Shown here: positions 1-64,000 of the stretch, piece by piece
How the letters are laid out: every line of letters begins with the position of its first letter
Numbering within the stretch: position 1 is the first letter of the stretch
NCBI RefSeq assembly: GCF_048403405.1
Contig: NZ_CP183129.1
Reading direction: 5' to 3' (one strand)
Length of the DNA stretch: 64,000 nucleotides
Origin: Escherichia coli
GTDB lineage: Bacteria > Pseudomonadota > Gammaproteobacteria > Enterobacterales > Enterobacteriaceae
Notes under the pieces: generated by a model
Told to the model about the DNA's origin: nothing
Database searches by the model: none
The model's input: only the letters and a program-made list of their open reading frames with translations
Program-made: the position numbers and the translations under genes

Positions 1-1
1 A

Positions 2-448
2 GCGGTGGGCTACGGTCATGACCTTGCCGCGCGCGAGAGCATGTTGCTGGCTTCATGCATGGCGGGAATGGCGTTTTCCAGTGCGGGGCTTGGGTTATGC
101 CACGCGATGGCGCATCAGCCGGGGGCGGCGCTGCATATTCCGCACGGTCTGGCGAACGCCATGTTGTTGCCAACGGTGATGGAATTTAACCGGATGGTTT
201 GTCGTGAACGCTTTAGTCAGATTGGTCGGGCGCTGCGAACTAAAAAATCCGACGATCGTGACGCTATTAACGCGGTAAGTGAGCTGATTGCGGAAGTCGG
301 GATTGGTAAACGACTGGGCGATATTGGTGCGACATCTGCGCATTACGGCGCATGGGCGCAGGCCGCGCTGGAAGATATTTGTCTGCGCAGCAACCCGCGT
401 ACCGCCAGCCTGGAGCAGATTGTCGGCCTGTACGCAGCGGCGCAATAA
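2..448 (+). CDS. eutG: EutG, iron-containing alcohol dehydrogenase (C-terminal part; 5' end outside window)
   Basis: ORF 5..448 translation matches Fe-ADH C-terminus; frame is open to the window start; followed by eutH. Confidence 0.85.
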   Translation, partial: AVGYGHDLAARESMLLASCMAGMAFSSAGLGLCHAMAHQPGAALHIPHGLANAMLLPTVMEFNRMVCRERFSQIGRALRTKKSDDRDAINAVSELIAEVGIGKRLGDIGATSAHYGAWAQAALEDICLRSNPRTASLEQIVGLYAAAQ

Positions 449-461
449 AAGTGTACGGACA

Positions 462-560
462 GTCCCCTCGCCCCTTTGGGGAGAGGGTTAGGGTGAGGGG
501 AACAGAGTCGCGCCGGTGCAAACAATTACCCTCACCCCGGCCCCTCGGCTTCCAGAGTGA
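462..560. repeat. GC-rich imperfect palindromic intergenic repeat (cccctcgcccc/ggggagaggg; gggtgaggg/ccctcaccc)
   Basis: Inverted repeats read directly in the eutG-eutH spacer; family assignment not possible without a search. Confidence 0.3.
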
Positions 561-617
561 GGGAAAAACCCACTTTCAGCATTGGCAATAAATAACAACT
601 AACAGGGAGTAAAGGCG

Positions 618-1844
618 ATGGGAATTAACGAAATCATCATGTACATCATGATGTTCTTTATGCTGATAGCTGCCGTAGACAGGATCCTGTCGCAGTTCGG
701 TGGTTCTGCTCGTTTCCTCGGTAAGTTCGGTAAAAGTATCGAAGGATCAGGCGGTCAGTTCGAAGAAGGCTTTATGGCAATGGGCGCTCTGGGCCTGGCG
801 ATGGTCGGTATGACCGCGCTGGCACCGGTACTGGCTCACGTACTCGGGCCGGTGATTATCCCGGTTTACGAAATGCTCGGCGCAAACCCGTCAATGTTCG
901 CCGGAACACTGCTGGCGTGCGATATGGGCGGGTTCTTCCTCGCCAAAGAGCTGGCGGGCGGCGACGTAGCAGCGTGGCTATACTCTGGGTTAATTCTCGG
1001 GTCGATGATGGGGCCAACGATTGTGTTTTCCATTCCGGTGGCGCTCGGCATTATCGAACCTTCTGACCGTCGTTATCTGGCGCTCGGCGTGCTGGCGGGC
1101 ATTGTGACCATTCCGATTGGCTGTATTGCTGGTGGTCTGGTTGCTATGTACTCCGGTGTGCAGATCAACGGTCAGCCGGTGGAATTCACCTTTGCGCTGA
1201 TCCTGATGAACATGATCCCGGTACTTATCGTTGCGGTGCTGGTGGCGCTGGGGCTGAAATTCATCCCGGAAAAAATGATCAACGGCTTCCAGATCTTCGC
1301 CAAATTCCTCGTTGCATTGATCACCCTCGGTCTTGCTGCCGCGGTAGTGAAATTCCTCCTTGGCTGGGAACTGATCCCCGGTCTGGATCCTATCTTTATG
1401 GCCCCTGGCGACAAACCCGGTGAAGTGATGCGCGCCATTGAAGTTATCGGTTCTATCTCCTGCGTTCTGTTAGGGGCGTACCCGATGGTGCTGCTGCTGA
1501 CCCGCTGGTTTGAAAAACCGCTGATGAGCGTCGGTAAAGTGCTGAATATGAACAACATCGCGGCAGCTGGCATGGTGGCAACGCTTGCTAACAACATCCC
1601 GATGTTCGGCATGATGAAGCAGATGGATACCCGCGGCAAAGTCATCAACTGCGCCTTCGCCGTTTCCGCTGCTTTCGCCCTGGGTGACCACTTAGGCTTC
1701 GCCGCTGCCAACATGAACGCCATGATTTTCCCGATGATTGTCGGCAAGTTGATCGGCGGCGTAACGGCGATTGGCGTGGCGATGATGCTGGTGCCAAAAG
1801 AAGACGCGACCGCGGCCAAAACCGAAGCGGAGGCACAATCGTGA
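618..1844 (+). CDS. eutH: EutH, ethanolamine permease
   Basis: 408-aa polytopic membrane ORF in conserved eut context. Confidence 0.9.
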   Translation: MGINEIIMYIMMFFMLIAAVDRILSQFGGSARFLGKFGKSIEGSGGQFEEGFMAMGALGLAMVGMTALAPVLAHVLGPVIIPVYEMLGANPSMFAGTLLACDMGGFFLAKELAGGDVAAWLYSGLILGSMMGPTIVFSIPVALGIIEPSDRRYLALGVLAGIVTIPIGCIAGGLVAMYSGVQINGQPVEFTFALILMNMIPVLIVAVLVALGLKFIPEKMINGFQIFAKFLVALITLGLAAAVVKFLLGWELIPGLDPIFMAPGDKPGEVMRAIEVIGSISCVLLGAYPMVLLLTRWFEKPLMSVGKVLNMNNIAAAGMVATLANNIPMFGMMKQMDTRGKVINCAFAVSAAFALGDHLGFAAANMNAMIFPMIVGKLIGGVTAIGVAMMLVPKEDATAAKTEAEAQS

Positions 1845-3244
1845 ACACTCGCCAGCTACTGAGCGTCGGTATCGATATCGGCACCACCACCACCCAGGTG
1901 ATTTTCTCCCACCTGGAGCTGGTTAACCGTGCGGCGGTGTCGCAGGTGCCGCGCTACGAATTCATCAAACGCGAAATTAGCTGGCAAAGCCCGGTGTTCT
2001 TTACCCCTGTCGATAAACAGGGTGGTTTAAAAGAAGCGGAACTGAAAACCTTAATCCTGGAGCAATATCAGGCTGCGGGCATTGCGCCGGAAAGTGTTGA
2101 TTCTGGTGCCATCATCATCACCGGTGAAAGCGCGAAAACCCGCAACGCTCGCCCGGCGGTGATGACGCTCTCCCAGTCTCTGGGCGATTTTGTCGTCGCC
2201 AGCGCCGGGCCGCATCTCGAATCCGTGATCGCCGGTCACGGTGCCGGGGCGCAAACCCTTTCTGAACAACGGCTGTGTCGGGTACTGAATATCGATATCG
2301 GCGGTGGCACTGCGAACTACGCCCTGTTCGATGCCGGAAAAATCAGCGGCACCGCCTGCCTCAACGTCGGCGGTCGCCTGCTGGAAACCGACAGCCAGGG
2401 GCGCGTGGTTTACGCTCATAAACCGGGGCAGATGATTGTGGATGAGTGCTTCGGCGCAGGCACCGACGCCCGTTCGCTGACCGGCGCGCAGCTGGTGCAG
2501 GTTACCCGGCGGATGGCAGAGCTGATTGTCGAAGTGATTGACGGAACGCTTTCGCCGCTCGCGCAGGCATTAATGCAAACCGGTTTGCTGCCCGCAGGTG
2601 TTACGCCCGAAATCATTACGCTTTCTGGCGGCGTGGGCGAATGTTATCGCCACCAGCCCGCCGACCCGTTCTGTTTTGCCGATATCGGCCCGCTTCTGGC
2701 AACGGCGCTGCATGACCATCCGCGCCTGCGTGAGATGAACGTGCAGTTTCCGGCGCAAACCGTACGCGCCACGGTGATTGGCGCGGGTGCACATACCCTT
2801 TCGCTCTCTGGCAGCACAATCTGGCTGGAGGGCGTACAACTGCCGCTGCGCAATTTGCCGGTGGCGATCCCAATTGATGAAACGGATCTGGTGAGTGCCT
2901 GGCAACAGGCGCTGATTCAGCTGGATCTTGATCCCAATTCTGACGCGTACGTGCTGGCGCTTCCCGCCTCGCTGCCTGTGCGTTACGCCGCGGTACTGAC
3001 GGTCATCAACGCGCTGGTCGATTTCGTCGCGCGTTTTCCGAATCCGCATCCCCTGCTGGTGGTGGCCGGGCAGGACTTTGGTAAAGCTCTGGGCATGTTG
3101 TTGCGCCCACAGCTACAACAACTCCCGTTGGCAGTCATTGACGAAGTGATTGTCCGCGCGGGGGACTATATCGACATTGGTACGCCTCTTTTTGGCGGAT
3201 CGGTTGTGCCGGTGACGGTGAAATCACTCGCATTTCCTTCCTGA
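1841..3244 (+). CDS. eutA: EutA, ethanolamine ammonia-lyase reactivase
   Basis: 467-aa ORF overlapping the eutH stop by 4 bp. Confidence 0.9.
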   Translation: MNTRQLLSVGIDIGTTTTQVIFSHLELVNRAAVSQVPRYEFIKREISWQSPVFFTPVDKQGGLKEAELKTLILEQYQAAGIAPESVDSGAIIITGESAKTRNARPAVMTLSQSLGDFVVASAGPHLESVIAGHGAGAQTLSEQRLCRVLNIDIGGGTANYALFDAGKISGTACLNVGGRLLETDSQGRVVYAHKPGQMIVDECFGAGTDARSLTGAQLVQVTRRMAELIVEVIDGTLSPLAQALMQTGLLPAGVTPEIITLSGGVGECYRHQPADPFCFADIGPLLATALHDHPRLREMNVQFPAQTVRATVIGAGAHTLSLSGSTIWLEGVQLPLRNLPVAIPIDETDLVSAWQQALIQLDLDPNSDAYVLALPASLPVRYAAVLTVINALVDFVARFPNPHPLLVVAGQDFGKALGMLLRPQLQQLPLAVIDEVIVRAGDYIDIGTPLFGGSVVPVTVKSLAFPS

Positions 3245-3255
3245 GGGAACGACTT

Positions 3256-4617
3256 ATGAAACTAAAGACCACATTGTTCGGCAATGTATATCAGTTTAAG
3301 GATGTAAAAGAGGTGCTGGCTAAAGCCAACGAACTGCGTTCGGGGGATGTGCTGGCGGGCGTTGCAGCGGCAAGCTCACAAGAGCGCGTGGCGGCAAAGC
3401 AGGTGTTGTCGGAAATGACCGTAGCGGACATCCGCAATAATCCGGTGATTGCCTATGAAGATGACTGCGTGACGCGGCTGATTCAGGACGACGTTAACGA
3501 AACGGCCTACAACCAGATTAAAAACTGGAGCATCAGCGAACTGCGTGAGTATGTCCTGAGCGATGAAACCAGCGTGGACGACATTGCCTTTACCCGCAAA
3601 GGGCTGACCTCGGAAGTGGTTGCGGCGGTAGCGAAGATTTGCTCCAACGCGGACCTGATCTACGGCGCGAAGAAAATGCCGGTAATCAAAAAGGCCAATA
3701 CCACCATCGGTATTCCGGGCACCTTCAGCGCCCGTTTGCAGCCAAATGACACCCGTGACGACGTGCAAAGTATCGCTGCGCAAATCTACGAAGGGCTTTC
3801 CTTCGGGGTGGGCGATGCGGTGATCGGCGTCAACCCGGTGACGGACGACGTGGAAAACTTAAGCCGCGTGCTGGACACCATCTACGGCGTGATCGACAAA
3901 TTCAACATTCCGACCCAGGGCTGCGTGCTGGCGCACGTCACCACCCAGATTGAAGCGATCCGTCGTGGCGCACCGGGCGGGCTGATTTTCCAGAGTATCT
4001 GCGGCAGCGAAAAAGGGCTGAAAGAGTTTGGCGTGGAGCTGGCGATGCTCGATGAAGCACGCGCAGTGGGCGCGGAGTTCAACCGTATCGCCGGGGAAAA
4101 CTGCCTCTACTTCGAAACCGGACAAGGTTCGGCGCTGTCCGCTGGCGCTAACTTCGGCGCTGACCAGGTGACGATGGAAGCGCGTAACTATGGGCTGGCG
4201 CGTCATTACGATCCGTTTATCGTCAACACCGTGGTCGGTTTTATTGGGCCGGAGTATCTCTACAACGACCGCCAGATTATCCGCGCGGGCTTAGAAGATC
4301 ACTTTATGGGCAAGCTGAGCGGCATCTCTATGGGCTGTGACTGCTGCTACACCAACCACGCTGACGCTGACCAGAACCTCAACGAAAACCTGATGATCCT
4401 GCTCGCCACCGCAGGCTGTAACTACATCATGGGGATGCCGCTGGGTGATGACATCATGCTCAACTACCAGACTACGGCCTTCCACGACACCGCCACTGTG
4501 CGTCAGTTACTCAACCTGCGCCCGTCACCGGAGTTTGAACGCTGGCTGGAAAGCATGGGCATTATGGCAAACGGTCGCCTGACCAAACGGGCGGGCGATC
4601 CGTCACTGTTCTTCTGA
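3256..4617 (+). CDS. eutB: EutB, ethanolamine ammonia-lyase large subunit
   Basis: 453-aa ORF starting 11 bp after the eutA stop. Confidence 0.92.
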   Translation: MKLKTTLFGNVYQFKDVKEVLAKANELRSGDVLAGVAAASSQERVAAKQVLSEMTVADIRNNPVIAYEDDCVTRLIQDDVNETAYNQIKNWSISELREYVLSDETSVDDIAFTRKGLTSEVVAAVAKICSNADLIYGAKKMPVIKKANTTIGIPGTFSARLQPNDTRDDVQSIAAQIYEGLSFGVGDAVIGVNPVTDDVENLSRVLDTIYGVIDKFNIPTQGCVLAHVTTQIEAIRRGAPGGLIFQSICGSEKGLKEFGVELAMLDEARAVGAEFNRIAGENCLYFETGQGSALSAGANFGADQVTMEARNYGLARHYDPFIVNTVVGFIGPEYLYNDRQIIRAGLEDHFMGKLSGISMGCDCCYTNHADADQNLNENLMILLATAGCNYIMGMPLGDDIMLNYQTTAFHDTATVRQLLNLRPSPEFERWLESMGIMANGRLTKRAGDPSLFF

Positions 4618-4637
4618 TGACGCGGAGATAACACATC

Positions 4638-5525
4638 ATGGATCAAAAACAGATTGAAGAAATTGTACGCAGCGTGATGGCGTCAATGGGACAAGCGGCC
4701 CCCGCGCCGTCAGAAGCAAAGTGCGCCACCACCACCTGTGCGGCACCGGTGACCTCGGAAAGCTGCGCGCTGGATTTAGGCTCTGCGGAAGCAAAAGCGT
4801 GGATTGGCGTTGAAAACCCGCATCGCGCAGACGTATTAACAGAACTGCGTCGCAGCACCGTGGCCCGCGTTTGTACCGGTCGTGCCGGTCCGCGTCCGCG
4901 TACCCAGGCGTTGCTGCGTTTCCTGGCCGATCACTCTCGTTCGAAAGATACCGTACTGAAAGAAGTGCCGGAAGAGTGGGTGAAAGCGCAGGGCTTGCTG
5001 GAAGTCCGCTCTGAAATTAGCGACAAAAATCTCTACCTGACTCGTCCGGATATGGGCCGCCGCCTGTGTGCAGAAGCTGTTGAAGCGCTGAAAGCGCAGT
5101 GTGTTGCCAATCCGGACGTGCAGGTCGTTATTTCTGATGGCCTGTCAACTGATGCGATCACCGTGAACTACGAAGAGATCCTGCCACCGCTGATGGCGGG
5201 CCTGAAACAGGCCGGGCTGAAAGTCGGTACGCCATTCTTTGTTCGTTATGGTCGCGTGAAGATTGAAGATCAGATCGGTGAGATCCTCGGCGCGAAAGTA
5301 GTGATCCTACTGGTGGGGGAACGCCCGGGATTAGGGCAGTCAGAAAGCCTCTCCTGCTACGCCGTTTACTCGCCGCGTATGGCGACCACCGTTGAGGCCG
5401 ATCGCACCTGCATCTCTAACATTCACCAGGGCGGCACGCCGCCGGTTGAAGCCGCAGCCGTCATTGTGGATTTGGCGAAACGTATGCTGGAGCAGAAAGC
5501 ATCCGGCATCAACATGACCCGATAA
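4638..5525 (+). CDS. eutC: EutC, ethanolamine ammonia-lyase small subunit
   Basis: 295-aa ORF in operon context. Confidence 0.92.
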
Positions 5526-5534
5526 GGAGGCATC

Positions 5535-6194
5535 ATGCCAGCTTTAGATTTGATTCGACCGTCGGTCACCGCCATGCGGGTGATTGCCTCTGTTAACGCC
5601 GAATTTGCGCGTGAACTGAAATTGCCGCCGCATATTCGTAGCCTCGGGCTGATTTCTGCTGATTCCGATGACGTCACCTACATTGCGGCTGACGAAGCGA
5701 CCAAGCAGGCGATGGTCGAAGTGGTGTATGGCCGCTCGCTGTATGCGGGAGCTGCACACGGACCGTCACCGACTGCCGGTGAAGTGCTGATTATGCTCGG
5801 TGGGCCAAACCCGGCGGAAGTGCGTGCTGGTCTGGATGCGATGGTTGCGCATATTGAAAATGGCGCGGCTTTCCAGTGGGCTAATGATGCGCAAGATACG
5901 GCATTCCTGGCACATGTAGTTTCGCGTACCGGTTCTTATCTCTCATCAACCGCCGGGATCACGCTTGGCGATCCGATGGCGTATCTGGTGGCACCGCCGC
6001 TGGAAGCGACCTATGGCATTGATGCAGCCCTGAAATCTGCCGACGTACAGCTGGTGACCTATGTCCCGCCACCGTCTGAAACCAACTACTCGGCAGCATT
6101 TTTAACCGGTAGCCAGGCAGCGTGTAAAGCAGCCTGTAACGCCTTTACCGATGCAGTGCTGGAAATCGCGCGTAATCCAATCCAGCGTGCGTAA
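5535..6194 (+). CDS. eutL: EutL, microcompartment shell protein
   Basis: 219-aa ORF in operon context. Confidence 0.9.
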
Positions 6195-6200
6195 CGGAGG

Positions 6201-6707
6201 TTGCCGATGATCAATGCACTGGGATTGCTGGAAGTGGACGGCATGGTCGCCGCGCTAGATGCTGCGGATGCCATGCTCAAAGCAGCTAACGTTCGTCTGC
6301 TCAGTCACGAAGTGCTTGACCCTGGTCGCCTAACGCTGGTGGTGGAAGGCGATCTGGCGGCGTGTCGTGCGGCGCTGGACGCAGGTTGTGCTGCCGCGAT
6401 GCGTACCGGGCGTGTCATCAGCCGCAAGGAGATCGGTCGGCCAGACGATGACACCCAGTGGCTGGTTACTGGCTTTAACCGCCAGCCTAAGCAACCCGTA
6501 AAGGAACCCGACGCGCCAGTTATCGTCGCGGAATCTGCTGACGAGTTGTTGGCGCTGTTAACATCAGTACGTCAGGGAATGACGGCAGGAGAAGTGGCTG
6601 CCCACTTTGGCTGGCCGCTGGAAAAAGCCAGAAATGCGCTCGAACAGCTCTTTTCTGCCGGGACGTTACGTAAACGCAGTAGTCGTTATCGTCTCAAGCC
6701 CCATTAA
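6201..6707 (+). CDS. eutK: EutK, microcompartment shell protein with C-terminal extension
   Basis: 168-aa ORF, N-terminal BMC-like sequence MINALGLLEVDGMVAALDAADAMLKAANV. Confidence 0.88.
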   Translation: MPMINALGLLEVDGMVAALDAADAMLKAANVRLLSHEVLDPGRLTLVVEGDLAACRAALDAGCAAAMRTGRVISRKEIGRPDDDTQWLVTGFNRQPKQPVKEPDAPVIVAESADELLALLTSVRQGMTAGEVAAHFGWPLEKARNALEQLFSAGTLRKRSSRYRLKPH

Positions 6708-6752
6708 CCTGTCGGAGGTGCCGGGTGTCCTACAACACCCGGCATTAACATC

Positions 6753-7805
6753 ATGAAAAAGACCCGTACAGCCAATTTGCACCATCTTTATCATGAACCC
6801 TTACCCGAAAACCTGAAGCTCACGCCGAAGGTCGAAGTGGATAATGTTCATCAACGACAGACAACGGATGTCTATGAACATGCTTTGACAATTACCGCCT
6901 GGCAGCAGATTTACGATCAGCTGCATCCGGGCAAGTTTCATGGTGAATTTACGGAAATTCTACTCGATGATATTCAGGTTTTTCGTGAATACACCGGTCT
7001 GGCGCTGCGTCAGTCGTGCCTGGTCTGGCCGAATTCGTTCTGGTTTGGCATTCCGGCGACGCGCGGTGAGCAGGGATTTATCGGTTCGCAATGTCTGGGA
7101 AGCGCAGAAATAGCGACGCGCCCTGGTGGAACCGAGTTTGAATTAAGTACGCCGGATGATTACACGATCCTTGGCGTAGTGCTTTCTGAAGATGTCATCA
7201 CCCGTCAGGCTAACTTTTTGCATAATCCGGATCGGGTATTACATATGCTGCGTAGCCAGTCGGCGCTGGAAGTGAAAGAGCAGCATAAAGCCGCGCTGTG
7301 GGGCTTTGTCCAACAGGCGCTGGCGACATTTTGCGAGAACCCGGAAAATCTTCATCAGCCTGCTGTGCGTAAAGTGCTGGGGGATAATTTGCTAATGGCG
7401 ATGGGGGCGATGCTGGAAGAAGCGCAGCCAATGGTGACGGCGGAAAGCATCAGTCATCAGAGTTACCGTCGGTTGCTTTCCCGCGCCCGTGAATATGTGC
7501 TGGAAAACATGTCTGAGCCGGTGACTGTGCTGGACTTGTGTAATCAACTGCATGTCAGCCGCCGCACGCTACAAAACGCGTTTCACGCTATTTTAGGCAT
7601 TGGCCCAAATGCGTGGCTGAAACGCATTCGCCTGAACGCCGTACGCCGCGAACTGATAAGCCCTTGGTCGCAAAGCACAACGGTAAAAGACGCCGCCATG
7701 CAGTGGGGATTCTGGCATCTGGGGCAATTTGCCACGGATTACCAGCAGCTGTTTGCCGAGAAGCCGTCGTTGACGCTGCATCAGCGGATGCGGGAATGGG
7801 GGTGA
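6753..7805 (+). CDS. eutR: EutR, AraC-family activator of the eut operon
   Basis: 350-aa ORF with C-terminal AraC-type HTH. Confidence 0.9.
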
Positions 7806-7810
7806 GGGAG

Positions 7811-8713
<903 letters not shown>

Positions 8714-9583
8714 TTACCGCTTTCTCGAGTGTGCTTTCTGGTTGTCAAACCAGTGAAAATAACTGATCACGCCTTCGGCAATCGCTGTGGCGATTTTCTG
8801 GCGAAATGCCGCCGTGCCTAACAGCCGCTCTTCTTCCGGATTGGTGATAAACGAGGTTTCCACCAGCACCGAAGGAACCGACGGCGATTTCAACACCACA
8901 AACGCGGCTTGTTCGGTGTTGCGGCTGTGCAGTTTATGCACCGGCTTAATCTTCTTCAGAATATGCGAGCCGAGCGTCAGGCTGTTTTTAATAGTATCGG
9001 TTTGCACCAGATCAAACAGCACTTGCTGCAATAGGTGATCCTTGTCAGTCGCCTTTTTACCGGCAACTTCATCGGCGCGGTTTTCGCGTTCAGACAGGTA
9101 TTTCGCCATTGCGCTACTTGCACCGCGGTTAGAGAGGGCAAATACCGAAGCACCGGCAGCTTTCGGGTTGGTAAAGCCGTCGGCATGAATTGACATAAAC
9201 AGATCTGCGCCATGTTTATGGGCGATTTCAACGCGATCGTACAGTGGGATAAACGTATCGCCAGAACGCGTTAAACGCGCATCAATGCCATGATTACGCA
9301 AAATGGAACGGACGTTTTTAGCAATCGCCAGCACCACATGTTTTTCTTTCGAACCGTTGCGCCCGATCGCTCCGGTATCAATCCCGCCGTGGCCTGGATC
9401 GAGAACAACGACACGTTTGCCGCCAGATTTTTTGGCTTTCGGCTTGCTGTGTCCGTTGCTGGTTTTTAAAGGTTCGTCTTTGGCGATGGCTTGCGACATT
9501 CCTGACAACGTCAGCGCTGCAAGTCCGGCTTTCAGCACCTGGCGGCGCGAAGTGAGTGTTTTTAGTGGTTTAAAAGTGCTCAT
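8714..9583 (-). CDS. amiA: AmiA, N-acetylmuramoyl-L-alanine amidase
   Basis: 289-aa ORF with signal peptide and amidase_3 core. Confidence 0.9.
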   Translation of the reverse strand: MSTFKPLKTLTSRRQVLKAGLAALTLSGMSQAIAKDEPLKTSNGHSKPKAKKSGGKRVVVLDPGHGGIDTGAIGRNGSKEKHVVLAIAKNVRSILRNHGIDARLTRSGDTFIPLYDRVEIAHKHGADLFMSIHADGFTNPKAAGASVFALSNRGASSAMAKYLSERENRADEVAGKKATDKDHLLQQVLFDLVQTDTIKNSLTLGSHILKKIKPVHKLHSRNTEQAAFVVLKSPSVPSVLVETSFITNPEEERLLGTAAFRQKIATAIAEGVISYFHWFDNQKAHSRKR

Positions 9584-9796
9584 ACGGCCTGAGTTGTAAT
9601 AATAAAGTTCCAGATGTTATATCGTATCGCGTAATCCGTTACGACCGTTTGCTGTTGAGAATTGTTTTACTTTTCATTTCAATAGTTGACAACTCCCCAT
9701 TATGCCACTTTTTCAACCGATTTTCGTCAGATATTGGCTAATTCGACCGTTCACGCCATAATCAGCCTTTTAACCCGCAAAAAGGTAACGAATACC

Positions 9797-10222
9797 ATGG
9801 AGATACGCGTATTTCGCCAGGAAGATTTCGAAGAGGTCATCACCCTTTGGGAGCGTTGCGACTTGCTGCGTCCGTGGAACGATCCGGAAATGGACATCGA
9901 GCGTAAGATGAACCATGACGTCAGTTTGTTTCTGGTCGCTGAGGTGAACGGTGAAGTGGTCGGAACGGTGATGGGCGGTTATGACGGGCATCGCGGGTCT
10001 GCTTATTATCTTGGCGTGCATCCAGAGTTTCGTGGGCGTGGGATTGCTAATGCGTTGCTTAATCGGTTGGAGAAAAAGCTGATTGCTCGCGGCTGCCCGA
10101 AAATTCAGATCAACGTGCCGGAAGATAACGACATGGTGCTCGGAATGTATGAACGCCTGGGATATGAACACGCCGACGTGCTGAGTCTGGGTAAGCGTTT
10201 GATTGAAGATGAAGAGTACTGA
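9797..10222 (+). CDS. ypeA: YpeA, GNAT-family acetyltransferase
   Basis: ORF 9686..10222; start placed at internal Met ([14 protein letters not shown]) giving 141 aa. Confidence 0.85.
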
Positions 10223-10658
10223 GTTTCATCCTGTCCATTATGATGCACACGGTCGCCTGCGTTTACCCTTGCTCTTCTGGTTTGTGCTATTGCTTCAGGC
10301 GCGAACCTGGGTGCTGTTTGTCATTGCCGGTGCGTCGCGCGAGCAGGGTACTGCGCTGCTAAATCTGTTTTATCCCGATCACGATAATTTCTGGCTGGGG
10401 TTGATTCCCGGCATTCCGGCGGTGCTGGCGTTTTTGCTGAGTGGTCGGCGGGCTTCATTTCCCCGTATCTGGCATGTGCTCTATTTTCTGTTGCTGTTGG
10501 CGCAGGTGGTTTTACTTTGCTGGCAACCGTGGCTGTGGCTGAACGGTGAATCCGTTAGCGGTATCGGGCTGGCGCTGGTAGTGGCGGATATTGTGGCGTT
10601 AATCTGGCTGCTGACCAATCGACGTTTACGCGCTTGTTTTAATGAAGAAAAAGAATAA
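10209..10658 (+). CDS. yfeZ: YfeZ, inner membrane protein
   Basis: Hydrophobic ORF 10203..10658; start uncertain by 2 codons. Confidence 0.8.
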
Positions 10659-10718
10659 CGGCACTTTTTGGTGAATTTGCACTCCAAGCAACGTTATTGA
10701 ATAACCAAAGGAAGTGAC

Positions 10719-11294
10719 ATGAAATCGCTGCGTTTAATGTTATGCGCTATGCCGTTGATGCTGACCGGCTGTTCCACGATGTCGTCAGTTAACTGGTCTG
10801 CCGCTAACCCGTGGAACTGGTTTGGGTCGTCCACCAAAGTGAGCGAGCAGGGCGTTGGTGAATTAACGGCGTCCACACCACTGCAAGAACAAGCCATTGC
10901 CGATGCGCTTGATGGCGATTATCGCCTGCGCAGCGGAATGAAAACCGCGAACGGCAACGTGGTGCGCTTTTTTGAAGTGATGAAAGGCGACAACGTGGCG
11001 ATGGTGATTAACGGCGATCAGGGTACGATCAGCCGCATTGATGTGCTGGATAGCGATATTCCTGCTGACACCGGTGTTAAAATCGGTACACCGTTTAGCG
11101 ACCTTTACAGCAAAGCATTTGGCAATTGCCAAAAAGCTGATGGTGATGATAATCGTGCCGTCGAATGTAAAGCCGAAGGCAGTCAACATATTAGCTACCA
11201 GTTCAGCGGGGAATGGAGTGGTCCTGAAGGGTTAATGCCTTCAGACGATACCCTGAAAAACTGGAAAGTCAGTAAAATTATCTGGCGGCGTTAA
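10719..11294 (+). CDS. yfeY: YfeY, lipoprotein
   Basis: 191-aa ORF with lipobox LTGC. Confidence 0.85.
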   Translation: MKSLRLMLCAMPLMLTGCSTMSSVNWSAANPWNWFGSSTKVSEQGVGELTASTPLQEQAIADALDGDYRLRSGMKTANGNVVRFFEVMKGDNVAMVINGDQGTISRIDVLDSDIPADTGVKIGTPFSDLYSKAFGNCQKADGDDNRAVECKAEGSQHISYQFSGEWSGPEGLMPSDDTLKNWKVSKIIWRR

Positions 11295-11305
11295 TTTGCG
11301 TCTGA

Positions 11306-12289
<984 letters not shown>

Positions 12290-12310
12290 GCGTTTCTGAT
12301 TCATTGATTA

Positions 12311-12346
12311 AAGGCCAGCCAGTAACACAACTGACTGGCCTTTTTA
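12311..12346 (+). terminator. Rho-independent terminator after yfeX
   Basis: Hairpin aaaggccagccagt / actgactggccttt followed by a T-run. Confidence 0.6.
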
Positions 12347-12374
12347 TTACTGCTTTAACGCCGCATACACTTGA

Positions 12375-12464
12375 TCAACTACTTTCTGTCAGAACAGGGT
12401 ATTTTGCGGCGCTGACGCTACAGCTGACAGCCAGCAGAGAAAGATAGAGCATTGTCCGTTTCAT
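12375..12464 (-). pseudogene. yfeW: yfeW (PBP4B) 5' stub: 29 codons encoding a signal peptide (MKRTMLYLSLLAVSCSVSAAKYPVLTESS) then stop
   Basis: Short ORF starting 5 bp after the murP stop, in the position K-12 yfeW occupies; no room for a ~434-aa gene before yfeX. Confidence 0.45.
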
Positions 12465-12468
12465 GATA

Positions 12469-13893
<1,425 letters not shown>

Positions 13894-13896
13894 GGG

Positions 13897-14793
13897 TTAT
13901 TCCTTGTCTAAAACCTGACGAATAAAGCCGCCGTGTTGATCCAGGCGTTTTTTAGCTTCTGCGGCATCGAGATTTTTCAGCACCATCACAATGGCCGTTT
14001 TACAGTTGCGCTCGCAGGCAACCAATGCCGCTTCCGCTTGCTCTGCGCTACATCCGGTAGCGTTTTTGACGATATTGACCTGGCGCACATGCAGTTTTTC
14101 GTTGGTGGCGACCACATCGACCATCAGGTTGCCGAACACTTTGCCGGATTTAATCATCAGCCCGGTGGAGAGCATATTGAGCACCAGTTTCTGCGCTGTA
14201 CCTGCTTTCATCCGCGAAGAACCGGTAACCACTTCGGCACCTACAATCGGTGTAATGGCAAACTCTGCGGTGGTTGAAACGGCGCTCCCCGGATTACAGG
14301 AAATTCCCACTGTGCGGCAACCGAGCTGGCGGGCGTATTCCAGTCCGGCAATCACATACGGCGTACGACCGCTGGCGGCAATACCGACCACCACATCCTG
14401 TGCCGTTAAATTAATATTTTTCAGATCGTTAACGCCGCCTTCCCGGCTATCTTCCGCGCCTTCCACCGCGTGCTGAATGGCATATTCGCCGCCAGCAATC
14501 AAACCAACTACCAGGCCCGGTTTCACGCCGTAGGTCGGCGGACATTCACTGGCATCAAGAATACCCAGACGACCAGAGGTCCCCGCACCGATGTAAATCA
14601 GACGGCCGCCGCCGCTCACCTGGGCGTGAATAACATCGATCGCCGCTGCAATATCCGGCAGTACGCGCTCAACGGCGAGTGGTACGGTTTTATCTTCATC
14701 GTTGATAATCCGGCACATTTCCAGCGTCGAAACGCGGTCAATTTCAGCCGAGGCGGCATTCGAGCCTTCGGTAATCATCTTTTCAAGTTGCAT
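13897..14793 (-). CDS. murQ: MurQ, N-acetylmuramic acid 6-phosphate etherase
   Basis: 298-aa SIS-domain ORF. Confidence 0.9.
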
Positions 14794-14964
14794 CAGTGGT
14801 GACCTTAGTATTCACAATCAAATAATTGCATATTGATGGAATCATATATCTCAATTTGCTAGTTTTAAAGGAATCATTGAGTCTGAAATCACAGAGTGTG
14901 AAGAGCGTCAAAGGGCAAAATCCGTGTGCTATGCTGCGCGCAGGATGTGGTGAGGGAGTGGAAG

Positions 14965-15822
14965 ATGTTGTACCTGACGAAAATACGCAATGCGGAAAGT
15001 GAATTTACCGAGAACGAGCAAAAAATTGCTGACTTTCTGCGGGCCAACGTGAGTGAGCTGAAATCCGTCTCTTCGCGCAAGATGGCGAAACAGCTCGGCA
15101 TCAGCCAGTCGAGTATTGTGAAGTTTGCCCAGAAGCTCGGTGCGCAAGGATTTACTGAATTGCGTATGGCGTTAATTGGCGAATACAGTGCTAGCCGGGA
15201 GAAAACGAATGCCACGGCGCTGCACCTGCACAGTTCGATTACCAGTGATGATTCGCTGGAAGTGATTGCCCGCAAATTGAATCGCGAAAAAGAGCTGGCG
15301 CTGGAGCAAACCTGTGCGTTGTTCGACTACGCGCGGTTGCAAAAAATCATTGAGGTCATCAGTAAAGCACCGTTTATCCAGATAACGGGCCTGGGTGGGT
15401 CGGCGCTGGTGGGGCGCGATCTTTCATTCAAACTGATGAAAATTGGTTATCGTGTGGCCTGTGAAGCTGACACGCATGTACAAGCCACCGTTTCCCAGGC
15501 GCTGAAAAAAGGCGATGTACAAATCGCTATCTCTTACAGCGGCAGTAAAAAAGAGATTGTCTTGTGCGCCGAGGCAGCGCGAAAGCAGGGGGCAACGGTG
15601 ATTGCCATTACCTCATTAACCGATTCCCCGCTGCGGCGGCTGGCGCATTACACCCTCGATACCGTTTCTGGCGAAACCGAATGGCGCAGCTCGTCGATGT
15701 CCACCCGCACGGCGCAAAATTCTGTTACCGATTTACTGTTTGTTGGCCTTGTGCAACTCAATGATGTGGAGTCATTGAAAATGATTGAGCGCAGCAGTGA
15801 GCTAACGCAACGCCTGAAATGA
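14965..15822 (+). CDS. murR: MurR, RpiR-family repressor of murQP
   Basis: ORF 14926..15822; start placed at [14 protein letters not shown] (285 aa); divergent from murQ. Confidence 0.88.
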
Positions 15823-15950
15823 TGCATAAAGCAGCGACTGGATTGAGATTTTCCTGAATTAGTGAGCTGATCCGCAGCAATATTTTGTTTATCCTGTATT
15901 TTCAGAGGGAATGGAGTGTAACGCTCTGTATTAACAAGGAGAGCATTAAA

Positions 15951-16742
15951 ATGGGTAAACTCACGGGCAAGACAGCACTGATTACGGGCGCATTGCAGGG
16001 AATTGGCGAAGGAATTGCCAGAACTTTTGCGCGTCATGGCGCAAACCTAATCTTGCTGGATATCTCCCCTGAGATCGAAAAGCTGGCGGACGAACTGTGT
16101 GGTCGTGGTCATCGCTGTACGGCGGTTGTCGCCGATGTGCGTGACCCGGCGTCGGTCGCCGCAGCTATCAAGCGCGCGAAGGAAAAAGAAGGGCGCATTG
16201 ATATCCTGGTGAATAACGCAGGCGTTTGTCGTCTGGGCAGTTTCCTCGATATGAGCGATGAAGATCGCGATTTCCATATTGATATCAATATTAAAGGCGT
16301 ATGGAACGTCACGAAGGCGGTGCTGCCGGAGATGATTGCCCGCAAAGATGGCCGCATTGTGATGATGTCTTCGGTCACCGGCGATATGGTGGCGGACCCA
16401 GGTGAAACGGCGTATGCCTTAACGAAAGCGGCGATTGTTGGCCTGACTAAGTCGCTGGCGGTGGAGTACGCGCAGTCTGGTATTCGCGTTAACGCCATCT
16501 GCCCGGGATACGTTCGCACGCCAATGGCGGAAAGCATTGCCCGCCAGTCGAACCCGGAAGATCCAGAATCGGTGCTGACTGAAATGGCAAAAGCAATCCC
16601 GATGCGTCGCCTCGCCGATCCGCTGGAAGTCGGCGAACTGGCAGCCTTCCTCGCATCGGATGAATCAAGTTATTTAACCGGTACACAGAATGTGATTGAT
16701 GGCGGCAGCACACTGCCGGAGACGGTTAGCGTCGGCATTTGA
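15951..16742 (+). CDS. ucpA: UcpA, short-chain dehydrogenase/reductase
   Basis: ORF 15885..16742; start at MGKLTGKTALITG (Rossmann TGxxxGIG motif); 263 aa. Confidence 0.88.
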   Translation: MGKLTGKTALITGALQGIGEGIARTFARHGANLILLDISPEIEKLADELCGRGHRCTAVVADVRDPASVAAAIKRAKEKEGRIDILVNNAGVCRLGSFLDMSDEDRDFHIDINIKGVWNVTKAVLPEMIARKDGRIVMMSSVTGDMVADPGETAYALTKAAIVGLTKSLAVEYAQSGIRVNAICPGYVRTPMAESIARQSNPEDPESVLTEMAKAIPMRRLADPLEVGELAAFLASDESSYLTGTQNVIDGGSTLPETVSVGI

Positions 16743-16912
16743 TTCACCTCTGTTTCCTCCCTGCATTTGTGGGGAGGATTTCGTCTTGAACCCGGTTCTT
16801 ATTCCCTTTTCAACTTCCAAATCACCAAACGGTATATAAAACCGTTACTCCTTTCACGTCCGTTATAAATATGATGGCTCTTAGAAAGTCATTAAATTTA
16901 TAAGGGTGCGCA

Positions 16913-17929
16913 ATGGCCGTTAACTTACTGAAAAAGAACTCACTCGCGCTGGTCGCTTCTCTGCTGCTGGCGGGCCATGTACAGGCAACGGAACTGCTGA
17001 ACAGTTCTTATGACGTCTCCCGCGAGCTGTTTGCCGCCCTGAACCCGCCGTTTGAGCAACAATGGGCCAAAGATAACGGCGGCGACAAACTGACGATAAA
17101 ACAATCTCATGCCGGGTCATCAAAACAGGCGCTGGCGATTTTGCAGGGCTTAAAAGCCGACGTTGTCACTTATAACCAGGTGACTGACGTACAAATCCTG
17201 CACGACAAAGGCAAGCTGATCCCGGCCGACTGGCAAACGCGCCTGCCGAATAACAGCTCTCCGTTCTACTCCACCATGGGTTTCCTGGTGCGTAAGGGCA
17301 ACCCGAAAAATATCCACGACTGGAACGATCTGGTGCGCTCCGACGTGAAGCTGATTTTCCCGAACCCGAAAACGTCGGGTAACGCACGTTACACCTATCT
17401 GGCGGCATGGGGTGCAGCGGATAAAGCTGACGGTGGCGACAAAGCCAAAACCGAACAGTTTATGACCCAGTTCCTGAAAAACGTTGAAGTGTTCGATACC
17501 GGTGGCCGTGGCGCGACCACCACCTTTGCCGAGCGCGGGCTGGGCGATGTGCTGATTAGCTTCGAATCGGAAGTGAACAACATCCGCAAACAGTATGAAG
17601 CGCAGGGCTTTGAAGTGGTGATTCCGAAAACCAACATTCTGGCGGAATTCCCGGTGGCGTGGGTCGATAAAAACGTGCAGGCCAACGGTACGGAAAAAGC
17701 AGCAAAAGCCTACCTGAACTGGCTCTACAGCCCGCAGGCGCAGACCATCATCACCGACTATTACTACCGCGTAAATAACCCGGAAGTCATGGACAAACTG
17801 AAAGACAAATTCCCGCAGACCGAACTGTTCCGCGTGGAAGACAAATTTGGCTCCTGGCCGGAAGTGATGAAAACCCACTTCACCAGCGGCGGCGAGTTAG
17901 ACAAGCTGTTAGCGGCGGGGCGTAATTAA
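16913..17929 (+). CDS. cysP: CysP, periplasmic thiosulfate-binding protein
   Basis: 338-aa ORF with signal peptide; first gene of cysPUWAM. Confidence 0.9.
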
Positions 17930-18762
17930 TGTTTGCAGTTTCATCAAGACGCGTGCTGCCGGGCTTTACCTTAAGCCTCGGCACCAGTCTGCTGTTTGTG
18001 TGCCTGATTTTGCTGCTGCCGCTCTCCGCGCTGGTGATGCAGCTGGCTCAGATGAGCTGGGCGCAGTACTGGGAGGTGATCACCAACCCACAAGTGGTCG
18101 CGGCCTACAAAGTGACGCTGCTGTCAGCGTTTGTCGCGTCGATTTTTAACGGCGTTTTCGGTTTGCTGATGGCGTGGATCTTAACCCGCTATCGCTTTCC
18201 GGGCCGCACGCTGCTTGATGCGCTGATGGATTTACCCTTTGCGCTGCCAACGGCAGTCGCCGGTTTGACGCTGGCCTCGCTCTTTTCCGTGAACGGTTTT
18301 TACGGTGAATGGCTGGCGAAGTTTGATATCAAAGTCACCTATACCTGGCTGGGGATTGCGGTGGCGATGGCCTTTACCAGCATTCCGTTTGTGGTGCGTA
18401 CCGTGCAGCCGGTGCTGGAAGAGTTAGGCCCGGAATATGAAGAAGCGGCGGAAACGCTCGGCGCAACGCGCTGGCAGAGTTTCTGCAAAGTGGTGCTGCC
18501 GGAGCTATCTCCGGCGCTGGTGGCGGGCGTGGCGCTGTCGTTTACCCGTAGTCTTGGTGAATTTGGCGCGGTGATTTTTATCGCCGGGAACATCGCCTGG
18601 AAGACAGAAGTGACGTCGCTGATGATTTTTGTTCGCTTACAGGAGTTTGATTACCCGGCGGCGAGCGCGATTGCTTCGGTGATCCTCGCGGCATCCCTGC
18701 TGCTGCTGTTCTCAATTAACACTCTGCAAAGTCGCTTTGGTCGGCGTGTGGTAGGTCATTAA
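17929..18762 (+). CDS. cysU: CysU (CysT), sulfate/thiosulfate ABC permease
   Basis: 277-aa membrane ORF. Confidence 0.9.
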   Translation: MFAVSSRRVLPGFTLSLGTSLLFVCLILLLPLSALVMQLAQMSWAQYWEVITNPQVVAAYKVTLLSAFVASIFNGVFGLLMAWILTRYRFPGRTLLDALMDLPFALPTAVAGLTLASLFSVNGFYGEWLAKFDIKVTYTWLGIAVAMAFTSIPFVVRTVQPVLEELGPEYEEAAETLGATRWQSFCKVVLPELSPALVAGVALSFTRSLGEFGAVIFIAGNIAWKTEVTSLMIFVRLQEFDYPAASAIASVILAASLLLLFSINTLQSRFGRRVVGH

Positions 18763-19637
18763 TGGCGGAAGTGACACAGTTGAAGCGTTATGACGCGCGC
18801 CCGATTAACTGGGGCAAATGGTTTCTGATTGGCATCGGGATGCTGGTTTCGGCGTTCATCCTGCTGGTGCCGATGATTTACATCTTTGTGCAGGCGTTCA
18901 GTAAAGGGCTGATGCCAGTTTTACAGAATCTGGCCGATCCGGACATGCTGCACGCCATCTGGCTGACGGTGATGATTGCGCTGATTGCCGTGCCGGTGAA
19001 CCTGGTGTTCGGCATTCTGCTGGCATGGCTGGTGACGCGCTTTAACTTCCCCGGACGCCAGTTGCTGCTGACGCTGCTGGACATTCCGTTTGCCGTGTCG
19101 CCGGTGGTTGCCGGTCTGGTGTATCTGCTGTTTTACGGCTCTAACGGCCCGCTCGGCGGCTGGCTGGATGAACATAATCTGCAAATTATGTTCTCCTGGC
19201 CGGGAATGGTGCTGGTCACCATCTTCGTGACGTGTCCGTTTGTGGTGCGTGAGCTGGTGCCGGTGATGTTAAGCCAGGGCAGCCAGGAAGACGAAGCGGC
19301 GATTTTGCTGGGCGCATCTGGCTGGCAGATGTTTCGCCGCGTCACGCTGCCGAACATCCGCTGGGCGCTGCTTTATGGCGTGGTGCTGACCAACGCCCGC
19401 GCGATTGGCGAGTTTGGTGCGGTGTCGGTGGTTTCCGGCTCGATTCGCGGCGAAACACTTTCGCTGCCGTTACAGATTGAATTGCTGGAGCAAGACTACA
19501 ACACCGTCGGCTCCTTTACCGCTGCCGCGTTGTTGACGCTGATGGCGATTATCACCCTGTTTTTAAAGAGTATGTTGCAGTGGCGTCTGGAGAATCAGGA
19601 AAAACGCGCGCAGCAGGAGGAACATCATGAGCATTGA
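18762..19637 (+). CDS. cysW: CysW, sulfate/thiosulfate ABC permease
   Basis: 291-aa membrane ORF. Confidence 0.9.
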
Positions 19638-20724
19638 GATTGCCAATATTAAGAAGTCTTTTGGTCGCACCCAGGTGCTGAACGATATCTCACTGGATAT
19701 TCCTTCTGGTCAGATGGTCGCGTTGCTGGGGCCGTCCGGTTCCGGGAAAACCACGCTGCTGCGCATTATCGCCGGGCTGGAGCATCAAACCAGCGGGCAT
19801 ATTCGCTTCCACGGCACCGACGTCAGCCGCCTGCATGCGCGCGATCGTAAAGTTGGTTTCGTGTTCCAGCACTATGCGCTGTTCCGCCATATGACGGTGT
19901 TCGACAATATCGCTTTCGGCCTGACGGTGCTGCCGCGTCGCGAGCGCCCGAATGCCGCAGCCATCAAAGCGAAAGTGACAAAATTGCTGGAGATGGTGCA
20001 GCTTGCGCATCTGGCGGATCGTTATCCGGCACAGCTTTCCGGCGGGCAGAAACAGCGCGTGGCGCTGGCGCGTGCGCTCGCTGTGGAACCGCAAATTCTG
20101 CTGCTTGATGAACCGTTTGGCGCGCTGGATGCGCAGGTGCGTAAAGAGCTGCGTCGCTGGCTGCGTCAGTTACATGAAGAGCTGAAATTCACCAGCGTGT
20201 TTGTGACCCATGACCAGGAAGAAGCGACCGAAGTAGCCGATCGTGTAGTGGTGATGAGCCAGGGCAATATCGAGCAGGCTGATGCACCGGACCAGGTATG
20301 GCGCGAACCAGCGACCCGTTTTGTACTCGAATTTATGGGCGAAGTGAACCGCCTGCAGGGAACCATTCGCGGCGGGCAGTTCCATGTTGGCGCGCATCGC
20401 TGGCCGCTGGGCTATACACCTGCGTATCAGGGGCCGGTGGATCTCTTCCTTCGTCCGTGGGAAGTGGATATCAGCCGCCGTACCAGCCTCGATTCGCCGC
20501 TGCCGGTACAGGTACTGGAAGCCAGCCCGAAAGGCCACTACACCCAATTAGTTGTGCAGCCGCTGGGGTGGTACAACGAACCGCTGACGGTTGTGATGCA
20601 TGGCGACGATGCCCCGCAGCGTGGCGAGCGTTTATTCGTTGGTCTGCAACATGCGCGGCTGTATAACGGCGACGAGCGTATTGAAACCCGCGATGAGGAA
20701 CTTGCTCTCGCACAAAGCGCCTGA
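19627..20724 (+). CDS. cysA: CysA, sulfate/thiosulfate ABC ATPase
   Basis: 365-aa ORF with Walker [10 protein letters not shown] and LSGGQ signature. Confidence 0.92.
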
Positions 20725-20745
20725 TAGGTTGAGTGAATGTTAAAC

Positions 20746-20778
20746 GCCCGGAGGCGCTTCCCGCGATCCGGGCTTTTT
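20746..20778 (+). terminator. Hairpin plus T-run after cysA
   Basis: gcccgga ... tccgggc followed by ttttt. Confidence 0.4.
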
Positions 20779-20797
20779 AATGGCAAGGTTTGTAACC

Positions 20798-20835
20798 TGT
20801 AGGCCTGATAAGACGCGCAAGCGTCGCATCAGGCA
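20798..20835. repeat. REP (repetitive extragenic palindrome) unit
   Basis: tgtaggcctgataagacgcg...cgtcgcatcaggca. Confidence 0.7.
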
Positions 20836-20857
20836 ACACCACGTATGGACAGAGATC

Positions 20858-21769
20858 GTGAGTACATTAGAACAAACAATTGGCAATACGCCTCTGGTGA
20901 AGTTGCAGCGAATGGGGCCGAATAACGGCAGTGAAATCTGGTTGAAACTGGAAGGCAATAACCCGGCAGGTTCGGTGAAAGATCGTGCGGCGCTTTCGAT
21001 GATCGTCGAGGCGGAAAAGCGCGGGGAAATTAAACCGGGTGATGTGTTAATCGAAGCCACCAGTGGTAACACCGGCATTGCGCTGGCAATGATTGCCGCG
21101 CTTAAAGGCTATCGCATGAAATTGCTGATGCCCGACAACATGAGCCAGGAACGCCGTGCGGCGATGCGTGCTTATGGTGCGGAACTGATTCTTGTCACCA
21201 AAGAGCAGGGCATGGAAGGTGCGCGCGATCTGGCGCTGGAGATGGCGAATCGTGGCGAAGGAAAGCTGCTCGATCAGTTCAATAATCCCGATAACCCTTA
21301 CGCCCATTACACCACTACCGGGCCGGAAATCTGGCAGCAAACTGGCGGGCGCATTACCCATTTTGTCTCCAGCATGGGAACAACCGGCACCATCACCGGC
21401 GTGTCACGCTTTATGCGCGAACAATCCAAACCGGTGACCATTGTCGGCCTGCAACCGGAAGAGGGCAGCAGCATTCCCGGCATTCGCCGCTGGCCTGCGG
21501 AATATCTGCCGGGGATTTTCAACGCTTCGCTGGTGGATGAGGTGCTGGATATTCATCAGAGCGATGCGGAAAACACCATGCGTGAACTGGCGGTGCGGGA
21601 AGGAATATTCTGTGGCGTTAGCTCCGGCGGCGCGGTTGCCGGAGCACTGCGCGTGGCAAAAGCTAACCCCGGCGCGGTGGTTGTGGCGATCATCTGCGAT
21701 CGCGGCGATCGCTACCTCTCCACCGGCGTGTTTGGGGAAGAACACTTTAGCCAGGGGGCGGGGATTTAA
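20858..21769 (+). CDS. cysM: CysM, cysteine synthase B
   Basis: ORF 20780..21769; start placed at GTG (VSTLEQTIGNTPLVKL) giving 303 aa. Confidence 0.88.
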   Translation: MSTLEQTIGNTPLVKLQRMGPNNGSEIWLKLEGNNPAGSVKDRAALSMIVEAEKRGEIKPGDVLIEATSGNTGIALAMIAALKGYRMKLLMPDNMSQERRAAMRAYGAELILVTKEQGMEGARDLALEMANRGEGKLLDQFNNPDNPYAHYTTTGPEIWQQTGGRITHFVSSMGTTGTITGVSRFMREQSKPVTIVGLQPEEGSSIPGIRRWPAEYLPGIFNASLVDEVLDIHQSDAENTMRELAVREGIFCGVSSGGAVAGALRVAKANPGAVVVAIICDRGDRYLSTGVFGEEHFSQGAGI

Positions 21770-21771
21770 GA

Positions 21772-22231
<460 letters not shown>

Positions 22232-22244
22232 GAGAAAAAATTAA

Positions 22245-23096
22245 ATGAGTAGTTTGTTGTTGTTTAACGATAAGAGCAGGGCATTGCAGGCGGATATCGT
22301 CGCCGTGCAGTCGCAGGTAGTGTACGGCAGCGTAGGCAACAGCATTGCGGTGCCTGCTATAAAACAGAACGGCTTGAATGTCTTTGCCGTGCCGACTGTA
22401 TTGCTGAGCAATACACCGCATTATGACACTTTCTACGGTGGTGCGATTCCGGACGAATGGTTTAGCGGCTATTTGCGTGCGCTTCAGGAGCGTGATGCGC
22501 TGCGCCAACTTCAAGCAGTAACCACGGGCTATATGGGAACGGCATCGCAAATCAAAATCCTTGCCGAGTGGCTGATTGCGCTACGCAAAGACCATCCTGA
22601 CTTATTGATTATGGTCGATCCGGTGATTGGCGATATTGATAGCGGAATTTATGTCAAACCTGACCTTCCCGAGGCATATCGACAATATTTACTGCCTCTG
22701 GCGCAGGGAATTACGCCAAATATCTTTGAGCTGGAAATTCTGACAGGTAAAAATTGCCGCGATCTCGACAGCGCCATTGCTGCCGCAAAAAGTCTGCTTT
22801 CAGACACATTAAAATGGGTGGTGATTACCAGCGCCTCCGGTAACGAAGAAAATCAGGAGATGCAGGTGGTGGTGGTCAGTGCCGACAGCGCGAATGTTAT
22901 TTCCCATTCTCGGGTAAAAACGGACCTTAAAGGAACAGGAGATCTGTTTTGCGCCCAGCTTATCAGTGGCTTGTTGAAAGGTAAGAAATTAACTGACGCG
23001 GTACATAGCGCGGGATTACGCGTGCTGGAGGTGATGCGCTATACCCAGCAGCATGGCAGTGATGAATTGATTTTGCCGCCCCTGACGGAAGCATAA
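22245..23096 (+). CDS. pdxK: PdxK, pyridoxal/pyridoxine/pyridoxamine kinase
   Basis: 283-aa ribokinase-fold ORF. Confidence 0.9.
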
Positions 23097-23124
23097 AAAA
23101 ATGGCGCCCATCGGCGCCATTTTT
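23095..23124. terminator. Bidirectional rho-independent terminator between pdxK and crr
   Basis: aaaaaaatggcgccc atc ggcgccattttt. Confidence 0.7.
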
Positions 23125-23138
23125 CACTGCGGCAAGAA

Positions 23139-23648
23139 TTACTTCTTGATGCGGATAACCGGAGTTTCACCCACAGTTACGCTACCGGACAGTTTGATCA
23201 GTTCTTTGATTTCGTCCATGTTGGAGATAACAACCGGAGTCAGGGTAGACTTGGCTTTCTCTTCCAGCAGCGGCAGATCAAATTCAATGACAGTATCGCC
23301 AACTTTCACGCGCTGACCTTCTTCAGCAATACGCTTGAAGCCTTCGCCTTTCAGTTCAACGGTGTCGATACCGAAGTGGACGAACAGTTCAACGCCGCTA
23401 TCAGATTCGATAGAGAACGCGTGGTTGGTTTCAAAGATTTTACCAATGGTGCCGTCTACAGGCGCGACCATTTTGTTACCCGTTGGTTTGATAGCAATAC
23501 CATCACCAACGATTTTTTCCGCAAAAACGACATCCGGCACGTCTTCGATATTGACGATCTCGCCAGAGAGCGGAGCAATGATCTCAATAGTTCCGGTATC
23601 CTTCTTGTCGTCGGAAACCAGAGATTTCAGTTTATCGAACAAACCCAT
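23139..23648 (-). CDS. crr: Crr, PTS glucose-specific EIIA
   Basis: 169-aa [19 protein letters not shown]... Confidence 0.95.
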
Positions 23649-23688
23649 GATCTTCTCCTAAGCAGTAAATTGGGCCGCATCTCGTGGA

Positions 23689-25416
23689 TTAGCAGATTGT
23701 TTTTTCTTCAATGAACTTGTTAACCAGCGTCATTAACTCGTCCGTTGTCGGTTGAGCAAGAGCCTGCTCTGCTAACACCTTCGCATCTTCGAAGTTCGTG
23801 TTACGGATAATCTTCTTAATGCGCGGGATAGAAATGGCGCTCATAGAGAATTCGTCCAGACCCATCCCCAGCAACAGAAGTGTAGCACGTTCATCGCCAG
23901 CAAGCTCACCACACATGCCAGTCCATTTGCCTTCAGCATGAGAAGCATCAATAACTTGCTTGATCAAGTTCAGCACGGACGGTGACATTGGCTGGTAAAG
24001 GTGTGAAATCATATCATTACCACGGTCAACTGCCAGAGTGTACTGCGTTAAATCATTGGTGCCGATACTAAAGAAATCAACTTCTTTGGCTAAATGACGT
24101 GCAATTGTTGCGGCAGCCGGTGTTTCCACCATTACGCCGATTTCAATTGACTCGTCAAACGCTTTACCTTCGTCGCGCAGTTCCTGTTTGTAGATTTCGA
24201 TCTCTTTGCGCAGTGCACGCACTTCTTCAACAGAGATGATCATCGGGAACATAATGCGCAATTTACCGAAAGCCGAGGCACGCAGGATAGCGCGGAGCTG
24301 ATCGCGCAGGATCTCTTTACGATCCATCGCGATACGGATAGCGCGCCAGCCGAGGAACGGGTTCTCTTCTTTCGGGAAGTTCATGTATGGCAGCTCTTTG
24401 TCGCCGCCGATGTCCATGGTACGAACGATAACCGCCTGCGAGCCACACGCTTCAGCCACTGCTTTGTAAGCAGCAAACTGTTCTTCTTCAGTGGGCAGCG
24501 CGTCGCGGTCCATGAACAGAAACTCAGTACGATACAGACCAACGCCTTCAGCGCCGTTACGCTCTGCACCTTCAACGTCACGAACCGTACCAATGTTAGC
24601 GCACACTTCGACCTGGTGACCGTCCAGCGTAATAGCTGGCAGATCTTTCAGTTTAGCAAGCTCTGCTTTTTCAGAAGCCACTTGCTCCTGAACAGCGCGC
24701 ATTTTATCAATAACTTCGTTGGTTGGATTGACGTAAACCTGATTATTTACGGCATCCAGAATCAGATAGTCGTCATTTTTCACCTGAGAGGTGACGCTAC
24801 CGGTACCCACGATAGCAGGCAGTTCCAGAGAACGCGCCATGATAGAGGTGTGGGAAGTACGGCCACCCGCGTCGGTGATGAAACCCAGCACCTTCTTCAG
24901 GTTCAGCTGTGCAGTTTCGGACGGCGTCAGGTCAGCGGCAACCAGAATGACTTCATCCTGAATGGCGCTCAGGTCGATAATCTTCAGGCCCAGGATGTTG
25001 CGCAGCAGGCGCTTACCGATATCACGTACGTCAGCCGCACGTTCTTTCAGGTATTCATCATCCAGCTCTTCCAGGGCAGAAGCCTGACCTTCGATAACTT
25101 CATGAGCAGCTGCGTCAGCTGTCATGTGCTTATCTTTAATCAGGGCTATGATTTCCTGCTCCAGCTCCTCATCTTCGAGCAGCATAATATGCCCTTCAAA
25201 GATGGCTTCTTTTTCTTCACCGAACGTTTCACCAGCTTTCGTTTTGATCGTTTCCAGCTGGGCTGATGCCTTGGCACGACCGCTCAGAAAACGTTCAACT
25301 TCCTGATCAACCTGGTCGGCAGAAATTTTTTTCCGGTCAATGACAATTTCGTCTTCTTTCAGAAGCAGAGCTTTACCGAAAGCGATACCCGGGGATGCTA
25401 AAATGCCTGAAATCAT
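23689..25416 (-). CDS. ptsI: PtsI, PTS Enzyme I
   Basis: 575-aa ORF. Confidence 0.95.
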
Positions 25417-25460
25417 AACCCTACCTTACTTGTGACTGATTTTTAAAAGAACCCGGGAAA

Positions 25461-25718
25461 TTACTCGAGTTCCGCCATCAGTTTAACCAGATGTTCAACC
25501 GCTTTCTGCTCGTCTTCGCCTTCTGCGGAGATAGTCACAACGGTACCTTGAGTCAGGCCCAGAGTCTGCAGTTTAAACAGGCTTTTCGCGCTGGCGCTTT
25601 TGCCGTTGGAAGTCACAGTAATTTCAGAAGTGAAGCCCTTAGCTTCTTTTACAAACTGGGCAGCAGGGCGGGTGTGCAGACCGTTCGGAGCGGTAATGGT
25701 AACTTCTTGCTGGAACAT
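25461..25718 (-). CDS. ptsH: PtsH, HPr
   Basis: 85-aa [26 protein letters not shown]. Confidence 0.95.
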
Positions 25719-26101
25719 TGTATTTCCCCAACTTATAGGTTTAGTGTTGTGGAACTAAAGTCTAGCCTGGCGGTTCGACTTTAGCCTGTATTGTTAGCGC
25801 CAGTTTTTAACAGACGCGACGCACGAAGAGCGCAATACAGTCCATTGCTGGCGGGTGTTGACCGCTGACGTTTCGTACGTCATTAAACATTATGCCGCTA
25901 AAGGAAGAATTGAACCAAATCATAAAATCGATTCAGCTTTGGCTTTTCCTGTAACGATTAATTTCGCGCATCAAAATAATTAGTCTGGTTAAATACCAGT
26001 TCCGACAGGCTGAATCAATGCCAGGAGGGGCGAAAGTTTGAAGCAGGCCACAAAAAAGCACCTGAAAAGGTGCTTTTTTACGCATTTTTAACAAGCTGGC
26101 A

Positions 26102-27073
26102 TTACTGTTGCAATTCTTTCTCAGTGAAGAGATCGGCAAACAATGCGGTGCTTAAATAACGCTCACCCGATGACGGCAGAATAACCACAATATTCTTGTT
26201 GGTAAAGCTTTCATCTTCTTGTAGTTTCAACGCCGCAGCAACAGCTGCTCCAGAAGAGATACCTGCAAGAATACCTTCTTCTTCCATCAGACGACGCGCG
26301 GTAGAAATGGCTTCTTCATTGGTGATGCCAATGACTTTATCGACCAGCTTGAGATCGAGGTTAGCCGGGATAAAACCTGCGCCAATACCCTGAATTTTAT
26401 GCGGGCCAGGTTTAATCTCTTCACCAGCCAGTGCCTGGGCGATAACTGGAGAATCGGTTGGCTCAACGGCGACAGAGATAAGATCGGTCTTGCCTTTGGT
26501 GCCTTTAATGTAGCGGCTGACGCCAGTCAGCGTACCGCCAGTCCCAACGCCAGCAATAAATACATCAACCTGACCGTCGGTATCTTCCCAGATCTCCGGA
26601 CCGGTGGTTTTTTCGTGAATTTCAGGGTTTGCCGGATTGCTGAATTGTTGCAGCAGCAGGTATTTCTCTGGATTGCTGGCGACAATTTCTTCTGCTTTTT
26701 GGATTGCGCCTTTCATGCCTTTAGCACCTTCGGTCAGCACCAGGTTTGCACCTAACGCTTTCAGCAGCTTGCGGCGTTCAATACTCATGGTTTCTGGCAT
26801 GGTCAGGGTAAGTTTGTAACCGCGAGCGGCAGCGACATAGGCCAGTGCAATCCCGGTATTACCGCTGGTTGGTTCAACCAGTTCAACGCCTGGTTTCAGC
26901 ACGCCGCGCTTTTCGGCATCCCAAATCATGTTGGCACCGATACGGCACTTAACGCTGAAGCTGGGGTTACGAGATTCCACCTTCGCCAGAATGCGTCCGT
27001 TACCGATGCGATTCAGGCGAACCAGCGGCGTGTGACCGATAGTCAGCGAGTTATCTTCAAAAATCTTACTCAT
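26102..27073 (-). CDS. cysK: CysK, cysteine synthase A
   Basis: 323-aa PLP-enzyme ORF. Confidence 0.93.
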
Positions 27074-27257
27074 GGCCTGTCCTTAACTGTATGAAATTGG
27101 GATACAACAGGTAGCATAACCGCTCAGAGAATATGCGGAAGTAAGGATTTAGCATATCTATATGCAGAAGGGAAATAATGACATGCAAGATGGAATAAGG
27201 GGCGGCATAAGCCACCCCTGTTTCACACAAGCGGTTTACAAAATAACCGGTAGATTG

Positions 27258-28019
27258 TTACCGCCACATCGCGTGTTTATCGCGATAGCAATCGACCCAC
27301 ATCGCCGTCGCACCACAAACGGCAACGGGCATGATGAACAGATTAAGCAGAGGGATCATCGTAAACAGGCTGGTTAAAGCACCAAACTGCATATTGGTGA
27401 TTTTGCGTGTGCGCAGGGCGGTGCGCATCTCTTTAAACGGCACTTTGTGGTTATCGAAGGGGTAATCGCAATACTGGATGGCTAACATCCAGGCGCTAAA
27501 CAGGAACCATAGTACCGGCGCGACGGTTTGCCCAATACCAGGGATGAAGTAAAGAATTAGCAATACAATTGCGCGCGGCAGATACCAGGCAAATTTTTGC
27601 CATTCGCGTTTCATGATTCGCGGCACATCTTTCATGATACCGAAAATCCCGGTATCTGGCGGTGTAGCGCCAGTCAATCGTGCTTCCAGTTGTTCAGCCA
27701 ATAAACCGTTAAACGGAGCGGCAATCCAGTTAGCAATCGTTGAGAAGAAATAGCCAAACACTAACAGCACGGAGATGACTGCCAGAGGCCACAACAGATA
27801 GCTCAGCCATTGTAACCAGTCCGGAACATAACTCATGAGAGTCGGGATCCAGACATCGAGTTGCGTAAATAGCCACCAGAATGCGCCCCCCATCAACAAA
27901 ATATTGACCAGCAGCGGTAAAATAACGAAACGCCGAATCCCAGGTTGCGAGACGAGCTTCCAGCCTTGCGCAAAATAGTAAAAACCGCTGCGTGGGGCAG
28001 ATGTGAATGATGAAACCAT
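27258..28019 (-). CDS. cysZ: CysZ, sulfate transporter
   Basis: 253-aa membrane ORF. Confidence 0.9.
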
Positions 28020-28248
28020 AATCAGGATGAGCTCCTTTTGACCAATCCCAGGAAAATTCTGCGTATTTTACCGGGTAATTGCGCAATGGACAGTTAGGAT
28101 ATGTTCGAAAAAACAGCAAAAAGCACGATTTCATCTATCTTTGTGCTGTGAAAGTTAATAGTGCACTTGCACTTGAGGTAATCGGCAAATACTCTTAGTG
28201 AGTAAATGTTTGCCGTGGTGGCAAGGTGTTAGAACAACAGAGAATATA

Positions 28249-29247
28249 ATGATGCAGGATTTGCGTCTGATATTAATCATTGTTGGCGCGATCGCCATAA
28301 TCGCTTTACTGGTACATGGTTTCTGGACCAGCCGTAAAGAACGATCTTCTATGTTCCGCGATCGGCCATTAAAACGAATGAAGTCAAAACGTGACGACGA
28401 TTCTTATGACGAGGATGTCGAAGATGATGAGGGCGTTGGTGAGGTTCGTGTTCACCGCGTGAATCATGCCCCGGCTAACGCCCAGGAGCATGAGGCTGCT
28501 CGTCCGTCGTCGCAACACCAGTACCAACCGCCTTATGCGTCTGCGCAGCCGCGTCAACCGGTCCAGCCGCCGCCTGAAGCGCAGGTACCGCCGCAACATG
28601 CTCCGCGTCCAGCGCAGCCGGTGCAGCAACCCGTGCAGCAGCCTGCCTATCAGCCGCAGCCTGAACAGCCGTTGCAGCAGCCAGTTTCGCCACAGGTCGC
28701 GTCAGCGCCGCAGCCAGTGCATTCAGCACCGCAACCGGCACAACAGGCTTTCCAGTCTGCAGAACCCGTAGCGGCACCACAGCCTGAGCCTGTAGCGGAA
28801 CCGGCTCCAGTTATGGATAAACCGAAGCGCAAAGAAGCGGTGATTATCATGAACGTCGCGGCGCATCACGGTAGCGAGCTAAACGGTGAACTGCTTCTTA
28901 ACAGCATTCAACAAGCGGGCTTCATTTTTGGCGATATGAATATTTACCATCGTCATCTTAGCCCGGATGGCAGCGGCCCGGCGTTATTCAGCCTGGCGAA
29001 TATGGTGAAACCGGGAACCTTTGATCCTGAAATGAAGGATTTCACTACTCCGGGTGTCACTATCTTTATGCAGGTACCGTCTTACGGTGACGAGCTGCAG
29101 AACTTCAAGCTGATGCTGCAATCTGCGCAGCATATTGCCGATGAAGTGGGCGGTGTAGTGCTTGACGATCAGCGCCGTATGATGACTCCGCAGAAATTGC
29201 GCGAGTACCAGGACATCATCCGCGAAGTCAAAGACGCCAACGCCTGA
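28249..29247 (+). CDS. zipA: ZipA, cell division protein
   Basis: ORF 28198..29247; start placed at [13 protein letters not shown]; N-terminal anchor, P/Q-rich linker, FtsZ-binding domain. Confidence 0.88.
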
Positions 29248-29276
29248 TACACTTAAGGCAAATTAACTCCTCTTCG

Positions 29277-29300
29277 AACCCCCGCTTGTCGGGGGTTTTT
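29277..29300 (+). terminator. Rho-independent terminator after zipA
   Basis: cccccgcttgtcggggg followed by ttttt. Confidence 0.65.
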
Positions 29301-29308
29301 AGCATTGA

Positions 29309-31333
<2,025 letters not shown>

Positions 31334-31334
31334 G

Positions 31335-31553
31335 ATGGAAAAAGAGCAGCTGATTGAAATAGCCAATACGATAATGCCGTTTGGCAAATACAAAGGGCGT
31401 CGCTTAATCGACCTGCCGGAGGAGTATCTTCTGTGGTTTGCCCGCAAAGATGAGTTCCCGGCAGGGAAGCTCGGTGAGCTAATGCAAATCACGCTGCTGA
31501 TTAAAACTGAGGGGCTGACGCAACTGGTCCAGCCCCTGAAGCGTCCTCTTTAA
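31335..31553 (+). CDS. ypeB: YpeB, small conserved protein
   Basis: 72-aa ORF immediately after ligA. Confidence 0.75.
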   Translation: MEKEQLIEIANTIMPFGKYKGRRLIDLPEEYLLWFARKDEFPAGKLGELMQITLLIKTEGLTQLVQPLKRPL

Positions 31554-32548
31554 GCTTTATTGGCGCGGCTTTCCTGCTGCGCCTGTAACTGTTCGGTCTG
31601 GTGTTTGTATCGACGCGCCAGCACCGCACAGACCATCAATTGGATCTGATGGAAAATCATCAGAGGCAGCATCATCATACCGATCACCGATGTGGGGAAA
31701 AGAATGTTTGCCATCGGGATGCCATTTGCCAGACTCTTTTTCGAACCACAAAAGACGATAGTAATTTCATCTGCCTTATTGAAGCCCAGTCGGCGTGCCA
31801 TAAAGACGTTAACTACAATCACGATAGCCAGAAGAACGCAGCTGACCACCACGATAAACAGCAATGATCCCCAGCCAACTTTATGCCAGATACCATTAAC
31901 AACGGCTTCGCTGAACGCTGTATAAACCACCAACAGAATGGACGTCTGGTCAGTTTTCGCAATCCATTTTTTATTGCGTGACACCCAGCCACCAATCCAC
32001 GGCCGGGAAAGATGCCCCAACACAAACGGCAGCAGCAGTTGCAGCATAATTTTACCGACCTGCTCAAGGCTGCCTCCCGCACCGTGAACATTCATCACCA
32101 GACCAACCAGCAATGGTGAAAGGAAAATCCCCAACAGGCTGGATGCTGACGCAGAACAAACCGCTGCCGCAACGTTACCGCCCGCCATTGACGTGAAGGC
32201 GATTGCAGACTGCACGGTAGCGGGGAGAATGCACAAGTAGAGAAAACCGGAGTAGAGCATCGGGTCGACATCAACCGGTTTCCACCAGGCAAACAGCATG
32301 CCCAGAATCGGAAACAGCACGAAGGTGCTGCACATTACCCACAAATGCAGTCGCCAGTGCCCACCGCCAGCAATAATCGCCTCACGCGACAACTTCGCGC
32401 CGTGCATAAAAAACAGCAGGGCAATCGCTGCGGTGGTCAGATTTTCAAAGAAGGGGACGAAATCGCCTCTGGCCGGAAAGAAAGAGGCCAGCAACACCAC
32501 CGTGATCAGGGTTAAGGTGAAAGGATCGAGGATACGAAAAAGTTTCAT
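31550..32548 (-). CDS. yfeH: YfeH, bile acid:sodium symporter-family transporter
   Basis: 332-aa polytopic ORF. Confidence 0.85.
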   Translation of the reverse strand: MKLFRILDPFTLTLITVVLLASFFPARGDFVPFFENLTTAAIALLFFMHGAKLSREAIIAGGGHWRLHLWVMCSTFVLFPILGMLFAWWKPVDVDPMLYSGFLYLCILPATVQSAIAFTSMAGGNVAAAVCSASASSLLGIFLSPLLVGLVMNVHGAGGSLEQVGKIMLQLLLPFVLGHLSRPWIGGWVSRNKKWIAKTDQTSILLVVYTAFSEAVVNGIWHKVGWGSLLFIVVVSCVLLAIVIVVNVFMARRLGFNKADEITIVFCGSKKSLANGIPMANILFPTSVIGMMMLPLMIFHQIQLMVCAVLARRYKHQTEQLQAQQESRANKA

Positions 32549-32637
32549 AAAGACTCCAGATGATCGATGGTTCTATTGTGCTTCTTCCAGTTTGAGAAAT
32601 AAAATTGATTTATTGCATCCATTCATGAAGAAAACAG

Positions 32638-33564
32638 ATGAATTATTCTTTAAAACAATTAAAGGTTTTCGTCACAGTAGCGCAGGAGAAAAGTTTTAGT
32701 CGTGCAGGAGAGCGTATCGGCCTGAGCCAGTCGGCAGTGAGTCACAGTGTGAAGGAGCTGGAATATCATACTGGTGTTCGCCTGCTGGACAGAACCACGC
32801 GTGAAGTGGTGCTTACAGATGCAGGGCAGCAGTTGGCTTTGCGTCTTGAGCGACTGCTGGATGAACTGAACAGCACGTTGCGCGATACCGGGCGTATGGG
32901 GCAACAACTGAGCGGAAAAGTTCGGGTCGCTGCCAGCCAGACCATTTCCGCGCATCTTATTCCGCAATGCATTGCTGAAAGCCATCGCCGCTATCCAGAT
33001 ATTCAGTTTGTCCTGCACGATCGTCCGCAGCAGTGGGTGATGGAAAGTATTCGTCAGGGAGATGTCGACTTTGGCATCGTCATCGATCCAGGCCCAGTGG
33101 GCGATCTGCAATGTGAAGCGATTCTTTCCGAGCCTTTCTTTCTGCTTTGCCATCGCGATAGCGCTTTGGCCGTGGAAGATTATGTACCCTGGCAGGCATT
33201 ACAGGGAGCGAAATTGGTGTTGCAGGATTACGCGTCAGGCAGCCGACCGCTGATTGACGCAGCGCTGGCGCGCAATGGTATTCAGGCGAATATTGTGCAG
33301 GAGATTGGACATCCGGCGACGCTGTTCCCGATGGTAGCCGCAGGCATCGGCATTAGTATTCTTCCCGCACTGGCGCTGCCGTTACCTGAAGGTAGCCCGC
33401 TGGTGGTAAAGCGCATTACGCCGGTGGTGGAACGCCAGTTGATGCTGGTGCGCAGGAAGAACCGTTCACTTTCCACCGCCGCACAAGCGTTATGGGACGT
33501 GGTACGAGGCCAGGGCCGTGCGCTAATGGCTGGGCGGGAAGGGGAGCCGCTGTATCAGATATAG
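32638..33564 (+). CDS. yfeR: YfeR, LysR-family regulator
   Basis: 308-aa ORF with N-terminal LysR HTH. Confidence 0.88.
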
Positions 33565-33896
33565 ATATCGATCTGAGTCGTTTTTTCAACAGGATTTGGA
33601 AGGGATGCATTCAAAGACAAACGCTGCTCTTTCTCCTGCGCCTTTTCTGCCTGCTGTCTTTGCAACTGCGCCAGTTGTGTTTCCAGTAGGGTGATTTGCT
33701 GCTGAATCAATTCGGCCTGTTTTTGCTTGTCTTCAGCACTGCCGCTAGTGTCTGCAATCTCTTTAATTTGTTGAGTGAGTTTGATGATTTGCTGACTTAT
33801 CCGCGCAATTTGTGAAGCAACATCGCTACCTTCTGATGCCCTGTTACTACTCTGTGTTTGTATGGAAGGAATTGAAGTTGGAGAGATAGTGGCCAT
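33555..33896 (-). CDS. Hypothetical Gln-rich coiled-coil protein (FlxA-like), 113 aa
   Basis: ORF with heptad-like LQxQ repeats in the position where K-12 carries yfeN-xapABR; assignment by resemblance only. Confidence 0.4.
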
Positions 33897-33982
33897 TGTT
33901 CAGTCCTCGTCACTGTACGAGGTAATATCGGCAGAAGAACAAGGAACTTGAGAAGAAAAATCAATCTTACAAACCGCATATA

Positions 33983-34009
33983 GCAAAAAAGCGCCTTTAG
34001 GGCGCTTTT
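33983..34009. terminator. Bidirectional hairpin terminator after the tRNA cluster
   Basis: aaaaaagcgcc ttta gggcgctttttt. Confidence 0.65.
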
Positions 34010-34013
34010 TTAC

Positions 34014-34089
34014 ATTGGTGGGTCGTGCAGGATTCGAACCTGCGACCAATTGATTAAAAGTCAACTGCTCTACCAACTGAGCTAACGAC
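34014..34089 (-). tRNA. lysV: tRNA-Lys (UUU)
   Basis: 76 nt, reverse complement GGGTCGTTAGCTCAG...ACTTTTAATCA...CCACCA. Confidence 0.95.
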
Positions 34090-34093
34090 CCGA

Positions 34094-34169
34094 AGTGGTG
34101 GGTGATGACGGGATCGAACCGCCGACCCCCTCCTTGTAAGGGAGGTGCTCTCCCAGCTGAGCTAATCAC
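34094..34169 (-). tRNA. valY: tRNA-Val (UAC)
   Basis: 76 nt, anticodon loop CCTTACAAGG, 3' CCA. Confidence 0.95.
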
Positions 34170-34215
34170 CCACTTCGGTACTTCACATTTTTACAAGAAA
34201 TTTAGCTGGCGAGAA

Positions 34216-34291
34216 AGTGGTGGGTGATGACGGGATCGAACCGCCGACCCCCTCCTTGTAAGGGAGGTGCTCTCCCAGCTGAGCTAATCAC
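34216..34291 (-). tRNA. valX: tRNA-Val (UAC)
   Basis: Identical 76-nt copy. Confidence 0.95.
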
Positions 34292-34335
34292 CCACTTCTC
34301 AATTTCTTGCTACACGGCGGAGACTACATAAAGTA

Positions 34336-34411
34336 GTTGGTGGGTGATGACGGGATCGAACCGCCGACCCCCTCCTTGTAAGGGAGGTGCTCTCCCAGCT
34401 GAGCTAATCAC
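34336..34411 (-). tRNA. valU: tRNA-Val (UAC)
   Basis: Identical 76-nt copy. Confidence 0.95.
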
Positions 34412-34671
34412 CCCCGCTGTGTGGAGTCGCATTATAGGGAGAGTTCAAAATGAGTCAACGCATTTTCTAAAGAAATTGTTCGTTCGTCGTAAATTTAAGC
34501 AAGATGATCGCAAAACAGACCGTGTTGCGCAATTTGTCAACGAAAACAATAATGCGTAAGGTTGCAACCCGAACTACATTGAGGAATCAGGCGGGAGTGA
34601 TAGAATATCGCCCACTCAATTTTTCCAGGATTTGCCGGTTGTCGGCATCTTTCTAAACGTAAGGCCATTTC

Positions 34672-36087
34672 ATGAAAATCAAAACTCGCTTCGCGCCAAG
34701 CCCAACAGGCTATCTGCACGTTGGCGGCGCGCGTACTGCTCTTTACTCCTGGCTTTTTGCACGTAACCACGGCGGTGAGTTCGTGCTGCGTATTGAAGAC
34801 ACCGATCTTGAGCGTTCCACGCCGGAAGCTATCGAAGCCATTATGGATGGCATGAACTGGCTGAGCCTGGAGTGGGATGAAGGTCCGTACTTCCAGACCA
34901 AACGTTTTGATCGCTACAACGCGGTGATCGATCAGATGCTGGAAGAGGGCACAGCTTATAAATGCTATTGCTCTAAAGAGCGCCTGGAAGCGCTGCGCGA
35001 AGAGCAAATGGCGAAAGGTGAGAAGCCGCGTTATGACGGTCGCTGCCGCCACAGCCATGAGCATCATGCTGATGATGAACCGTGTGTTGTACGTTTTGCT
35101 AACCCGCAGGAAGGTTCTGTTGTTTTTGACGATCAGATCCGTGGTCCGATCGAATTCAGCAACCAGGAGCTGGATGATCTGATTATCCGTCGTACCGATG
35201 GTTCTCCAACCTATAACTTCTGTGTGGTGGTTGACGACTGGGATATGGAAATCACCCACGTTATCCGTGGCGAAGACCATATCAACAACACGCCACGCCA
35301 GATCAACATTCTTAAAGCACTGAAAGCGCCGGTACCGGTTTACGCGCACGTTTCTATGATCAACGGCGATGACGGCAAAAAACTGTCCAAACGTCACGGG
35401 GCGGTCAGCGTAATGCAGTATCGTGATGACGGTTATTTGCCAGAAGCACTGCTGAACTATCTGGTGCGTCTGGGCTGGTCCCACGGCGATCAGGAAATCT
35501 TCACTCGTGAAGAGATGATCAAATACTTCACCCTGAATGCCGTCAGCAAATCTGCCAGTGCGTTCAACACCGACAAGCTGCTGTGGCTGAACCATCACTA
35601 CATTAACGCGCTGCCGCCGGAGTATGTTGCTACTCAATTACAGTGGCACATTGAGCAGGAAAATATCGATACCCGTAACGGCCCGCAGCTGGCTGATCTG
35701 GTGAAACTACTGGGTGAACGCTGCAAGACGCTGAAAGAGATGGCACAGAGCTGCCGCTATTTCTACGAAGATTTTGCTGAGTTCGATGCCGACGCCGCGA
35801 AAAAACATCTGCGTCCGGTAGCGCGTCAGCCGCTGGAAGTGGTTCGTGACAAACTGGCCGCGATTACTGACTGGACCGCTGAAAACGTTCATCACGCTAT
35901 TCAGGCGACGGCGGATGAGCTGGAAGTGGGGATGGGTAAAGTTGGTATGCCGCTGCGTGTCGCCGTAACCGGTGCGGGGCAGTCTCCGGCGCTGGATGTT
36001 ACCGTTCACGCAATCGGTAAGACCCGCAGTATCGAGCGTATCAACAAAGCGCTGGCTTTTATTGCTGAACGCGAAAATCAGCAGTAA
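34672..36087 (+). CDS. gltX: GltX, glutamyl-tRNA synthetase
   Basis: 471-aa ORF with HIGH-type motif (PTGYLHVGG) and KMSK-type motif (KLSKR). Confidence 0.95.
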
Positions 36088-36103
36088 TTAGCGCATAAAA
36101 GAT

Positions 36104-36136
36104 AAACGGCAGGAGAGATACCCCTGCCGTTTTTTA
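36104..36136 (+). terminator. Rho-independent terminator after gltX
   Basis: aacggcagg agagatac ccctgccgtt followed by tttttt. Confidence 0.7.
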
Positions 36137-36210
36137 TTTATCCGGTGCGCCGTAAAACCCCGTCCTTCAGGGCGGGGATATAAGGCGCGGTTTTCCACCT
36201 GACCAGGTGT

Positions 36211-36630
36211 TTGCTGTTGTTCAATGTATTGGCGGATGACGGATATTGGCGCACCTCCGCAGCTACTGGCAAAATAGCCAGGACTCCACAAAACGCCTTT
36301 GTAGTAATACCTGACGGCAATATCTGGTCGATCTCGTCGCAGTCACCTACCCGATACGCCTTTGAGGCTGTTTACCAGACTGGATATCGCCAGTTTGGGA
36401 GGATAGTTAATTAACAAATGGACGTGATCTGGTTCGCCATCCATTTCAACCAGTTCAGCTTCAAAATCAGCACATACCTTTGAAAAGTAAGTGCGTAGTT
36501 TTTCTGTCGCGTCATGGTCAAAAATCTGGCGTCGGTATCTGGTGACAAAGACCAGGTGAACATGCATCAGGAAAACACAATGCCTTCCACGCCGGATATC
36601 GGTTTCTTTTTTCACAGACCAAAGTATCAT
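36211..36630 (-). pseudogene. tnpA: tnpA (IS200/IS605 Y1 HuH transposase) interrupted by an in-frame TGA at 36343-36345
   Basis: N-terminal ORF 36343..36630 carries HuH (PDHVHLLI); the same frame continues after the stop through RLRRDRPDIAVRYYYKGVLWSPGYFASSCGGAPISVIRQYIEQQ (ORF 36088..36291). Confidence 0.7.
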
Positions 36631-36637
36631 TTGGCCT

Positions 36638-37846
36638 GTGAAACGACTACAGGCATTTAAATTCCAGTTAAGACCCGGTGGTCAACAGGAGCGTGAAATG
36701 AGGCGCTTCGCAGGCGCATGTCGTTTCGTTTTCAATCGTGCTCTGGCGCTTCAGAATGAGAATCATGAGGCCGGTAATAAATACATCCCTTACGGGAAAA
36801 TGGCTTCCTGGCTGGTTGAGTGGAAAAACGCCACTGAAACGCAATGGCTTAAAGATTCGCCCTCACAGCCATTGCAACAGTCACTGAAAGACCTTGAGCG
36901 GGCTTACAAAAACTTCTTCCGGAAGCGGGCTGCTTTTCCCCGATTCAAAAAGCGGGGACAGAATGATGCATTCCGCTACCCGCAGGGCGTTAAGCTCGAT
37001 CAGGAAAACAGCCGTATTTTTCTGCCGAAACTTGGCTGGATGCGCTACCGGAATAGCCGTCAGGTCACGGGTGTTGTGAAAAATGTCACTGTCTGCCAGT
37101 CCTGCGGTAAGTGGTACATCAGTATTCAGACAGAAAGTGAAGTATCAACTCCGGTTCACCCTTCAGCATCAATGGTCGGGCTGGATGCTGGCGTGGCTAA
37201 ACTCGCCACGCTGTCAGATGGCACAGTCTTTGAGCCTGTAAACAGTTTTCAGAAAAACCAGAAGAAGCTGGCGAGACTTCAGCGACAGTTAAGCCGCAAG
37301 GTCAAATTCAGCAACAACTGGCAGAAGCAGAAACGCAAAATACAGCGACTGCATTCCTGTATCGCAAATATCCGCAGGGACTACCTTCATAAAGTCACAA
37401 CGACCGTCAGCAAAAACCACGCAATGATAGTCATTGAGGATTTGAAGGTCAGTAACATGTCAAAGTCAGCAGCGGGTACGGTCAGCCAGCCGCGGCGCAA
37501 TGTCCGGGCAAAATCAGGTTTAAACCGTTCGATACTGGATCAGGGCAGGTATGAAATGCGCCGCCAGCTTGAGTACAAGCAGCTCTGGCGTGGCGGTCAG
37601 GTGCTTGCTGTTCCGCCAGCGTACACAAGCCAGCGTTGCGCGTGCTGTGGTCATACAGCGAAAGAAAATCGCCTGTCACAAAGTCAATTCAGATGCCAGG
37701 TATGTGGATATACAGCGAACGCCGATGTAAACGGCGCTCGTAACATTTTAGCGGCGGGGCACGCCGTTCTTGCCTGTGGAGAGATGGTGCAGTCAGGCCG
37801 CCCGTTGAAGCAGGAACCCACCGAAATGATTCAGGCGACAGCCTGA
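36638..37846 (+). CDS. tnpB: TnpB (IS605 OrfB-type RuvC-like nuclease), 402 aa, GTG start
   Basis: N-terminal KFQLRP...FNRAL; RuvC-I GLDAGV, RuvC-II VIEDLK, CxxC...CxxC zinc finger (CACCGH...CQVCGY), Ruv[13 protein letters not shown]. Confidence 0.85.
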
Positions 37847-37901
37847 ACGTAGCAGGGATCCTCGTCATTCAGGGCGTGGAGGATGTCAAGCTGATTCATC
37901 T
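37700..37901 (+). ncRNA. Predicted TnpB-associated right-end guide RNA (omega RNA) region; extent not determined
   Basis: Inferred from the known organisation of IS200/IS605 elements (RNA overlaps the tnpB 3' end and right end, guide read from flank); no sequence-level proof here. Confidence 0.3.
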
Positions 37902-38170
37902 ATGTCGAGACGAGCAAGGAAATTACGAATTCCTTCGCGTGACAAAAATTGCGCAACTTTTTCCTGCTCACTGTGAGTCATGTTGTCTATTGCGCTGATG
38001 ATTTGCCGATAAGCAGGAGTGCGAATCCCCGGTGCGTATTCGGCAAGGGGTTCTTCGGCTTCCAGAAGCATCGGCGTGTTATGGAAGGCTGGCGTGTTCT
38101 GAATAAACTCGCAAACTTGCGTATCGACCAGAATAAGTCTGGCACGACCGCCTTTCACGCCAGGAAATTT
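37886..38170 (-). pseudogene. yfeD: yfeD 3' segment (codons 37-130) of an HTH-type DNA-binding protein split by the IS110-family insertion
   Basis: ORF 37886..38158 plus in-frame upstream codons KFPG; paralogous to yfeC. Confidence 0.8.
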
Positions 38171-38236
38171 AATGAGATGGTCACTCCCTCCTTCCCGGTA
38201 CTATGCTGAGGACAGGCTTTCATTCGGAGAACTATC

Positions 38237-39241
38237 ATGGAAAACATTGCGCTCATTGGTATCGATCTGGGTAAAAACTCTTTCCATATTCATTGCCAGG
38301 ATCGTCGCGGGAAGGCTGTTTACCGTAAAAAATTTACCCGGCCAAAGTTGATCGAATTTTTGGCGACATGCCCCGCTACAACCATCGCAATGGAAGCCTG
38401 TGGCGGTTCTCACTTTATGGCACGCAAGTTGGAAGAGTTGGGGCATTCCCCAAAGCTGATATCACCACAATTTGTCCGCCCGTTCGTTAAAAGCAATAAA
38501 AACGACTTTGTCGACGCCGAAGCTATTTGTGAAGCTGCATCGCGTCCGTCTATGCGTTTTGTGCAGCCCAGAACGGAATCTCAGCAGGCAATGCGGGCTC
38601 TGCATCGTGTCCGTGAATCCCTGGTTCAGGATAAGGTAAAAACAACCAATCAAATGCATGCTTTTCTGCTGGAATTTGGCATTAGCGTTCCCCGAGGAGC
38701 TGCCGTTATTAGCCGACTGAGTACCATTCTTGAGGATAATAGTTTGCCTCTTTACCTCAGCCAGTTATTGCTGAAATTACAACAGCATTATCACTATCTT
38801 GTTGAGCAGATTAAAGATTTGGAATCCCAGTTGAAACGAAAGTTGGACGAAGATGAGGTTGGACAGCGCTTGCTGAGCATTCCCTGCGTCGGAACACTGA
38901 CAGCGAGTACTATTTCAACTGAGATTGGCGACGGGAAGCAGTACGCCAGCAGCCGTGACTTTGCGGCGGCAACAGGGCTTGTACCTCGGCAGTACAGCAC
39001 GGGAGGTAGGACGACATTGCTGGGAATTAGTAAGCGAGGTAATAAAAAGATCCGAACTTTGTTGGTTCAATGTGCCAGGGTATTCATACAAAAACTGGAA
39101 CACCAGTCTGGCAAATTGGCCGATTGGGTCAGGGATTTACTGTGCCGGAAAAGCAACTTTGTCGTCACTTGTGCTCTGGCAAACAAGCTGGCCAGAATAG
39201 CCTGGGCCCTAACGGCACGACAGCAAACTTATGTAGCATAA
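38237..39241 (+). CDS. IS110-family DEDD transposase/recombinase, 334 aa
   Basis: N-terminal RuvC-like motifs (IGIDLGK, MEACG, DFVDAEA) and C-terminal domain with conserved Ser (VPRQYSTGG). Confidence 0.85.
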   Translation: MENIALIGIDLGKNSFHIHCQDRRGKAVYRKKFTRPKLIEFLATCPATTIAMEACGGSHFMARKLEELGHSPKLISPQFVRPFVKSNKNDFVDAEAICEAASRPSMRFVQPRTESQQAMRALHRVRESLVQDKVKTTNQMHAFLLEFGISVPRGAAVISRLSTILEDNSLPLYLSQLLLKLQQHYHYLVEQIKDLESQLKRKLDEDEVGQRLLSIPCVGTLTASTISTEIGDGKQYASSRDFAAATGLVPRQYSTGGRTTLLGISKRGNKKIRTLLVQCARVFIQKLEHQSGKLADWVRDLLCRKSNFVVTCALANKLARIAWALTARQQTYVA

Positions 39242-51522: not shown

Positions 51523-52559
51523 TGGATTTATCGCTATTAAAAGCGTTGAGCGAGGCAGACGCGATCGCCTCCTCGGAACAGGAAGTGCGGCAGATCCTGC
51601 TGGAAGAAGCGGATCGCCTGCAAAAAGAAGTGCGATTTGACGGCCTGGGATCGGTGCTGATCCGCCTCAATGAATCGACAGGTCCGAAGGTGATGATCTG
51701 CGCGCATATGGATGAAGTGGGATTTATGGTGCGCAGCGTCTCCCGCGAAGGGGCGATTGATGTGCTGCCAGTTGGCAATGTGCGCATGGCTGCCCGCCAG
51801 CTGCAGTCGGTGCGGATCACTACCCGTGAAGAGTGCAAAATTCCCGGTCTGCTCGATGGCGAGCGGCAGGGGAATGACGTTAGCGCTATGCGCGTGGACA
51901 TTGGCGCGCGCTCGTATGACGAAGTGATGCAGGCAGGAATTCGTCCAGGCGATCGCGTCACGTTTGATACCACTTTTCAGGTTCTCCCTCACCAGCGGGT
52001 GATGGGGAAAGCCTTTGATGATCGCCTCGGTTGCTATCTGCTGGTGACGTTACTGCGCGAACTGCACGACGCCGAACTGCCTGCGGAAGTGTGGCTGGTG
52101 GCAAGTTCCAGCGAAGAGGTGGGATTACGCGGCGGGCAAACCGCCACCCGCGCGGTGTCGCCGGACGTCGCCATTGTGCTTGATACCGCCTGCTGGGCGA
52201 AAAACTTTGATTATGGCGCAGCTAACCATCGCCAGATTGGTAACGGGCCGATGCTGGTGTTAAGCGACAAGTCACTGATTGCGCCGCCAAAACTTACCGT
52301 CTGGATCGAAACCGTGGCGGCAGAAATTGGCGTGCCGTTACAGGCGGATATGTTCAGCAACGGCGGCACGGACGGTGGGGCGGTGCACTTAACCGGTACT
52401 GGCATACCAACAGTGGTGATGGGGCCAGCAACCCGCCACGGACATTGCGCCGCATCGATTGCCGATTGCCGCGACATTTTGCAGATGCAGCAGCTTTTAT
52501 CTGCCCTTATTCAACGTCTTACGCGTGAGACGGTTGTTCAACTGACGGATTTCAGATGA
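51522..52559 (+). CDS. ypdE: YpdE, M42-family aminopeptidase
   Basis: 345-aa ORF. Confidence 0.88.
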
Positions 52560-52583
52560 TCTCCTGATTAACCCGGAGCGGTT

Positions 52584-55079
52584 ATGCTAACGATTCAATT
52601 TCTCTGTCCTCTGCCTAACGGTCTGCATGCTCGTCCGGCGTGGGAACTTAAAGAACAGTGCAGCCAGTGGCAAAGCGAAATCACCTTCATCAACCATCGC
52701 CAGAACGCAAAGGCAGATGCTAAAAGCTCGCTGGCGCTGATTGGCACTGGCACTTTATTTAATGACAGTTGCAGCCTGAACATTAGCGGCAGCGATGAAG
52801 AGCAGGCGCGGCGCGTGCTGGAAGAGTACATCCAGGTGCGCTTTATCGACAGTGACAGCGTCCAGCCGACGCAGGCAGAACTGACGGCGCATCCGCTGCC
52901 GCGTTCATTAAGCCGTCTGAATCCTGATTTACTGTACGGCAATGTGCTGGCAAGCGGCGTCGGCGTGGGTACGCTGACCCTGTTACAGAGCGACAGCCTC
53001 GACAGTTATCGGGCAATCCCGGCCAGTGCGCAAGACTCCACCCGGCTGGAGCACAGCCTGGCAACGCTTGCCGAGCAACTGAACCAGCAACTGCGCGAGC
53101 GTGACGGCGAAAGCAAAACTATCCTCAGCGCCCATTTGTCGCTGATCCAGGATGATGAATTTGCAGGCAATATCCGTCACCTGATGGCAGAACAGCATCA
53201 GGGGCTGGGGGCGGCGATCATCAGCAATATGGAGCAGGTTTGCGCCAAACTATCTGCTTCTGCCAGCGATTATCTGCGCGAGCGGGTCAGCGACATTCGC
53301 GATATCAGCGAACAGTTGCTGCATATCACCTGGCCGGAACTGAAGCCGCGCAATAATCTGGTGCTTGAAAAACCGACCATTCTGGTGGCCGAGGATTTAA
53401 CCCCTAGCCAGTTTTTGAGCCTCGATTTGAAAAATCTCGCAGGCATGATTCTGGAGAAAACCGGGCGCACCTCGCATACCCTGATTCTGGCCCGCGCCTC
53501 GGCGATCCCCGTTCTTAGCGGCCTGCCGCTGGATGCGATCGCGCGCTATGCCGGGCAACCGGCAGTGCTTGACGCCCAGTGCGGCGTGCTGGCGATTAAC
53601 CCGAATGACGCGGTGAGCGGTTATTATCAGGTCGCGCAGACGCTGGCGGATAAACGCCAAAAACAACAGGCGCAGGCCGCCGCGCAGCTGGCCTATTCCC
53701 GTGATAACAAGCGTATTGATATTGCGGCGAATATCGGCACCGCTCTGGAAGCGCCAGGCGCGTTTGCCAACGGCGCGGAAGGTGTCGGGCTGTTCCGTAC
53801 CGAAATGCTCTATATGGATCGCGACAGCGCGCCGGACGAGCAGGAGCAATTTGAAGCCTACCAGCAGGTGCTACTGGCGGCGGGCGACAAGCCGATTATC
53901 TTCCGCACGATGGACATCGGCGGCGATAAAAGCATTCCTTACCTCAACATTCCCCAGGAAGAGAACCCGTTCCTCGGCTATCGTGCGGTACGTATTTACC
54001 CGGAATTTGCTGGCCTGTTCCGCACTCAACTGCGGGCTATTTTGCGTGCCGCCAGTTTCGGCAACGCCCAGCTGATGATCCCGATGGTTCACAGCCTCGA
54101 TCAGATCTTATGGGTGAAGGGTGAGATCCAAAAAGCGATCGTTGAGCTTAAACGCGATGGCCTGCGTCATGCAGAGACGATTACGCTGGGTATCATGGTG
54201 GAAGTGCCGTCGGTGTGCTACATCATCGACCACTTCTGCGATGAGGTCGATTTCTTCAGTATCGGTTCTAACGATATGACCCAGTATCTGTATGCGGTCG
54301 ATCGTAATAACCCGCGCGTATCGCCGCTGTATAACCCGATTACGCCATCGTTCCTGCGCATGTTGCAGCAGATTGTTACCACTGCGCATCAGCGGGGCAA
54401 ATGGGTAGGCATTTGCGGTGAACTGGGCGGCGAAAGCCGTTATCTGCCGCTACTGCTTGGACTGGGCCTGGATGAGCTGAGTATGAGTAGCCCGCGTATT
54501 CCGGCAGTGAAAAGCCAGCTTCGTCAACTGGATAGCGAGGCGTGTCGGGAACTGGCGCGTCAGGCATGTGAATGCCGCAGTGCGCAGGAAATTGAAGCGT
54601 TACTCACCGCCTTTACGCCGGAAGAAGACGTTCGCCCACTGCTGGCGCTGGAGAATATCTTTGTTGATCAGGACTTTAGTAATAAAGAGCAGGCGATCCA
54701 GTTCCTGTGCGGCAACCTTGGTGTTAACGGGCGTACTGAACATCCGTTTGAGCTGGAAGAGGATGTCTGGCAGCGGGAAGAGATTGTCACCACTGGCGTT
54801 GGTTTTTGCGTGGCGATCCCGCACACCAAATCGCAGTGGATCCGTCATTCCAGTATCAGTATTGCCCGGCTGGTGAAACCGGTTGACTGGCAGTCAGAGA
54901 TGGGCGAAGTCGAACTGGTGATCATGCTGACGTTGGGTGCTAACGAAGGGATGAACCATGTGAAAGTCTTCTCGCAGCTGGCGCGCAAACTGGTGAATAA
55001 AAACTTCCGCCAGTCGTTGTTTGCCGCGCAAGATGCGCAAAGCATCCTGACGCTGCTGGAAACGGAATTAACCTTCTGA
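52584..55079 (+). CDS. fryA: FryA, PTS multiphosphoryl transfer protein (HPr-EI-EIIA fusion)
   Basis: 831-aa ORF; EI-like core similar to PtsI. Confidence 0.9.
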   Translation: MLTIQFLCPLPNGLHARPAWELKEQCSQWQSEITFINHRQNAKADAKSSLALIGTGTLFNDSCSLNISGSDEEQARRVLEEYIQVRFIDSDSVQPTQAELTAHPLPRSLSRLNPDLLYGNVLASGVGVGTLTLLQSDSLDSYRAIPASAQDSTRLEHSLATLAEQLNQQLRERDGESKTILSAHLSLIQDDEFAGNIRHLMAEQHQGLGAAIISNMEQVCAKLSASASDYLRERVSDIRDISEQLLHITWPELKPRNNLVLEKPTILVAEDLTPSQFLSLDLKNLAGMILEKTGRTSHTLILARASAIPVLSGLPLDAIARYAGQPAVLDAQCGVLAINPNDAVSGYYQVAQTLADKRQKQQAQAAAQLAYSRDNKRIDIAANIGTALEAPGAFANGAEGVGLFRTEMLYMDRDSAPDEQEQFEAYQQVLLAAGDKPIIFRTMDIGGDKSIPYLNIPQEENPFLGYRAVRIYPEFAGLFRTQLRAILRAASFGNAQLMIPMVHSLDQILWVKGEIQKAIVELKRDGLRHAETITLGIMVEVPSVCYIIDHFCDEVDFFSIGSNDMTQYLYAVDRNNPRVSPLYNPITPSFLRMLQQIVTTAHQRGKWVGICGELGGESRYLPLLLGLGLDELSMSSPRIPAVKSQLRQLDSEACRELARQACECRSAQEIEALLTAFTPEEDVRPLLALENIFVDQDFSNKEQAIQFLCGNLGVNGRTEHPFELEEDVWQREEIVTTGVGFCVAIPHTKSQWIRHSSISIARLVKPVDWQSEMGEVELVIMLTLGANEGMNHVKVFSQLARKLVNKNFRQSLFAAQDAQSILTLLETELTF

Positions 55080-55081
55080 CG

Positions 55082-55939
55082 TTAGCCCTGAAAACGGGCG
55101 CTGTACTCTCCCGGCGTCAGACCAAACTGACGCCGGAAAACGCGACAAAAATAGTCGCTATCCGGAAAACCGCAACGCTGCGCCACTTCATGAATCGACA
55201 GATGATATTTCTGCAAAATCATCCTCGCCTTCGCCATTCGCACCCAGCGAACATACTCGATAAAACGCATCGTCCCATGTTGGGCAAACAGTTTTGACAG
55301 ATGATTGGGCGTGATATTAAAAAACTGCGCCACGCTCTCGCGGGTGAGCGGCTGGGCATAATTATCCTGAACCCAGTTACAAATGCTGTGATAGAGAAAA
55401 TCGCTGCGCGGCTGCGAATTGCCCGGTGGCATATTCACCACGTTGCGGCAAAGATGCAGCAAACTTAACACCAGTGGCTGAATGATATTCTGCTCCAGCG
55501 GTGACCGGCTAAGATGGGTGAGGGCGGTAAGCATCGCTTCACCTTCACCGCGTTGCAGGCTGGGAAGCTGGATCTGGCGAGCAGGATGCAACAACGACGT
55601 GGTACGGCTATCGTAAAACGATAACCCAAGCCAGGTCGGTGCGAACACCAGGCTTAACAGCATCACCGGTTTGTTGTTGACCGGTAAATTAGCCGCGCGT
55701 GCCGGAATAAACAGCATTTCTCCTTCCACCATACGTTGCTGCTTTGCTTCCAGCAGATTGCCGTATTCGCCGCGTAGCACGATATCCAGACGGGGAAAAT
55801 CAATACATAAACTGCCCACTGGCAATGAGGCAGGCTGGCTGGCAAACCAGACGCGCCCCAGTAGTTGCGGGTTAAGCACCAGGCCGCTGAACAGATCGGC
55901 GAAAAATTGTTGATCGGCGGGCAAGCCTGGTGCTTTCAT
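55082..55939 (-). CDS. ypdC: YpdC, AraC-family regulator
   Basis: 285-aa ORF with C-terminal AraC HTH. Confidence 0.85.
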   Translation of the reverse strand: MKAPGLPADQQFFADLFSGLVLNPQLLGRVWFASQPASLPVGSLCIDFPRLDIVLRGEYGNLLEAKQQRMVEGEMLFIPARAANLPVNNKPVMLLSLVFAPTWLGLSFYDSRTTSLLHPARQIQLPSLQRGEGEAMLTALTHLSRSPLEQNIIQPLVLSLLHLCRNVVNMPPGNSQPRSDFLYHSICNWVQDNYAQPLTRESVAQFFNITPNHLSKLFAQHGTMRFIEYVRWVRMAKARMILQKYHLSIHEVAQRCGFPDSDYFCRVFRRQFGLTPGEYSARFQG

Positions 55940-55951
55940 GAAAGTTCCCGA

Positions 55952-56686
55952 TTAAAGATGCATTAACTGGCGGAATTCTTTAACTTTGCTGCGGCTGACC
56001 GGCACTTCAAAATCCAGATCTTTCAGCCGCAGAATATAGGTGTTATTAAACCACGGTTCGATCTCGCGGATTTTGTTCAGATTGACACAAAATGAGCGAT
56101 GGCAGCGGAAAAAATGCGACGGCGGCAGTTTGCTGCAAAATTCGGTAATGTTCATCGGCATTACGTAGGATTCACGCCGCGTATAGACAAAGGTCATTTT
56201 CTCGTGCGCTTCGGCGTAATAGATATCGTTAATTGGCGTGACGATGATTCGCTCATCTTTCACCAGATTAATGGTGTCATTCTCACGCGTTACCGTCGCG
56301 GCAGGCGTACTGCTGGTCTGCTGTTGCTGCCAGGCTGCTTCCAGTTTTTGCAGCATCCCGGTAATGCGTGACTCCTGATACGGTTTGAGAATGTAGTCAA
56401 ACGCCTCCAGTTCAAACGCTTCTACCGCATGTTCTTTCCACGCGGTGATAAACACAATAAACGGTTTATGGGCGAACTGGCTGATGTTTTGCGCCAGCAA
56501 CACACCGTCCAGCGACGGAATATTGATATCCAGAAAAATGGCGTCGACGCGGTTATGCTGCAAAAACTTCAACACGTCCAGACCGTCGTCAAAGGTGCCG
56601 ACAATCTCCATCTGGCTGTGCTCTTTAATTAGCCAGCTCAGTTCCTGTTGTGCCAGGAATTCGTCTTCAACAATGATGACTTTCAC
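55952..56686 (-). CDS. ypdB: YpdB, LytTR-family response regulator
   Basis: ORF 55952..56704; probable GTG start at VKVIIVEDEF; REC plus LytTR domains. Confidence 0.85.
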   Translation of the reverse strand: MKVIIVEDEFLAQQELSWLIKEHSQMEIVGTFDDGLDVLKFLQHNRVDAIFLDINIPSLDGVLLAQNISQFAHKPFIVFITAWKEHAVEAFELEAFDYILKPYQESRITGMLQKLEAAWQQQQTSSTPAATVTRENDTINLVKDERIIVTPINDIYYAEAHEKMTFVYTRRESYVMPMNITEFCSKLPPSHFFRCHRSFCVNLNKIREIEPWFNNTYILRLKDLDFEVPVSRSKVKEFRQLMHL

Positions 56687-56700
56687 AATATCACTCCGGC

Positions 56701-58398
56701 TCAAAGCAATAACGTAGCCTGTGAGGCGACTGGGGTGCGTTGGTTAGGAATGTAAAACGCAATTTCCGTTCCTGGTTTCAGGCGGCGGATATGCAGCCCC
56801 TCGCCATACAATAACTTCACGCGATGATGGACATTCAGCAGGCCAATTTTATTGCCCGGCATTTCGTTCGCTTCGACCCGCTCAATGACTTTTGGATCGA
56901 TGCCGTGCCCGGTATCCCGCACCGCAATGCGTACCCGATTACCGCACTCTGCAACGCTGATGGTGACAACGCCTTTACCTTTGCAAGGCTGAATACCGTG
57001 GACAATGGCGTTCTCCACCAACGGCTGGATCAGCAGGCTGGGAATGCAGCAATTCACCTCTTCATCAATATCATAGATAACCGTCAGCTTGTCGCCAAAG
57101 CGGGCCTGCTCAATGGCAATATAGTCTTTAATTTGATACAGCTCTTTTTTGATATCGATTTGCTCATCGTCTTTTAATTCAATGTTATAGCGCAGATAAC
57201 GCGACAGATTAAAGATCAGCTGGCGAGCGGTATCTGGATTCAGACGGATTGACGATGAAATAGCGTTCAGAGCGTTAAACAGAAAATGGGGATTAATTTT
57301 GCTTTGCAGAGCGCGAAGCTCTGCCTTATTTGCCATTTCACGTAACTGCTCGGCGCGTGAAACCTCCAGTTGCGTGGAGATGATTTGCGACAGACCAACC
57401 GCCATTTCCTGTAATGACGAGGTTATCTGATGCGCGTGGCAGTAGTAAATTTTCAGCGTTCCGGTCACAACGCCTTTCTCCCACAATGGGATCACCAGCA
57501 TGGAATGAATCTCTGGTGTGCGGTGGGCTTCATCATTGTTTTTAATGATGATTTTTCCGTAATTCATCGCCTGACGGGTAGTCGGGCTAATGAAGTCATC
57601 GCCATTCTGATAGTTATGTTCACCCACGCCAACATAGGCCAGCACATGATCGGTATTAGTAATCGCCACTGCATCGGCGTGAATGTCATCGCGGATAATT
57701 TCGCAGACCTTGCGTAATGACTCGCTATTGACATGGCGAAACAGCGGCAGCGTTTTGTTGGCGATATCCAGCGCCAGCTTGGCCTGCCGCGCGGCGCTGG
57801 CCTCTTTTTCGCCCTCAACGCTTTGCACCAGCAGCACAATAAAGCCGATACAGACGCTACCGAGGATCATTGGAATCCCGATTTTAGAGACGATATCGAT
57901 CCCCAATGCGGTAGTTGGTGCCCAGACAATCACCAGAATCATGGTCAACGTTTCACACAACATGCCGCCGAGAATACCGACGCGCCAGCGCTGTGCTTTA
58001 GGGATTTTCAGGTTGATCCAGCCCGATATACAACCCGCCAGAATGCTGGTGATAAAGCAGGGGATCGCCGTCACGCCGCCGATATCAATTAAATACCGGT
58101 GAATACCCGCAATCACGCCGGTAATAATGCCTACCCACGGGCCAAACAGAATTCCGCCTGACATCACCGCGATAATACGTACGTTCACCAGCGAGCCTTC
58201 TACGGGAACGCCGGACCAGGTGCTGAACAGGGCGAACAGCGAGAAAATGGCGGTAACGGCGAGCAGCTCTTTCGGTGAGTGTGCCGACTTGTGCAACAGT
58301 TCGCGAAACAGGCGGATACGGATGAGAAAGAACAGGCAGATAAGCATTAACGCTGCCCGATCGAAGACCGCCAGCAGCATGTTGAATATTTCGTGCAC
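56701..58398 (-). CDS. ypdA: YpdA, LytS-type sensor histidine kinase
   Basis: 565-aa ORF with 5TM receptor, GAF and HisKA/HATPase regions. Confidence 0.88.
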
Positions 58399-58774
58399 GG
58401 GTGACTCTGAATAAGGATTAAACCTCTATGATAGGTAACCTGAAGGCTGATGACCAGCAGGCCGTTTTTGAGGAAAAACCACAATTTTAAAAGGGGATTG
58501 AAAGATAAATGGTGTATTAGCAATGCATCTCTTGATAATGCACATCTGCTTGGTAAATTTATTGAAATTATAATGTTAATAAAATGAGTGGTAATTTTCT
58601 TGTTAGCGCAGATAAATTTCCTGTTTTTGAAGTGGAGTTCCTCATTTAAAGCCATTGATAAAAATGTTCTAAAACGCTGGACAGACAGAAATTAATCAGG
58701 CTATTTTCAAAACAGCCACCATCGTGGCAGCGTCGCTCGGACGGTCCGGGCGCTAACGTTAATCTGAGGAAATT

Positions 58775-60013
58775 ATGGCTGACACTCGCCATGAACGTCG
58801 CTTTACGCGCATTGATCGTCTCCCGCCCTACGTTTTTAATATTACCGCTGAACTGAAAATGGCTGCGCGTCGGCGCGGCGAAGATATTATCGATTTCAGT
58901 ATGGGTAACCCGGACGGTGCGACTCCGCCGCACATCGTCGAAAAATTATGTACTGTGGCCCAGCGCCCGGACACGCATGGTTACTCCACGTCACGCGGCA
59001 TTCCGCGGCTACGTCGCGCCATTTCCCGCTGGTATCAGGATCGCTACGACGTTGAAATCGACCCGGAATCAGAAGCCATCGTCACTATTGGTTCGAAAGA
59101 GGGACTGGCGCATCTGATGCTGGCGACGCTGGATCATGGTGACACGGTGCTGGTGCCGAATCCAAGCTACCCCATTCATATTTATGGCGCGGTGATTGCC
59201 GGGGCGCAGGTACGCTCAGTGCCGCTGGTGGAAGGTGTCGATTTCTTCAACGAACTGGAACGCGCCATTCGCGAAAGTTATCCGAAACCGAAGATGATGA
59301 TCCTCGGCTTCCCGTCGAATCCAACTGCGCAATGCGTGGAGCTGGAGTTCTTCGAAAAAGTAGTGGCGCTGGCGAAACGCTACGATGTGCTGGTGGTCCA
59401 TGACCTGGCCTATGCGGACATCGTCTACGATGGCTGGAAAGCGCCGTCAATCATGCAGGTGCCAGGTGCACGCGATGTGGCGGTCGAGTTCTTTACGCTG
59501 TCGAAAAGCTACAACATGGCGGGCTGGCGTATCGGCTTTATGGTTGGCAACAAAACGCTGGTCAGCGCCCTGGCACGTATTAAAAGCTATCACGATTACG
59601 GCACCTTTACGCCGTTGCAGGTGGCAGCGATTGCGGCGCTGGAGGGAGATCAACAGTGCGTGCGCGACATTGCTGAACAGTACAAACGCCGCCGTGATGT
59701 ACTGGTAAAAGGGCTGCATGAAGCGGGCTGGATGGTCGAAATGCCGAAGGCTTCGATGTATGTCTGGGCGAAAATCCCGGAACCGTATGCTGCCATGGGC
59801 TCGCTGGAATTTGCTAAGAAGCTGCTGAACGAAGCGAAGGTCTGTGTCTCTCCGGGGATTGGCTTTGGCGACTACGGCGACACGCATGTTCGCTTTGCAC
59901 TGATTGAAAACCGCGACCGTATTCGTCAGGCGATTCGTGGGATTAAAGCGATGTTCCGCGCCGATGGTTTACTACCCGCCAGCAGCAAACATATTCACGA
60001 AAACGCGGAATAA
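58775..60013 (+). CDS. alaC: AlaC, glutamate-pyruvate aminotransferase
   Basis: 412-aa class I/II aminotransferase ORF ([10 protein letters not shown]). Confidence 0.9.
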
Positions 60014-60032
60014 ACACCGACCTCAAAAATGC

Positions 60033-60061
60033 AAACAGGAGCCTGATGGCTCCTGTTTTTC
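60033..60061 (+). terminator. Rho-independent terminator after alaC
   Basis: aaacaggagcc tgat ggctcctgttt followed by tt. Confidence 0.7.
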
Positions 60062-60077
60062 ATTGCACAGTTTGCTT

Positions 60078-60149
60078 TTAGATCATCAGGGCAAAAGTAC
60101 CGGCCCAAACGATGACCATAAAAGAAATGCCCATAAAGAAATATTTCAC
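60078..60149 (-). CDS. ypdK: YpdK, 23-aa small membrane protein (GTG start; VKYFFMGISFMVIVWAGTFALMI)
   Basis: Short hydrophobic ORF read manually on the minus strand; assignment from memory of the K-12 small-protein annotation. Confidence 0.35.
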   Translation of the reverse strand: MKYFFMGISFMVIVWAGTFALMI

Positions 60150-60504
60150 TTTACATCTCTCCGCGTAATTACTGTTACGCCTGAATGACTTCATTACACC
60201 TGATACAGTGAGTTGACACCGGGCAAAACGACCTTAAAAGTCCTGTATTTTACCGTGGGCATCACCCCAGAATTCTGAGCTAAACTGCTCCAGACGGCGC
60301 TAATGTACGCCTAAAACTGAAACGAGACAAGAGGCATTTTCTTATTTACTTTTAGTAACTTACAGGTGTCTCATATCGGCGACAGTTTAATTTCTGACGG
60401 TAATAATTAGAGATTCAGCGAAGGAAAAAACCTTAAGAAAAAAGCCATAAAAACCATGAGGTTATTATGGCTGATTTGAGGAGGGAAAGAGTTAGAGCAG
60501 TTTG

Positions 60505-61425
60505 TTAAATGTATAGCGACGATTCTCCCACCGGGCGCGTTTTAAAGCGACGGTGGATCCAGAGGTACTGCTCCGGTGCGCGCATGATCTCTTTTTCGAT
60601 AATCTTGTTCATATAGGCAGCGGCTTGATTTTCATCTGCCGGGTAGCCTTCCATCTCTGGGGTAATGTACAAACGATATCCGCTGTAATCCGCTTTTCTT
60701 ACCATCGTTACGGTTAACATGGCTGCGCCAGAGAGACGTGAAAGGACATACGTACCATTGGTTGTGGCGACATTTTCCACCGCAAAGAACGGCGCGAAGG
60801 AGCTGCCTTTACGACCATAATCCTGATCGGGAGCAAACCATACCGCTTCACCTTTCTTCAGTGCACCGACAATGCCGCGCAGATTATTTCTGCCGATCAT
60901 CGCTTTGTTAGAGCGCATGCGCCCACGGGTCTGCACCCATTCCATCAGCTGATTATTATGTGGACGATAGGTAGCCATCATTGGTTGGCACAGTCCCATC
61001 ACGCGGCCGCCCAGCTCCAGCGACATAAAATGGACGCCGACAACCATTACGCCGCGATTTTGCATTTGTGCGCGTTTAAGGTTATCCAACCCTTCAACAT
61101 CAAACCATTTACGTACGCGACTGTCGGGCCAGAACCACGCCATGCCGGTTTCTACCAGCGCCATGCCGAGTGAACGAAAGTTTTCGGCAATCATCTTCTC
61201 GCGTTCTTCCGCAGAATGCTGTGGGAAACAAAGTTCCAGGTTTTTACGGGCGATAGATTCACGCCGTTTCAGGAATGGTCGCGCCATTGCGCCAATACGC
61301 GTGCCGAGAAAGCAGAGAACAGGATAAGGAAGCTGTACCCAAAGCCAGAGTACACCAAGCCCAAACCATGTGAGCCAGTAGCGAGGATGTAGAAACTCGC
61401 GGGAAAATTTGCATTGTGGAAACAT
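60505..61425 (-). CDS. lpxP: LpxP, lipid A palmitoleoyl-ACP acyltransferase
   Basis: ORF 60505..61491; start placed at MFPQCKFSREFLHPRYW giving 306 aa. Confidence 0.88.
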   Translation of the reverse strand: MFPQCKFSREFLHPRYWLTWFGLGVLWLWVQLPYPVLCFLGTRIGAMARPFLKRRESIARKNLELCFPQHSAEEREKMIAENFRSLGMALVETGMAWFWPDSRVRKWFDVEGLDNLKRAQMQNRGVMVVGVHFMSLELGGRVMGLCQPMMATYRPHNNQLMEWVQTRGRMRSNKAMIGRNNLRGIVGALKKGEAVWFAPDQDYGRKGSSFAPFFAVENVATTNGTYVLSRLSGAAMLTVTMVRKADYSGYRLYITPEMEGYPADENQAAAYMNKIIEKEIMRAPEQYLWIHRRFKTRPVGESSLYI

Positions 61426-61777
61426 AGTTACCTTCTGTAGATACGAATTGTTGTATCGCAGAAGATTCCATGTCGACAGCGGTACACTCAATTGGTTGGG
61501 CCATCATGTACGACAATGGTTCCTGTAAAGAGTGTAAAGACTAGTCAGGACATAACCACGAGGAGCATGAATGCGGTGGCTCTACTTTATCACTGGCTGA
61601 CTGCTTTCAGCTACTGATTATTAATCGTGCAAAGTAAAAAATTTTCCGCACGCAATAGCGTTGCATTTAACGTGCTGTTTTCATTGATGCTTAGCAAAAA
61701 TTGCCAGAGGTTAAGGATTGTCTTACTATTAAAGTGACTGAAGTTACAGGTTTTTTAGCGCGGCAGGAGGTTGAGCT

Positions 61778-62020
61778 ATGATTTATTTATGGATGTTTCT
61801 CGCCCTGTGTATTGTCTGCGTAAGCGGATACATTGGTCAGGTCCTGAACGTGGTATCGGCGGTCTCTTCTTTCTTCGGCATGGTGATCCTCGCTGCACTC
61901 ATTTATTACTTCACCATGTGGTTAACTGGCGGTAATGAACTGGTGACGGGGATATTTATGTTTCTTGCCCCGGCTTGTGGCTTGATGATTCGCTTTATGG
62001 TGGGGTATGGCAGGCGGTAG
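61778..62020 (+). CDS. yfdY: YfdY, small inner membrane protein
   Basis: 80-aa hydrophobic ORF. Confidence 0.75.
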   Translation: MIYLWMFLALCIVCVSGYIGQVLNVVSAVSSFFGMVILAALIYYFTMWLTGGNELVTGIFMFLAPACGLMIRFMVGYGRR

Positions 62021-62096
62021 TAGTTCAGGATGGATCATTTGGGCAGGTGTTCACATCAGCATCAGACATGATTGTTCACCTGCCGTGTGACAGACG

Positions 62097-62372
62097 CTAT
62101 CGCACAGGATGGATAAGATAATTCGCCTTTGTCGGAAAAGGGGGCGGAATTTCTTCTGTGAGGTTTAATGGTGGCGCATCTTCTCTCATCTTAAACAAAA
62201 TCGCCTGTGATGGCTGAAGTTTTGTAGAATGAGTTGTCGTCATCATTGACGTTTTTTCTGTCTCTTTATAGCTCGTCTCACTTCCACCACCAGAAATGGA
62301 AAATGCAAAAACATTGCATGCCATAATAGAGACCAATAAAAATAAGCTAAAAAGCATTAAGTTTACTTTCAT
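62097..62372 (-). CDS. ypdI: YpdI, small lipoprotein
   Basis: 91-aa ORF with signal peptide and lipobox-like MACN. Confidence 0.75.
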   Translation of the reverse strand: MKVNLMLFSLFLLVSIMACNVFAFSISGGGSETSYKETEKTSMMTTTHSTKLQPSQAILFKMREDAPPLNLTEEIPPPFPTKANYLIHPVR

Positions 62373-62513
62373 AGAAAGTTATCCTGAAAATGGTTCACTG
62401 AGAACCTACGATGTTATGGCTGTATTTACATTTAATTAATCAGTATTTACATCGATATAATAAATGACATCTCTTTGTGGTATATAAGAATAGTTCTCTG
62501 TGACAGGAAGCAT

Positions 62514-62531
62514 ATTCCTACAATTGTAAGA
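62514..62531. promoter_or_regulatory. EvgA-box-like inverted repeat upstream of yfdX (ttcctaca at tgtaagac)
   Basis: Resembles the 18-bp EvgA consensus TTCYTACA-N2-TGTARGAA; a second weaker copy at about 62554-62569. Confidence 0.45.
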
Positions 62532-62667
62532 CTAAAATACTTCTTGCGATAATAACTACAACTGTAAGATAACCCTTTCAAAATGAGCGTTGCTCTCTGA
62601 TTTCTCATTTCATGCTCACCCAATATGATGGCGGCGTTTTCTAAAACTGTTAAAGAATGAGGTAAGT

Positions 62668-63300
62668 ATGAAACGTTTAATTATGGCTACGATGGTCACA
62701 GCAGTTCTGGCATCTTCAACTGTATGGGCTGCTGATAATGCACCGGTAGCGGCACAACAGCAAACTCAGCAAGTTAAGCAAACCCAGAAAACGGCAGCAG
62801 CAGAGCGTATCTCTGAACAAGGTTTATATGCGATGCGTGACGTGCAGGTAGCGCGCCTGGCTCTGTTTCATGGCGATCCGGAAAAGGCAAAAGAACTGAC
62901 CAATGAAGCTTCAGCTTTGTTGTCAGATGACAGTACCGAATGGGCAAAGTTCGCTAAGCCAGGTAAAAAAACCAATGTCAATGATGACCAATATATTGTC
63001 ATTAATGCATCTGTCGGAATTTCTGAGAGTTATGTAGCGACACCCGAAAAAGAAGCCGCGATAAAAATTGCCAACGAAAAAATGGCGAAAGGGGATAAAA
63101 AGGGCGCAATGGAAGAGCTGCGCCTGGCCGGTGTTGGCGTAATGGAAAACCAATATCTGATGCCGCTCAAACAGACTCGTAATGCACTTGCTGATGCGCA
63201 GAAACTGCTTGATAAAAAGCAATACTACGAGGCAAACCTGGCGCTTAAAGGTGCGGAAGATGGAATCATCGTCGATAGCGAAGCACTGTTTGTGAACTAA
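62668..63300 (+). CDS. yfdX: YfdX, periplasmic protein
   Basis: 210-aa ORF with signal peptide. Confidence 0.85.
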
Positions 63301-63543
63301 CGCTGACAGGCAGTATATTGAGGTAAAGGATTTAACTCCCTCCAGCCGACAATTTTTTATGACCACAATACGACAGGTTGTGGTCATAAAATTATTTGGC
63401 GCTCGCGGTTCTATAAACTCGCATTTTATCTTCTTCAAAGTAAACCGCAATAATCCCGTGTCATCACAAATCATTTATTATGTTATGTTTTATGGTACGC
63501 TTTAAAAGGCGTAATCATACCCTTACTTGTAAATCACCGGCGC

Positions 63544-63561
63544 TTCTTACAGTTGTAAGAA
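63544..63561. promoter_or_regulatory. Perfect EvgA-box palindrome upstream of frc (ttcttaca gt tgtaagaa)
   Basis: Exact match to both half-sites of the EvgA consensus, about 250 bp upstream of the frc start. Confidence 0.55.
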
Positions 63562-63812
63562 TAACATCACAAATGTCGCGGCTCTCTCTGATTACCGCGA
63601 ACCAATATTTATCATATTCTTCTTTTCGTCCTCACTACTTACCATGCAGAAAGGAATTGGAAGTGGCGATGAAATGATTTTCAGCACTTGATACAGGAAT
63701 TTAAAAATATCGAGTGCAGCTACGACGATATTTTGCGGATTATTTATAGAGGGCGTTATGCCTTAAATAAACGCTAAATTAACATATATTTAATTAACTA
63801 ATAGGTATTGCT

Positions 63813-64000
63813 ATGTCAACTCCACTTCAAGGAATTAAAGTTCTCGATTTCACCGGTGTGCAATCTGGCCCATCTTGTACTCAGATGCTGGCCTGGTTTG
63901 GCGCTGACGTCATTAAAATTGAACGTCCCGGCGTTGGTGACGTAACGCGTCACCAGCTGCGAGATATTCCTGATATCGATGCGCTTTACTTCACCATGCT
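63813..64000 (+). CDS. frc: Frc, formyl-CoA:oxalate CoA-transferase (N-terminal part; continues past window end)
   Basis: Manual translation [63 protein letters not shown]; start position uncertain by 1 bp. Confidence 0.8.

Follow-up and report, generated by a model that had tools for sequence, protein, structure and literature searches.

The closest described counterpart of the repeat analysed here has been named three times: BoxC (Bergler 1992), PIT (Hoyne and Maher 2000, 2002) and TMECO (Holder et al. 2015, PMC4666352) denote one and the same element, and the family is thus already known: it dates back to 1992, received its second description in 2000 and was characterised in 2015. As TMECO it is defined as a potential intrastrand triplex motif, of which 23 copies were tabulated in K-12, with the types distinguished by the second loop (TTA in type A, CCG in type B) and with inverted pairs of A and B on opposite strands at five K-12 loci (PMC4666352). 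Oligonucleotides of the G-rich strand of both types formed an intrastrand purine-motif triplex in vitro, as demonstrated by CD and NMR, while DMS footprinting failed to reveal it in vivo, and RNA does not form purine-motif triplexes (PMC4666352). According to the same source, PIT/TMECO elements showed no promoter or terminator activity, are not associated with gene class or function, orientation or distance, and have surroundings that vary more between strains than control intergenic regions (PMC4666352). The other repeats relevant for comparison are the REP/BIME elements, of which the BIME-2 arrays are known to differ in copy number between strains (PMC3333891).

The window, i.e. the whole 64-kb stretch of DNA that was analysed, opens inside eutG, whose TAA stop codon occupies 446-448, and the following eutG-eutH spacer (449-617) has a length of 169 nt. 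The next gene, eutH, starts with the ATG at 618 and ends at 1844, while eutA begins at 1841. The names eutG and eutH were taken from the annotation of RefSeq records 100% identical to the window over 1-1500, and the same annotation agreed with the placement, in an earlier note made from the sequence alone, of GC-rich palindromes in the eutG-eutH spacer within an operon. The features of this region are the following:

5-448, plus strand: 3' end of eutG (listed open reading frame and RefSeq annotation of a 100% identical record)
442-449: left copy of the direct repeat GCAATAAA, which takes in the eutG stop codon and the sense codon before it (repeat search)
447-463, plus strand: BoxC left arm AAAAGTGTACGGACAGT, family consensus AAAAAGTGCACGGACAGT (family alignments)
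465-500, plus strand: intact BoxC/TMECO motif of type 'A mm' (exact consensus regex match)
465-473, 479-487, 488-490 and 491-499: blocks of the type A motif, namely the C-block, G-block 1, the TTA loop and G-block 2
501-528, plus strand: central linker AACAGAGTCGCGCCGGTGCAAACAATTA, separating the inverted motifs (family alignments)
529-563, minus strand: decayed type B (CCG loop) BoxC/TMECO motif, inverted (consensus fit with 5 substitutions; paralog alignment)
564-584, plus strand: right arm, AAAAAC followed by CCACTTTCAGCATTG, shorter than in the paralogs (alignment)
585-592: right copy of the direct repeat GCAATAAA, at the start of the flank common to the BIME alleles
605-609, plus strand: GGGAG, likely ribosome-binding site of eutH, outside the repeat, the role being suggested by conservation
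618-1844, plus strand: eutH (open reading frame and RefSeq annotation)

The sequence ACAGGGAG was kept upstream of the eutH ATG across genera in the spacers of species-representative genomes. Small overlapping open reading frames in the region (for example, 352-591 on the plus and 488-598 on the minus strand) were dismissed as by-products of the GC-rich repeat sequence. Downstream of eutA (1841-3244), open reading frames followed at 3256-4617, 4638-5525, 5535-6194, 6201-6707 and 6753-7805; eutA directly adjoined the next frame in this strain with no insertion between them, and in K-12 the CPZ-55 prophage sits between eutA and the next gene.

Using the motif consensus published in PMC4666352, CCCTCNCCC-N3-6-GGGNGAGGG-N3-GGGNGAGGG, a single exact match was found in the 64 kb, at 465-499 on the plus strand. 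The 36-mer at 465-500, CCCTCGCCCCTTTGGGGAGAGGGTTAGGGTGAGGGG, was identical to the K-12 TMECO nos 7, 11 and 15, listed as 'A mm' in Table 1 of that paper: its second loop at 488-490 reads TTA, which makes it type A, and it has one mismatched triplet. The minus strand at 529-563 reads CCCTCACTCTGGAAGCCGAGGGGCCGGGGTGAGGG, with the CCG loop of type B; this half fitted the consensus only when 5 substitutions were allowed, and it aligned with the intact B halves of the paralogs. The spacer has, therefore, the inverted-pair form, i.e. a type A motif on the plus strand facing a decayed type B motif on the minus strand across a 28-nt linker. Because the consensus match is exact, the family membership is secure, and it is near certain from the sequence that the GC-rich palindromes represent one BoxC/PIT/TMECO copy. 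No other BoxC copy was detected in the 64-kb window with either 3 mismatches or a fuzzy regex, the decayed partner being the only extra match, and the searched portion of the supplementary files of PMC4666352 contained no mention of eutG or eutH.

Searches for other element types in the same region were negative. The REP consensus stem-loop (GCCGGATG...CATCCGGC) with GTAG/CTAC was absent from 449-617, though present in the alleles of other strains, and a strict, probably over-strict, REP pattern gave 0 matches in the window. The permissive Rfam 15 search of positions 1-3000 produced only chance-level matches in the spacer, the best being Antizyme_FSE (18 bits against a gathering threshold of 40) and mir-423 (17.8 bits against 71), while in the gathering-threshold search of the whole window tRNAs alone passed. 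The latter formed two clusters, four in tandem at 34019-34413 on the minus strand and two at 40186-40373 on the plus strand.

All four strings quoted in the earlier note as palindrome arms were present: CCCCTCGCCCC at 464-474, GGGGAGAGGG at 478-487, GGGTGAGGG at 491-499 and CCCTCACCC at 529-537. Their description as nested palindromes held in so far as 460-570 is predicted to fold as RNA into a single long nested hairpin (-49.8 kcal/mol); it did not hold for the first named pair, which forms a competing local hairpin and does not enclose the second. The inverted pairings found were 463-473/491-501 (91%), 491-502/526-537 (92%), 478-488/528-538 (91%) and 526-540/552-566 (80%), and the first paired base of the long hairpin lies 16 nt past the eutG stop codon. 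The z-score of the RNA hairpin was -2.31, with 3 of 200 shuffles equally stable, and the DNA fold of the same segment had -23.8 kcal/mol with a z-score of -2.22. Since the fold of the wider segment 446-620 was not distinguishable from shuffles (z-scores of -1.34 on the plus and -0.73 on the minus strand), the fold energy is modest evidence only. What speaks decisively against chance is that the element is repeated and not how stably it folds: when the window was shuffled 100 times, the 23-nt core gave 0 matches, and the 36-mer at 465-500 recurs unchanged in three K-12 elements.

The suggestion of the earlier note that the palindromes might belong to a dispersed repeat family, to be checked by a genome-wide search for copies, was borne out. 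When the spacer was compared by blastn with 5,426 complete E. coli genomes, relatives turned up in 5425 of them, the median number of places per genome being 16; of the 76335 places in all, 76308 were chromosomal. Copies were fetched from the cca-bacA, gcvP-ygfF, yijF-gldA, sstT-alx, recA-recX, thiQ-yabI, fepB-entC, hrpB-mrcB, lldD-trmL, yagA-yagE and xynR-argF loci, and all of them were intergenic. Alignment of nine loci including the window, and a second alignment with eight of them, revealed a unit architecture common to the cca-bacA, gcvP-ygfF, yijF-gldA, sstT-alx, fepB-entC, hrpB-mrcB, recA-recX and thiQ-yabI copies: it consists, in order, of the left arm AAAAAGTGCACGGACAGT, a near-invariant type A motif, the linker AACAGGCCAGCACCGGTGCGAACAATTA, a more variable reverse-complement type B motif and GAGAAAAC followed by a looser right arm. 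In the window this unit spans about 447/450-584. The segment 570-584 first resembled unique spacer sequence, and it aligned with the right arms of the paralogs (gcvP-ygfF, yijF-gldA, recA-recX and fepB-entC); the extent of 462-560 given in the earlier note was accordingly too small, the family alignments placing the element at about 450-584.

The fepB-entC locus offered the clearest view of the unit as a whole: a 186-bp block with a BoxC A/B pair was present in 2,755 genomes and cleanly missing from others, with TAA on either side of the insertion, which is a MITE-like presence/absence pattern. Because this block behaves as one unit, the repeated unit exceeds the 34-37-nt motif. At recA-recX, some strains, such as the O145 strain RM12275-C1, had a half-decayed BoxC unit and further sequence, about 190 nt in all, separating recA from the hairpin and T-run that precede recX, and K-12 had only 16 nt at the same place.

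The distribution of the alleles of the eutG-eutH spacer showed that the BoxC copy is a minor variant of this position. It was found in 303 of the 5,426 complete E. coli genomes (about 5.6%) and was near-invariant, 296 of the 303 copies being at least 99% identical. Other E. coli had a BIME-2 type REP array at the same position, made of units of 100 bp each: one unit in 14EC047, two in K-12 (which has no BoxC copy between eutG and eutH), three in strain B and five in Ec-FL1-1X. Across Escherichia the BIME copy number in this spacer ranged from 1 to 5 or more, and O157:H7 had a shortened BIME derivative of 99 nt. The comparison was extended to species-representative genomes with EutH (50 loci), of which the spacers of 36 were read, and BoxC was found between eutG and eutH in none of these 36. 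BIME arrays were present in this spacer in E. whittamii and three other Escherichia lineages, while Salmonella, Klebsiella, Pseudocitrobacter and several Citrobacter had REP types of their own, and in six Citrobacter the spacer was uninterrupted and 27 nt long (gcacaataaATACACATATGACAGGGAGTGAAGGCTatg). In Buttiauxella, Morganella and Pluralibacter gergoviae, whose spacers of 46-47 nt have no dispersed repeat, a small GCCTG...CAGGC stem-loop closely precedes the ribosome-binding site of eutH. One metagenome-assembled genome labelled 'Citrobacter sp.' (DXKH01000140.1) encoded an EutH 100% identical to that of the window and had a single BIME unit of the E. coli type; this contig probably belongs to E. 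coli and was assigned to Citrobacter in binning or labelling.

Since other E. coli and other Escherichia have BIME arrays in the spacer and BoxC was found in 303 genomes, BIME is, judging from this distribution, the older state at eutG-eutH within Escherichia and the BoxC allele the derived one. Strain EC571 had the identical spacer allele within a flank haplotype that differed from the window at 37 of 1,500 positions (2.5%), with 0 differences in 429-700 against an expectation of about 8 (Poisson P about 3e-4). The lack of differences in this segment suggests that the BoxC allele has recently been spread by recombination of a short tract between divergent haplotypes; the presence of an identical allele in two such haplotypes could reflect selection as well as recombination.

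The BoxC unit in the window is bracketed by the repeat GCAATAAA (442-449 and 585-592), and the array of the BIME alleles has a copy of CAATAAAT on either side; in the uninterrupted spacers of the six Citrobacter genomes the flanking sequence, (G)CAATAAA(T), is single-copy. As read from these alleles, the duplication of 7-8 nt is real but common to BoxC and BIME, and because both allele types have it, it is not creditable to the insertion of BoxC. The single copy in Citrobacter would mean that the duplication either is older than the BoxC allele or arises repeatedly at one and the same target. The left repeat copy may, furthermore, be partly the A-rich left end of the element itself (up to 4 A's). 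Target-site duplication as a general trait of BoxC was not adopted, being ambiguous: the flanking repeats were GCAATAAA at this locus and TAA at fepB-entC, i.e. of inconsistent length, and no clean flanking repeat was found at recA-recX, thiQ-yabI, cca-bacA and yijF-gldA.

All seven BoxC loci examined were polymorphic. At four of the seven (eutG-eutH, thiQ-yabI, cca-bacA and yijF-gldA) the alternative allele was a BIME at exactly the same position, and at recA-recX, fepB-entC and hrpB-mrcB it was absence or a deletion derivative. At thiQ-yabI the third base of the stop codon differed by allele (TAA versus TAG). Assuming a BIME in about 15% of intergenic regions, which is a rough figure of our own, the chance of at least four BIME alternatives among seven loci is about 0.01, the sample being small and non-random. 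The linkers were also compared: AGTCGCGCCGGTGCAAA in the window agreed at 15 of 17 positions with AGTGGCGCGGTGCAAA in the tail-to-tail linker of the BIME that other Escherichia have at the same locus, a match not reached in any of 5,000 shuffles, and at five of the six positions where the linker of the window departs from the BoxC family consensus it has the BIME base. The match between the family consensus linker and the BIME linker was not significant (P about 0.08), and among the copies compared only those of the window and of thiQ-yabI stood out by their BIME-like linkers. The linker of the window could be a product of recombination of the incoming BoxC with the resident BIME (a hybrid or conversion), a subfamily feature, or a matter of chance. 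To our knowledge, BoxC has no described mechanism of mobility, and Bachellier and colleagues are said to have noted boxC insertions at BIME loci already in 1997 in Genetics. That BoxC and BIME might replace each other through a shared site-directed process, for example the REP/BIME machinery or BIME-induced breaks, is rather unlikely on the present small sample, in which these points were noticed post hoc; if true, however, systematic replacement would be the first handle on how BoxC spreads.

Taken together, it is highly probable that the spacer contains a passive BoxC copy, an A/B inverted pair at about 450-584, which is co-transcribed within the operon and whose effects are structural, although the passivity is much less certain than the family identity. 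Such a copy would have no dedicated role in eut expression. In the mRNA a long hairpin of about -50 kcal/mol is predicted to form as a structural by-product, and in the DNA the G-rich type A motif, which lies on the non-template strand, may adopt a hairpin or a purine-motif triplex when single-stranded; such single-strand structures would plausibly contribute to the unusual variability of BoxC sites. Scanning for promoter-like and terminator-like sites found none in 449-617, the two terminator-like sites reported by the scan lying inside eutH (635-653). Against the passive reading we counted the retention of the hairpin despite the decay of the B half, the presence of some palindromic element in this spacer in most genera sampled and the identity of the allele in two divergent haplotypes; the copy might, moreover, affect the decay of eut mRNA or the eutG/eutH expression ratio.

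The earlier note had also considered that the palindromes might act in the eut transcript as an RNA element for processing or stability. On that reading the BoxC hairpin would be a functional RNA, either a barrier to 3'-to-5' exonucleases stabilising eutS-eutG relative to eutH-eutR or a modulator of translation termination at eutG. The stability of the predicted hairpin (-49.8 kcal/mol, z-score -2.31), its location inside the operon with the first paired base so close (16 nt) to the eutG stop, and the start of the BIME replaced by BoxC only 1-2 nt past that stop are all consistent with such a role. REP stem-loops, moreover, reportedly act as mRNA stabilisers, as Newbury and colleagues are said to have found in 1987, and REPs near stop codons reportedly reduce expression of the upstream gene, as Liang and colleagues are said to have found in 2015. 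The best argument in favour is comparative: palindromes occurred in this spacer in most of the genera sampled, and spacers without a dispersed repeat often had the small GCCTG...CAGGC hairpin, so that a hairpin here is perhaps useful and not merely tolerated. However, eight sampled species had a spacer of 27-32 nt with no inserted repeat, and the sequence in the window is dictated by the dispersed family and not by the locus. Across the eight family members 0 compensatory changes were found in the long hairpin, the substitutions seen breaking pairs; this lack is either uninformative or negative with respect to an RNA structure under selection. The spacer matched no Rfam family and had no promoter- or terminator-like site, and the family as a whole showed neither an orientation or gene-class bias nor terminator activity (PMC4666352). 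We regard a functional RNA element as unlikely for these reasons, and the roles in termination and in adaptive instability, considered below, as less likely than it.

The reading at the DNA level would make the copy a structure-prone site, at which a triplex or hairpin stalls replication or draws repair and which is kept for the useful variation that results. It agrees with the triplex formed in vitro and the raised variability around the copies (PMC4666352), with the polymorphism of 7 of 7 BoxC loci examined, and with the hypervariability of this spacer, which comprises the BIME alleles of 1 to 5 or more units, the deleted O157 form and the BoxC allele. The variability here, however, is mostly one of BIME copy number and is explained by the biology of BIME (PMC3333891), while the BoxC allele itself was near-invariant (296 of 303 copies at least 99% identical); in vivo DMS footprinting detected no triplex, and the population-level benefit is a speculation of the authors of that study (PMC4666352). 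This makes a selected instability site very unlikely.

An intrinsic terminator or attenuator separating eutG from eutH would agree with the GC-rich stem directly after the stop codon; it is most implausible, however, given that none of the stems is followed by a T/U run, that the scan found no terminator-like site in the spacer, that PIT elements showed no terminator activity (PMC4666352) and that no separate promoter-like site for eutH and the genes downstream was found there.

The passive BoxC copy remains, thus, the preferred reading. As it stands the finding has little weight, the element being a textbook dispersed repeat; its value for annotation is that 'BoxC repeat, A/B inverted pair' is the proper label for the spacer, which should not be treated as a candidate regulatory RNA. 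Because the same spacer exists with BoxC, with a BIME array of 1 to 5 or more units and, uninterrupted, in Citrobacter, the effects of repeats inside an operon are cleanly testable at this locus.

Compared with the MITE-like ERIC/IRU repeats, the BoxC copy shares the format of a small non-coding unit (130-190 bp) with overall inverted symmetry, as well as the presence/absence polymorphism and the short flanking repeats (TAA at fepB-entC, GCAATAAA here). In contrast to ERIC, it has no sequence similarity to that family, and its flanking repeats are ambiguous and of inconsistent length. We know of no cognate transposase of BoxC. The similarity to REP/BIME-2, which is associated with TnpA-REP/RAYT, lies in the GC-rich extragenic palindromes arranged as two inverted units with a linker, in the use of the identical site in other strains with the same flanking direct repeat, and in the BIME-like linker of the window copy. 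The differences are that the BoxC copy has no REP consensus or GTAG/CTAC, that it is not tandemly amplified, and that its motif consists of three blocks (C-G-G), while REP/BIME is a simple stem-loop. With the described BoxC/PIT/TMECO elements, finally, the copy has in common the exact consensus, the TTA loop of type A, the inverted type B partner, the intergenic location, the multi-copy occurrence and the polymorphism among strains; it differs from them by the decay of its B half and by a repeated unit that exceeds both the motif of 34-37 nt and the classical length of 56 bp and has conserved arms.

Follow-up and report, generated by a model that had tools for sequence, protein, structure and literature searches.

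A contiguous eutA-eutB junction with an empty IntZ-type attachment site in the eut operon of a non-K-12 Escherichia coli

In Escherichia coli K-12 MG1655 (NC_000913.3), the element annotated as 'cryptic prophage CPZ-55' occupies positions 2558691-2565480, 6,790 bp lying exactly between eutB (b2441) and eutA (b2451), and its genes, intZ and yffL to yffS (intZ-yffLMNOPQRS, b2442-b2450), run antisense to eut. An 8-bp duplication, TCAGGAAG, and a position right after the eutA stop codon have been described for CPZ-55 (PMC6379469). Transcription of the eut operon starts at a promoter ahead of eutS that is active with ethanolamine plus B12, and a weak second promoter serves eutR; in BW25113, a carrier of CPZ-55, eutS and eutR are induced and eutB is not, and the strain neither forms microcompartments nor grows on ethanolamine (PMC7617246). 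When CPZ-55 was scarlessly removed, ethanolamine became usable again as a nitrogen source (PMC11334477). A novel prophage at the same eutA-eutB site has already been published for the UPEC strain U71 (PMC6652756). Within K-12, CPZ-55 is described in the literature as missing from XL1-Blue and RR1/HB101, and W3110 has been reported as eut+.

The DNA considered here (the window) is a stretch of 64,000 nucleotides from an E. coli genome (contig NZ_CP183129.1). It opens inside eutG and continues through the distal eut genes, which were assigned from open reading frames and NCBIfam equivalog models:

1..448, + strand: eutG (ethanol dehydrogenase), 3' part only, truncated where the window begins; NCBIfam EutG equivalog, matched over 249-395 of its 395 profile positions; maps onto eutG of strain TUM1226
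618..1844, + strand: eutH (ethanolamine permease/facilitator); NCBIfam NF011665, 873 bits, full length
1841..3244, + strand: eutA (ethanolamine ammonia-lyase reactivase), 467 aa; NCBIfam NF007991, 1070.7 bits (cutoff 799), positions 1-467 of 467
3256..4617, + strand: eutB (ethanolamine ammonia-lyase large subunit), 453 aa; NCBIfam NF011649, 664.7 bits (cutoff 554)
4638..5525, + strand: eutC (ethanolamine ammonia-lyase small subunit); NCBIfam NF003971, 339.6 bits
5535..6194, + strand: eutL (microcompartment shell protein); NCBIfam NF011934, 401 bits
6207..6707, + strand: eutK (microcompartment shell protein); NCBIfam NF012010 against residues 3-168 of the ORF starting at 6201
6753..7805, + strand: eutR (AraC-type operon activator); NCBIfam NF007522, 790 bits, full length

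All eight genes lie on a single strand in the order eutG-H-A-B-C-L-K-R, with short or overlapping junctions; the GTG start of eutA, for example, overlaps the eutH stop by 4 nt. The extent of eutK, 501 nt, follows RefSeq in genomes identical to the window. Downstream, the ORFs at 7811-8713 (-) and 8714-9583 (-) are hemF and amiA by correspondence with the identical genomes, in which maeB, outside the window, is also found. The eutG-eutH intergenic region (449-617) contains a G/C-rich palindromic repeat, CCCCTCGCCCCTTTGGGGAGAGGGTTAGGGTGAGGGG, which we take to be BoxC-like; MG1655 has two REP-type units there, and the difference marks this spacer as a variable repeat slot.

The junction between eutA and eutB is made up of two short features:

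3237..3244, + strand: unoccupied attachment-site core CTTCCTGA, at which CPZ-55 and related IntZ-type islands cross over and which they duplicate; one copy in the window, two in K-12, where they flank CPZ-55
3245..3255, + strand: eutA-eutB spacer GGGAACGACTT, read from the sequence and the same in 35 of 35 other-species loci

The eutA stop codon TGA occupies 3242-3244 and the eutB start codon ATG 3256-3258, leaving 11 nt (3245-3255) between them, and the junction reads ...GCATTTCCTTCCTGA/GGGAACGACTT/ATGAAACTAAAG (eutA end, spacer and eutB start). The first-pass annotation had placed the eutA stop at 3244 and the eutB start 11 bp further on at 3256, and both these coordinates and the gene calls proved right by sequence, ORFs and NCBIfam; the contiguity of the two genes in the window is confirmed. 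A Shine-Dalgarno-like GAGGGAA for eutB (3243-3249) overlaps the eutA stop codon and stands 6 nt from the ATG. No terminator-like site was found between eutA and eutB on the eut strand.

Alignment of both K-12 junctions showed that MG1655 has the sequence arrangement of the window, interrupted by an insert directly behind the eutA TGA; the 11-nt spacer remains with eutB. Together with the MG1655 annotation, this bears out, for that strain, the statement in the first-pass annotation that CPZ-55 separates the two genes in K-12. The octamer CTTCCTGA, which includes the eutA stop codon, is found at both ends of the K-12 insert and constitutes the direct repeat flanking CPZ-55. In the window it occurs at 3237-3244 as one copy followed at once by the spacer and eutB, with no bracketed foreign DNA. 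Searches of the whole 64 kb with CPZ-55 DNA (blastn) and with IntZ (tblastn) gave no match, and a tyrosine integrase gene (intZ) adjoining eutB and reading away from it is absent from the window. The single octamer and the lack of CPZ-55 and IntZ matches mean that the window holds an empty attachment site.

The same site receives other elements elsewhere in the species. An intZ-like integrase is matched at 80-90% DNA identity in about 200 further E. coli genomes, and both of the two that were inspected carry an island at the eutA-eutB site. In BMH-17-0027 a 13-kb island lies between eutA and eutB (1666-14657 of the extracted locus); the CTTCCTGA core recurs there and the island ends are homologous. 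The genes of this island match a tape-measure-like protein, a small terminase, an HNH endonuclease and an anti-repressor. In 14EC033 an island adjoins eutB (6437-15487 of the extracted locus) together with an IS1, and eutS to eutA have been lost. The integrases of these two islands are about 92% identical to IntZ. No confirmed match came from IMG/VR when it was searched for IntZ relatives that would point to use of the attachment site in other genera. Strain 102651 has an eutA cut short by IS903B and by a complex insert rich in IS elements.

That the contiguity might be an artefact, the product of a collapsed assembly, can be set aside almost entirely: positions 1-25000 of the window are matched at 100% identity by TUM1226 and several further isolates, complete genomes that were assembled independently, and the same eutA-eutB junction is present in thousands of genomes. 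The absence of CPZ-55 had also been read in the first-pass annotation as placing the DNA outside the K-12 lineage, and here the conclusion held on grounds other than those offered. K-12 is polymorphic for CPZ-55, which is present in MG1655, BW25113, MC1061 and J53 and absent from W3110, C600 and DH5alpha; the statement that K-12 has the prophage is accordingly correct for MG1655 and many derivatives and wrong for the latter three. In the W3110 reference (NC_007779.1), eutA (2564137-2565540) and eutB (2562764-2564125) are adjacent, with the same 11-nt gap and no prophage, and in C600 and DH5alpha a probe of joined MG1655 flanks matches at 100% in a single piece without a scar. Adjacency of the two genes in K-12 itself, which the first-pass annotation had named as the observation that would count against its argument, is thus seen in all three strains, and because they too lack CPZ-55, its absence alone cannot exclude K-12. 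A K-12 derivative without CPZ-55, such as W3110, C600 or DH5alpha, would have the junction structure of the window, and such strains plainly exist; even so, it is extremely improbable that the window comes from one. Across eutA-eutB the window differs from K-12 by 83 SNPs in 2,777 nt (2.99%), and it is this divergence of about 3% that identifies it as non-K-12. In the eut region its identity to MG1655 is 96.7-97.6%, below the near-identity of >99.9% that a K-12 strain would be expected to show, and positions 586-8998 align gap-free to W3110 at 96.8% identity over 8.4 kb. The repeat in the eutG-eutH spacer is unlike that of K-12, and the isolates with which the window is 100% identical over 25 kb (TUM1226, GN02461, MS 69-1) are non-K-12. 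Absence of CPZ-55 is therefore unsuitable as a marker of the K-12 lineage. As a separate observation, K-12 AG100 (NZ_LN832404.1), which is free of CPZ-55, carries about 90 additional bp at the junction, along with another 'EutA' CDS of 75 nt, the result of a small duplication or else an artefact of assembly.

The first-pass annotation had further taken the contiguous arrangement to be ancestral, and comparison within and beyond the species upholds this. The junction, queried with a 1.1-kb probe, was matched in one place in 4,964 of 5,426 complete E. coli genomes (about 91%). This count is a maximum, since pieces lying up to ~1 kb apart are merged by the search and a small insertion would escape it. 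Full-length CPZ-55 at 99% identity or more was found in 212 genomes, mostly laboratory derivatives of K-12 among the matches listed. Outside E. coli, 35 species representatives were retrieved from a genome collection by a degenerate pattern for the EutB N-terminus; they cover Citrobacter, Klebsiella, Escherichia, Salmonella arizonae, Yokenella, Pluralibacter, Intestinirhabdus and Pseudocitrobacter, the pattern having left out S. enterica, E. albertii, E. fergusonii and the Morganellaceae. Each of the 35 has 11 nt between the end of eutA and the start of eutB, and these 11 nt are identical to GGGAACGACTT. These comparisons support the contiguous state as both common and ancestral. The contiguity could instead be secondary, the site having once been occupied and then restored by precise integrase-mediated excision. 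Such an event would be hard to see: in K-12 strains free of CPZ-55 the joined MG1655 flanks are matched at 100% and without a scar, so that past occupation would leave no visible trace, and the islands at this site in both inspected genomes with an intZ-like integrase lend the idea some substance. There is, however, no positive evidence for past occupation, and with the empty site in the majority in E. coli and universal in the outgroups, parsimony favours a site that was never occupied; we give earlier occupation only a slim chance.

Nucleotide conservation around the junction defines one further feature:

3157..3353, + strand: near-invariant zone, synonymous sites included, in 35 species of 8 enterobacterial genera; invariant core 3200-3260

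From about 3157 to 3347 the majority frequency at third codon positions is 0.91-1.00, against a baseline of about 0.72. Because the species were chosen by an unchanged EutB N-terminus, conservation across the whole family may be lower than these figures suggest. The core at 3200-3260 is the longest invariant run (61 nt) in the 7-kb eutH-eutR alignment, and the longest SNP-free run relative to K-12 (3015-3362) contains the conserved zone. Synonymous sites are likewise more conserved at the eutH start, at the eutH/eutA overlap and at the eutB/eutC junction, and the pattern looks like a general constraint on gene boundaries that is strongest at eutA-eutB. The CPZ-55 attachment core stands at the centre of this most conserved stretch of eutH-eutR. 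Integrases generally target invariant sequence, a rule which an attachment site in a conserved stretch fits, and the extreme conservation could be why IntZ-family integrases adopted this sequence; the location is only a mildly new point.

Whether the junction has a function of its own at the nucleotide level was approached from several directions. An Rfam search of 2900-3600 at E<=10 returned only a meaningless snoRNA match of 13 bits, and a sigma-70 promoter scan of the same interval gave 0 sites, leaving an internal promoter unsupported; a literature search for an internal eut promoter likewise found no papers. RNA folding of 3155-3355 showed no unusual stability (sense z = +0.45, antisense z = -1.33). 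A hairpin is predicted in which TTTCCTT (3233-3239) pairs with GAGGGAA and covers both the eutB Shine-Dalgarno and the eutA stop codon. Examined as a structure (3226-3262), this hairpin is weak, at -6.2 kcal/mol and z = -1.3, with 19 of 200 shuffles folding as well. RNAalifold, run over 13 genera, returned a covariation term of +0.18 and a single compensatory pair, in sequences too invariant for a structure test. Small ORFs spanning the junction, such as an antisense frame at 3135-3284 (49 aa, TTG start), were discarded as purely mechanical and indistinguishable in invariant sequence. We suggest, tentatively and as the less probable reading, that the junction is the centre of a cis-acting element of about 190 nt (core 3200-3260) kept at synonymous sites in at least eight enterobacterial genera. 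A candidate role could be that of a translation-coupling or initiation signal for eutB, for example through the predicted TTTCCTT/GAGGGAA hairpin. The conserved junction hints at nucleotide-level constraint on eutB expression.

Elsewhere in the window, several mobile elements and tRNA genes were noted. A 1,326-bp copy of IS4321 (IS110 family) at 38171-39496 interrupts yfeD; TUM1226, which is otherwise near-identical, lacks this copy. The empty site, TTT/TTCCGTTTTCCAG, presumably resembles the terminal-repeat core of the Tn21 family, the usual IS4321 target. Between gltX and yfeD (36343-37846) is an IS609-like element, common to TUM1226, in which an intact gene for a TnpB RNA-guided endonuclease (402 aa) adjoins a truncated IS200-type tnpA. 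Two ordinary tRNA arrays are present, one of Lys(UUU) and three Val(UAC) at 34016-34413 (-), whose Val-array spacing differs slightly from that of TUM1226, and one of two Ala(GGC) at 40186-40376 (+); an Rfam gathering scan of the whole window detected six tRNAs only.

The first-pass annotation had predicted an uninterrupted operon of 17 eut genes. This is what TUM1226 has, in the order eutS-P-Q-T-D(pta)-M-N-E-J-G-H-A-B-C-L-K-R between maeB and hemF, and ST2747 has the same arrangement. The window itself begins inside eutG, and the integrity of the upstream half, eutS to most of eutG, is judged from the identical genomes since it lies outside the window; the eut operon of the source strain is very probably intact. 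The 11-nt spacer, which carries the eutB ribosome-binding site, would leave eutB and the genes downstream on the eutA mRNA, as gene anatomy and published work suggest. The last 8 nt of eutA, CTTCCTGA, serve as the core of a chromosomal attachment site for elements with a tyrosine integrase (IntZ). In MG1655 that site is filled by the 6.8-kb CPZ-55, with its genes antisense to eut, and published experiments show that neither induction of eutB nor use of ethanolamine survives this. In the window, where the site is empty, eutB-C-L-K, and possibly eutR, would be co-transcribed with eutA, and the source strain is predicted to be Eut+ because its attachment site is empty. We therefore hold with high confidence that window positions 1-7805 represent the distal part of an intact, ancestral-type, non-K-12 eut operon with an empty IntZ site and a predicted Eut+ phenotype; nothing in the evidence contradicts this explanation. 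Unlike MG1655 and BW25113, the strain would thus be expected to use ethanolamine, a nutrient that derives from gut and urine and has been linked to competitive fitness. The practical value of the intact junction is small.

In summary, the feature is an ordinary one, and both the empty site and the CPZ-55 insertion have already been described in the literature. The eut operon of MG1655 and BW25113 has the same genes, the same order and the same 11-nt eutB leader as the window, with eutA of 467 and eutB of 453 codons in both; MG1655 differs by the 6,790 bp after the eutA TGA and the duplicated CTTCCTGA, the window having the octamer once and nothing inserted, and by about 3% of nucleotides. The IntZ-type islands of U71, BMH-17-0027 and 14EC033 share the attachment core at the eutA stop and vary in cargo, whereas the window is without an island. 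Further counterparts are the intact 17-gene EUT1-type loci of Salmonella enterica and, within E. coli, of Nissle 1917 and W3110, which have the G-H-A-B-C-L-K-R order with eutA and eutB adjacent, as in the window (for Nissle and Salmonella, the same architecture is documented in PMC7617246), and from these the window, which shows the distal 7.4 genes, differs by allelic sequence differences only.

Follow-up and report, generated by a model that had tools for sequence, protein, structure and literature searches.

A pbp4b (yfeW) pseudogene remnant, probably left by one ancient internal deletion, between yfeX and murP in Escherichia coli

The murQ operon, in the order murQ-murP-yfeW, has as its third and last gene pbp4b (yfeW), which encodes the low-affinity PBP PBP4B (PMC5061867). 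According to a second study (PMC4916385, citing Vega & Ayala 2006), PBP4B is made at only ~20-30 molecules per generation, belongs to a set of eight redundant class C PBPs that are deletable together, and its deletion can be combined with that of other DD-carboxypeptidases. The annotated gene order in K-12 MG1655 is yfeY, yfeX, then on the opposite strand pbp4b, murP and murQ, followed by murR. K-12 pbp4b measures 1,305 bp, encodes 434 aa and starts 4 nt past murP. This agrees with the map given in the original prediction, a reading of the letters alone, which had placed yfeW (about 434 aa) between murP and yfeX.

The window analyzed here is a 64,000-nucleotide stretch of an E. coli genome (assembly GCF_048403405.1, contig NZ_CP183129.1). 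It carries the K-12 locus on the same strand and with the same 4-nt spacing from murP; the first 27 codons are protein-identical to those of K-12 pbp4b, the last 11 codons and the stop codon are also present, and a hairpin follows the gene in both. We put at about 95% the probability that window positions 12347-12464 are a pseudogene remnant of pbp4b (yfeW) generated by one ancient 1,184-bp deletion, that the strain is without PBP4B, and that the allele has spread by recombination. None of the observations speaks against the deletion as such.

Layout of the yfeX-murP interval

The locus comprises the following features, given in window coordinates.

11390-12289, plus strand: yfeX (porphyrinogen peroxidase), intact, 299 aa; from the ORF and the PGAP annotation of the 100%-identical strain WP4-S18-ESBL-07 (L002 991-1890)
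12310-12345, either strand: single GC-rich hairpin with a T5 run; from fold energies, conserved in all deletion and intact alleles examined
12347-12382, minus strand: pbp4b 3' remnant, with the original stop codon (12347-12349), the last 11 codons (...VVDQVYAALKQ-stop) and a deletion-linked SNP at 12371; from blastn and tblastn to K-12 and an ungapped walk against strain KGu016
12381-12382, no strand: deletion junction, 'AC' being common to both breakpoints (2 bp against KGu016, 1 bp against K-12), with 1,184 bp missing between
12383-12464, minus strand: pbp4b 5' remnant, with the start codon and first 27 codons, a signal-peptide-like N-terminus; DNA 97.6% identical to K-12 pbp4b nt 1-83
12375-12464, minus strand: 29-codon stub ORF made by the frameshift; its TGA stop (12375-12377) lies inside the 3' remnant
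12469-13893, minus strand: murP (PTS MurNAc transporter IIBC), intact, 474 aa; TGA at 12469-12471
13897-14793, minus strand: murQ (MurNAc-6-P etherase), intact, 298 aa
14965-15822, plus strand: murR (divergent repressor of the murQ operon), intact, 285 aa; from the ORF and K-12 annotation, in collinear alignment

The gap between yfeX and murP spans 12290-12468 and measures 179 bp. The original prediction had described a separation of 180 bp and a 29-codon minus-strand ORF 5 bp past murP; the short gap and the ORF (12375-12464) both stand, with the size of the gap corrected to 179 bp and the spacing of the ORF to 4 nt. It had also proposed that yfeW was deleted, leaving a signal-peptide stub. 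That interpretation is supported with refinements: the gene is indeed lost, but its removal beyond the stub was not complete, as a stretch from the far end of the gene survives at 12347-12382.

The endpoints, which the prediction had left to an alignment with K-12, were defined by that alignment and by a second one to the closer intact relative KGu016. Both place in pbp4b an internal, frameshifting deletion of 1,184 bp with its junction at 12381/12382, and both gene ends are kept, 82-84 nt at the 5' end and 34-36 nt, including the stop codon, at the 3' end. In blastn the window matches K-12 in three pieces, namely yfeX with the hairpin, a 39-nt piece from the 3' end of pbp4b, and an 83-nt piece from its 5' end that continues into murP. 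Blastn and ungapped walks set the breakpoints at 1817/3001 on the K-12 reference (L001) and 1818/3001 on that of KGu016 (L004). Against KGu016, whose pbp4b is 1,302 bp long, the left alignment holds through window position 12382 and the right one back to 12381, with a difference in offset of 1,184 bp. Window positions 12347-12382 correspond to the last 36 nt of the KGu016-type gene, whose 3' end and stop codon adjoin the yfeX-side hairpin, and the whole remnant (12347-12464) amounts to 118 nt, that is, 1,302 minus 1,184. Because both ends of pbp4b match in the window, the gene was not cut out cleanly but lost an internal segment. The junction reads CAACTAC/TTTCTG. As the breakpoints share only 1-2 bp ('AC'), illegitimate rather than homologous recombination is indicated.

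At the protein level, tblastn with K-12 PBP4B aligned residues 1-29 at 12464-12378 and residues 423-433 at 12382-12350, and neither tblastn nor blastn with K-12 PBP4B found other PBP4B-like sequence in the 64-kb window beyond these two remnants. The missing residues, ~28-421, comprise the whole catalytic domain (a serine beta-lactamase/DD-peptidase fold, class-C beta-lactamase-like), which is absent from the entire window. The ancestral allele was most likely of the 1,302-bp type whose product ends in KQ, from which one illegitimate deletion at 1-2 bp of microhomology most likely took out 1,184 bp; the frame shifts at that point and the reading frame ends after 29 codons.

The hairpin that had been noticed on the yfeX side is confirmed by a strong fold at 12310-12345. 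The segment 12300-12352 folds with -19.8 kcal/mol on the plus strand (z -5.3) and -24.5 kcal/mol on the minus strand (z -6.4), and 0 of 200 shuffles folded as well. A T5 run at 12341-12345 follows the stem on the plus strand, the yfeX side, whereas the minus strand, the side of the murQ operon, has only UUUAAU. The plus-strand stem holds unpaired bases at 12319 and 12334, and a simple consensus terminator scan of 12150-12600 on both strands called no terminator. The hairpin is probably a bidirectional intrinsic terminator, putatively serving yfeX on the plus strand and the murQ operon on the minus strand. PMC5061867 marks a terminator downstream of K-12 yfeW and credits it to Jaeger & Mayer 2008. 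In the deletion allele the murQ-murP transcript would run through the 118-nt remnant into the same hairpin that closed the operon before.

In K-12 the yfeX-pbp4b spacer is longer by ~184 bp of REP/BIME-like sequence, flanked by a duplicated hairpin (L001 1560-1591 and 1744-1775). This insert (L001 1592-1775) maps between window positions 12343 and 12344, and the two hairpin copies are near-identical, as if the insertion had duplicated a hairpin target; strain 63-2 has the same 239-bp spacer as K-12. A 57-bp spacer with one hairpin is found in KGu016, O157, RIVM_C037791, JNE112863 and AH25, the same as in the window. Since the closest intact alleles have the window's 57-bp spacer, the insert is to be regarded as a separate polymorphism on the K-12 side, outside the pbp4b deletion. 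A second deletion, within the yfeX-pbp4b spacer of the window, was also considered and is ruled out, because KGu016, O157-type and other intact alleles share the 57-bp spacer.

Frequency of the deletion allele and loss of PBP4B

The population sample consisted of 5,426 complete E. coli genomes. A 1-kb probe across the junction was contiguous in 1,274 of the 5,426 genomes, with 100% identity to NZ_AP022087.1, and a 70-bp junction probe was fully covered in 1,268/5,426. The deleted 1,183-bp segment gave a match of any kind in 4,153 of the 5,426 (4,150 at a coverage of at least 80%). In total the 1-kb probe matched 9,577 places, which fits ~1,274 genomes with the probe in one piece and ~4,151 with it in two. 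The deletion is thus present at a frequency of ~23% of complete E. coli genomes, and its carriers include the widely used strains BL21 and Nissle 1917. Because the junction and deleted-segment classes are nearly complementary, carriers would as a rule have no relocated copy of pbp4b, a rule that rests on counts from other genomes. Eight out of ten evenly spaced sampled carriers had the 999-bp allele type of Nissle 1917, in which the murP-stub spacer is 2 nt as against 4 nt in the window; most carriers in the collection therefore have this allele type.

At the position of the stub PGAP gives the label 'hypothetical protein, incomplete, missing C-terminus' (pseudogene) in WP4-S18-ESBL-07, BL21-RIPL, Nissle 1917, E302, 2015C-4136CT1 and 2021CK-01784. 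The RefSeq/PGAP pseudogene of WP4-S18-ESBL-07 is 100% identical to the window feature, and those of the other five strains have the same junction with point substitutions only; in none of these records is the parent gene named. Inactivation of pbp4b is an ordinary gene-loss polymorphism whose inactive state is already known, being flagged as a pseudogene in RefSeq. A search of the available literature on yfeW/PBP4B found no paper explicitly describing this pbp4b deletion. Added here are the exact endpoints and the survival of both gene ends, the chance 'SS' that closes the stub, the ~23% frequency, and the case for a single origin with recombination and for decay of the stub. For annotation, the 29-codon ORF is better labeled a pbp4b (yfeW) pseudogene remnant than a 'hypothetical protein', and the strain PBP4B-negative.

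The strain presumably makes no PBP4B, a non-essential cell-wall enzyme. Uptake and catabolism of MurNAc should be unaffected because murQ, murP and murR are full length. The loss has minor relevance for counting DD-carboxypeptidases and for MurNAc recycling in BL21, Nissle 1917 and B2 clinical strains compared with K-12. As most carriers have the allele type of Nissle 1917, a B2 strain, it is conceivable that loss of PBP4B is adaptive in the lineages concerned, through altered peptidoglycan trimming or recycling tied to MurNAc uptake. Another conceivable reading is that the coupled stub retains a residual role in murP expression. We regard both as very improbable; if either were true, the presence/absence polymorphism of pbp4b would be maintained, rather than a matter of drift.

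The stub reading frame and its variation

The stub ORF (12375-12464) encodes MKRTMLYLSLLAVSCSVSAAKYPVLTESS followed by a stop codon. Its ATG (12462-12464) lies 4 nt past the murP stop, the spacing also seen in K-12, KGu016 and O157. An in-frame upstream ATG inside murP extends the mechanical ORF to 12375-12551 (58 aa), and the pbp4b start is the ATG at 12464. True pbp4b sequence in the stub is limited to 27 codons and 2 nt, since the final SS-stop comes from the out-of-frame 3' remnant. The match of this 'SS' to K-12 residues 28-29 is evidently a coincidence only (AGT AGT TGA versus AGC TCG CCA). By inspection only, the stub appears to have the layout of a signal peptide, with MKR as the basic n-region, TMLYLSLLAVSC as the hydrophobic h-region and SVSA-AK holding a small-x-small cleavage motif.

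The identity of the stub with the YfeW N-terminus, proposed in the original prediction, is borne out by the tblastn match to PBP4B residues 1-29 at 100% (E 7e-12) and by the NCBIfam equivalog model for PBP4B, NF002968, which matches over positions 1-28. In hmmscan this model scored 890 bits with the K-12 protein and 25.7 bits with the stub (E 4.7e-6), for a curated cut-off of 385 bits. A score below the cut-off classes the stub as a predicted pseudogene remnant, not a functional member of the PBP4B family.

Seven deletion alleles were compared, six of them distinct: the window, WP4-S18 (identical to the window), BL21-RIPL, Nissle 1917, 2015C-4136CT1, E302 and 2021CK-01784. In the first 82 nt of the gene, seven intact alleles vary at two sites, each of them a third codon position, and residues 1-32 are the same in all seven. 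Over the same 82 nt the six distinct deletion alleles have nine variable sites, seven of them at codon positions 1 or 2, and the changes in the stub among carriers are V13I, Y22F, L25Q, T26I, T26A and S28G. Among carriers, 7/55 sites at codon positions 1 and 2 vary in the remnant, versus 22/1550 in the flanking yfeX and murP (Fisher p = 3e-5). Because carriers vary at codon positions 1 and 2 where intact alleles do not, constraint appears to be relaxed, and in these small samples (six deletion alleles, seven intact alleles, 82 nt) the stub looks like a pseudogene decaying after inactivation.

The stub may still be weakly translated from its native start 4 nt past murP, yielding a signal peptide and ~10 further residues. 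Retention of that start and of the signal-peptide-like N-terminus, together with V13I as the sole difference among carriers over residues 1-20 (the signal-peptide part), would be consistent with a 29-codon ORF kept because its product is a functional small peptide, secreted or in the membrane, or because it serves translational coupling to the benefit of murP expression or mRNA stability. Such a role is highly unlikely, given that carriers vary at residues 13, 22, 25, 26 and 28 within a stretch (1-32) that is invariant in seven diverse intact alleles, and that 7/9 of the variable remnant sites fall at codon positions 1 and 2. PGAP, moreover, treats the stub as a pseudogene, and the parent protein itself is made, according to the study cited above, in only ~20-30 copies per generation (PMC4916385). 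The stub probably lacks a function and is probably not under selection.

Origin of the deletion allele and other differences from K-12

The junction is identical to the base in 7/7 carrier alleles, whose flanks are 3-3.6% apart. At position 12371, 10 nt from the junction, the 6/6 distinct deletion alleles have T and the 7/7 intact alleles have C, the sole fixed difference between the two groups, and the gene ends in KQ-stop in all deletion alleles examined. The shared junction, the private T at 12371, the common KQ-stop end and a microhomology of only 1-2 bp together indicate that the deletion has a single origin, for which the junction with its linked SNP is a convenient marker. The closest intact state is that of KGu016, RIVM_C037791 and JNE112863, which have the 57-bp spacer, the single hairpin and the gene end of the window; they differ from it in possessing the full 1,302-bp gene and C where the window has T at 12371. 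K-12 pbp4b ends in KQK-stop (1,305 bp), in contrast to the KQ-stop end of the window's parent allele (1,302 bp).

Over the first 500 nt of murP, the window is 1 nt different from the intact alleles of KGu016 and RIVM_C037791, versus 21 nt from that of JNE112863, also intact. The yfeX tail and intergenic region of BL21 are identical to those of the intact K-12, O157, 63-2 and AH25. As carrier flanks are shared with intact alleles, the deletion allele appears to have been moved by recombination onto many haplotypes, and is either old or has moved repeatedly on very short tracts. Its age can be put only qualitatively, for a younger allele spread horizontally on very short tracts would look similar. 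The deletion allele would thus have persisted and been recombined into many E. coli backgrounds, a small and clean example of an old deletion allele shuffled by recombination onto many flanking haplotypes of the species.

Carriers whose flanking haplotypes lie 3-3.6% apart, among them BL21 (phylogroup A) and Nissle 1917 (phylogroup B2), could also be accounted for by a deletion that recurs independently at a hotspot in different lineages. This explanation has a very low probability. The breakpoints offer a microhomology of 1-2 bp only, without a repeat to drive recurrence, the junction is the same to the base in the seven alleles compared, and 1,268 genomes match the junction probe over its full length; the private SNP 10 nt away and the KQ-stop end are, in addition, common to all carriers examined.

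The presence or absence of pbp4b as a unit across the population might further suggest that the short arrangement is ancestral and that K-12-type strains gained the gene by insertion between murP and yfeX. The odds of this are close to negligible: both ends of the coding sequence remain in the window, collinear with the intact gene, and an insertion would leave no matching start and end fragments in empty sites. The missing 1,184 bp are not a multiple of 3, so the frame is broken, and decay of the remnant is seen only in short alleles. Since both gene ends survive in the remnant, the event is established as a loss. An assembly or sequencing artefact (a collapsed region) can be dismissed, as 1,268 complete genomes, finished independently and including those of BL21 and Nissle 1917, have the same junction.

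Several other differences from K-12 and relatives were observed at and beyond the locus. KGu016 has an IS200/IS605-family tnpA between yfeY and yfeX (L004 245-703) that is absent from the window. At window positions 16786-16791, ~128 bp of the K-12 ucpA-cysP intergenic region (2547682-2547808) are missing, possibly a REP-type insert in K-12, and at 21774-21775 the window is without ~958 bp of the K-12 yfeK-cysM interval (2541734-2542691, containing the WGR-domain gene yfeS). The CPZ-55 prophage that splits the eut operon of K-12 (intZ to yffS, 2562735-2569507) is absent at the eutA/eutB junction (window 3222-3244), where the eut operon is uninterrupted, and at 42792-42803 the window does not have the IS4-like copy of IS421 found after nupC in K-12 (~2518312-2519648). 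The K-12 block yfeN-xapA-xapB-xapR (~4.4 kb) is replaced at 33563-33970 by ~400 bp, and a Gln-rich, coiled-coil-looking ORF of 113 aa (33555-33896, minus strand) lies in its place. Between gltX and the tRNA-Ala genes (36142-39496), the window holds two mobile elements absent in K-12. The first, of the IS200/IS605 type, combines a truncated TnpA (36343-36630, minus strand, 95 aa) with an RNA-guided TnpB of full length (36638-37846, plus strand, 402 aa; NF040570, 381 bits). The second encodes an RNA-guided transposase of the IS110 family (38237-39241, plus strand, 334 aa; NF033542, 341 bits) and is apparently inserted in yfeD, a segment of which (37890-38170), 86% identical to K-12, lies between the two elements.

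Follow-up and report, generated by a model that had tools for sequence, protein, structure and literature searches.

The interval between yfeR, which encodes a LysR-family regulator, and the tRNA gene lysV raises a simple question in Escherichia coli: where the xanthosine genes that K-12 carries at this site are missing, has the chromosome merely lost an island, or does a gene with a role of its own stand in its place? We addressed this in a 64,000-nucleotide stretch of E. coli DNA (RefSeq assembly GCF_048403405.1, contig NZ_CP183129.1), hereafter the window, in which the gene order is cysZ-zipA-ligA-ypeB-yfeH-yfeR, a small ORF, lysV-valY-valX-valU, gltX, IS609 and yfeD-yfeC-alaX-alaW-pdeA. 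An earlier note on this DNA had proposed that xapABR-yfeN is absent here, that the interval is only about 450 bp long, and that it encodes a single 113-aa protein on the minus strand. The comparison bears this out: the yfeR stop codon ends at 33564 and tRNA-Lys(UUU) starts at 34016 (ORF list, ARAGORN), leaving 451 bp with one gene-like ORF, whereas K-12 (strain DH1, locus L002) has yfeN, xapA, xapB, a DUF1427 ORF, xapR and an RtT element between the same two genes and does not have this ORF at that position. Strain TUM14771 is 100% identical to the window across the queried 821-bp junction.

Pairwise alignment with K-12 places the left breakpoint at 33565/33566, one base past the yfeR stop codon, and the right breakpoint at 33974/33975, within the terminator/RtT repeat found after lysV. 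Between these points the window has 409 bp and K-12 has 4,559 bp of unique sequence, and because the two inserts share no similarity, the window allele is a replacement and carries no deletion scar. It is a clean allele replacement relative to K-12, which goes beyond a simple absence or deletion of xap. The terminator of the lysV operon lies in the K-12-homologous region common to both alleles, is conserved in all orthologous loci, and stands between the tRNA operon and the promoter of the small gene, which we call flxA-like for reasons given below. Please note that this obvious terminator was missed by the terminator scan, and that an Rfam scan of 33300-34700 returned the four tRNAs only, with no element in the unique segment. 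The features of the locus are collected in Table 1.

Table 1. Features of the yfeR-lysV interval in the window.
Feature	Position	Strand	Basis
yfeR, LysR-family regulator; conserved left flank, convergent with flxA-like	32638..33564	+	ORF list, RefSeq annotation
flxA-like family protein CDS, 113 aa + stop; final 10 nt shared with the 3' end of convergent yfeR	33555..33896	-	ORF list, Pfam, RefSeq, dN/dS, orthologues
409-bp allele-specific segment (flxA-like + promoter), in place of the 4.56-kb yfeN-xapABR-RtT of K-12	33566..33974		breakpoint alignment, allele counts
Shine-Dalgarno GAGGA, 7 nt before ATG	33904..33908	-	sequence reading
Predicted sigma-28 (FliA) class-3 promoter	33925..33951	-	pattern search, orthologue alignment
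Intrinsic terminator hairpin of the valU-valX-valY-lysV operon, AAAAAAGCGCC-CTAAA-GGCGCTTTTTT	33985..34011	-	sequence reading
lysV tRNA-Lys(UUU) + three tRNA-Val(UAC); conserved right flank	34016..34413	-	ARAGORN, Rfam

Two repeat-type features of the neighbourhood deserve mention on their own. The terminator unit after lysV (33970-34033 in the window; 12665-12728 in L002; 3220-3345 in locus L003) is part of an RtT-type repeat of variable copy number, and the right breakpoint of the allele replacement falls in this repeat; a full RtT element is not present in the window, one is annotated in K-12, and one in the flxA-like strain SW4848. Between gltX and yfeD the window also carries an IS200/IS605-family, IS609-like element (36343-37846), in which tnpA, on the minus strand, is a pseudogene and the 402-aa TnpB/InsQ ORF (36638..37846) is intact. 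This insertion is found in O157:H7 EC4115 and is absent from K-12; it is missing from SW4848 as well, and it is therefore not strictly linked to the flxA-like allele.

How common is each arrangement? Among 5,426 complete E. coli genomes, the 409-bp flxA-like segment occurs in 1,317 (24%), always as one chromosomal copy annotated as FlxA-like and never on plasmids, and it is full length in 1,307 of the 1,317; the 4.6-kb yfeN-xap segment of K-12 is at least 80% present in 4,066 (75%). The two counts sum to about 99% of the genomes, so the yfeR-lysV site in E. coli has two near-exclusive alleles, flxA-like or yfeN-xapABR, which agrees with the variable locus beside a tRNA cluster that the earlier note had suspected. 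Carriers of the flxA-like allele include O157:H7, O145, O121 and B/BL21(DE3), and the protein cluster of the gene also holds Shigella members. Minor variants of the allele exist, such as the extra RtT unit in SW4848 and an IS1203 inside the ORF in 1916D18. One genome, MLI104K2 (locus L019, NZ_CP116925.1), was considered as an intermediate carrying flxA-like and xapB and was rejected, since the region is a homopolymer-riddled mosaic of low-identity pieces: at positions 4890-6100 of L019, pieces of flxA-like, xapA and xapB with 78-94% identity are mixed with an exact copy of part of the K-12 yfeR-yfeN flank and with long C/G/T runs. This interval is most likely an artefact of collapsed or mixed long-read assembly and no third allele. 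The yfeN-xapABR island itself (L002 8267-12700) falls into two deep haplotypes, with 3,511 genomes at least 99% identical to K-12 and 1,642 at 90-95% (ST131, NRG 857C). A divergence of about 7% seems high for E. coli genes, and it suggests that the polymorphism is old or was imported more than once.

From the viewpoint of K-12, this polymorphism has been described before. For O157:H7, the missing xap genes already have a catalogue entry, K-loop 178 / K-island 103 (K-loop#178 / KI#103); comparative hybridization papers list XapA/XapB as a K-12-specific loop, and in a population survey about half of the isolates of phylogroups A and B1 had xapB/xapR, as against none of the D and E isolates. KI#103/K-loop#178 is the same polymorphism as the one examined here; the KI#103 hybridization paper and the phylogroup survey record whether xap is present and say nothing of the replacing gene. 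Our literature search by gene name and guessed O157 locus tag found no paper on a flxA-like gene replacing xap, and the guessed tags led only to gltX (ECs3278). What was known, then, is an annotated family member at a catalogued, common variable locus; what is added here are a conserved sigma-28 promoter (predicted), synteny across genera, and evidence of exchange with Pseudocitrobacter.

Is the 113-aa ORF a gene? The protein (MATISPTS...QIDIYI) is Gln/Leu-rich, of ~12 kDa, and its residues 15-92 match positions 4-82 of the 101 in the Pfam profile PF14282 (FlxA) with 55.7 bits against a gathering score of 26.3 (E=5.9e-15). RefSeq labels it "FlxA-like family protein" in TUM14771 (WP_000201400.1), and with K-12 FlxA it shares 45% identity across 74 aa in the helical core (E=3e-13), so that the FlxA-like resemblance proposed at the outset stands, and the many homologues found by protein search dispose of the worry that the frame is a translation artefact. 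By the Nei-Gojobori method, dN/dS comes to 0.13 in the comparison with Pseudocitrobacter faecalis, 0.10-0.16 with Kluyvera and 0.18 with a different E. coli allele. The start codon, the Shine-Dalgarno sequence and the C-terminal IDIY[IV] are kept across orthologues in alignments of 10 and 52 members. Because the Pfam match lies above the cut-off, RefSeq annotates the gene, dN/dS is low, and start, Shine-Dalgarno sequence and C-terminus are conserved, the ORF is a genuine gene and an already-annotated member of the known FlxA family. It is a small family, with 212 representatives at 50% identity (E<=1e-3) among 1.84 billion proteins; the large protein collection stores the 113-aa protein solely as truncated or over-extended gene calls.

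These data bear directly on the view that the frame is decaying or spurious, a leftover in the scar of a xap-island deletion. In its favour, the protein is short, of low complexity and Gln-rich, an IS1203 insertion breaks the gene in at least one strain, and the gene persists in E. coli B lineages, which are not known to be motile, so that it would be without expression there. However, the 409-bp segment is not homologous to K-12 sequence, nearly all carriers keep the gene at full length as counted above, dN/dS is 0.1-0.2, and promoter, Shine-Dalgarno sequence, start and C-terminus are conserved across genera. We regard the leftover explanation as already effectively refuted and barely credible.

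The protein has the shape of its family, i.e., about 100-120 aa in which the N-terminus varies, two helices are rich in Gln/Leu, and the C-terminus ends in a hydrophobic tail of the IDIY[IV] type. The earlier note had read the LQxQ heptad-like repeats as a coiled coil, of which the Gln-rich helical character is retained and the single long coil is not: AlphaFold2, run with a 52-sequence alignment, predicts helices at residues 22-49 and 54-96 (pLDDT about 85), with residues 1-21 (pLDDT below 50) and 99-113 disordered. The predicted fold is an antiparallel two-helix hairpin with disordered ends, so that the protein begins with a disordered Ser/Thr-rich N-terminus, continues through the hairpin into a disordered linker, and closes with the conserved C-terminal IDIY[IV] tail. 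The sequence shows no visible signal of the Sec type. Further searches for relatives gave little: NCBIfam had no model above cut-off and coiled-coil noise only, a sequence profile search of the PDB found designed or generic coiled coils only, and Foldseek against the PDB gave 0 matches at E<=0.001. A Foldseek match to a CdsO/FliJ-family stalk (6wa9_M, E=0.39, TM 0.80 on the target) was set aside, being no better than generic hairpins. Among the PADLOC defence models the only match, of coiled-coil type, was to PbeC (E=0.0056, 13 bits), which gives no membership in a defence system, and the sole PHROG match was phrog_11044 (1.4e-9), the family of unknown function to which Qin FlxA belongs.

The gene is not confined to E. 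coli. At least six other Enterobacteriaceae taxa share the gene order gltX - valU/X/Y-lysV - flxA-like - yfeR - yfeH - ypeB - ligA, in which flxA-like and yfeR converge and overlap at their ends, with amino acid identities to the window protein of 84-88% in Pseudocitrobacter, 57-71% in six Kluyvera species, 59% in Pluralibacter, 55% in Scandinavium goeteborgense, 53% in Enterobacter roggenkampii and 47% in Enterobacter hormaechei. Because the gene occupies the same lysV-flxA-like-yfeR position in these six taxa, it is an old occupant of the site and not deletion debris. Citrobacter freundii has yfeR-xapA-xapB-xapR-lysV, without yfeN and without flxA-like, and one Enterobacter sp. contig reads yfeH-flxA-like-xapA-xapB-xapR, without yfeR; the flxA-like and xap modules can therefore coexist. 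The site is thus widely occupied by flxA-like, and xapABR represents a second module of old standing there. Please note that a contig scan by peptide patterns gave no Escherichia locus, and that the same patterns also missed Enterobacter. In the contig of an uncultured Pseudocitrobacter MAG (L005 1-640), the tRNA array is Lys-Val-Lys-Lys-Lys instead of Val-Val-Val-Lys, which reflects either a rearranged operon or a metagenome mis-assembly across repeats.

Could the gene nevertheless be the remnant of a mobile element, i.e., of a prophage or integrative island at lysV, with xap simply lost or never gained? The K-12 paralogue flxA sits in the cryptic prophage Qin, the phrog_11044 match points in the same direction, the site adjoins a tRNA cluster, and the GC content is slightly low (44-47% versus 51-56% in the flanks). 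Against this, the ORF list shows no integrase or other mobility ORF in the interval, a repeat search found no att-like direct repeats bracketing 33566-33974, and tblastn against 50,697 phage records gave 0 matches. The single gene has identical synteny and the same 3' overlap with yfeR in the six other taxa, its divergence roughly follows taxonomy, and it is found as one chromosomal copy that is never plasmid-borne. We consider a mobile-element remnant very improbable.

The flanking genes tell how the locus may have been reshuffled. In ligA, yfeH and gltX, E. coli shows 79-87% DNA identity to every other genus, with no favourite. In yfeR (32638-33564; both E. coli allele types compared with L005, L006, L026, L028, L029 and L007), E. 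coli is 87% identical in DNA to Pseudocitrobacter and only 71-75% to Citrobacter, Kluyvera, Scandinavium and Enterobacter. The flxA-like DNA of E. coli is 85% identical to that of P. faecalis and 94% to that of the Pseudocitrobacter MAG, and the latter two are 85% identical to each other in flxA-like, yet 91% in ligA and yfeH. This gene-sized discordance of yfeR and flxA-like with ligA, yfeH and gltX implies transfer between genera: at least one recombination event, and probably two, carried yfeR and/or flxA-like from one of the Escherichia and Pseudocitrobacter lineages to the other. Since all E. coli have the Pseudocitrobacter-affine yfeR, and this yfeR is joined to flxA-like in Pseudocitrobacter, parsimony leans slightly towards yfeR-flxA-like having come first in E. 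coli, with yfeN-xap replacing it later.

Upstream of the gene lies the element that tells most about it, and that the earlier note had missed. On the minus strand, a predicted -35 element TCAAGTTC (33951..33944) is separated by an 11-nt spacer from a -10 element GCCGATAT (33932..33925), which ends 28 nt ahead of the flxA-like ATG; the orthologues have the near-consensus FliA form TCAAGnnn-N11-GCCGATA. A search of the 64-kb window finds the core pattern TCAAGTTC-N11-GCCGATAT a single time, and none of 100 shuffles contains it. When the upstream regions of 11 orthologous loci are aligned, TCAAG with TGCCGATA, the Shine-Dalgarno sequence and the ATG are the only invariant blocks, and the spacer is fixed at 11 nt with variable sequence. 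All 15 orthologous loci examined (7 taxa) have the motif, 27-31 nt before the ATG, and it is kept in L017, where xapA takes the place of lysV as the upstream neighbour. A sigma-70 promoter scan found none upstream of the ORF. ChIP-seq-validated FliA promoters of K-12 have the same form, e.g., those of flgKL (TCAAGTCC..GCCGATAA), modA and motA (GCCGATATT), and deletion of fliA was reported to take K-12 flxA itself from 280 down to 2, with a separate study giving a 28-fold drop; this dependence gave K-12 flxA its name. Farther out in the family, sigma-28-like motifs stand 31-38 nt upstream in three of five sampled distant members from other bacteria, and one of the two members without such a motif adjoins a CheW-domain gene; the family loci that were examined all lie outside flagellar gene clusters. 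Taken together, FliA-dependent, class-3 expression of flxA-like from the predicted promoter is very likely, i.e., the gene would be transcribed from its own FliA promoter as a late member of the flagellar regulon, like its Qin-prophage paralogue flxA. We hold with considerable confidence the combined reading that this is a genuine FlxA-family gene with predicted sigma-28 class-3 expression and one of two near-exclusive alleles at yfeR-lysV.

The short leader offers a side observation. CCTCGT (33922..33917), right after the -10 element, can pair with the ACGAGG that contains the Shine-Dalgarno sequence, and the minimum free energy hairpin of the leader (33897-33924) is -8.6 kcal/mol. An equivalent pairing is seen in Pseudocitrobacter and in some Kluyvera loci with two compensatory changes (CCTTAT/ATAAGG); the fold is not found in all orthologues. 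If transcription starts about 7 nt after the -10 element, the FliA transcript would be without the anti-Shine-Dalgarno arm, and a read-through transcript from the tRNA operon would carry it, so the hairpin could be a translational insulator against such read-through.

What the protein may do is a matter of more doubt. Our leading but weak guess is that it is exported through the flagellar type III apparatus, i.e., that it would be a late substrate and not a cytoplasmic factor; we hold the export reading to be possible rather than probable. By analogy with K-12 flxA, the gene would be dispensable for motility. Published exoproteome data quantify K-12 FlxA in the cell-free fraction alongside the flagellar export substrates FlgK, FliD, FliC, FlgL, FlgM and FlgE; the same exoproteome also holds cytoplasmic proteins (CheY, isocitrate lyase), so lysis is another possible source. 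At 42 C, FlxA protein and mRNA of K-12 are reported to respond in opposite directions, and that temperature has been shown to destabilize the flagellar export apparatus. The disordered residues 1-21 together with the predicted sigma-28 promoter are compatible with export substrates, although they are non-specific.

The main alternative to export is a cytoplasmic role, in which the helical hairpin would be an adaptor, regulator or chaperone of the late flagellar programme that stays in the cell, with FliA/FlgM, the FlhA platform or an export chaperone as possible binding partners. The sigma-28 promoter evidence applies equally to this reading; the two-helix hairpin is a common module of protein-protein interaction, the conserved IDIY[IV] tail resembles a docking peptide, and the weak, non-significant Foldseek match to CdsO (6wa9_M, E=0.39) came up among generic hairpins. 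It sits less easily with the detection of K-12 FlxA outside cells together with export substrates, and neither the PDB profile search nor Foldseek gave a significant structure or sequence match to a known flagellar chaperone or regulator. A cytoplasmic adaptor is, in our judgement, conceivable and on the doubtful side. E. coli B strains are not known to be motile, and the retention of flxA-like in E. coli B/BL21 counts against the flagellar-regulon explanation. Returning to export, we may extend it to a broader and still more tentative picture, which we think rather unlikely as a whole: the FlxA family would be unrecognized small proteins secreted late through the flagellar type III apparatus, with a fixed site in Enterobacteriaceae and copies in lambdoid prophages, and the E. 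coli polymorphism would be a long-lived choice between a secreted factor and xanthosine catabolism, reshuffled with Pseudocitrobacter.

Whichever function applies, the view of the locus changes. About a quarter of E. coli, including O157:H7, O145, O121, Shigella and B/BL21, is without the xanthosine genes here and carries a small predicted flagellar-regulon gene in place of these catabolic genes; since the flxA-like arrangement is common to other genera, the picture of a 'missing island' is K-12-centric. The gene would be a conserved, chromosomally anchored addition to the short list of FliA-dependent genes without a known role, and the set of chromosomal orthologues may serve the study of the FlxA family better than the prophage copy of K-12. 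The locus is also a clear example of inter-genus exchange, with a tRNA cluster on one side and a regulator gene on the other. If export is true, the FlxA family would be a new flagellar secretion substrate.

It remains to set the window protein beside the systems that it resembles. Late (class 3) export substrates of the FlgM type are, like the window protein, small, with a sigma-28 promoter (here predicted), a disordered N-terminus and no Sec signal, and the K-12 FlxA paralogue is found extracellularly with FlgM, FlgK, FlgL, FliD and FliC; our searches found no sequence or fold relationship between the window protein and the known flagellar export substrates, and its membership in this group is hypothetical. 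Another of the closest known systems is K-12 FlxA itself (b1566, Qin cryptic prophage). The window gene is chromosomal and syntenic across genera, whereas K-12 flxA is prophage-borne; the DNA similarity of the two genes is below blastn detection, their N-terminal and linker sequences are unrelated, and the chromosomal type has no tblastn match in sequenced phages. Both proteins nevertheless belong to the same PF14282/PHROG 11044 family, they are of similar length (110 aa in K-12 versus 113 aa in the window) with a shared architecture and a C-terminal IDIY[VI], and each gene has a sigma-28 promoter, predicted for the window gene, about 23-28 nt before its ATG.

Follow-up and report, generated by a model that had tools for sequence, protein, structure and literature searches.

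A copy of IS609 with an interrupted transposase gene and an open tnpB reading frame between gltX and yfeD of Escherichia coli

Introduction

The Helicobacter pylori elements IS605 and IS608 are the mechanistic paradigm for single-strand transposition by a Y1 TnpA. In elements of the IS200/IS605 family, TnpA is a Y1 HUH transposase that moves the top strand by 'peel and paste': the strand leaves as a single-stranded circle and is reinserted. The enzyme reads subterminal hairpins in the left end (LE) and right end (RE), and cuts at the left on the 3' side of TTAT and at the right on the 3' side of TCAA, without target duplication. The second protein, TnpB, carries an ωRNA made from the 3' end of tnpB together with the right end, and the guide of this RNA runs into the flanking DNA. 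The TnpB–ωRNA complex cuts DNA in which a target-adjacent motif (TAM; TTAT) stands before the guide sequence, an arrangement that is present at the empty or excised site, and homologous recombination with a sister copy then brings the element back.

The closest described elements are the IS609 copies of E. coli, such as those of K-12 (ydcL–insQ–ydcO) and of O157:H7 EDL933. The K-12 copy has been reported not to transpose (PMC2891674, PMC5009759), with zero IS609 transposition in mutation-accumulation lines (PMC5009759), and IS609 TnpB has already been purified in an orthologue screen, in a study that lists ten TnpB residues as functionally critical (PMC12781874). Here we describe an insertion in a 64,000-nucleotide stretch of E. 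coli DNA (the window) and compare it with these systems.

Results

Identity and extent of the element

The insertion between gltX and yfeD, described beforehand as an IS200/IS605-family element, belongs to that family and, on sequence identity, is almost certainly a copy of IS609, with tnpA and tnpB divergent as in IS605. Comparison with the unoccupied site of K-12 (...ttttttatttat|gctgattc...) sets both ends exactly: the complete element occupies 36142..37889 on the + strand, is 1748 bp long, and has neither terminal inverted repeats nor a target-site duplication. An earlier placement at 36141-37885 was thus 1 bp off at the left and 4 bp off at the right. The EDL933 copy is 98.2% identical across all 1748 bp, and since its tnpA is named by RefSeq an 'IS200/IS605-like element IS609 family transposase', a chance resemblance is excluded. 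Copies at ydcO, ytfB, yeaQ, yedK and tsx align over exactly positions 1-1748 with 98–99% identity, and RefSeq loci that are 100% identical to the window locus are labelled as an IS609-family tnpA with an InsQ/TnpB-family endonuclease; TUM14771 and MS 69-1 both have an identical locus, and that of TUM14771 carries the same annotation.

IS609 is widespread: ~90% of complete E. coli genomes (4858 of 5426) have a full-length copy, and the gltX–yfeD site is occupied by it in 501 of the 5426. A search of the window gave no further IS609 copies or fragments. The K-12 and EDL933 elements have the same length, ends, TTAT target and TCAA terminus as the window copy, and the same divergent genes with start codons 7 bp apart. 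What sets the window copy apart from other IS609 elements is its insertion at gltX–yfeD, a two-mismatch variant of the right end, and six substitutions that are private to it when compared with eight other E. coli copies, among them S153C, G286R and W304R in TnpB. It shares two tnpA alleles, TGA at codon 96 and CAG at codon 144, with the K-12 copy, whereas tnpA of EDL933 is intact.

Target site and the yfeD junction

The left end is abutted on its 5' side by the motif TTTAT (36137..36141, + strand), which is flanking DNA and lies outside the element. TTTAT is the TnpA insertion site, and it is also the predicted TAM of TnpB, with the core TTAT at 36138-36141. The empty site in K-12 reads TTTAT|GCTG, the occupied site of the window has no duplication, and in each of six independent E. 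coli insertions the left end directly follows TTAT. Relatives of IS609 have TTAT, TTAC or TTGAT as target; the target of IS608 is TTAC, as against TTAT for the window element, and the TAM of ISDra2 is TTGAT, as against the TTAT/TTTAT predicted for IS609.

The right end had been thought to abut the yfeD stop codon, but this codon (TGA, 37886..37888, − strand) lies inside the element and is built from the last bases of IS609. The gene ends in GCA TAA in K-12 and in GCT TGA in the window, so that TGA replaces TAA, and the protein sequence of YfeD is unaltered by the IS609 insertion. Separately, we observe that another IS has destroyed yfeD in the window.

Left and right ends

The left end (36142..36200, + strand) contains a subterminal imperfect hairpin, CCCCGTCC-TTCA-GGGCGGGG at 36158-36177 of the + strand, surrounded by an outer stem in which 36147-36151 are paired with 36184-36188. 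Its predicted DNA fold has an energy of -14.7 kcal/mol (z -2.4), and the structure is kept among relatives, with changes on both sides of the stem seen by eye in the listed sequences. The right end (37859..37889, + strand) consists of a subterminal hairpin at 37859-37880 followed by AGGATGTCAA, and the counterpart of the LE hairpin is CCTCGTCA-TTCA-GGGCGTGG at 37860-37879 of the + strand. Near-identical end motifs within imperfect hairpins, as had been reported from the letters of the sequence, are present at both ends and align with known IS200/IS605 ends, but the RE stem of the window copy has two mismatched pairs, T37862·T37877 and A37867·G37872, where the canonical stem is CCACGTCC...GGGCGTGG. 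As DNA, the RE folds weakly (-5.1 kcal/mol, z -0.24); across 39 relatives, seven of the nine pairs of the hairpin show compensatory changes. The final four bases of AGGATGTCAA, TCAA (37886-37889), are the right cleavage site, and GGAGGATGTCAA is conserved at this terminus in about 70 relatives. We considered whether the RE mismatches prove immobility and rejected this, because the same variant is found in the yeaQ-site copy, which has an intact tnpA.

These features resemble those of IS605 and IS608 in several respects: subterminal imperfect hairpins with neither inverted repeats nor duplication, a fixed tetranucleotide on whose 3' side the element inserts, a right end that closes with TCAA 10 nt past the foot of the hairpin, and, as in IS605, divergent tnpA and tnpB genes.

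The transposase gene is a pseudogene

The gene for the Y1 HUH transposase, tnpA, lies at 36199..36630 on the − strand and is a pseudogene, as indicated by its translation, comparison with EDL933, an NCBIfam match and PGAP annotation. The presence of a divergent Y1 gene 7 bp from the start of tnpB had been recognized (the annotated starts are ATG at 36630 for tnpA and GTG at 36638 for tnpB), but its interruption and the loss of its natural stop had been missed. NCBIfam model NF033573 (IS200/IS605 transposase) matches the gene over profile positions 2-126 of 126 (6.6e-43). Relative to the intact EDL933 protein (WP_000604943.1, 143 aa), codon 96 is an in-frame TGA (36343-36345), and codon 144 is CAG (36199-36201) in place of the normal TAG stop. 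A frameshift was rejected as the cause, as the reading frame is continuous and has this one TGA only. The HUH motif (H69/H71) is upstream of the TGA and the presumed catalytic tyrosine, Y135, is downstream of it, so a TnpA made from the window copy would end after codon 95 with the HUH motif kept and the catalytic tyrosine gone. PGAP calls tnpA of an identical locus a pseudogene with an 'internal stop', and the K-12 copy sampled (strain J53) has TGA at the same codon.

The TGA-96 allele is present at a minimum of three insertion sites (yfeD, ydcO and yedK), and was counted in ~3369 places, the TTA allele in 6336. Over nine E. coli copies, tnpA has a pN/pS of 1.23. Since tnpA is a pseudogene, the window element is probably non-autonomous, and movement by its own means appears unlikely. 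It would be mobile only with TnpA supplied in trans by another IS609, and the RE mismatches would remain even then.

The TnpB reading frame and its private substitutions

On the + strand, tnpB (36638..37846) is an open reading frame of 402 codons with a GTG start, and its assignment to TnpB agrees with profile searches. The product matches the Pfam models OrfB_IS605 (PF01385; 1.3e-34, residues 162-277), Cas12f1-like_TNB (PF07282; 1.1e-22, residues 305-370) and HTH_OrfB_IS605 (PF12323; 3.9e-14, residues 1-48), and the NCBIfam model guided_TnpB (NF040570; 8.7e-114, 380.8 bits, cutoff 100). This fits the architecture of TnpB, with an HTH/WED-REC region at the N terminus, a split RuvC domain (OrfB_IS605) and a zinc-ribbon TNB domain. 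The RuvC motifs and zinc finger noted previously are confirmed as the triad D183/E267/D363 and the cysteines C334/C337/C353/C356, each of which is conserved in 122–129 of 130 representatives and aligns to the motifs of ISDra2 TnpB. All ten of the functionally critical residues (PMC12781874) are present at an offset of +2, namely N33, G181, D183, E267, L269, C334, C337, C353, C356 and D363. The closest natural solved structure is that of ISDra2 TnpB from Deinococcus radiodurans (PDB 8EXA, 8BF8, 8H1J; E 7.5e-53, residues 3-376), in which the RuvC Asp/Glu/Asp and the zinc-finger cysteines align with those of the window protein, although the aligned sequences are clearly divergent. The two elements also differ in layout, tnpA and tnpB being co-oriented in ISDra2 and divergent in the window.

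The nuclease had been called intact, and at the level of the reading frame and motifs it is, but it has three substitutions at conserved positions. S153C, G286R and W304R are all missing from the other eight E. coli copies in the comparison, and among 72 relatives position 153 is Ser in 68, position 286 is Gly in 71, and position 304 is Trp in all 72. Position 304 is also Trp in ISDra2 TnpB and in 101 of the 130 diverse representatives; in the other 29 it is not Trp, and three of these have Arg. The R304 allele is limited to nine of the 5426 genomes. Against the eight copies, the private changes in tnpB are three non-synonymous and two synonymous, a ratio that fits relaxed selection, and on these substitutions the window TnpB may be impaired. 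For the nine E. coli copies as a group, the tnpB pN/pS of 0.32 is the mark of a gene that is generally under purifying selection.

A −10-like box 5' of tnpB reads TATCAT in the window and TATAAT in relatives and, together with the GTG start, makes weak tnpB expression possible. A consensus scan of the element gave two promoter-like matches versus 1.6 expected, too near to chance to be informative. We dropped a terminator-like hairpin at 36634-36654, over the tnpB start, as relatives do not conserve it.

A predicted ωRNA scaffold and guide

A right-end RNA scaffold for TnpB is predicted at 37751..37889 (+ strand), with a 5' end that could reach ~37733; it takes in the final ~96 nt of tnpB, its stop codon and the RE, and in this is like the guide RNA of ISDra2, whose scaffold also lies in the 3' end of tnpB and the right end. 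The predicted helices are 37751-56/37762-67, 37773-77/37810-14, 37826-36/37841-50 and 37859-67/37872-80. In an alignment of 39 relatives, RNAalifold reports compensatory changes at 15 of 29 pairs. For a structure of 35 pairs, 94% of cells can pair, compared with 38–50% when the partners are slid, and double changes are seen at 18 pairs; none of 500 shuffles performs equally well. A long-range helix proposed by RNAalifold, 37733-36/37884-87, was rejected as the 5' boundary, with double changes in none of its four pairs. An Rfam scan of 33500-41000 (E ≤ 1) gave no match to an ωRNA or IS605-orfB family; the one hit in the region, RAGATH-18 at 37773-37816, was below threshold (25.4 bits where the gathering score is 44.9, E 0.24) and was taken as chance. 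The two mismatches of the RE hairpin coincide with the 3' stem of the scaffold.

The guide is predicted to be the 16 nt GCTGATTCATCTATGT at 37890..37905 (+ strand), which is flanking DNA at the 3' end of yfeD and was assigned by position, in analogy to ISDra2 and IS608 TnpB. An empty allele, TTTAT followed by GCTGATTCATCTATGTC and matching the predicted guide, is carried by 998 of the 5426 genomes, and GCTGATTCATCTATGT would target this unoccupied gltX–yfeD allele. The occupied locus would be safe from its own guide because the guide-matching DNA there comes after TCAA, and not after TTAT. Our statements on how the ωRNA is transcribed and processed, on the length of the guide, on the TAM and on nuclease activity are inferences.

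Discussion

With its transposase interrupted, what remains of the window element would be a module of tnpB and ωRNA, and we favour the reading that this module is still expressed and at least partly functional (a probability of roughly 0.6), on the strength of the reading frame, the conserved motifs and the covarying scaffold. The opposing view, that the nuclease module is dead too and the element is an inert relic, decaying DNA inherited vertically at gltX–yfeD in which TnpB has lost its function through W304R, G286R and S153C, through weak expression, or through both, is a real possibility, albeit one that we consider less likely. The three substitutions, absent from the other eight copies and at positions conserved in 68–72 of 72 relatives, are consistent with it, as are the rarity of the R304 allele, the 3:2 ratio of private tnpB changes, the degenerate RE hairpin, and a sister copy in Z1323HEC0423, likewise at gltX–yfeD, whose tnpB has an internal stop, a sign that decay does occur there. 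Set against this are the open frame of 402 codons with all ten critical residues, the occurrence of residues other than Trp, including Arg, at position 304 of other representatives, and the purifying selection acting on E. coli tnpB copies generally.

Two further explanations would give the element a different present role. Termination at UGA followed by C is leaky in E. coli, and the tnpA stop stands in the context CGT-TGA-C, so that rare read-through could yield enough full-length TnpA for an attenuated but autonomous and still mobile IS. The recurrence of TGA-96 at several sites and in many copies would be accounted for if TGA copies had moved, but gene conversion or mobilization in trans accounts for it equally. 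The tnpA pN/pS of ~1.2, the loss of the natural stop and the mismatched RE hairpin also argue against read-through, as does the lack of new insertions in mutation-accumulation lines (PMC5009759), and we consider it very improbable. Even less probable, in our estimation, is that the nuclease and its ωRNA have been domesticated and serve the host, as a regulator of yfeD/yfeC or in defence, rather than the transposon. A constrained and retained tnpB beside a decaying tnpA, stable occupancy of the site in 501 genomes, and a guide fixed on the 3' end of yfeD would all fit such a role. The known exapted TnpB regulators (TldR), however, lose the RuvC triad, and a nuclease-dead exaptation of this kind was rejected because the D-E-D triad is present. 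Moreover, the element is inserted at several unrelated loci, each of which gives it an unrelated guide, the occupied locus has no TAM beside the guide-matching DNA, yfeD in the window has already been destroyed, and some copies at the same site have a pseudogenized tnpB.

If the tnpB–ωRNA module is functional, as we favour, it may be that selection maintains it in tnpA-dead IS609 as a drive for site-specific homing or retention, a proposal that we regard as unlikely at present. Such a drive would cut the empty gltX–yfeD allele each time it comes together with an occupied one, as can happen on horizontal transfer. The difference between the pN/pS of tnpB (0.32) and that of tnpA (1.23) can be cited in its favour. 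If true, it would mean that copies of IS609 spread or persist without a transposase, and would account for one tnpA nonsense allele being found at several loci and in about one third of E. coli copies.

The element itself is already known: it is an ordinary IS609, catalogued, annotated automatically by RefSeq and routine in surveys of E. coli genomes. The corrections therefore matter most, these being the exact ends at 36142..37889, the yfeD stop codon contributed by the right end, and the pseudogene status of tnpA. For those mining such elements for editor nucleases, a TnpB with W304, such as the other eight E. coli copies in the comparison all have, is a safer choice than that of the window. 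On the substitution ratios and genome counts presented here, tnpB is constrained in E. coli and tnpA is evolving neutrally, while an empty allele with a perfect match to the predicted guide circulates alongside, and the locus offers a modest, population-level illustration of a known tendency for TnpB to outlast TnpA.

The gltX–yfeD copy of IS609

Sequence reading and an ORF listing covering window coordinates 35400-38600 identify a 402-codon tnpB ORF with a GTG start (36638..37846, plus strand) and a tnpA reading frame starting at 36630 on the minus strand, between gltX (34672..36087, plus strand), which is followed by a terminator hairpin, and the 3' part of yfeD (37886..38158, minus strand). 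A megablast search of 5426 complete E. coli genomes with window 35900-38200 finds the gltX end, the element and the yfeD end together in 501 genomes, five of which are 100% identical across the query. RefSeq names the genes at matching loci 'IS200/IS605-like element IS609 family transposase' and 'RNA-guided endonuclease InsQ/TnpB family protein', and in strain TUM14771, whose locus is identical, tnpA is annotated as a pseudogene ('internal stop'). The IS200/IS605 assignment in the preliminary description is thus borne out, and annotation and sequence support identification of the element as IS609 with an open tnpB.

Searching with the element only, we find copies at 80% coverage or more in 4858 of the 5426 genomes, with about 11,000 places in total and a median of two per genome. 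They lie at a handful of recurring sites: ydcL–ydcO (the K-12 insQ copy), TetR fragment–ytfB (in O157), yeaR–yeaQ, yedK, tsx and gltX–yfeD. IS609 is listed routinely in E. coli mobilome surveys, with mentions in 49 papers; both it and the TnpB retention model are already known, and no feature here falls outside them.

Exact ends and target site

The gltX–yfeD spacer of K-12 MG1655 lacks the element and reads ...ccgttttttatttat|gctgattcg..., and alignment of the window with this empty site sets the limits at 36142..37889 (1748 bp), with no target duplication and no terminal inverted repeats. The element described previously is real, but its left and right coordinates were off by 1 bp and 4 bp respectively. 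Alignments of copies from five other loci span exactly the same 1748 bp; TTAT, mostly as TTTAT, lies directly 5' of the left end (LE) at six of six sites, and all E. coli copies compared terminate in ...GGAGGATGTCAA. The K-12 yfeD stop codon TAA falls within the TTTAT target, and insertion changes the last Ala codon from GCA to GCT, followed by a TGA formed by the final IS bases (37886-37888, minus strand) that replaces the TAA and leaves the YfeD protein sequence the same. The right end (RE) thus contains the yfeD stop codon rather than abutting it as first described. IS609 also parts yfeD from the hairpin at 36104-36132, which a consensus scan scores as terminator-like on the yfeD (minus) strand and which also lies 3' of the gltX stop.

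A second IS (38171..39496, 1326 bp, no target duplication) interrupts yfeD 281 bp from the IS609 RE, and is absent from the strains whose IS609 matches at 100% identity. Its 334 aa transposase ORF (38237..39241, plus strand) is identical to WP_000427623.1, named 'IS110-like element IS4321 family transposase'. IS4321/IS5075 normally target Tn21-family terminal repeats; the joined target here, on the yfeD sense strand, is GGCTGGAAAACGGAA|AAATTTCC, which we take to resemble the GAAAACGGAAAA core of those repeats.

LE consists of 16 nt followed by CCCCGTCC-TTCA-GGGCGGGG at 36158-36177, enclosed by a longer stem (DNA fold, -14.7 kcal/mol). The canonical RE is CCACGTCC-TTCA-GGGCGTGG followed by 10 nt finishing in TCAA, the same geometry as in IS608. 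The RE hairpin is weakened in this copy, in which 37862 A>T and 37867 C>A disrupt two of eight stem pairs and folding is no more stable than for shuffled sequence. We rejected these mismatches as proof of immobility because a yeaQ-site copy with an intact tnpA has the identical RE variant. Among other Gamma- and Betaproteobacteria, about 70 relatives share the GGAGGATGTCAA terminus, with compensatory changes distinguishing their hairpins. LE flanks among relatives are TTAT, TTAC or TTGAT, a shift of target/TAM inside a single clade; at loci L029-L090 (Betaproteobacteria and other Gammaproteobacteria) TTAC or TTGAT replaces TTAT beside LE while the ...GGAGGATGTCAA terminus is retained.

tnpA and tnpB

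Translation from 36630 yields a Y1 transposase-like protein interrupted by a single in-frame TGA after codon 95 (36343-36345), beyond which the same frame continues through LE to 36088; masking the stop gives a full-length match to the NCBIfam IS200/IS605 transposase model (6.6e-43). Relative to the intact 143 aa TnpA of EDL933 (WP_000604943.1), codon 96 is TGA in place of TTA, and codon 144 (36199..36201) is CAG in place of the TAG stop. The truncated 95 aa product keeps the HUH motif (H69, H71) and lacks the C-terminal helix bearing the presumed catalytic Tyr (Y135, ...IRQYIEQQ). The divergent Y1 gene proposed earlier therefore exists, but as a pseudogene. As judged from these lesions tnpA is dead, which makes this copy non-autonomous. 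The K-12-lineage copy in strain J53 has both lesions at the same codons, and K-12 IS609 contributed none of 758 new IS insertions in mutation-accumulation lines (PMC5009759).

The tnpB product matches Pfam OrfB_IS605 (1.3e-34), Cas12f1-like TNB (1.1e-22) and HTH_OrfB_IS605 (3.9e-14), and NCBIfam guided_TnpB (8.7e-114), in agreement with its earlier reading as TnpB. In the PDB, an AI-designed nuclease (9yyg, 2.1e-61) ranks first, and ISDra2 TnpB (8H1J, 8BF8, 8EXA; 7.5e-53) is the top natural match. D183, E267, D363 and C334/C337/C353/C356 are present, each kept in 122-129 of 130 diverse representatives, as are all ten residues named functionally critical in PMC12781874, at an offset of +2. Among nine E. 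coli IS609 copies (this one and eight others), six substitutions are private to this copy, five of them within tnpB (two synonymous, three non-synonymous: S153C, G286R and W304R). In 72 relatives at 57-94% identity these positions are Ser in 68, Gly in 71 and Trp in all 72; position 304 is also Trp in 101 of the 130 diverse representatives and in ISDra2 TnpB, unlike the Arg here, and the R304 allele occurs in only 9 of 5426 genomes. The three substitutions look suspicious, and 'intact', as applied to this TnpB at first, holds for the ORF, RuvC residues and zinc-finger cysteines, whereas its activity is uncertain. In these nine copies, a small sample of non-independent sequences, pN/pS is 0.32 for tnpB and 1.23 for tnpA. 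In a sister copy also inserted between gltX and yfeD (L003, NZ_CP148334.1, 1238..2446; 98.6% identical), tnpB is interrupted by an internal stop and tnpA is frameshifted, so both genes are already decaying at this locus in some lineages.

The divergent layout noted earlier is typical of the IS609 clade: most relatives with tnpA have it divergent, about 6-17 bp from the tnpB start, and about one quarter have tnpB only. In about 60 IS609-like relatives (loci L011-L090) a TATAAT box precedes the tnpB ATG by about 7 nt, which suggests a leaderless tnpB mRNA with its promoter within the tnpA 5' end. The window has TATCAT and a GTG start in this region (36613..36640), and the C of this box generates the annotated tnpA ATG (36630). 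In relatives, translation of tnpA probably begins at the counterpart of V6 (36615), and the 7 bp gap between start codons may therefore be specific to Escherichia.

A predicted guide RNA and its target

When the 3'-terminal 200 nt of the element are aligned with 38 related copies (37 from other bacteria, one other from E. coli), RNAalifold finds 29 pairs, 15 with compensatory changes. With a hairpin spanning the tnpB stop codon added (35 pairs), 94% of cells pair, compared with 38-50% when partners are slid, and 18 pairs have two-sided changes; none of 500 shuffles reaches the observed values. The supported helices span 37751 to 37880 and fit a predicted ωRNA whose scaffold would be ~140 nt or longer and end at the RE boundary (37889). 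No model in an Rfam scan recognised the IS609 ωRNA; a weak RAGATH-18 match within the scaffold (37773..37816, plus strand; 25.4 bits, below the gathering score of 44.9, E 0.24) is probably due to chance.

The predicted guide would be GCTGATTCATCTATGT (37890-37905), read from the flank. Of 5426 genomes, 998 carry the 33-mer TTTAT|GCTGATTCATCTATGTC, which joins both flanks, so an empty allele perfectly matching the predicted guide, and hence the predicted TnpB target, circulates alongside the 501 occupied alleles. Where the element is present, TCAA, not TTAT, precedes the guide-matching DNA, and self-cleavage would not be expected by analogy with the ISDra2 and IS608 paradigm.

tnpA alleles across E. 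coli

We counted tnpA alleles with 33-mers built to give no megablast seed when there is a central mismatch. Codon 96 is TGA at 3369 places and TTA at 6336 (about 35% TGA), and codon 144 is CAG at 6618 and TAG at 1582, the natural stop being gone from about 80% of copies; at most about one-seventh of E. coli IS609 copies thus have a canonical tnpA. Despite this rarity, tnpB is usually open in E. coli copies. The TGA-96 allele occurs at no fewer than three different insertion sites and the yfeD site has both TGA and TTA alleles, which points to spread of tnpA alleles by gene conversion between copies or by mobilisation in trans.

Follow-up and report, generated by a model that had tools for sequence, protein, structure and literature searches.

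The IS609 copy between gltX and yfeD

Positions 36142-37889 of the window (the whole 64,000-nucleotide stretch of E. coli DNA analyzed here) hold an ordinary E. coli copy of IS609, a member of the IS200/IS605 family. Its identity to 20 other E. coli copies is 97.7-100% over the full length (7 loci, 1,748 bp), and PGAP labels the element as 'IS200/IS605-like element IS609' family transposase. A megablast search with 36100-37900 matched 5,359 of 5,426 complete E. coli genomes, at 12,629 places. The features at the insertion site are as follows.

34672-36087: gltX ORF
36104-36135, plus strand (reported on the minus strand by the scan): gltX intrinsic terminator, hairpin AAACGGCAGG...CCTGCCGTTT and T-run
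36138-36141, plus strand: TTAT target tetranucleotide abutting the left end and presumed TAM of TnpB, from the comparison of copies and the empty site
36142-37889, no strand assigned: IS609 element, 1,748 bp, from full-length nucleotide identity and the PGAP name

The boundaries were set by copies at other sites together with the empty gltX-yfeD site of ATCC 25922, in which ...CCGTTTTTTATTTAT is joined directly to GCTGATTCATC... and IS609 is absent. At the junction the empty site runs from ...TTTAT into GCTGATTC..., whereas the occupied site runs from ...TTTAT into CCGGTGCG... at the left end and from ...GATGTCAA into GCTGATTC at the right end. IS609 is inserted directly 3′ of TTAT, without target duplication and without terminal inverted repeats. 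The tetranucleotide precedes the left end at three different sites and is single and unduplicated in the empty site; we presume it to be the TAM of IS609 TnpB. The hairpin proper of the gltX terminator lies at 36104-36132, and the element is inserted in its T-rich tail. Of the 5,426 complete genomes, 535 have IS609 in the gltX-yfeD site, and at least 1,645 have that site empty between the same flanks.

Upstream of gltX, at 33900-34430, is a tandem tRNA cluster, annotated as three tRNA-Val and one tRNA-Lys in the matching part of TUM14771, and its repeat units of about 120 bp give spurious repeated ORFs on both strands. The yfeD gene is split by a 1,326-bp IS4321 of the IS110 family (38171-39496), with an ORF at 38237-39241 for a 334-residue RNA-guided-type transposase; IS621 was considered as the IS110-family element in yfeD and was ruled out. 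In TUM14771, where yfeD is uninterrupted, GCCAGGAAATTT is joined to TTCCGTTTTCCAGCC. The complement of the IS4321 target contains GAAAACGGAAAA, which we take to be the core of the Tn21-family inverted repeat, the normal target of IS4321/IS5075; if so, the site in yfeD is a chromosomal look-alike of that repeat.

The tnpA reading frame is split by a stop codon

The tnpA gene lies on the minus strand in the left part of the element and carries the following features.

36202-36630, minus strand: tnpA pseudogene, codons 1-143 of a Y1 HUH transposase, from NF033573 and PDB TnpA matches
36418-36426, minus strand: HUH motif H69-V70-H71, upstream of the stop, with invariant columns aligned to the HUH of solved TnpA
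36343-36345, minus strand: nonsense codon 96, TGA in place of the TTA for a Leu that is otherwise invariant
36226-36228, minus strand: catalytic Tyr135 codon (TAC), downstream of the stop, the invariant Y135 in RQYIEQQ
36199-36201, minus strand: codon 144 CAG, native stop lost (TAG in orthologues and intact IS609 copies)
36088-36198, minus strand: continuation of the tnpA frame across the left end and gltX terminator, ending at TAA 36088-36090

The original prediction held that the ORF with the HUH motif ends at a TGA and that the same frame then continues without a shift through the catalytic tyrosine region, and both statements were confirmed. The plus-strand tca at 36343-36345 is TGA on the minus strand, and the ORF at 36343-36630 has 95 codons with the HUH inside and ends ...DHVHLLINYPPKLAISSLVNSLKGVSGR. 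Past the TGA the frame is open for 85 codons via ...LWSPGYFASSCGGAPISVIRQY135IEQQ..., so that Tyr135 lies downstream of the stop, and the translation of 36088-36630 (...GVSGR, stop, LRRDRPDIAVRYYYKGVLWSPGYFASSCGGAPISVIRQYIEQQQTPGQVENRALYPRPEGRGFTAHRINKKRQGYLSCRLSFMR, stop) contains one internal stop and no frameshift. The string RLRRDRP, as quoted in the prediction, skips the stop; the actual order is ...GVSGR-stop-LRRDRPDI....

With Leu placed at codon 96, tnpA matches NCBIfam NF033573 (transpos_IS200) unbroken over residues 13-138 (E 6e-43), and it also matches the solved TnpA structures 2F4F, 2EC2, 2A6M and 2XM3. Because these matches are unbroken, the two halves are one gene split by a nonsense codon and not a chance pair of ORFs. 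Y135 of RQYIEQQ aligns with KKYIEEQ in 2F4F and 2EC2, and we take it to be the catalytic tyrosine from established knowledge of IS608 TnpA. Both motifs are present, but the split at TGA96 and the loss of the native stop mean that an intact Y1 HUH TnpA is not encoded here. RefSeq/PGAP already annotates the gene as a pseudogene ('internal stop; incomplete; missing C-terminus').

Position 96 is Leu in 13 of 13 aligned homologues. The close orthologues, from Salmonella, Proteus, Photorhabdus, Klebsiella, Morganella and Yersinia, are 138-146 residues long and 81-85% identical to the window sequence, and all have Leu in ...SRLLRRDRPDI..., indicating that the ancestral codon was TTA and that TGA arose by a single T-to-G change. 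An Rfam search of 35900-39600 at E<=1 matched no SECIS-like family, RAGATH-18 being the only match. In folding energy, the 69 nt that surround and follow the UGA do not stand out from shuffled sequence (z -0.87).

The gene had been described as knocked out by one nonsense codon. TGA96 is real, but it is not the sole lesion, as the native TAG at codon 144 has also been lost to CAG. Orthologue C-termini read ...YIEQQQTP(G/S/D), and tnpA of a Salmonella relative, whose contig stops before tnpB and supplies the tnpA 3′ end and the left end only, finishes ...caaacaccaggtTAG, that is, ...ccaggtTAG where the window has CAG. As a result of this stop loss the ORF runs via the left end into the gltX terminator, and the part of the tail beyond the element boundary (past ...AHRI) is site-specific and differs at each insertion site. 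Compared with each of the TnpA proteins WP_000604942.1 and WP_000604912.1, the window sequence has two conservative substitutions in addition to L96stop and stop144Q.

The two genes diverge, with tnpA starting at an ATG (36630, minus strand) and tnpB at a GTG (36638, plus strand) 7 bp away, so the promoter of each gene must lie within the other gene; a consensus scan found no sigma-70-like site near the start of either.

tnpB and the ends of the element

The remaining features belong to tnpB, to the two ends and to the right flank.

36638-37846, plus strand: tnpB, insQ-type RNA-guided endonuclease, 402 codons, intact, from NF040570 and ISDra2 TnpB structures
36147-36188, plus strand: left-end subterminal hairpin, 8-bp G+C-rich core stem CCCCGTCC/GGGCGGGG
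37847-37889, plus strand: right end, terminating ...GGAGGATGTCAA, a boundary common to copies at three sites
37890-37905, plus strand: flank GCTGATTCATCTATGT, predicted guide of the IS609 omega-RNA under the TnpB homing model

The tnpB product matches NF040570 (guided_TnpB) over its full length (380.8 bits, residues 7-372) and the ISDra2 TnpB structures 8H1J and 8BF8 (E 7.5e-53). It has the RuvC triad D183 (37184-37186), E267 (37436-37438) and D363 (37724-37726), and a Zn-finger with CxxC at 334-337 and 353-356. We found no functional study of IS609 TnpB (insQ) in the literature searched.

Folded as DNA, the left-end hairpin has an energy of -14.7 kcal/mol (z -2.5), and a right-end hairpin was not recovered by the MFE fold (z -0.1). 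The omega-RNA scaffold would be expected to extend with its 3′ part into the right end. A sub-threshold Rfam match to RAGATH-18 at 37773-37816 on the plus strand (25.4 bits against a gathering score of 44.9, E 0.12) falls at the 3′ end of tnpB, where the scaffold is expected, and may be due to chance. The flank GCTGATTCATCTATGT stands directly after TTAT in the empty site, and an omega-RNA transcribed across the right end would carry 37890-37905 as its guide. At both ends the window copy matches L019, a copy whose tnpA is intact, at every base but the codon-144 base at 36201.

Relationship to K-12 IS609 and other characterized elements

The IS609 of E. coli K-12 (tnpA pseudogene yncK/insP with insQ/ydcM, between ydcL and ydcO) is the same element, 98.2% identical over 1,748 bp, and like the window copy it has TGA96, CAG144 and an intact 402-codon tnpB. 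It contains exactly one internal tnpA stop, TGA96. The K-12 copy differs in its insertion site, the window copy being in gltX-yfeD, and at about 32 nucleotides, and among its own changes are V27L, V106F and a G-to-A in the left-end hairpin. Umenhoffer et al. state that K-12 IS609 is inactive owing to a stop codon ('data not shown' there; PMC2891674), and in the mutation-accumulation lines of Lee et al. (2016; PMC5009759) 0 of 758 new IS insertions were of IS609.

Intact copies exist in E. coli IAI1 at yjfZ-ytfB (WP_000604912.1) and in strain C7 at yeaR-yeaQ (WP_000604942.1). They share with the window copy the ends, tnpB and the divergent arrangement of tnpA and tnpB; unlike it, they have TTA96 and TAG144 and encode a complete 143-residue TnpA. 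These copies are potentially autonomous and potential sources of TnpA in trans.

IS608 of Helicobacter pylori and ISDra2 of Deinococcus radiodurans, which serve as the mechanistic models for IS200/IS605 elements, share the Y1 HUH TnpA fold (2A6M and 2XM3; E 1e-17 to 1e-19), and the TnpB of ISDra2 is homologous to that of the window (8H1J, 8BF8). IS608 inserts at TTAC and ISDra2 at TTGAT. As with these elements, IS609 in the window is inserted 3′ of a short specific sequence without duplication and has a subterminal hairpin, at its left end. However, both are only distant sequence relatives, the target in the window is TTAT, and the tnpA in the window is dead. In functional state the window copy resembles the IS1341-type and Geobacillus stearothermophilus elements described by Meers et al., which have ends and tnpB/omega-RNA and depend on TnpA in trans. 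It differs from tnpB-only elements in that tnpA is still present at nearly full length and was disabled by point mutations, not deletion. The same authors report that most tnpB genes have no tnpA nearby, that autonomous elements appear prone to degradation, and that TnpB and its omega-RNA restore the element by cutting the donor joint once it is empty (Meers et al., bioRxiv 10.1101/2023.03.14.532601).

The stop allele is common in E. coli

Alleles were counted in the 5,426 complete E. coli genomes with 55-mers centered on the variable base, where a mismatch destroys every 28-base seed. Of these genomes, 2,728 carry the TGA96 allele, at 3,376 places, and 3,895 carry the TTA (Leu96) allele, at 6,358 places (65% of E. 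coli copies); together the two alleles about account for the 9,740 copies that hold the codon-96 segment. TGA96 occurs at four or more sites, namely gltX-yfeD (the window and TUM14771), ydcL-ydcO (K-12), yeaR-yeaQ and ybcM-yedK. K-12 ER2796 is an exact match to the allele; O157:H7 also has a copy at the gltX-yfeD site, with TTA96. The original prediction named as its refutation that other copies show the same stop as a conserved feature. Thousands do share the stop, but it is not a conserved functional feature, since the orthologues and 65% of the copies have Leu and other copies are broken in different ways.

Codon 144 is CAG at 6,902 places (about 80% of copies) and TAG at 1,776. The tail that runs into the gltX terminator is present as had been described, but it is not atypical; with CAG144 so widespread, a long tail is a general feature of IS609 and not peculiar to the window copy. 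An impression gained from five copies, that all E. coli copies are without the native stop, was rejected, as 1,776 copies keep TAG and two of the sampled copies are fully intact.

Frameshift alleles are also frequent. The -5 allele was found in about 672 genomes and the -4 allele in about 61. For the deletion alleles, gapped alignments of the 55-mers also caught undeleted copies and only the band of >=99% identity was usable, and for this reason the count of the -1 allele is a range, 627-1,204 genomes. Of the approximately 9,700 tnpA copies in the 5,426 genomes, at least about half are disabled by one of the four lesions identified.

Decay of tnpA and retention of tnpB

A sample of 21 copies at seven loci was compared. 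It was partly chosen by allele, and its proportions are not population frequencies. The state of tnpA in these copies was as follows.

TGA96: 8 of 21 copies
-1 frameshift at 36589: 4 of 21 copies, two loci
-5 frameshift at 36515: 2 of 21 copies
-4 frameshift at 36418, inside the HUH: 1 of 21 copies
H71N in the HUH motif: 1 of 21 copies
stop loss only: 3 of 21 copies
fully intact: 2 of 21 copies

The tnpA gene is disabled in 16 of the 21, by TGA96, one of three different frameshifts or the HUH substitution, and tnpB is a 402-codon ORF in all 21. Counted as independent disabling events, there are five in the 429-bp tnpA and none in the 1,209-bp tnpB (P ~0.001 if events are spread by length). Mean pairwise pN/pS among the sampled copies is 0.45 for tnpA and 0.27 for tnpB. 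The tnpA value is below 1, and decay at the level of substitutions is not yet obvious in this small sample, which includes intact copies.

The opposite decay was seen in E. coli JJ1887 (ybcM-yedK region), where tnpA is annotated as intact with 174 residues and tnpB is a truncated fragment. This tnpA has TTA96 and an ORF that runs out into the flank; 664 bp of the element are left, at 95.8% identity.

Probable recombination between copies at different loci

Among IS609 copies of the seven loci, the four-gamete test fails for 805 of 2,926 informative site pairs, and site 36344, within codon 96, is incompatible with 38 other sites. Copies at different loci have haplotype blocks in common, and IS609 copies are mosaics. 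In one ydcL-ydcO copy (L018) the left third carries the -1 frameshift haplotype block at about 36580-36615, as found in agl-yidH copies, and the right third matches other ydcL-ydcO copies. Given mosaic copies and shared blocks, recombination, comprising ectopic gene conversion and ordinary exchange between strains, is the simplest explanation. Two distinct tnpA lesions each cross loci, TGA96 at four and the -1 frameshift at 36589 at two. That lesions are common to several loci points to ectopic gene conversion, trans-mobilization of dead copies, or both. Mobilization of dead copies by intact ones may be possible because the ends of the window copy are identical to those of an intact copy. Recurrent independent T-to-G changes at four loci were considered and found unlikely, given the pervasive four-gamete failures and the shared haplotype blocks.

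The window copy is 98.7-98.9% identical to the yeaR-yeaQ and tsx-nrdR copies and 98.1% identical to the O157:H7 copy at the same TTAT site in gltX-yfeD, from which it has 33 differences. Either IS609 inserted at this site twice, independently, or the divergence from the O157:H7 copy is due to conversion that followed insertion.

Discussion

We conclude that the window very probably holds a non-autonomous IS609 with the K-12-type tnpA null allele and a stop loss, in which tnpB has been kept by selection and the TGA is an old allele spread by recombination. The claim that the transposase is knocked out and the nuclease kept, leaving a non-autonomous copy, is supported by the identity of the allele with that of K-12, by the pseudogene annotation of PGAP and by the intact 402-codon tnpB. 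The state of tnpA is a known kind of decay, and the prediction was a correct reading of an already known state.

On this reading, the change of TTA (Leu96) to TGA would end translation after 95 residues, keeping the HUH motif and losing the last third of the fold together with Tyr135, and the change of TAG (stop 144) to CAG would remove the native stop. With both lesions the copy should be unable to make transposase, which would leave it non-autonomous. Because its ends are the same as in copies whose tnpA is intact, TnpA provided in trans could in principle still excise and move it. We infer that tnpB, and presumably also the omega-RNA, is functional and under purifying selection, and under the published model TnpB would hold the element at its site by cutting the empty joint of TTAT and flank. 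TGA96 itself appears to be an old and common null allele, which the K-12 copy shares and which about one third of E. coli IS609 copies carry, at several loci. Its spread is most likely due to recombination or ectopic gene conversion among copies, and possibly also to trans-mobilization. A trace of full-length TnpA with Trp96 and an abnormal 37-residue tail could conceivably still be made.

A different account of the same alleles, which we regard as very unlikely, is that the tnpA nulls (TGA96, the frameshifts and the stop loss) are favored as 'self-taming' and copied between loci by conversion, with TnpB and the omega-RNA under selection and a trickle of readthrough at the UGA-C possible. If this were true, silencing of TnpA would stop the loss of the element by excision, and E. 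coli IS609 would be a natural case of a TnpB element that has survived as long as the species itself on next to no transposase.

We consider it very unlikely that the TGA is a throttle on transposition and not a knock-out, with leaky or programmed readthrough of a UGA-C that is occasionally read as Trp. Such a throttle would account for the survival of the TGA at several loci and in thousands of genomes. In its favor, the nucleotide after the UGA is C, which makes for weak termination in E. coli; the frame beyond the stop is open and free of frameshifts in all eight sampled TGA copies; and copies with the TGA are found at four or more loci. Bacterial readthrough is reported at 1e-3 to 1e-2, and up to about 10% under stress (PMC10057733). 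However, the stop is not conserved, since every orthologue has Leu, as do 65% of E. coli copies, and no stimulatory structure follows the UGA (fold z -0.87, no Rfam match). The K-12 copy, which has the TGA allele, shows no transposition, and TGA copies are substituted at otherwise invariant or near-invariant positions (M22K, D55Y and P117A). That other copies are broken by frameshifts argues that there is no need to keep tnpA working, and the spread of the TGA over several loci is explained by the pervasive recombination.

Separate use of the two halves, with the 95-residue HUH fragment or a restart product acting as a regulator or dominant-negative partner of TnpA, seems to us extremely unlikely. 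IS608 TnpA works as a dimer in which each active site pairs the HUH of one subunit with the Tyr of the other. Both pieces are ORFs, a restart candidate exists at the TTG at 36291, whose product would carry Tyr135, and the TGA allele is common. Against this, the break lies inside a single compact domain that aligns end-to-end with TnpA structures, so neither piece is likely to fold. We saw no evidence of selection on the pieces, which carry radical substitutions, and a split-piece role of this kind is not reported in the literature drawn on. Finally, a sequencing or assembly error at 36343-36345, or decoding of the UGA as selenocysteine through a SECIS-like structure, has in its favor the bare presence of an in-frame TGA and nothing more, and can be given practically no weight: 2,728 independently finished genomes contain the exact allele (3,376 places in all), the complete TUM14771 genome matches the region at 100% identity, no SECIS-like family match in Rfam and no significant hairpin after the UGA were found, and the homologous residue is Leu, not Cys, in 13 of 13 homologues.

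The stop in tnpA is itself of small weight, having been reported for K-12 since at least 2010 and being annotated as a pseudogene in RefSeq. The population picture around the non-autonomous copy clearly illustrates, in nature, the published view that elements with TnpB outlast their transposase, and IS609 is a convenient E. coli system in which to ask what keeps tnpB selected when TnpA is gone.

Follow-up and report, generated by a model that had tools for sequence, protein, structure and literature searches.

A probable compact bidirectional promoter between tnpA and tnpB at the centre of the Escherichia coli insertion sequence IS609

The IS605 and IS606 elements of Helicobacter pylori belong to the same family as IS609, and like it carry divergent tnpA and tnpB genes. 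In IS200 the expression of tnpA is kept very low, with a hairpin over the ribosome-binding site and an antisense RNA. TnpB nucleases, from which Cas12 descends, now serve as genome editors; to our knowledge, little has been described of how native elements express tnpA, tnpB and the precursor of the guide RNA. No description of the IS609 promoter was found in the searchable literature on IS609, on IS605 promoters and their divergence, or on leaderless tnpB. Bacterial bidirectional promoters have divergent transcription start sites (TSSs) 7–25 bp apart, common distances being 18, 10 and 23 bp (Warman et al. 2021, as summarised in PMC12825309 and PMC10268837), and according to these two papers one polymerase binding event prevents the other. 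Leaderless mRNAs of E. coli are associated with mobile elements (PMC4681348).

The DNA analysed is a stretch of 64,000 nucleotides of E. coli (contig NZ_CP183129.1), referred to here as the window, and the features discussed are itemized in Table 1. The element is IS609 (IS200/IS605 family, IS605 group), and its junctions are exact. They come from comparison with the empty gltX–yfeD site of strain HB37 (...ccgttttttatttat up to the junction, followed by gctgattc...), where the filled and empty sites differ by exactly 1748 bp after TTAT, without target duplication. This agrees with the IS200/IS605 family, whose members integrate 3′ of a particular tetranucleotide and have neither target duplications nor terminal inverted repeats. 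MG1655 is annotated with a mobile_genetic_element IS609 that is also 1748 bp long (K-12 genes yncK/insQ). The window copy is 98–100% identical over 1748 bp to the E. coli copies annotated as IS609, and differs from other copies only in its insertion site and in point mutations in tnpA. Alignments with IS609 copies located elsewhere in genomes span ~36137 to 37889, with the TTAT bases included. A scan places a terminator-like hairpin between gltX and yfeD at 36104–36132; insertion of IS609 into this terminator is common to about 500 genomes. Of 5426 E. coli genomes, about 4858 carry the element at near full length. At the right end the minimum-energy fold contains no significant hairpin (z = +0.48), and the flank from 37890 on (GCTGATTCATCTATGT...) would be the guide portion of the TnpB guide RNA, as expected from the established biology of TnpB and omega RNA. 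A search of IS609 with Rfam gave nothing beyond a sub-threshold RAGATH-18 match at the 3′ end of tnpB.

Table 1. Features of IS609 and its centre, in window positions
Feature	Position	Strand	Remarks
TTAT target tetranucleotide	36138–36141	+	Abuts the left end on its 5′ side; within the T-tract of the bidirectional terminator between gltX and yfeD
IS609	36142–37889	+	1748 bp; order: left end, tnpA (reverse), tnpB (forward), right end
Left-end subterminal hairpin	36147–36188	+	DNA fold −14.7 kcal/mol, z = −2.5
tnpA, PGAP annotation (Y1 HUH transposase)	36199–36630	−	Pfam Y1_Tnp on both fragments
Secondary K-12 TSS equivalent	36282	+	Inside tnpA and antisense to it, 356 nt upstream of tnpB
Near-perfect inverted repeat TTTCACAGACCAAA-gtatca-TTTGGCCTGTGAAA	36610–36643	both	34 bp, promoter-centred; specific to the E. 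coli lineage
Family-conserved tnpA start position	36613–36615	−	E. coli codon 6; GTG in E. coli, ATG in all but one of the relatives
Probable bidirectional promoter core	36623–36630	both	Two overlapping −10 hexamers
Annotated tnpA ATG	36628–36630	−	Probably a non-functional start; ATT in most relatives
TTGGCCT stretch	36631–36637	+	Between the tnpB −10 and TSS; not a usual intergenic spacer
tnpB (InsQ; RNA-guided endonuclease family)	36638–37846	+	402 aa; GTG start
Right-end terminal bases TCAA	37886–37889	+	Junction with the empty site

The tnpB gene is intact, encoding 402 residues, in the window and in every E. coli copy inspected. Its product matches the Pfam families OrfB_IS605 (1.3e-34), Cas12f1-like_TNB (4.8e-23) and HTH_OrfB_IS605 (3.9e-14), the last of these opening at residue 1. 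In related elements an ATG occupies the position of the E. coli GTG at 36638–36640. With the Pfam match from residue 1, the ATG of the relatives and two published K-12 TSS maps (below) in agreement, the annotated start of tnpB is sound. No Shine–Dalgarno sequence is present in the 7-bp stretch preceding it.

The tnpA gene is a pseudogene in the window. Pfam Y1_Tnp matches the N-terminal fragment with E = 4.5e-26 and the C-terminal fragment with E = 3.3e-6. Alignment with the intact O55:H7 copy shows that codon 96 (36343–36345) has changed from TTA to the nonsense codon TGA, and that the natural stop has been lost (36199–36201 now being CAG). PGAP flags an ‘internal stop’ in tnpA of the identical TUM14771 copy, and the gene is also a pseudogene in K-12. 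In identical or near-identical copies (TUM14771, O55:H7, K-12 and EDL933) PGAP annotates the same two start codons, 7 bp apart.

This arrangement was the basis of an earlier, sequence-only reading of the locus, which took the 7-bp gap to leave no room for promoters, placed each promoter inside the opposite gene, and deduced overlapping divergent transcription with possible antisense interference. The codons are present as described (ATG at 36628–36630 on the minus strand, GTG on the plus strand, separated by TTGGCCT), and the open reading frame list and PGAP agree upon them. Both the relatives and the TSS in EDL933 indicate that tnpA probably does not begin at this ATG. We compared 32 relatives from about 15 genera, comprising 30 loci on genome contigs together with plasmids of Arsenophonus and Komagataeibacter. 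An ATG is found at the equivalent of E. coli tnpA codon 6 in 29 of the 30 contig loci and in both plasmids, the sole exception among the 30 being Escherichia sp. L004, which has GTG. In several relatives an in-frame stop closely precedes this start, so a longer TnpA is excluded in those elements. The common layout is CAT-AGACCAAAG-TATAAT-N7-ATG, and the start-to-start gap is 21–23 bp (22 bp as annotated by PGAP in Arsenophonus and Komagataeibacter). Thus it is this distance, and not 7 bp, that is conserved in related elements, where the sequence-only reading had proposed to look for the same spacing. The ATG annotated in E. coli exists because one A of the shared −10 element has become C, turning TATAAT into TATCAT; E. 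coli SMS-3-5 has TATAAT, and has ATT where the annotated tnpA ATG sits. The RefSeq start of tnpA in E. coli IS609 is therefore probably five codons too long, and the 7-bp gap is probably an artefact of annotation. The sequence-only reading had allowed for a tnpB start further downstream; it is tnpA that probably begins downstream.

Published maps place transcription starts at both of these positions. In K-12 the TSS of ydcM/insQ (tnpB) at 1501681 is the first base of the GTG, giving a 5′UTR of 0 (Kim et al. 2012, Tables S1 and S4, PMC3415461), and the gene is one of 18 leaderless mRNAs listed in Table S4 of that study. Differential RNA sequencing independently gives FWD-1501681 (Romero et al. 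2014, PMC4681348). The equivalent position in the window is 36638 (+), so that tnpB, transcribed from the very first base of its start codon, is leaderless in K-12. The main texts of the leaderless-mRNA papers examined do not mention insQ/ydcM. The K-12 read counts for the central TSS are low (14). On the other strand, the tnpA TSS of IS609 in EDL933 is located at 5331051 in all nine conditions (PMC10469882). The IS609 centre of EDL933 is identical to that of the window, and this TSS lies 17 nt inside the annotated reading frame, equivalent to 36613 (−), the third base of the codon-6 GTG. By the same definition tnpA in EDL933 is not leaderless, and with its TSS on the third base the E. coli tnpA transcript lacks the start codon. 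Two K-12 datasets contain no minus-strand TSS at the IS609 centre (PMC3415461, PMC4681348). The K-12 Cappable-seq supplement (PMC4782308) has no rows for the IS609 region, and the Shigella M90T TSS supplements have no IS609 entries.

The two TSSs, drawn from two strains, copies and datasets, are 25 bp apart and fire outward, and therefore the main transcripts share no sequence. This bears directly upon the sequence-only reading, in which the true starts are 7 bp apart, the promoters lie well inside the opposite genes, and the 5′ ends of the mRNAs overlap, with antisense interference between them. TSS mapping, the check it had suggested, puts the starts at the start codons and not inside the opposite gene, and the divergence of the two transcripts runs counter to the overlap it expected. 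The annotated tnpA ATG on which it depends, although accepted by PGAP, is missing in the relatives, as it is in some E. coli copies. Antisense transcription retains some support from two internal sites in one K-12 dataset (Kim et al. 2012, PMC3415461): a TSS at 1501325 with 28 reads (Table S1), equivalent to 36282 (+), and a weak minus-strand TSS inside tnpB at about 37112 with 2 reads, which fits the motif TTGATA-16-AATACT. The plus-strand site would be the candidate for an antisense RNA of the IS10 RNA-OUT or IS200 art200 type, complementary to the 5′ end of the transposase mRNA. Neither site was found by Romero et al. (PMC4681348). For the 37112 promoter the −35 is confined to E. coli, and the conservation of the promoter motifs at both sites across the relatives is inseparable from coding constraint. 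We regard the sequence-only reading as unlikely.

The 21–23 bp between the conserved start codons accommodates both −10 elements. In the window these are TATCAT on the plus strand (36625–36630) and GATACT on the minus strand (36628–36623), overlapping by 4 bp, and each stands 7 nt from its own start codon. In the relatives the hexamers are TATAAT and TATACT, with a shared 4-bp TATA core (TATA/TATC). Of 30 relatives, 24 have TATAAT 7 nt before the tnpB start (6 nt in one), and TATACT-like hexamers lie 7–8 nt before the tnpA ATG. The N7 stretch is hypervariable, with 0.04–0.6 bits across the relatives compared with about 1.6 bits for the −10. On the tnpA side the corresponding 7 nt (AGACCAA, 36616–36622) hardly vary; a simple −10-to-TSS stretch is insufficient to explain this, and it counts against the interpretation we favour. 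No recognisable −35 hexamer was found for either promoter at the IS609 centre, and a consensus promoter scan of 36000–38000 reported no promoter there because the −35 hexamers are poor. There is indeed no room between the genes for conventional promoters with leaders, as the sequence-only reading had it, and the −35 halves must overlie the first codons of the opposite gene. Different classes of Proteobacteria share this tnpA/tnpB architecture, which is strongly conserved among them.

We conclude, with a probability of roughly 78%, that one compact bidirectional promoter of the sigma-70 type occupies the IS609 centre and produces back-to-back, non-overlapping transcripts, and that the start of tnpA is mis-annotated. 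In the mechanism proposed, two −10 hexamers on opposite strands would overlap by 4 bp, each 6–8 nt upstream of its own start codon, and RNA polymerase would bind in either orientation and fire outward. The tnpB mRNA would be leaderless, beginning at the first base of the start codon as mapped in K-12. The tnpA mRNA would begin at the family-conserved start codon, 15–17 nt downstream of the annotated ATG as indicated by EDL933, and from its −10 spacing is predicted to be exactly leaderless in the relatives that have ATG there. The 7-bp gap would be a side effect of the A-to-C change in the shared −10 core of many E. coli copies. Because the hexamers overlap, competition for RNA polymerase is likelier than antisense interference or pairing; one polymerase would exclude the other, so that expression of tnpA and tnpB may compete.

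The E. coli version has GTG at both start positions and a weakened −10, and may thus be attenuated at both the starts and the shared promoter. In E. coli, leaderless mRNAs are poorly translated from GUG (PMC9031893). An attenuated promoter fits the inactivity of IS609 in E. coli, where mutation-accumulation lines gave zero IS609 transposition (PMC5009759). The same weakened starts and −10, the absence of transposition in these lines and the tnpA pseudogenes of the window copy and K-12 could be read as the decay of a relic, with the E. coli centre reflecting drift in a dead element without function. We consider this highly improbable, given that the 402-residue tnpB is intact in all the E. coli copies inspected, that most genomes retain the element near full length, that both TSSs are detectably active and that the architecture is conserved across proteobacterial classes. 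Decay in E. coli is compatible with a bidirectional promoter as a description of the ancestral design.

The centre also contains an inverted repeat with 14-bp arms and one mismatch. The minus-strand RNA fold of the repeat has z = −3.96, with none of 200 shuffled sequences folding as well, and in any long read-through transcript a hairpin would span both start codons. Such properties would suit a functional element, either the operator of a dimeric regulator or an RNA hairpin hiding both start codons in the manner of IS200 tnpA. We think this improbable, more so than the sequence-only reading. The right arm of the repeat lies within the hypervariable 7-nt stretch and lacks conservation beyond Escherichia, the K-12 repeat carries a second arm mismatch, and the symmetry is partly a by-product of two mirrored units of −10 and start codon. 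Both mapped TSSs lie inside the arms, and therefore the hairpin is impossible in the main transcripts. The repeat was rejected as a regulatory hairpin or main feature of the locus, being unconserved and containing both TSSs.

Taking the bidirectional promoter further, a tentative picture can be drawn that we regard as possible rather than probable. In the IS609 clade one symmetric promoter of ~25 bp might generate two leaderless mRNAs, with the orientation of the polymerase setting the ratio of transposase to TnpB plus guide-RNA precursor. Escherichia might then have turned down both arms together, by one −10 mutation combined with the replacement of ATG by GTG at each of the two starts. The tnpB that about 90% of E. 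coli genomes retain would then be almost silent. The element and its gene order, like the start site of tnpB and the class of promoter, are already on public record, and the finding is a modest and otherwise ordinary one. If the model is true, the IS609 clade offers a simple conserved example of a shared two-way promoter with leaderless messages. The apparent 7-bp gap is unsuitable for inferring overlapping transcription.

Compared with bidirectional promoters as presented in PMC12825309 and PMC10268837, IS609 is similar in having TSSs 25 bp apart (23 bp predicted in the relatives) and near-symmetric overlapping −10 elements. In the commonest class described there the distance is 18 bp and positions −7 and −11 coincide reciprocally, whereas the offset in IS609 is larger. 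In IS609 both transcripts encode proteins and have their 5′ ends at or beside the start codon, a feature absent from the descriptions in those papers. The tnpB transcript resembles the leaderless mRNAs of other mobile elements (lambda cI, Tn1721 tetR, dicA, racR and ymfK), which likewise have no Shine–Dalgarno sequence and are transcribed from the start codon itself; the E. coli IS609 genes, however, use GTG, which is poor for leaderless initiation, while the IS609 relatives use ATG. IS200 has a leader hairpin, whereas IS609 has no conserved leader hairpin of the IS200 style. In a more distant clade with divergent genes, the Photorhabdus type (about 50% TnpA identity), the intergenic region is ~68 bp, from which it follows that only the IS609 clade has the back-to-back design.

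The feature lies at the centre of a copy of IS609, an element of the IS200/IS605 family, in the Escherichia coli chromosome, where the order is gltX, the insertion sequence and then yfeD/yfeC. A minus-strand open reading frame (ORF) with its end at 36630 matches the Pfam family Y1_Tnp (tnpA), and a 402-amino-acid ORF running from 36638 on the plus strand (tnpB) matches HTH_OrfB_IS605, OrfB_IS605 and a Cas12f1-like zinc ribbon. Relative to the empty HB37 site the insertion point is directly 3′ of TTAT, within the T-tract of the shared bidirectional gltX/yfeD terminator; the element terminates with TCAA, and there is no target duplication. The terminator stays with gltX and is now 1.7 kb away from yfeD. 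In MG1655 the same 1748-bp element occurs at another locus and is annotated as IS609; its tnpA is the pseudogene yncK, and its tnpB is insQ. Of 5426 complete E. coli genomes, 4858 contain near-full-length IS609, about 500 of them at the gltX site. Within the 3′ end of tnpB, the expected place for a TnpB guide-RNA scaffold, there is a sub-threshold match to Rfam RAGATH-18, which scores 25.4 bits where the gathering score is 44.9 (E = 0.077). yfeD is itself interrupted by an IS110-family element with DEDD_Tnp_IS110 and Transposase_20 domains (a relative is named 'IS4321 family' by PGAP), and identity to strains with intact yfeD ends at position 38170.

Features of the IS609 locus in window coordinates
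Feature	Coordinates	Strand	Remark
gltX	34672-36087	+	upstream neighbour of the insertion sequence
gltX/yfeD terminator hairpin with T-tract (TTAT)	36104-36141		bidirectional
Insertion element (IS609)	36142-37889		1748 bp; ends set by comparison with strain HB37 (empty gltX-yfeD site)
Natural stop of tnpA	36199-36201	-	altered to CAG
Codon 96 of tnpA	36343-36345	-	TGA in place of TTA
Central inverted repeat	36610-36643		34 bp, near-perfect
AGACCAA	36616-36622		between tnpA start position and -10 core
RAGATH-18 match	37773-37816	+	sub-threshold
IS110-family element	38171-39300		in yfeD
IS110 transposase ORF	38237-39241	+

On the plus strand, CAT (36628-36630) and GTG (36638-36640) are separated by TTGGCCT. 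The ORF list and the PGAP annotation of identical or near-identical IS609 copies give the same two starts, so that the 7-bp spacing on which the sequence-only reading was built is correct as to sequence and current annotation. The tnpA of the window is a pseudogene, with an internal stop and an altered natural stop (table).

Published transcription start sites (TSSs) place the 5′ ends of both messages. In MG1655 the TSS of ydcM (b1432, now insQ) was mapped to 1501681 on the plus strand (Kim et al. 2012, PMC3415461); the gene start is also 1501681, so the 5′ UTR is 0, and ydcM is among the 18 leaderless E. coli mRNAs of Table S4 in that work. Romero et al. 2014 (PMC4681348) independently found a forward TSS at 1501681, which coincides with base 1 of the tnpB GTG, equivalent to window position 36638. 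For EDL933, where the centre of IS609 has the same sequence as in the window, Cappable-seq placed a minus-strand TSS at 5331051 under each of the nine conditions, assigned to 'IS200/IS605 family transposase IS609' EDL933_RS29315 (PMC10469882). As tnpA is annotated there at 5330637-5331068, with tnpB starting at 5331076, this TSS lies 17 nt inside the tnpA ORF, at the third base of the GTG of codon 6 (window equivalent 36613), and the annotated ATG is therefore outside the main tnpA transcript. This TSS is apparently one of the authors' set lying 3′ of the assumed start codon, for which they suggest possible mis-annotated starts (PMC10469882).

A downstream tnpA start is also indicated by related elements. 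Using an intact TnpA as query and one genome per species we obtained 43 loci, with both gene starts present in 30 (from Escherichia sp., Klebsiella indica, Serratia, Pantoea, Erwinia, Buttiauxella, Morganella, Yersinia ruckeri, Edwardsiella, Proteus, Photorhabdus, Regiella, Caballeronia, Aromatoleum and a Victivallaceae MAG), and added two annotated plasmid elements, from Arsenophonus and Komagataeibacter. All share a single layout in the window orientation, CAT-AGACCAAAG-TATAAT-N7-ATG, in which the final ATG is the tnpB start and aligns with the E. coli GTG. In 24 of the 30 a perfect TATAAT lies exactly 7 nt 5′ of the tnpB start; the hexamer carries about 1.6 bits per column and the ATG 2 bits, against 0.04-0.6 bits for N7, which contains no conserved Shine-Dalgarno sequence in the alignment. 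On the opposite strand TATACT-like hexamers lie 7-8 nt 5′ of a tnpA ATG that aligns with codon 6 (window 36615-36613, GTG in E. coli). Most relatives have ATT where the annotated ATG stands in E. coli, and in many an in-frame stop 2-7 codons 5′ of the conserved ATG means that no longer TnpA is possible. The 7-bp spacing is thus not that of the related elements, where the starts are 21-23 bp apart (22 bp as annotated by PGAP in Arsenophonus, and likewise in Komagataeibacter). It is solely the change of the shared -10 core from TATAAT to TATCAT that creates the ATG in E. coli; the SMS-3-5 copy retains TATAAT, and therefore has ATT at this codon. AGACCAA is nearly invariant across the 32 relatives, and its mirror-image 7 nt on the tnpB side is hypervariable. 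In one Pantoea agglomerans plasmid locus (L008, around 3001-3010) TAA stands three codons on from the conserved tnpA ATG, which probably makes this tnpA a pseudogene too. Enterobacterial-type, IS609-like elements also occur on very short contigs assigned to unrelated organisms, a 2057-bp contig of Streptomyces mutabilis JCM 4400 (L016), with a centre near-identical to that of Proteus mirabilis L026, and a Chlamydia trachomatis MAG (L045); these are likely assembly contamination.

The minus strand of the central inverted repeat folds as RNA much better than shuffled sequences (z = -3.96). A role as an operator, or as a hairpin hiding the start codons, is unlikely: the right arm falls in the hypervariable N7 and is unconserved outside Escherichia, K-12 carries a second mismatch between the arms, and both mapped TSSs lie inside the arms. 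The repeat might conceivably silence the start codons in read-through transcripts.

The sequence-only reading had further proposed that the spacer leaves no room for promoters, with overlapping divergent transcription and possible antisense interference. The first part holds for ordinary promoters, and the upstream half of each promoter does cover the opening codons of the opposite gene. The second is unsupported for the core promoters; the mapped TSSs, at 36638 (+, K-12) and 36613 (-, EDL933), fire outward, and their main transcripts have no sequence in common. IS609 may have some antisense transcription. Kim et al. list two further TSSs, one on the plus strand inside tnpA at 1501325 (28 reads; equivalent to window position 36282) and a weak one on the minus strand inside tnpB at 1502155 (2 reads) (PMC3415461), the latter equivalent to about 37112 and adjoining a TTGATA-16-AATACT motif. 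Both are absent from the Romero et al. dataset (PMC4681348). At these positions promoter conservation and coding constraint are inseparable in the relatives; the promoter near 37112 has a -35 that is specific to E. coli.

The -10 hexamers of the two outward promoters, 36625-36630 (+) and 36628-36623 (-), share 4 bp, and both hexamers and their distances to the start codons are conserved in the relatives. Neither promoter has a recognisable -35 in the promoter scan or the relatives comparison. With such an arrangement the two directions would compete, and in the relatives both mRNAs would begin exactly at their AUGs and be translated as leaderless messages. The tnpB message may double as guide-RNA precursor, as is reported from other elements with TnpB (PMC10278001). 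E. coli has GTG at both starts and a weakened shared -10, and the EDL933 tnpA transcript is missing the first two bases of the codon-6 GTG. Leaderless translation from GUG is poor in E. coli (PMC9031893), and no IS609 transposition was seen in mutation-accumulation lines (PMC5009759). We infer that the centre of the element in E. coli is the ancestral design in attenuated form.

IS609 and the divergent order of its genes, the leaderless start of ydcM, the downstream start site of tnpA and the class of bidirectional promoters are already public; our literature searches returned no description combining them for IS609 or for TnpB-bearing elements. The main use of the combination is a correction of the tnpA start, and it also illustrates neatly how an element of this sort expresses its two genes. 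The tight design is a property of the IS609 clade and not of all divergent IS605-group elements, because in the more distant Photorhabdus-type clade, also divergent and with TnpA about 50% identical, some 68 bp lie between the genes. Bacterial bidirectional promoters have divergent TSSs 7-25 bp apart, commonly 18, 10 or 23 bp, and stem from near-symmetry of the -10, where one polymerase binding event blocks the other (PMC12825309, PMC10268837). With overlapping -10 hexamers and divergent TSSs 25 bp apart, each position coming from one strain, the centre of IS609 fits this definition.

Follow-up and report, generated by a model that had tools for sequence, protein, structure and literature searches.

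Guide RNAs of TnpB-encoding elements

IS608 of Helicobacter pylori inserts 3′ of the tetranucleotide TTAC, carries subterminal hairpins at both ends, terminates on the right in TCAA, and encodes tnpA and tnpB in the same direction. Its IS200/IS605-family relative IS609 is likewise a catalogued element, with a published ωRNA scaffold and a published target/transposon-adjacent motif (TAM), TTAT, and donor-joint targeting, in which a TnpB programmed by the flank cleaves the site that its element has left, is established for relatives of IS609 (the model is set out in bioRxiv 10.1101/2023.03.14.532601). The text of PMC12781874 describes the purification and testing of an IS609-type TnpB among nine candidates, of which another, and not the IS609-type protein, is named the most active; Table S3 of that paper gives a 207-nt “IS609 omega-RNA scaffold” ending in ...GGGGAGGAUGUCAA, and Table S2 places TTAT before the guide. 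As listed in the same source, the scaffolds of ISDra2, ISDge10, and ISYmu1 present a UUNA-loop hairpin (UUUA) and then ...UCAA before the guide. For ISDra2 of Deinococcus radiodurans, we rely on the scaffold of that Table S3, which cites Karvelis 2021, and on the structures 8h1j, 8bf8, and 8exa.

Two further groups of RNAs bear on the subject. HgcC and the sotRNAs are described, in the passages of PMC4615843 on tnpB, as sense transcripts that overlap IS1341-type tnpB genes at their 3′ ends; the same passages describe the UUCA tetraloop motif of the sotRNAs and report, in 2015, RNA-seq evidence for sense transcripts over tnpB 3′ ends in E. coli K-12. RAGATH-18 is the kink-turn core of the guide RNAs of IS607 TnpB proteins (PMC11061315).

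Here, we compare with these systems an IS609 copy in a 64,000-nucleotide stretch of Escherichia coli contig NZ_CP183129.1 (the window). We conclude that positions 37683..37905 very likely constitute the guide-RNA module of this copy, which would direct its TnpB to the empty gltX-yfeD junction. What the analysis adds to the published record is the exact boundary and guide of the window copy and, for the IS609 clade, a model of four helices backed by covariation.

An IS609 copy between gltX and yfeD

The locus runs from gltX (+ strand) through the gltX terminator and IS609 to the 3′ end of yfeD on the − strand (Table 1). In a megablast search of 5,426 complete E. coli genomes, the window element matches copies annotated as IS609 at 98-100% identity, and copies at 98-99% identity occupy other loci in most E. 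coli genomes; between the window element and copies at other loci there are 23-34 differing positions (98-99% identity). The counterpart in TUM14771 is 100% identical and carries the RefSeq annotations “IS200/IS605-like element IS609 family transposase” and “RNA-guided endonuclease InsQ/TnpB family protein”. Near-identity to catalogued copies along the full length and a Y1 tnpA divergent from tnpB identify the element as IS609.

Table 1. Coordinates of the IS609 copy, its flanks, and its predicted guide-RNA module within the window
Feature	Position	Strand	Basis or remark
gltX	34672..36087	+	Followed by its terminator, then IS609
TTAT, target/transposon-adjacent motif, directly 5′ of the left end	36138..36141	+	Precedes 5 of 5 copies; PMC12781874 Table S2
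IS609 copy, IS200/IS605 family, 1748 bp	36142..37889	+	Identity; copy and empty-site comparison
Left-end subterminal hairpin, CCCCGTCC TTCA GGGCGGGG	36158..36177	+	Read from sequence; second-best match of model R1
tnpA pseudogene (Y1 HUH transposase)	36199..36630	−	Comparison with the intact tnpA of copy L003
tnpB, intact, 402 aa	36638..37846	+	ORF, NCBIfam, residue alignment
Predicted ωRNA scaffold	37683..37889	+	Alignment with published IS609 scaffold; model R1
Helix H1, hairpin in the codons for A-A-G-H-A-V	37751..37767	+	Compensatory double changes
Helix H2, stem with kink-turn-like internal loop (GGA / GUUGAA)	37773..37814	+	Sub-threshold RAGATH-18 match; compensatory changes
Helix H3, long hairpin across the tnpB stop codon	37817..37856	+	Covariation
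Helix H4, right-end subterminal hairpin, UUCA loop	37859..37880	+	Comparative helices 7 and 8; HgcC and sot0042 alignment
TCAA, right-end terminal tetranucleotide (transposon-encoded motif, cleavage site)	37886..37889	+	Copies, homologues, published scaffolds
yfeD 3′ fragment	37886..38170	−	Gene split in the window by an IS110-family insertion at 38171
Predicted 16-nt guide GCTGATTCATCTATGT, antisense to the last yfeD codons	37890..37905	+	First flank bases past the boundary

We mapped the element ends by comparing five IS609 copies at different loci (the window copy and copies next to yeaR/yeaQ, yedK, ydcL/ydcO, and a DUF3251 gene) with one empty gltX-yfeD site. The empty site reads ...CCGTTTTTTATTTAT|GCTGATTCATCTATGTCGAG, also given as ...TTTATTTAT|GCTGATTC, and the occupied site reads ...TTTAT|CCGGTGCGCC...GGAGGATGTCAA|GCTGATTCATC; all five insertions are preceded by TTAT, terminate in TCAA, and lack a target duplication. 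This comparison fixes the element and its TAM at the positions in Table 1, with the flank starting at 37890; the right boundary, after ...GGAGGATGTCAA, is the same when read from 60 homologous elements. An earlier note on this DNA had taken the end of a palindrome (~37884) for the end of the element and had counted TCAA as flank. The palindrome is present at ~37858..37884, but the element extends to 37889 and the comparative data favor the register 37859..37880 for the hairpin; the guide proposed in that note, TCAAGCTGATTCATCT, opens with the terminal TCAA and is thus 4 nt early, and a cleavage test on that 16-mer would be mis-designed. The scaffolds of ISDra2, ISDge10, and ISYmu1 listed in PMC12781874 independently confirm that TCAA belongs to the scaffold, since they also end in UCAA.

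The gltX terminator hairpin is followed by a T-tract, to which the TTAT at the insertion site belongs (36101..36141); gltX and yfeD are convergent, and the element thus lies precisely between the gltX terminator and the yfeD stop codon. At its other end, the insertion interrupts the final sense codon of yfeD. Without the insertion, yfeD ends in GCA-TAA, its stop codon falling in the TAM (TTAt); with it, the gene ends in GC|T-TGA, where TCAA of the element contributes both the third position of the Ala codon and a replacement stop, TGA, the reverse complement of 37886..37888. YfeD is the same protein in both alleles (WP_000826499.1; 37886..37892 in the window and 689..695 in the empty-site record L002). 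The DNA beyond the palindrome is, as noted earlier, the antisense of the yfeD 3′ end, but the stop codon that had been assigned to it comes from the insertion sequence, and the guide contains only the last sense codons of yfeD and no stop codon.

The yfeD gene is also split, in the window, by an IS110-family element of 1326 bp (38171..39496) that is absent from TUM14771, which is otherwise identical over 36001..38170. Its transposase (38237..39241, + strand, 334 aa) scores 341 bits against the NCBIfam model “IS110 family RNA-guided transposase”, and the long non-coding end of the element lies on the 3′ side (~255 nt, 39242..39496), a possible place for a bridge-RNA-like transcript.

The predicted guide and its natural target

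With the boundary at 37889, the TAM and guide together reproduce the empty site, TTAT|GCTGATTCATCTATGT, which is a natural allele in other E. coli; there is no second match to the guide in the window. The uninterrupted target allele (TTAT|GCTGATTCATC...), perfectly matching the guide, is found in at least 1775 of the 5426 complete E. coli genomes, and the gltX-yfeD insertion of IS609 is found in 535 of them, including O157:H7 strains. With these numbers of occupied and perfectly matching empty genomes, the locus lends itself to a natural test of whether TnpB mediates retention in E. coli. The corresponding site of K-12 MG1655 (L088 3190..3215) is empty and has the TTAT, with mismatches at 3 of the 16 guide positions (GCTGATTCGTCAATAT), so that empty alleles fall into at least two sequence classes relative to the window guide. 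The ribonucleoprotein had been proposed in the earlier note to be aimed at the junction that its element occupies; this idea holds for the empty form of the junction, which exists in E. coli, but not for the occupied form, where the guide match is preceded by TCAA instead of TTAT. The predicted target is the empty or excised site alone.

A conserved RNA structure that ends at the transposon boundary

An initial search for homologous proteins returned near-identical E. coli proteins only, which are useless for covariation. A 50%-representative search and a scan of genome contigs produced a collection of 80 TnpB-encoding loci, 59-86% identical, from species-representative genomes; the loci were anchored on the N-A-D catalytic codons, and the downstream DNA was then aligned. 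In 65 loci, the conserved block terminates in G(A/C)GGA(T/C/A)G(T/G/C)CAA, beyond which the sequences are unrelated. Each of the 60 elements in the structure alignment, which come from many proteobacteria, has this same end and an unrelated flank, conservation stopping right after GAGGATGTCAA, and one Hahellaceae genome holds three element copies with three different flanks.

Two loci in the collection are of separate interest. The TnpB encoded on NZ_BMTT01000064.1 (2057 bp, labelled Streptomyces mutabilis) shares 82% identity with the IS609 protein of E. coli; this is as close as enterobacterial relatives are and suggests contamination or very recent transfer and not a native actinobacterial element. 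In Pseudomonas fluorescens PS910 (L039 148..314), a C4 antisense RNA (71.2 bits) with an a1/b1 target (46.9 bits), typical of the immunity regions of P1/P7-like phages, lies ~900 nt upstream of an IS609-like tnpB.

The alignment supports a structure of four helices, H1 to H4. Its 37 pairs are formed in 91.8% of 2,163 cells across the 60 sequences, as against 38-48% in a slid control with the 3′ partners moved by 1-3 columns. Both sides change at 24 of the 37 pairs, and the cells changed on both sides number 244, compared with 82.6 ± 7.9 in shuffled data, none of 500 shuffles reaching the observed count. A covariance model built from 41 homologues, the window sequence excluded (model R1), finds one high-scoring full-length match in the window, at 37718..37889 (157.3 bits, E 8e-59), ending on the mapped boundary; the next match, at 14 bits, is the left-end hairpin, which is picked up through its likeness to the right-end one. 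The published IS609 scaffold (Table S3 of PMC12781874) aligns with 37683..37889 without gaps, at 82.6% identity and with the same final base. The earlier prediction of an ωRNA at the tnpB 3′ end is thereby supported in its core: an intact tnpB ends where it was expected to, the scaffold that overlaps its last 164 nt is conserved and covarying up to the right end of IS609, and the covariance-model search proposed as a check returns a match within this segment.

Could the conservation instead reflect the coding of the TnpB C terminus together with a single-stranded DNA hairpin and cleavage site for TnpA, with no RNA function at all? Such an explanation draws on the 164 coding nucleotides among the 207 of the scaffold, on the first 30 alignment columns, which are invariant and encode the catalytic N-A-D motif, and on H4, a canonical TnpA-binding hairpin with a similar hairpin at the left end. 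H4 is both the TnpA-binding DNA hairpin and the last stem of the scaffold, and the requirement of TnpA for a DNA hairpin accounts for its covariation just as well. H1-H3, however, all sit upstream of this hairpin, and 17 of the 28 pairs in these three helices carry compensatory double changes. In H1, which lies wholly within codons, such changes occur in 22-34 of the 60 sequences at four of the six pairs, and the stem is kept while the peptide that it encodes varies (AAGHAV, RAGHAR, ERGHRL), so that coding constraint alone cannot explain the conservation. H2 has compensatory changes at pairs 57-96, 65-85, 66-84, and 70-81. In the upper part of H3, all seven pairs change on both sides, with 90-97% of cells paired, and H3 and the segment 37847..37858 are mostly non-coding yet conserved. 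The experimentally defined ISDra2 ωRNA, moreover, ends with the same architecture. We therefore regard the absence of any RNA function as highly improbable and read H1-H4 as the predicted scaffold of a guide RNA.

Several alternative structures were set aside. An H4 register pairing ATCCTC with GAGGAT (37858-63 with 37879-84) is perfect in the window, but was rejected for the family, in which position 145 pairs with position 160 in 57 of the 60 sequences. RNAalifold run on a MAFFT alignment yielded just 23 pairs, the variable loops being mis-gapped, and its long-range pairing between the N-A-D codons and GGAUGU has no compensatory support. A covariation scan of all column pairs, for example for pseudoknots, returned isolated pairs only, bar a possible extension of H1 (37750 with 37770). 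Folded as single sequences, 37700..37905 and 37740..37889 are not significantly more stable than shuffled ones (z −1.5 and −1.85), and the minimum-free-energy structures, which conflict with the comparative structure, were discarded. In 11 homologues, the H4 loop carries an insertion of 25-45 nt (read at the 3′ ends, alignment A2 columns 223-291) that resembles one or two extra hairpins; the right-end hairpin thus appears to tolerate nested insertions.

A promoter scan of the + strand inside tnpB found no σ70-like site; an internal promoter would be needless if the RNA were processed from the tnpB transcript. The tnpB gene of K-12 is insQ of IS609, and our literature search on insQ together with sRNA or Hfq returned nothing.

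A dead transposase and an intact TnpB

In the window copy, codon 96 of tnpA is changed from TTA to TGA (36343..36345), which truncates the product ahead of the catalytic tyrosine, and the stop codon (36199..36201) is also lost; a 100%-identical record annotates the gene as a pseudogene with an internal stop. The repaired reading frame scores 146.7 bits against the NCBIfam model transpos_IS200. Of the five IS609 copies examined, four (window/L001, L004, L005, and L006) have a defective tnpA. A full-length tnpB is found in all but one of the five, the exception encoding a TnpB shortened to 385 aa. In the window, the tnpB product scores 380.8 bits against the NCBIfam model guided_TnpB (cutoff 100); among natural proteins of solved structure, ISDra2 TnpB (8h1j and 8bf8) is its best match (E 7.5e-53). 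It has the RuvC residues D183, E267, and D363 and the CxxC pairs C334/C337 and C353/C356, and these acidic residues and cysteines show little or no variation across 30 aligned relatives.

Decay of the transposase raises the question of whether the entire module is a fossil, carried by an immobile and vertically inherited IS609 whose TnpB and ωRNA are poorly active or unexpressed and have not yet been degraded. The two lesions in tnpA, the recurrence of tnpA pseudogenes, and the shortened TnpB would all fit such a history. So would the E. coli scaffold, which is mismatched at consensus pairs (A·C at 37782/37802 and U·U at 37862/37877, and in the window copy additionally A·G at 37867/37872), and the ωRNA region, which among the E. 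coli copies is no better conserved than the rest of tnpB. Pairwise dN/dS values for tnpB among the five E. coli copies, which rest on small counts, include one of 0.87, and the text of PMC12781874 does not give the activity of the IS609-type TnpB. Most of these dN/dS values, however, fall between 0.2 and 0.4, the full-length tnpB retains every catalytic and zinc residue, the scaffold still scores 157 bits against the family model, and a transcript over tnpB is reported for K-12 in the tnpB passages of PMC4615843. On balance, we consider a fossil unlikely and favor a guide-RNA module whose cognate TnpB is intact.

A model for targeting of the empty junction

The steps that could lead from the components described above (defined ends, a TAM, an intact TnpB, a covarying scaffold, and a naturally existing target allele) to an effect on the population are modelled on ISDra2 and the Geobacillus stearothermophilus elements; this applies to transcription and processing, ribonucleoprotein formation, cleavage, and the eventual retention or homing. 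We posit that the tnpB transcript, or one overlapping the tnpB 3′ end, would give rise to a ~200-nt ωRNA scaffold that comprises H1-H4, ends in GGAGGAUGUCAA, and continues into ~16 nt copied from the flank, GCUGAUUCAUCUAUGU. Loaded with this RNA, the 402-aa TnpB would carry out RuvC cleavage wherever TTAT is followed on its 3′ side by a match to the guide. The target would be the empty gltX-yfeD junction, present either as the donor joint after precise excision or as an uninterrupted allele acquired from another strain; with TCAA before its guide match, the occupied site would be spared. As tnpA is dead in the window copy, excision would need TnpA supplied in trans from another copy.

The loss of tnpA allows a bolder proposal: that a transposase-dead IS609 copy keeps its TnpB and guide RNA as an allele-guarding nuclease. 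If so, a ribonucleoprotein present in ~10% of E. coli would cut any incoming uninterrupted gltX-yfeD allele, which matches the guide perfectly in ~1/3 of sequenced genomes, and recombination would be biased toward retaining, or converting to, the occupied allele with no need for transposition. We think this distinctly improbable.

Comparison with known guide RNAs

IS609 resembles IS608 in its insertion 3′ of a tetranucleotide, its subterminal hairpins, and its TCAA right end, and differs in the tetranucleotide itself (TTAT instead of TTAC) and in having divergent instead of co-directional genes.

Against Rfam, the region gives nothing at gathering-level scores, and three sub-threshold matches, to RAGATH-18, HgcC, and sot0042, all fall within the scaffold region. 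The RAGATH-18 match (RF03064, 37773..37816; 25.4 bits, gathering 44.9) reflects a shared kink-turn-containing stem, CCUGUGGAG...CGUUGAAGCAGGAA, whose inner stem-loop measures 44 nt in the model and 17 nt in the window. The score lies below threshold and the transposase is of the IS200-type Y1 class, and we do not assign the region to the RAGATH-18/IS607 guide RNAs. IS607 elements combine a serine recombinase with AG-rich TAMs and a guide RNA outside the ORF (PMC11061315), whereas IS609 combines a Y1 HUH TnpA with TTAT and a predicted RNA that overlaps the ORF. The HgcC match (RF00062, 37783..37900) reaches 15.6 bits in the window and up to 34.8 bits in homologous elements, below the gathering score of 50, and the region is thus not a member of the Rfam HgcC family; the sot0042/sotRNA model (RF02656) matches the terminal hairpin at 10.3 bits (gathering 88). 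Both models align to the terminal UUCA hairpin and GGAGGAxGUCA and have a variable tail at the position of the guide, but their seed families are archaeal and their window scores are low.

Like the predicted IS609 RNA, the ISDra2 guide RNA overlaps the tnpB 3′ end, contains the module xxUGGAG...CGAAGxxxxGAAUC, and closes with a UUUA/UUCA-loop hairpin and then GAGG(A)U(G)UCAA directly before the guide; the TnpB proteins are homologous (E 7.5e-53). The two differ in their TAMs (TTGAT in ISDra2, TTAT in IS609) and in the extra H3 that IS609 has between the kink-turn stem and the terminal hairpin, and their scaffolds are barely alignable beyond the conserved motifs.

Another close counterpart is the published IS609 scaffold itself. 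As given in Tables S2 and S3 of PMC12781874, it is likewise the last 207 nt of its element, has the GGAGGAUGUCAA end, and is used with a TTAT TAM 5′ of the guide; it derives from a more distant IS609-type element and was joined to a synthetic guide (ASFV p72), whereas the guide in the window is the natural yfeD flank. The region shares its strand with tnpB, takes in the 3′ end of that ORF, and extends to the boundary at 37889; its structure covaries, conservation stops at the transposon end, the cognate TnpB is intact, and the TAM and guide together equal the empty site. By every sequence-level criterion tested, it is a predicted RNA of the TnpB ωRNA class. The feature is real, ordinary, and already described for IS609.

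Follow-up and report, generated by a model that had tools for sequence, protein, structure and literature searches.

The window, i.e., the whole stretch of 64,000 nucleotides that we have analysed, ends with the gene order alaC-lpxP-yfdY-ypdI-yfdX-frc. Here ypdI and yfdX are divergent and are separated by a spacer of 295 bp with 33% GC, and frc starts at 63814 (Table 1). When the 321 bp at 62360-62680, which cover the spacer, are compared with K-12 MG1655, there are 2 differences and none of them falls in the boxes described below, so the K-12 literature is directly applicable to this spacer. The spacer was also compared with Rfam for structured RNAs, and nothing matched at E <= 1.

Table 1. 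Features of the ypdI-yfdX-frc region (positions of the window) and elements of the other EvgA promoters used for comparison; promoter elements are predicted.
Feature	Position	Strand	Sequence	Remark
ypdI CDS	62097-62372	minus		putative colanic-acid lipoprotein
Predicted ypdI -10	62457-62462	minus	TATTAT	starts 52 nt after box 1
Proximal element, predicted ypdI promoter	62483-62489	minus	TCTTATA	same register: TCTTATT in ydeP; TCCTATT in safA, yegR
EvgA box 1	62515-62532	.	TTCCTACAATTGTAAGAC	1 mismatch to the 18-bp inverted-repeat consensus TTCYTACANNTGTARGAA
EvgA box 2	62553-62570	.	TAACTACAACTGTAAGAT	3 mismatches to the consensus TTCYTACANNTGTARGAA
Proximal element, predicted yfdX promoter	62596-62602	plus	TCTGATT	EvgA half-site-like; about -40 to -34
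Predicted yfdX -10	62624-62629	plus	TATGAT	starts 53 nt after the end of box 2
yfdX CDS	62668-63300	plus		periplasmic YfdX family protein; ATG at 62668
frc (yfdW) EvgA box	63544-63561	.	TTCTTACAGTTGTAAGAA	perfect consensus copy
emrK/evgA EvgA box			ATCCTACAGGCGTAAGAA	gene orientation
safA EvgA box			TGCCTACAGCTGTAAGAA	gene orientation
ydeP EvgA box			AGCCTACACCTGTAAGAA	gene orientation
yegR EvgA box			TTCCTACTTATGTAGGAA	gene orientation
Proximal element, safA and yegR	+26 to +32 after box		TCCTATT
Proximal element, ydeP	+26 to +32 after box		TCTTATT
Proximal element, frc	+26 to +32 after box		TCTGATT
Proximal element, emrK	+26 to +32 after box		TCCTCTG	poorer match
-10-like hexamer, frc	after box		TATTCT
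-10-like hexamer, emrK	after box		TAAATT
-10-like hexamer, safA	after box		TATATT
-10-like hexamer, ydeP	after box		TAATTT
-10-like hexamer, yegR	after box		TATTAT

Two copies of the 18-bp inverted repeat TTCYTACA-NN-TGTARGAA (TTCYTACANNTGTARGAA), which we take to be the EvgA box consensus, are present in the spacer. The consensus has been re-derived here from the K-12 promoters of known EvgA targets (emrK/evgA, safA, ydeP, yegR, and frc). The mismatches of box 2 are all at outer positions (2, 3, and 18), and its core CTACA-NN-TGTAAGA is intact. The centres of the boxes are 38 bp apart, with box 1 lying 136-153 bp and box 2 lying 98-115 bp upstream of the yfdX ATG. Their cores CTACAAnTGTAAGA form a 14-nt direct repeat of 93% identity with a 38-bp period, and the two 38-bp units have no similarity outside the 15-nt box cores. 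The initial annotation had already noticed two EvgA-box-like repeats between the divergent genes, and the gene coordinates agree with this location (ypdI on the minus strand, yfdX on the plus strand). Its positions were one base too low, as box 1 occupies 62515-62532 and the 16-mer quoted for box 2 occupies 62555-62570, and its distance of 135-155 bp upstream of yfdX is right for box 1 but not for box 2.

We have then asked how unusual these matches are in the window. With up to 3 mismatches allowed, the consensus has 3 matches in the 64 kb, namely box 1, box 2, and the frc box, vs 0.46 expected, and none of 100 shuffles reaches this number. A palindromised weight matrix was built from five independent EvgA boxes (emrK/evgA, safA, ydeP, yegR, and frc), and among the 63,983 window positions it ranks the frc box first, box 1 second, and box 2 third; if the frc box is excluded when building it, box 2 drops to fourth. 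The scan against the AT-rich background, which had been proposed as a check on the repeats, also gives scores above background, since only 34 of 5000 dinucleotide shuffles (0.7%) of the 33% GC spacer reach the score of box 2. Overall, both boxes are very probably functional EvgA sites. A further candidate in the middle, TTCTTGCG (62541-62548), was rejected, as it shows half-site similarity only, overlaps hypervariable positions, and is out of phase.

To describe the surroundings of the boxes, we have aligned the EvgA promoters without gaps, anchored on the box end and oriented by the regulated gene. Two elements recur downstream of the box. The first, TC[CT][TG]AT (TCYKAT), is found at +26..+31 after the box in frc, safA, ydeP, yegR, and the six yfdX orthologues of Buttiauxella. 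The second, TAnnnT, is found at +53 or +54 after the box in all of these and in emrK. The TCYKAT element, which resembles a half-site, follows the corresponding bases of the main box at a distance of 42 bp (2 x 21; four helical turns), and with this layout the box centre falls at about -74.5 relative to the predicted start. For ydeP, the 5' leader in a Romeo/Babitzke study starts at -178 from the ATG (PMC11210196); this is exactly the start predicted by the layout, and the ydeP box centre is then at -74.5.

For the scan of the window, only frc, safA, ydeP, and yegR were used to define the pattern TC[CT][TG]AT; that is, its basis is four independent promoters, and emrK fits poorly (TCCTCT). Likewise, a -10-like hexamer is easily found in AT-rich DNA, i.e., at 5-8% of the anchors. 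Both downstream features together occur at only 3 of the 127,880 anchors on the two window strands, i.e., after the frc box (+), after box 2 (+), and after box 1 (-), whereas box 1 (+) and box 2 (-) do not fit. Thus the layout picks out exactly the three expected anchors in the 64-kb window, and it would be a sharper rule for direct EvgA targets than the 18-mer alone. Such a layout common to EvgA promoters appears to be new, though it is derived here from few independent promoters, and the TCTGATT that frc and yfdX have in common could be shared through common descent rather than through a shared constraint.

On the yfdX side, the element TCTGATT recurs unchanged and in an identical register in the promoters of frc and of Buttiauxella yfdX (TCTGATT in five species). 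The predicted start is at ~62636, with a 5' UTR of ~32 nt, and a generic promoter scan also gave TTCTCA-16-TATGAT for yfdX. On the ypdI side, the predicted start is at ~62449 with a 5' UTR of ~77 nt, and the 6-nt core TCTTAT of the proximal element is invariant in 13 E. coli lineages. From this arrangement we infer that box 2 belongs to the yfdX promoter and box 1 to the divergent ypdI promoter, each with its centre at about -74.5 from the respective predicted start. Box 1 was rejected as the yfdX-proximal site, since neither TCYKAT nor a -10 hexamer is in register after it on the plus strand; its centre would be at about -112.5 from the predicted yfdX start.

The arrangement resembles that of the emrK-evgA region, where a divergent pair is likewise controlled from an EvgA box in the spacer. 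In that region the box is at about -74.5 from the predicted emrK start and at about -109.5 from the evgA start implied by a -124 leader, compared with about -74.5 and -112.5 for the two boxes of yfdX-ypdI. The difference is that emrK/evgA has a single box, while ypdI/yfdX has one box per direction.

An EvgA repeat upstream of emrK/evgA, ydeP, b1500 (safA), yegR, yfdX, and yfdW was reportedly described by Masuda and Church in 2003, and box 1 is probably the repeat published for the upstream region of yfdX. yfdX is known as a direct target activated by EvgA~P (PMC5706723), and the production of YfdX reportedly increases about 1000-fold on EvgA overproduction (PMC6339873). EvgA inverted repeats have been marked upstream of yfdX and of yfdWUVE, in a legend that does not state their number upstream of yfdX (PMC3720670). 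Our literature search found no EvgA footprint, EMSA, or ChIP for either box, and no mapped transcription start of yfdX or ypdI.

Expression data place ypdI beside yfdX. On exposure to glutathione, ypdI is up 5.5-fold, together with yfdX (9.8-fold), yegR (11.9-fold), and ydeO (5.3-fold), and emrK, frc, and oxc are up as well (PMC5811628). In an evgS-constitutive mutant, ypdI rises by log2 2.75 and yfdX by log2 6.97 (PMC4283999 supplement), and both genes are members of the EvgA iModulon (PMC6892915 supplement). As the induction of ypdI is much weaker than that of yfdX, it could be a spill-over rather than the output of a dedicated promoter. The same iModulon work (Sastry 2019) lists the 29-mer TTTTGAAAGGGTTATCTTACAGTTGTAGT, at K-12 position 2494486, as a ypdI motif site (PMC6892915 supplement). 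On inspection, this 29-mer turns out to be box 2 in reverse complement, together with the flank on its yfdX side. The table thus gives box 2 to ypdI by proximity, whereas our layout analysis links box 2 with yfdX and box 1 with ypdI; the published assignment is based on proximity and motif only.

Our preferred reading is that the spacer holds two back-to-back, divergent EvgA modules, box 2 directed to yfdX and box 1 to ypdI, and we hold it with modest confidence, as somewhat more probable than not. The sequence matches, their excess over chance, the common layout, and the conservation pattern are shown here, and the co-expression of both genes with the EvgA regulon is taken from papers; we infer the binding of EvgA to each box, both starts, and the assignment of boxes to genes. 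The initial annotation had instead implied tandem sites for yfdX. The part of it concerning the boxes stands, as both look genuine, but only box 2 is in the yfdX register. The implied picture of two sites for yfdX is unsupported in that form because box 1 fits the register only towards ypdI and the distance between the boxes is not fixed, as shown below.

The tandem picture nevertheless deserves to be spelled out. It says that the two boxes are cooperative sites for yfdX only, where box 1 is bound first and loads box 2, and that the induction of ypdI is a by-product of local opening or of relief from H-NS. Such a division of labour would fit with box 1 being the better match and box 2 being weaker and promoter-proximal, with yfdX being among the most strongly EvgA-induced genes while ypdI is induced far less, and with the 38-bp period being kept in a three-box allele. 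It also resembles the primary and secondary sites of BvgA. BvgA of Bordetella, known from the fha and ptx promoters, is the closest well-studied homologue of EvgA, and its promoters carry an upstream high-affinity inverted repeat followed by weaker half-sites reaching the -35, with a period of roughly 21-22 bp. The EvgA promoters likewise combine a main inverted repeat with extra half-sites (TCYKAT 42 bp further on in E. coli, and TCTGACA 20 bp upstream in Buttiauxella). However, the spacing of box 1 and box 2 (38, 39, or 76 bp) is no multiple of the BvgA period, and therefore nothing points to an unbroken row of dimers between box 1 and the yfdX -35. In addition, a spacing of 38-39 bp puts the dimers on nearly opposite faces of the helix, and it varies among lineages. 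Box 1 also fits the full module in the ypdI direction, which would occur by chance at roughly <=1 in 10,000 random anchors, and the promoters of Buttiauxella yfdX, frc, safA, ydeP, and yegR work with one box at the position of box 2. Taken together, we consider it unlikely that both boxes serve yfdX alone, and we retain the divergent modules as the preferred reading.

We have further examined how the spacer varies within E. coli, where its diversity is unusually high. According to identity to the spacer, 1167 records fall in the band of >=99%, 2693 in 95-99%, 1135 in 90-95%, and 416 in 80-90%. The column counts below refer to 13 sampled E. coli lineages, which are related to each other, and they are descriptive only. 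While 61 of the 295 spacer columns are variable in these lineages, none of the 28 consensus-matching box positions is. Within the boxes, the variable columns are 62524, 62561, and 62562, which make up three of the four central Ns, and the non-consensus positions 62532 (box 1) and 62554 (box 2). Such a pattern would agree with purifying selection that acts on the specified positions but spares the central NN. No variation is seen in the two -10 hexamers or in the two proximal elements. As to length, strain FCI17 (lineage L020) has a 1-bp insertion in the segment 62533-62543, giving a box spacing of 39 bp, and in lineage L016 the proposed ypdI module is shorter by a deletion of 1 bp.

The band of 80-90% identity corresponds to a tandem duplication of 38 bp. 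This duplication produces a third, hybrid box TAACTACAATTGTAAGAC, whose left half comes from box 2 and whose right half comes from box 1. The resulting order is box 1, hybrid, box 2, with a distance of 76 bp from box 1 to box 2. A query with the three-box sequence has given 415 records of >=99% identity among 5426 complete genomes (~7.6%), and the three of these 415 matches that are shown are each unbroken and full-length. That is, the 38-bp unit has two copies in most genomes and three copies in 415 of 5426. One example is L013:443-540 (E. coli IDR1900005638-01-02), corresponding to 62515-62570 of the window. The polymorphism of two vs three boxes appears to be new. Overall, the internal distances of the yfdX module are fixed, while the distance between the boxes is 38 bp in most genomes and can also be 39 or 76 bp. 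A free distance between the boxes, together with a kept distance from each box to its own promoter, speaks for two modules that are independent of each other rather than for a tandem pair in strict phase.

The same data bear on whether box 2 matters at all. It could be supposed that box 1 alone is functional and that box 2 is either a copy in decay or a match by chance, which persists through its overlap with something else upstream of yfdX. Box 2 does have three mismatches, and four in Yersinia vastinensis; conservation is good over the entire half of the spacer next to yfdX and thus does not set box 2 apart; and the legend in PMC3720670 is silent on the number of repeats upstream of yfdX. 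On the other hand, a box that ranks third of 63,983 positions, with a score reached by 0.7% of the spacer shuffles, would be a rather rare chance match, and its variation is confined to the two central N positions and one non-consensus position. Moreover, it is box 2 and not box 1 that stands in the canonical register and at the position of the Buttiauxella box, and an independent MEME analysis of the EvgA iModulon has also picked out box 2. A functional role for box 1 only is thus improbable in our opinion.

The duplication in turn raises the question whether the pair of repeats is merely a structural by-product of a recombination-prone 38-bp tandem duplication, or whether it serves another regulator of the NarL/FixJ family such as RcsB. 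Recombination between the boxes does occur, as the 38-bp unit has been duplicated again in the 415 genomes, but the 38-bp units are dissimilar outside the cores, so an ancestral duplication is not evident. As for RcsB, the yfdX gene of Klebsiella pneumoniae is RcsB-dependent (PMC6394985), but the boxes match the EvgA consensus and not the RcsB motif KMRGAWTMWYCTGS (PMC6394985), and yfdX and ypdI both track EvgA activity. We regard either version as very unlikely, and we go on with the divergent EvgA modules.

A search for YfdX in species-representative genomes has returned nine loci, i.e., one in E. coli, one in Yersinia vastinensis, six in Buttiauxella, and one on a contaminant contig; no YfdX from other Escherichia species was returned among these genomes, and the comparison beyond E. 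coli is accordingly a thin one. The six yfdX genes of Buttiauxella adjoin genes for an evgS-type hybrid kinase, hdeD, and an hdeB-like protein, and a gad-type (glutamate-decarboxylase-like) gene. Each has only one box upstream, TTCTGACA-NN-TGTMRGAC. After this box come TCTGAT at +26 (TCTGATT in five species and TCTGATG in one) and TATTCT at a distance of 53 nt. As the box lies 53 nt before the -10, it occupies the position of E. coli box 2, and not that of box 1. The spacer between the divergent hdeD and yfdX genes of Buttiauxella also contains an extra half-site, TCTGACA, located 20 bp upstream of where the yfdX box (aaTCTGACAtctgtctc..TTCTGACAaaTGTCAGAC; L006-L011:2855-2900) has its left half, and the half-site core of the genus is CTGACA rather than CTTACA.

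In Yersinia vastinensis IP38594 (L005:2800-3900), a yfdX-frc block lies directly downstream of arsB-arsC, and its YfdX is 83% identical to the E. coli protein. The similarity to E. coli DNA starts about 25-30 bp upstream of box 1, and the part towards ypdI is absent. In this copy there are 3 mismatches in box 1 and 4 in box 2, and the core promoter, including the yfdX -10, is conserved. This looks like a horizontal transfer of an EvgA-controlled yfdX-frc block without ypdI. The remaining locus is a scaffold of 241 bp (NZ_GG693475.1, L012) from the assembly of Limosilactobacillus vaginalis DSM 5837, which encodes the last 54 residues of YfdX with 100% identity to E. coli; it is almost certainly E. 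coli contamination.

Based on the above analyses, the following mechanism can be proposed. At mildly acidic pH, EvgS would phosphorylate EvgA, a response regulator of the NarL/FixJ family, and dimers of EvgA~P would bind at the two boxes and bring in RNA polymerase for transcription both ways. Each module should then consist of the 18-bp inverted repeat at about -74.5, TCYKAT at about -40 (immediately before a weak -35), and the -10 hexamer. Box 2, the weaker match, would activate yfdX, and box 1, the stronger match, would activate ypdI on the other strand. At a distance of 38 bp, box 1 may also help to load the weak box 2, though this is not required by the data. By analogy with the secondary sites of BvgA, TCYKAT may be a further contact of EvgA next to the -35.

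With respect to what is known, the control of yfdX and frc by EvgA through inverted repeats has already been published, and this established picture is unchanged. Both boxes match the repeat of the EvgA regulon and lie upstream of EvgA-induced genes, as does the frc box, a perfect copy. What differs is that two boxes occur in one spacer, that the weaker one holds the single-box register, that the stronger one fits a divergent ypdI promoter, and that some genomes have a third, hybrid box. Box 2 is not wholly unreported either, since it is in the 2019 supplementary table, where it is attributed to ypdI. The assignment of the weak box to yfdX and of the strong box to a predicted ypdI promoter appears to be new. 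The two boxes therefore refine the known EvgA regulon rather than reveal something new. More tentatively, we suggest that all these elements may belong together: a three-part EvgA layout, in which the strong box would serve an unrecognised ypdI promoter and the weak box yfdX, and a 38-bp polymorphism that may tune the induction. This combined proposal is conceivable, but we hold it with less confidence than the divergent modules as such.

If the assignments are right, ypdI, a poorly understood gene for a colanic-acid-linked lipoprotein, gains a concrete predicted EvgA-dependent promoter. Also, PyfdX is the standard reporter of EvgS/EvgA activity (PMC5706723), and both the box that drives it and the natural alleles with two or three boxes or with a spacing of 38 or 39 bp would affect comparisons of reporter strength between strains.

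One feature between the boxes is not explained by the divergent-module model. The inter-box segment 62533-62552 comprises a hypervariable part at 62533-62543 and an invariant part at 62544-62553, and the latter, TTGCGATAAT, is identical in the 13 E. coli lineages and in Yersinia vastinensis, next to 11 hypervariable bp. It runs into the beginning of box 2 and can be read as TGnGATAAT, similar to an extended -10. Together with a TTGTAA inside box 1, it gives a promoter-like site TTGTAA-18-(TG)GATAAT (62524-62553) that overlaps both boxes.

Within the frc promoter, TCTGATT (63587-63593) and TATTCT (63615-63620) stand in the same register as in the yfdX module. The predicted frc start is at ~63627, with a 5' UTR of ~187 nt. 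A terminator-like hairpin with a 15-bp stem lies between yfdX and frc (63355-63391), and therefore the two genes are probably separate EvgA-driven transcription units.

Some minor observations concern the neighbourhood. Around the predicted ypdI start and leader, there is a direct repeat of GTATTTACAT in two copies 21 bp apart (62422 and 62443). The sequence TCGATATAAT (62452-62461) is similar to what we take to be the reported high-affinity motif of H-NS, and the neighbouring yfdX-frc spacer is flagged for H-NS in a genomic-SELEX table. In E. coli strain 1506 (NZ_CP059288.1), an insertion of the IS1 family breaks the ypdI-yfdX-frc neighbourhood; its match to 62000-64000 of the window is split into two pieces, with a span ~780 bp longer.
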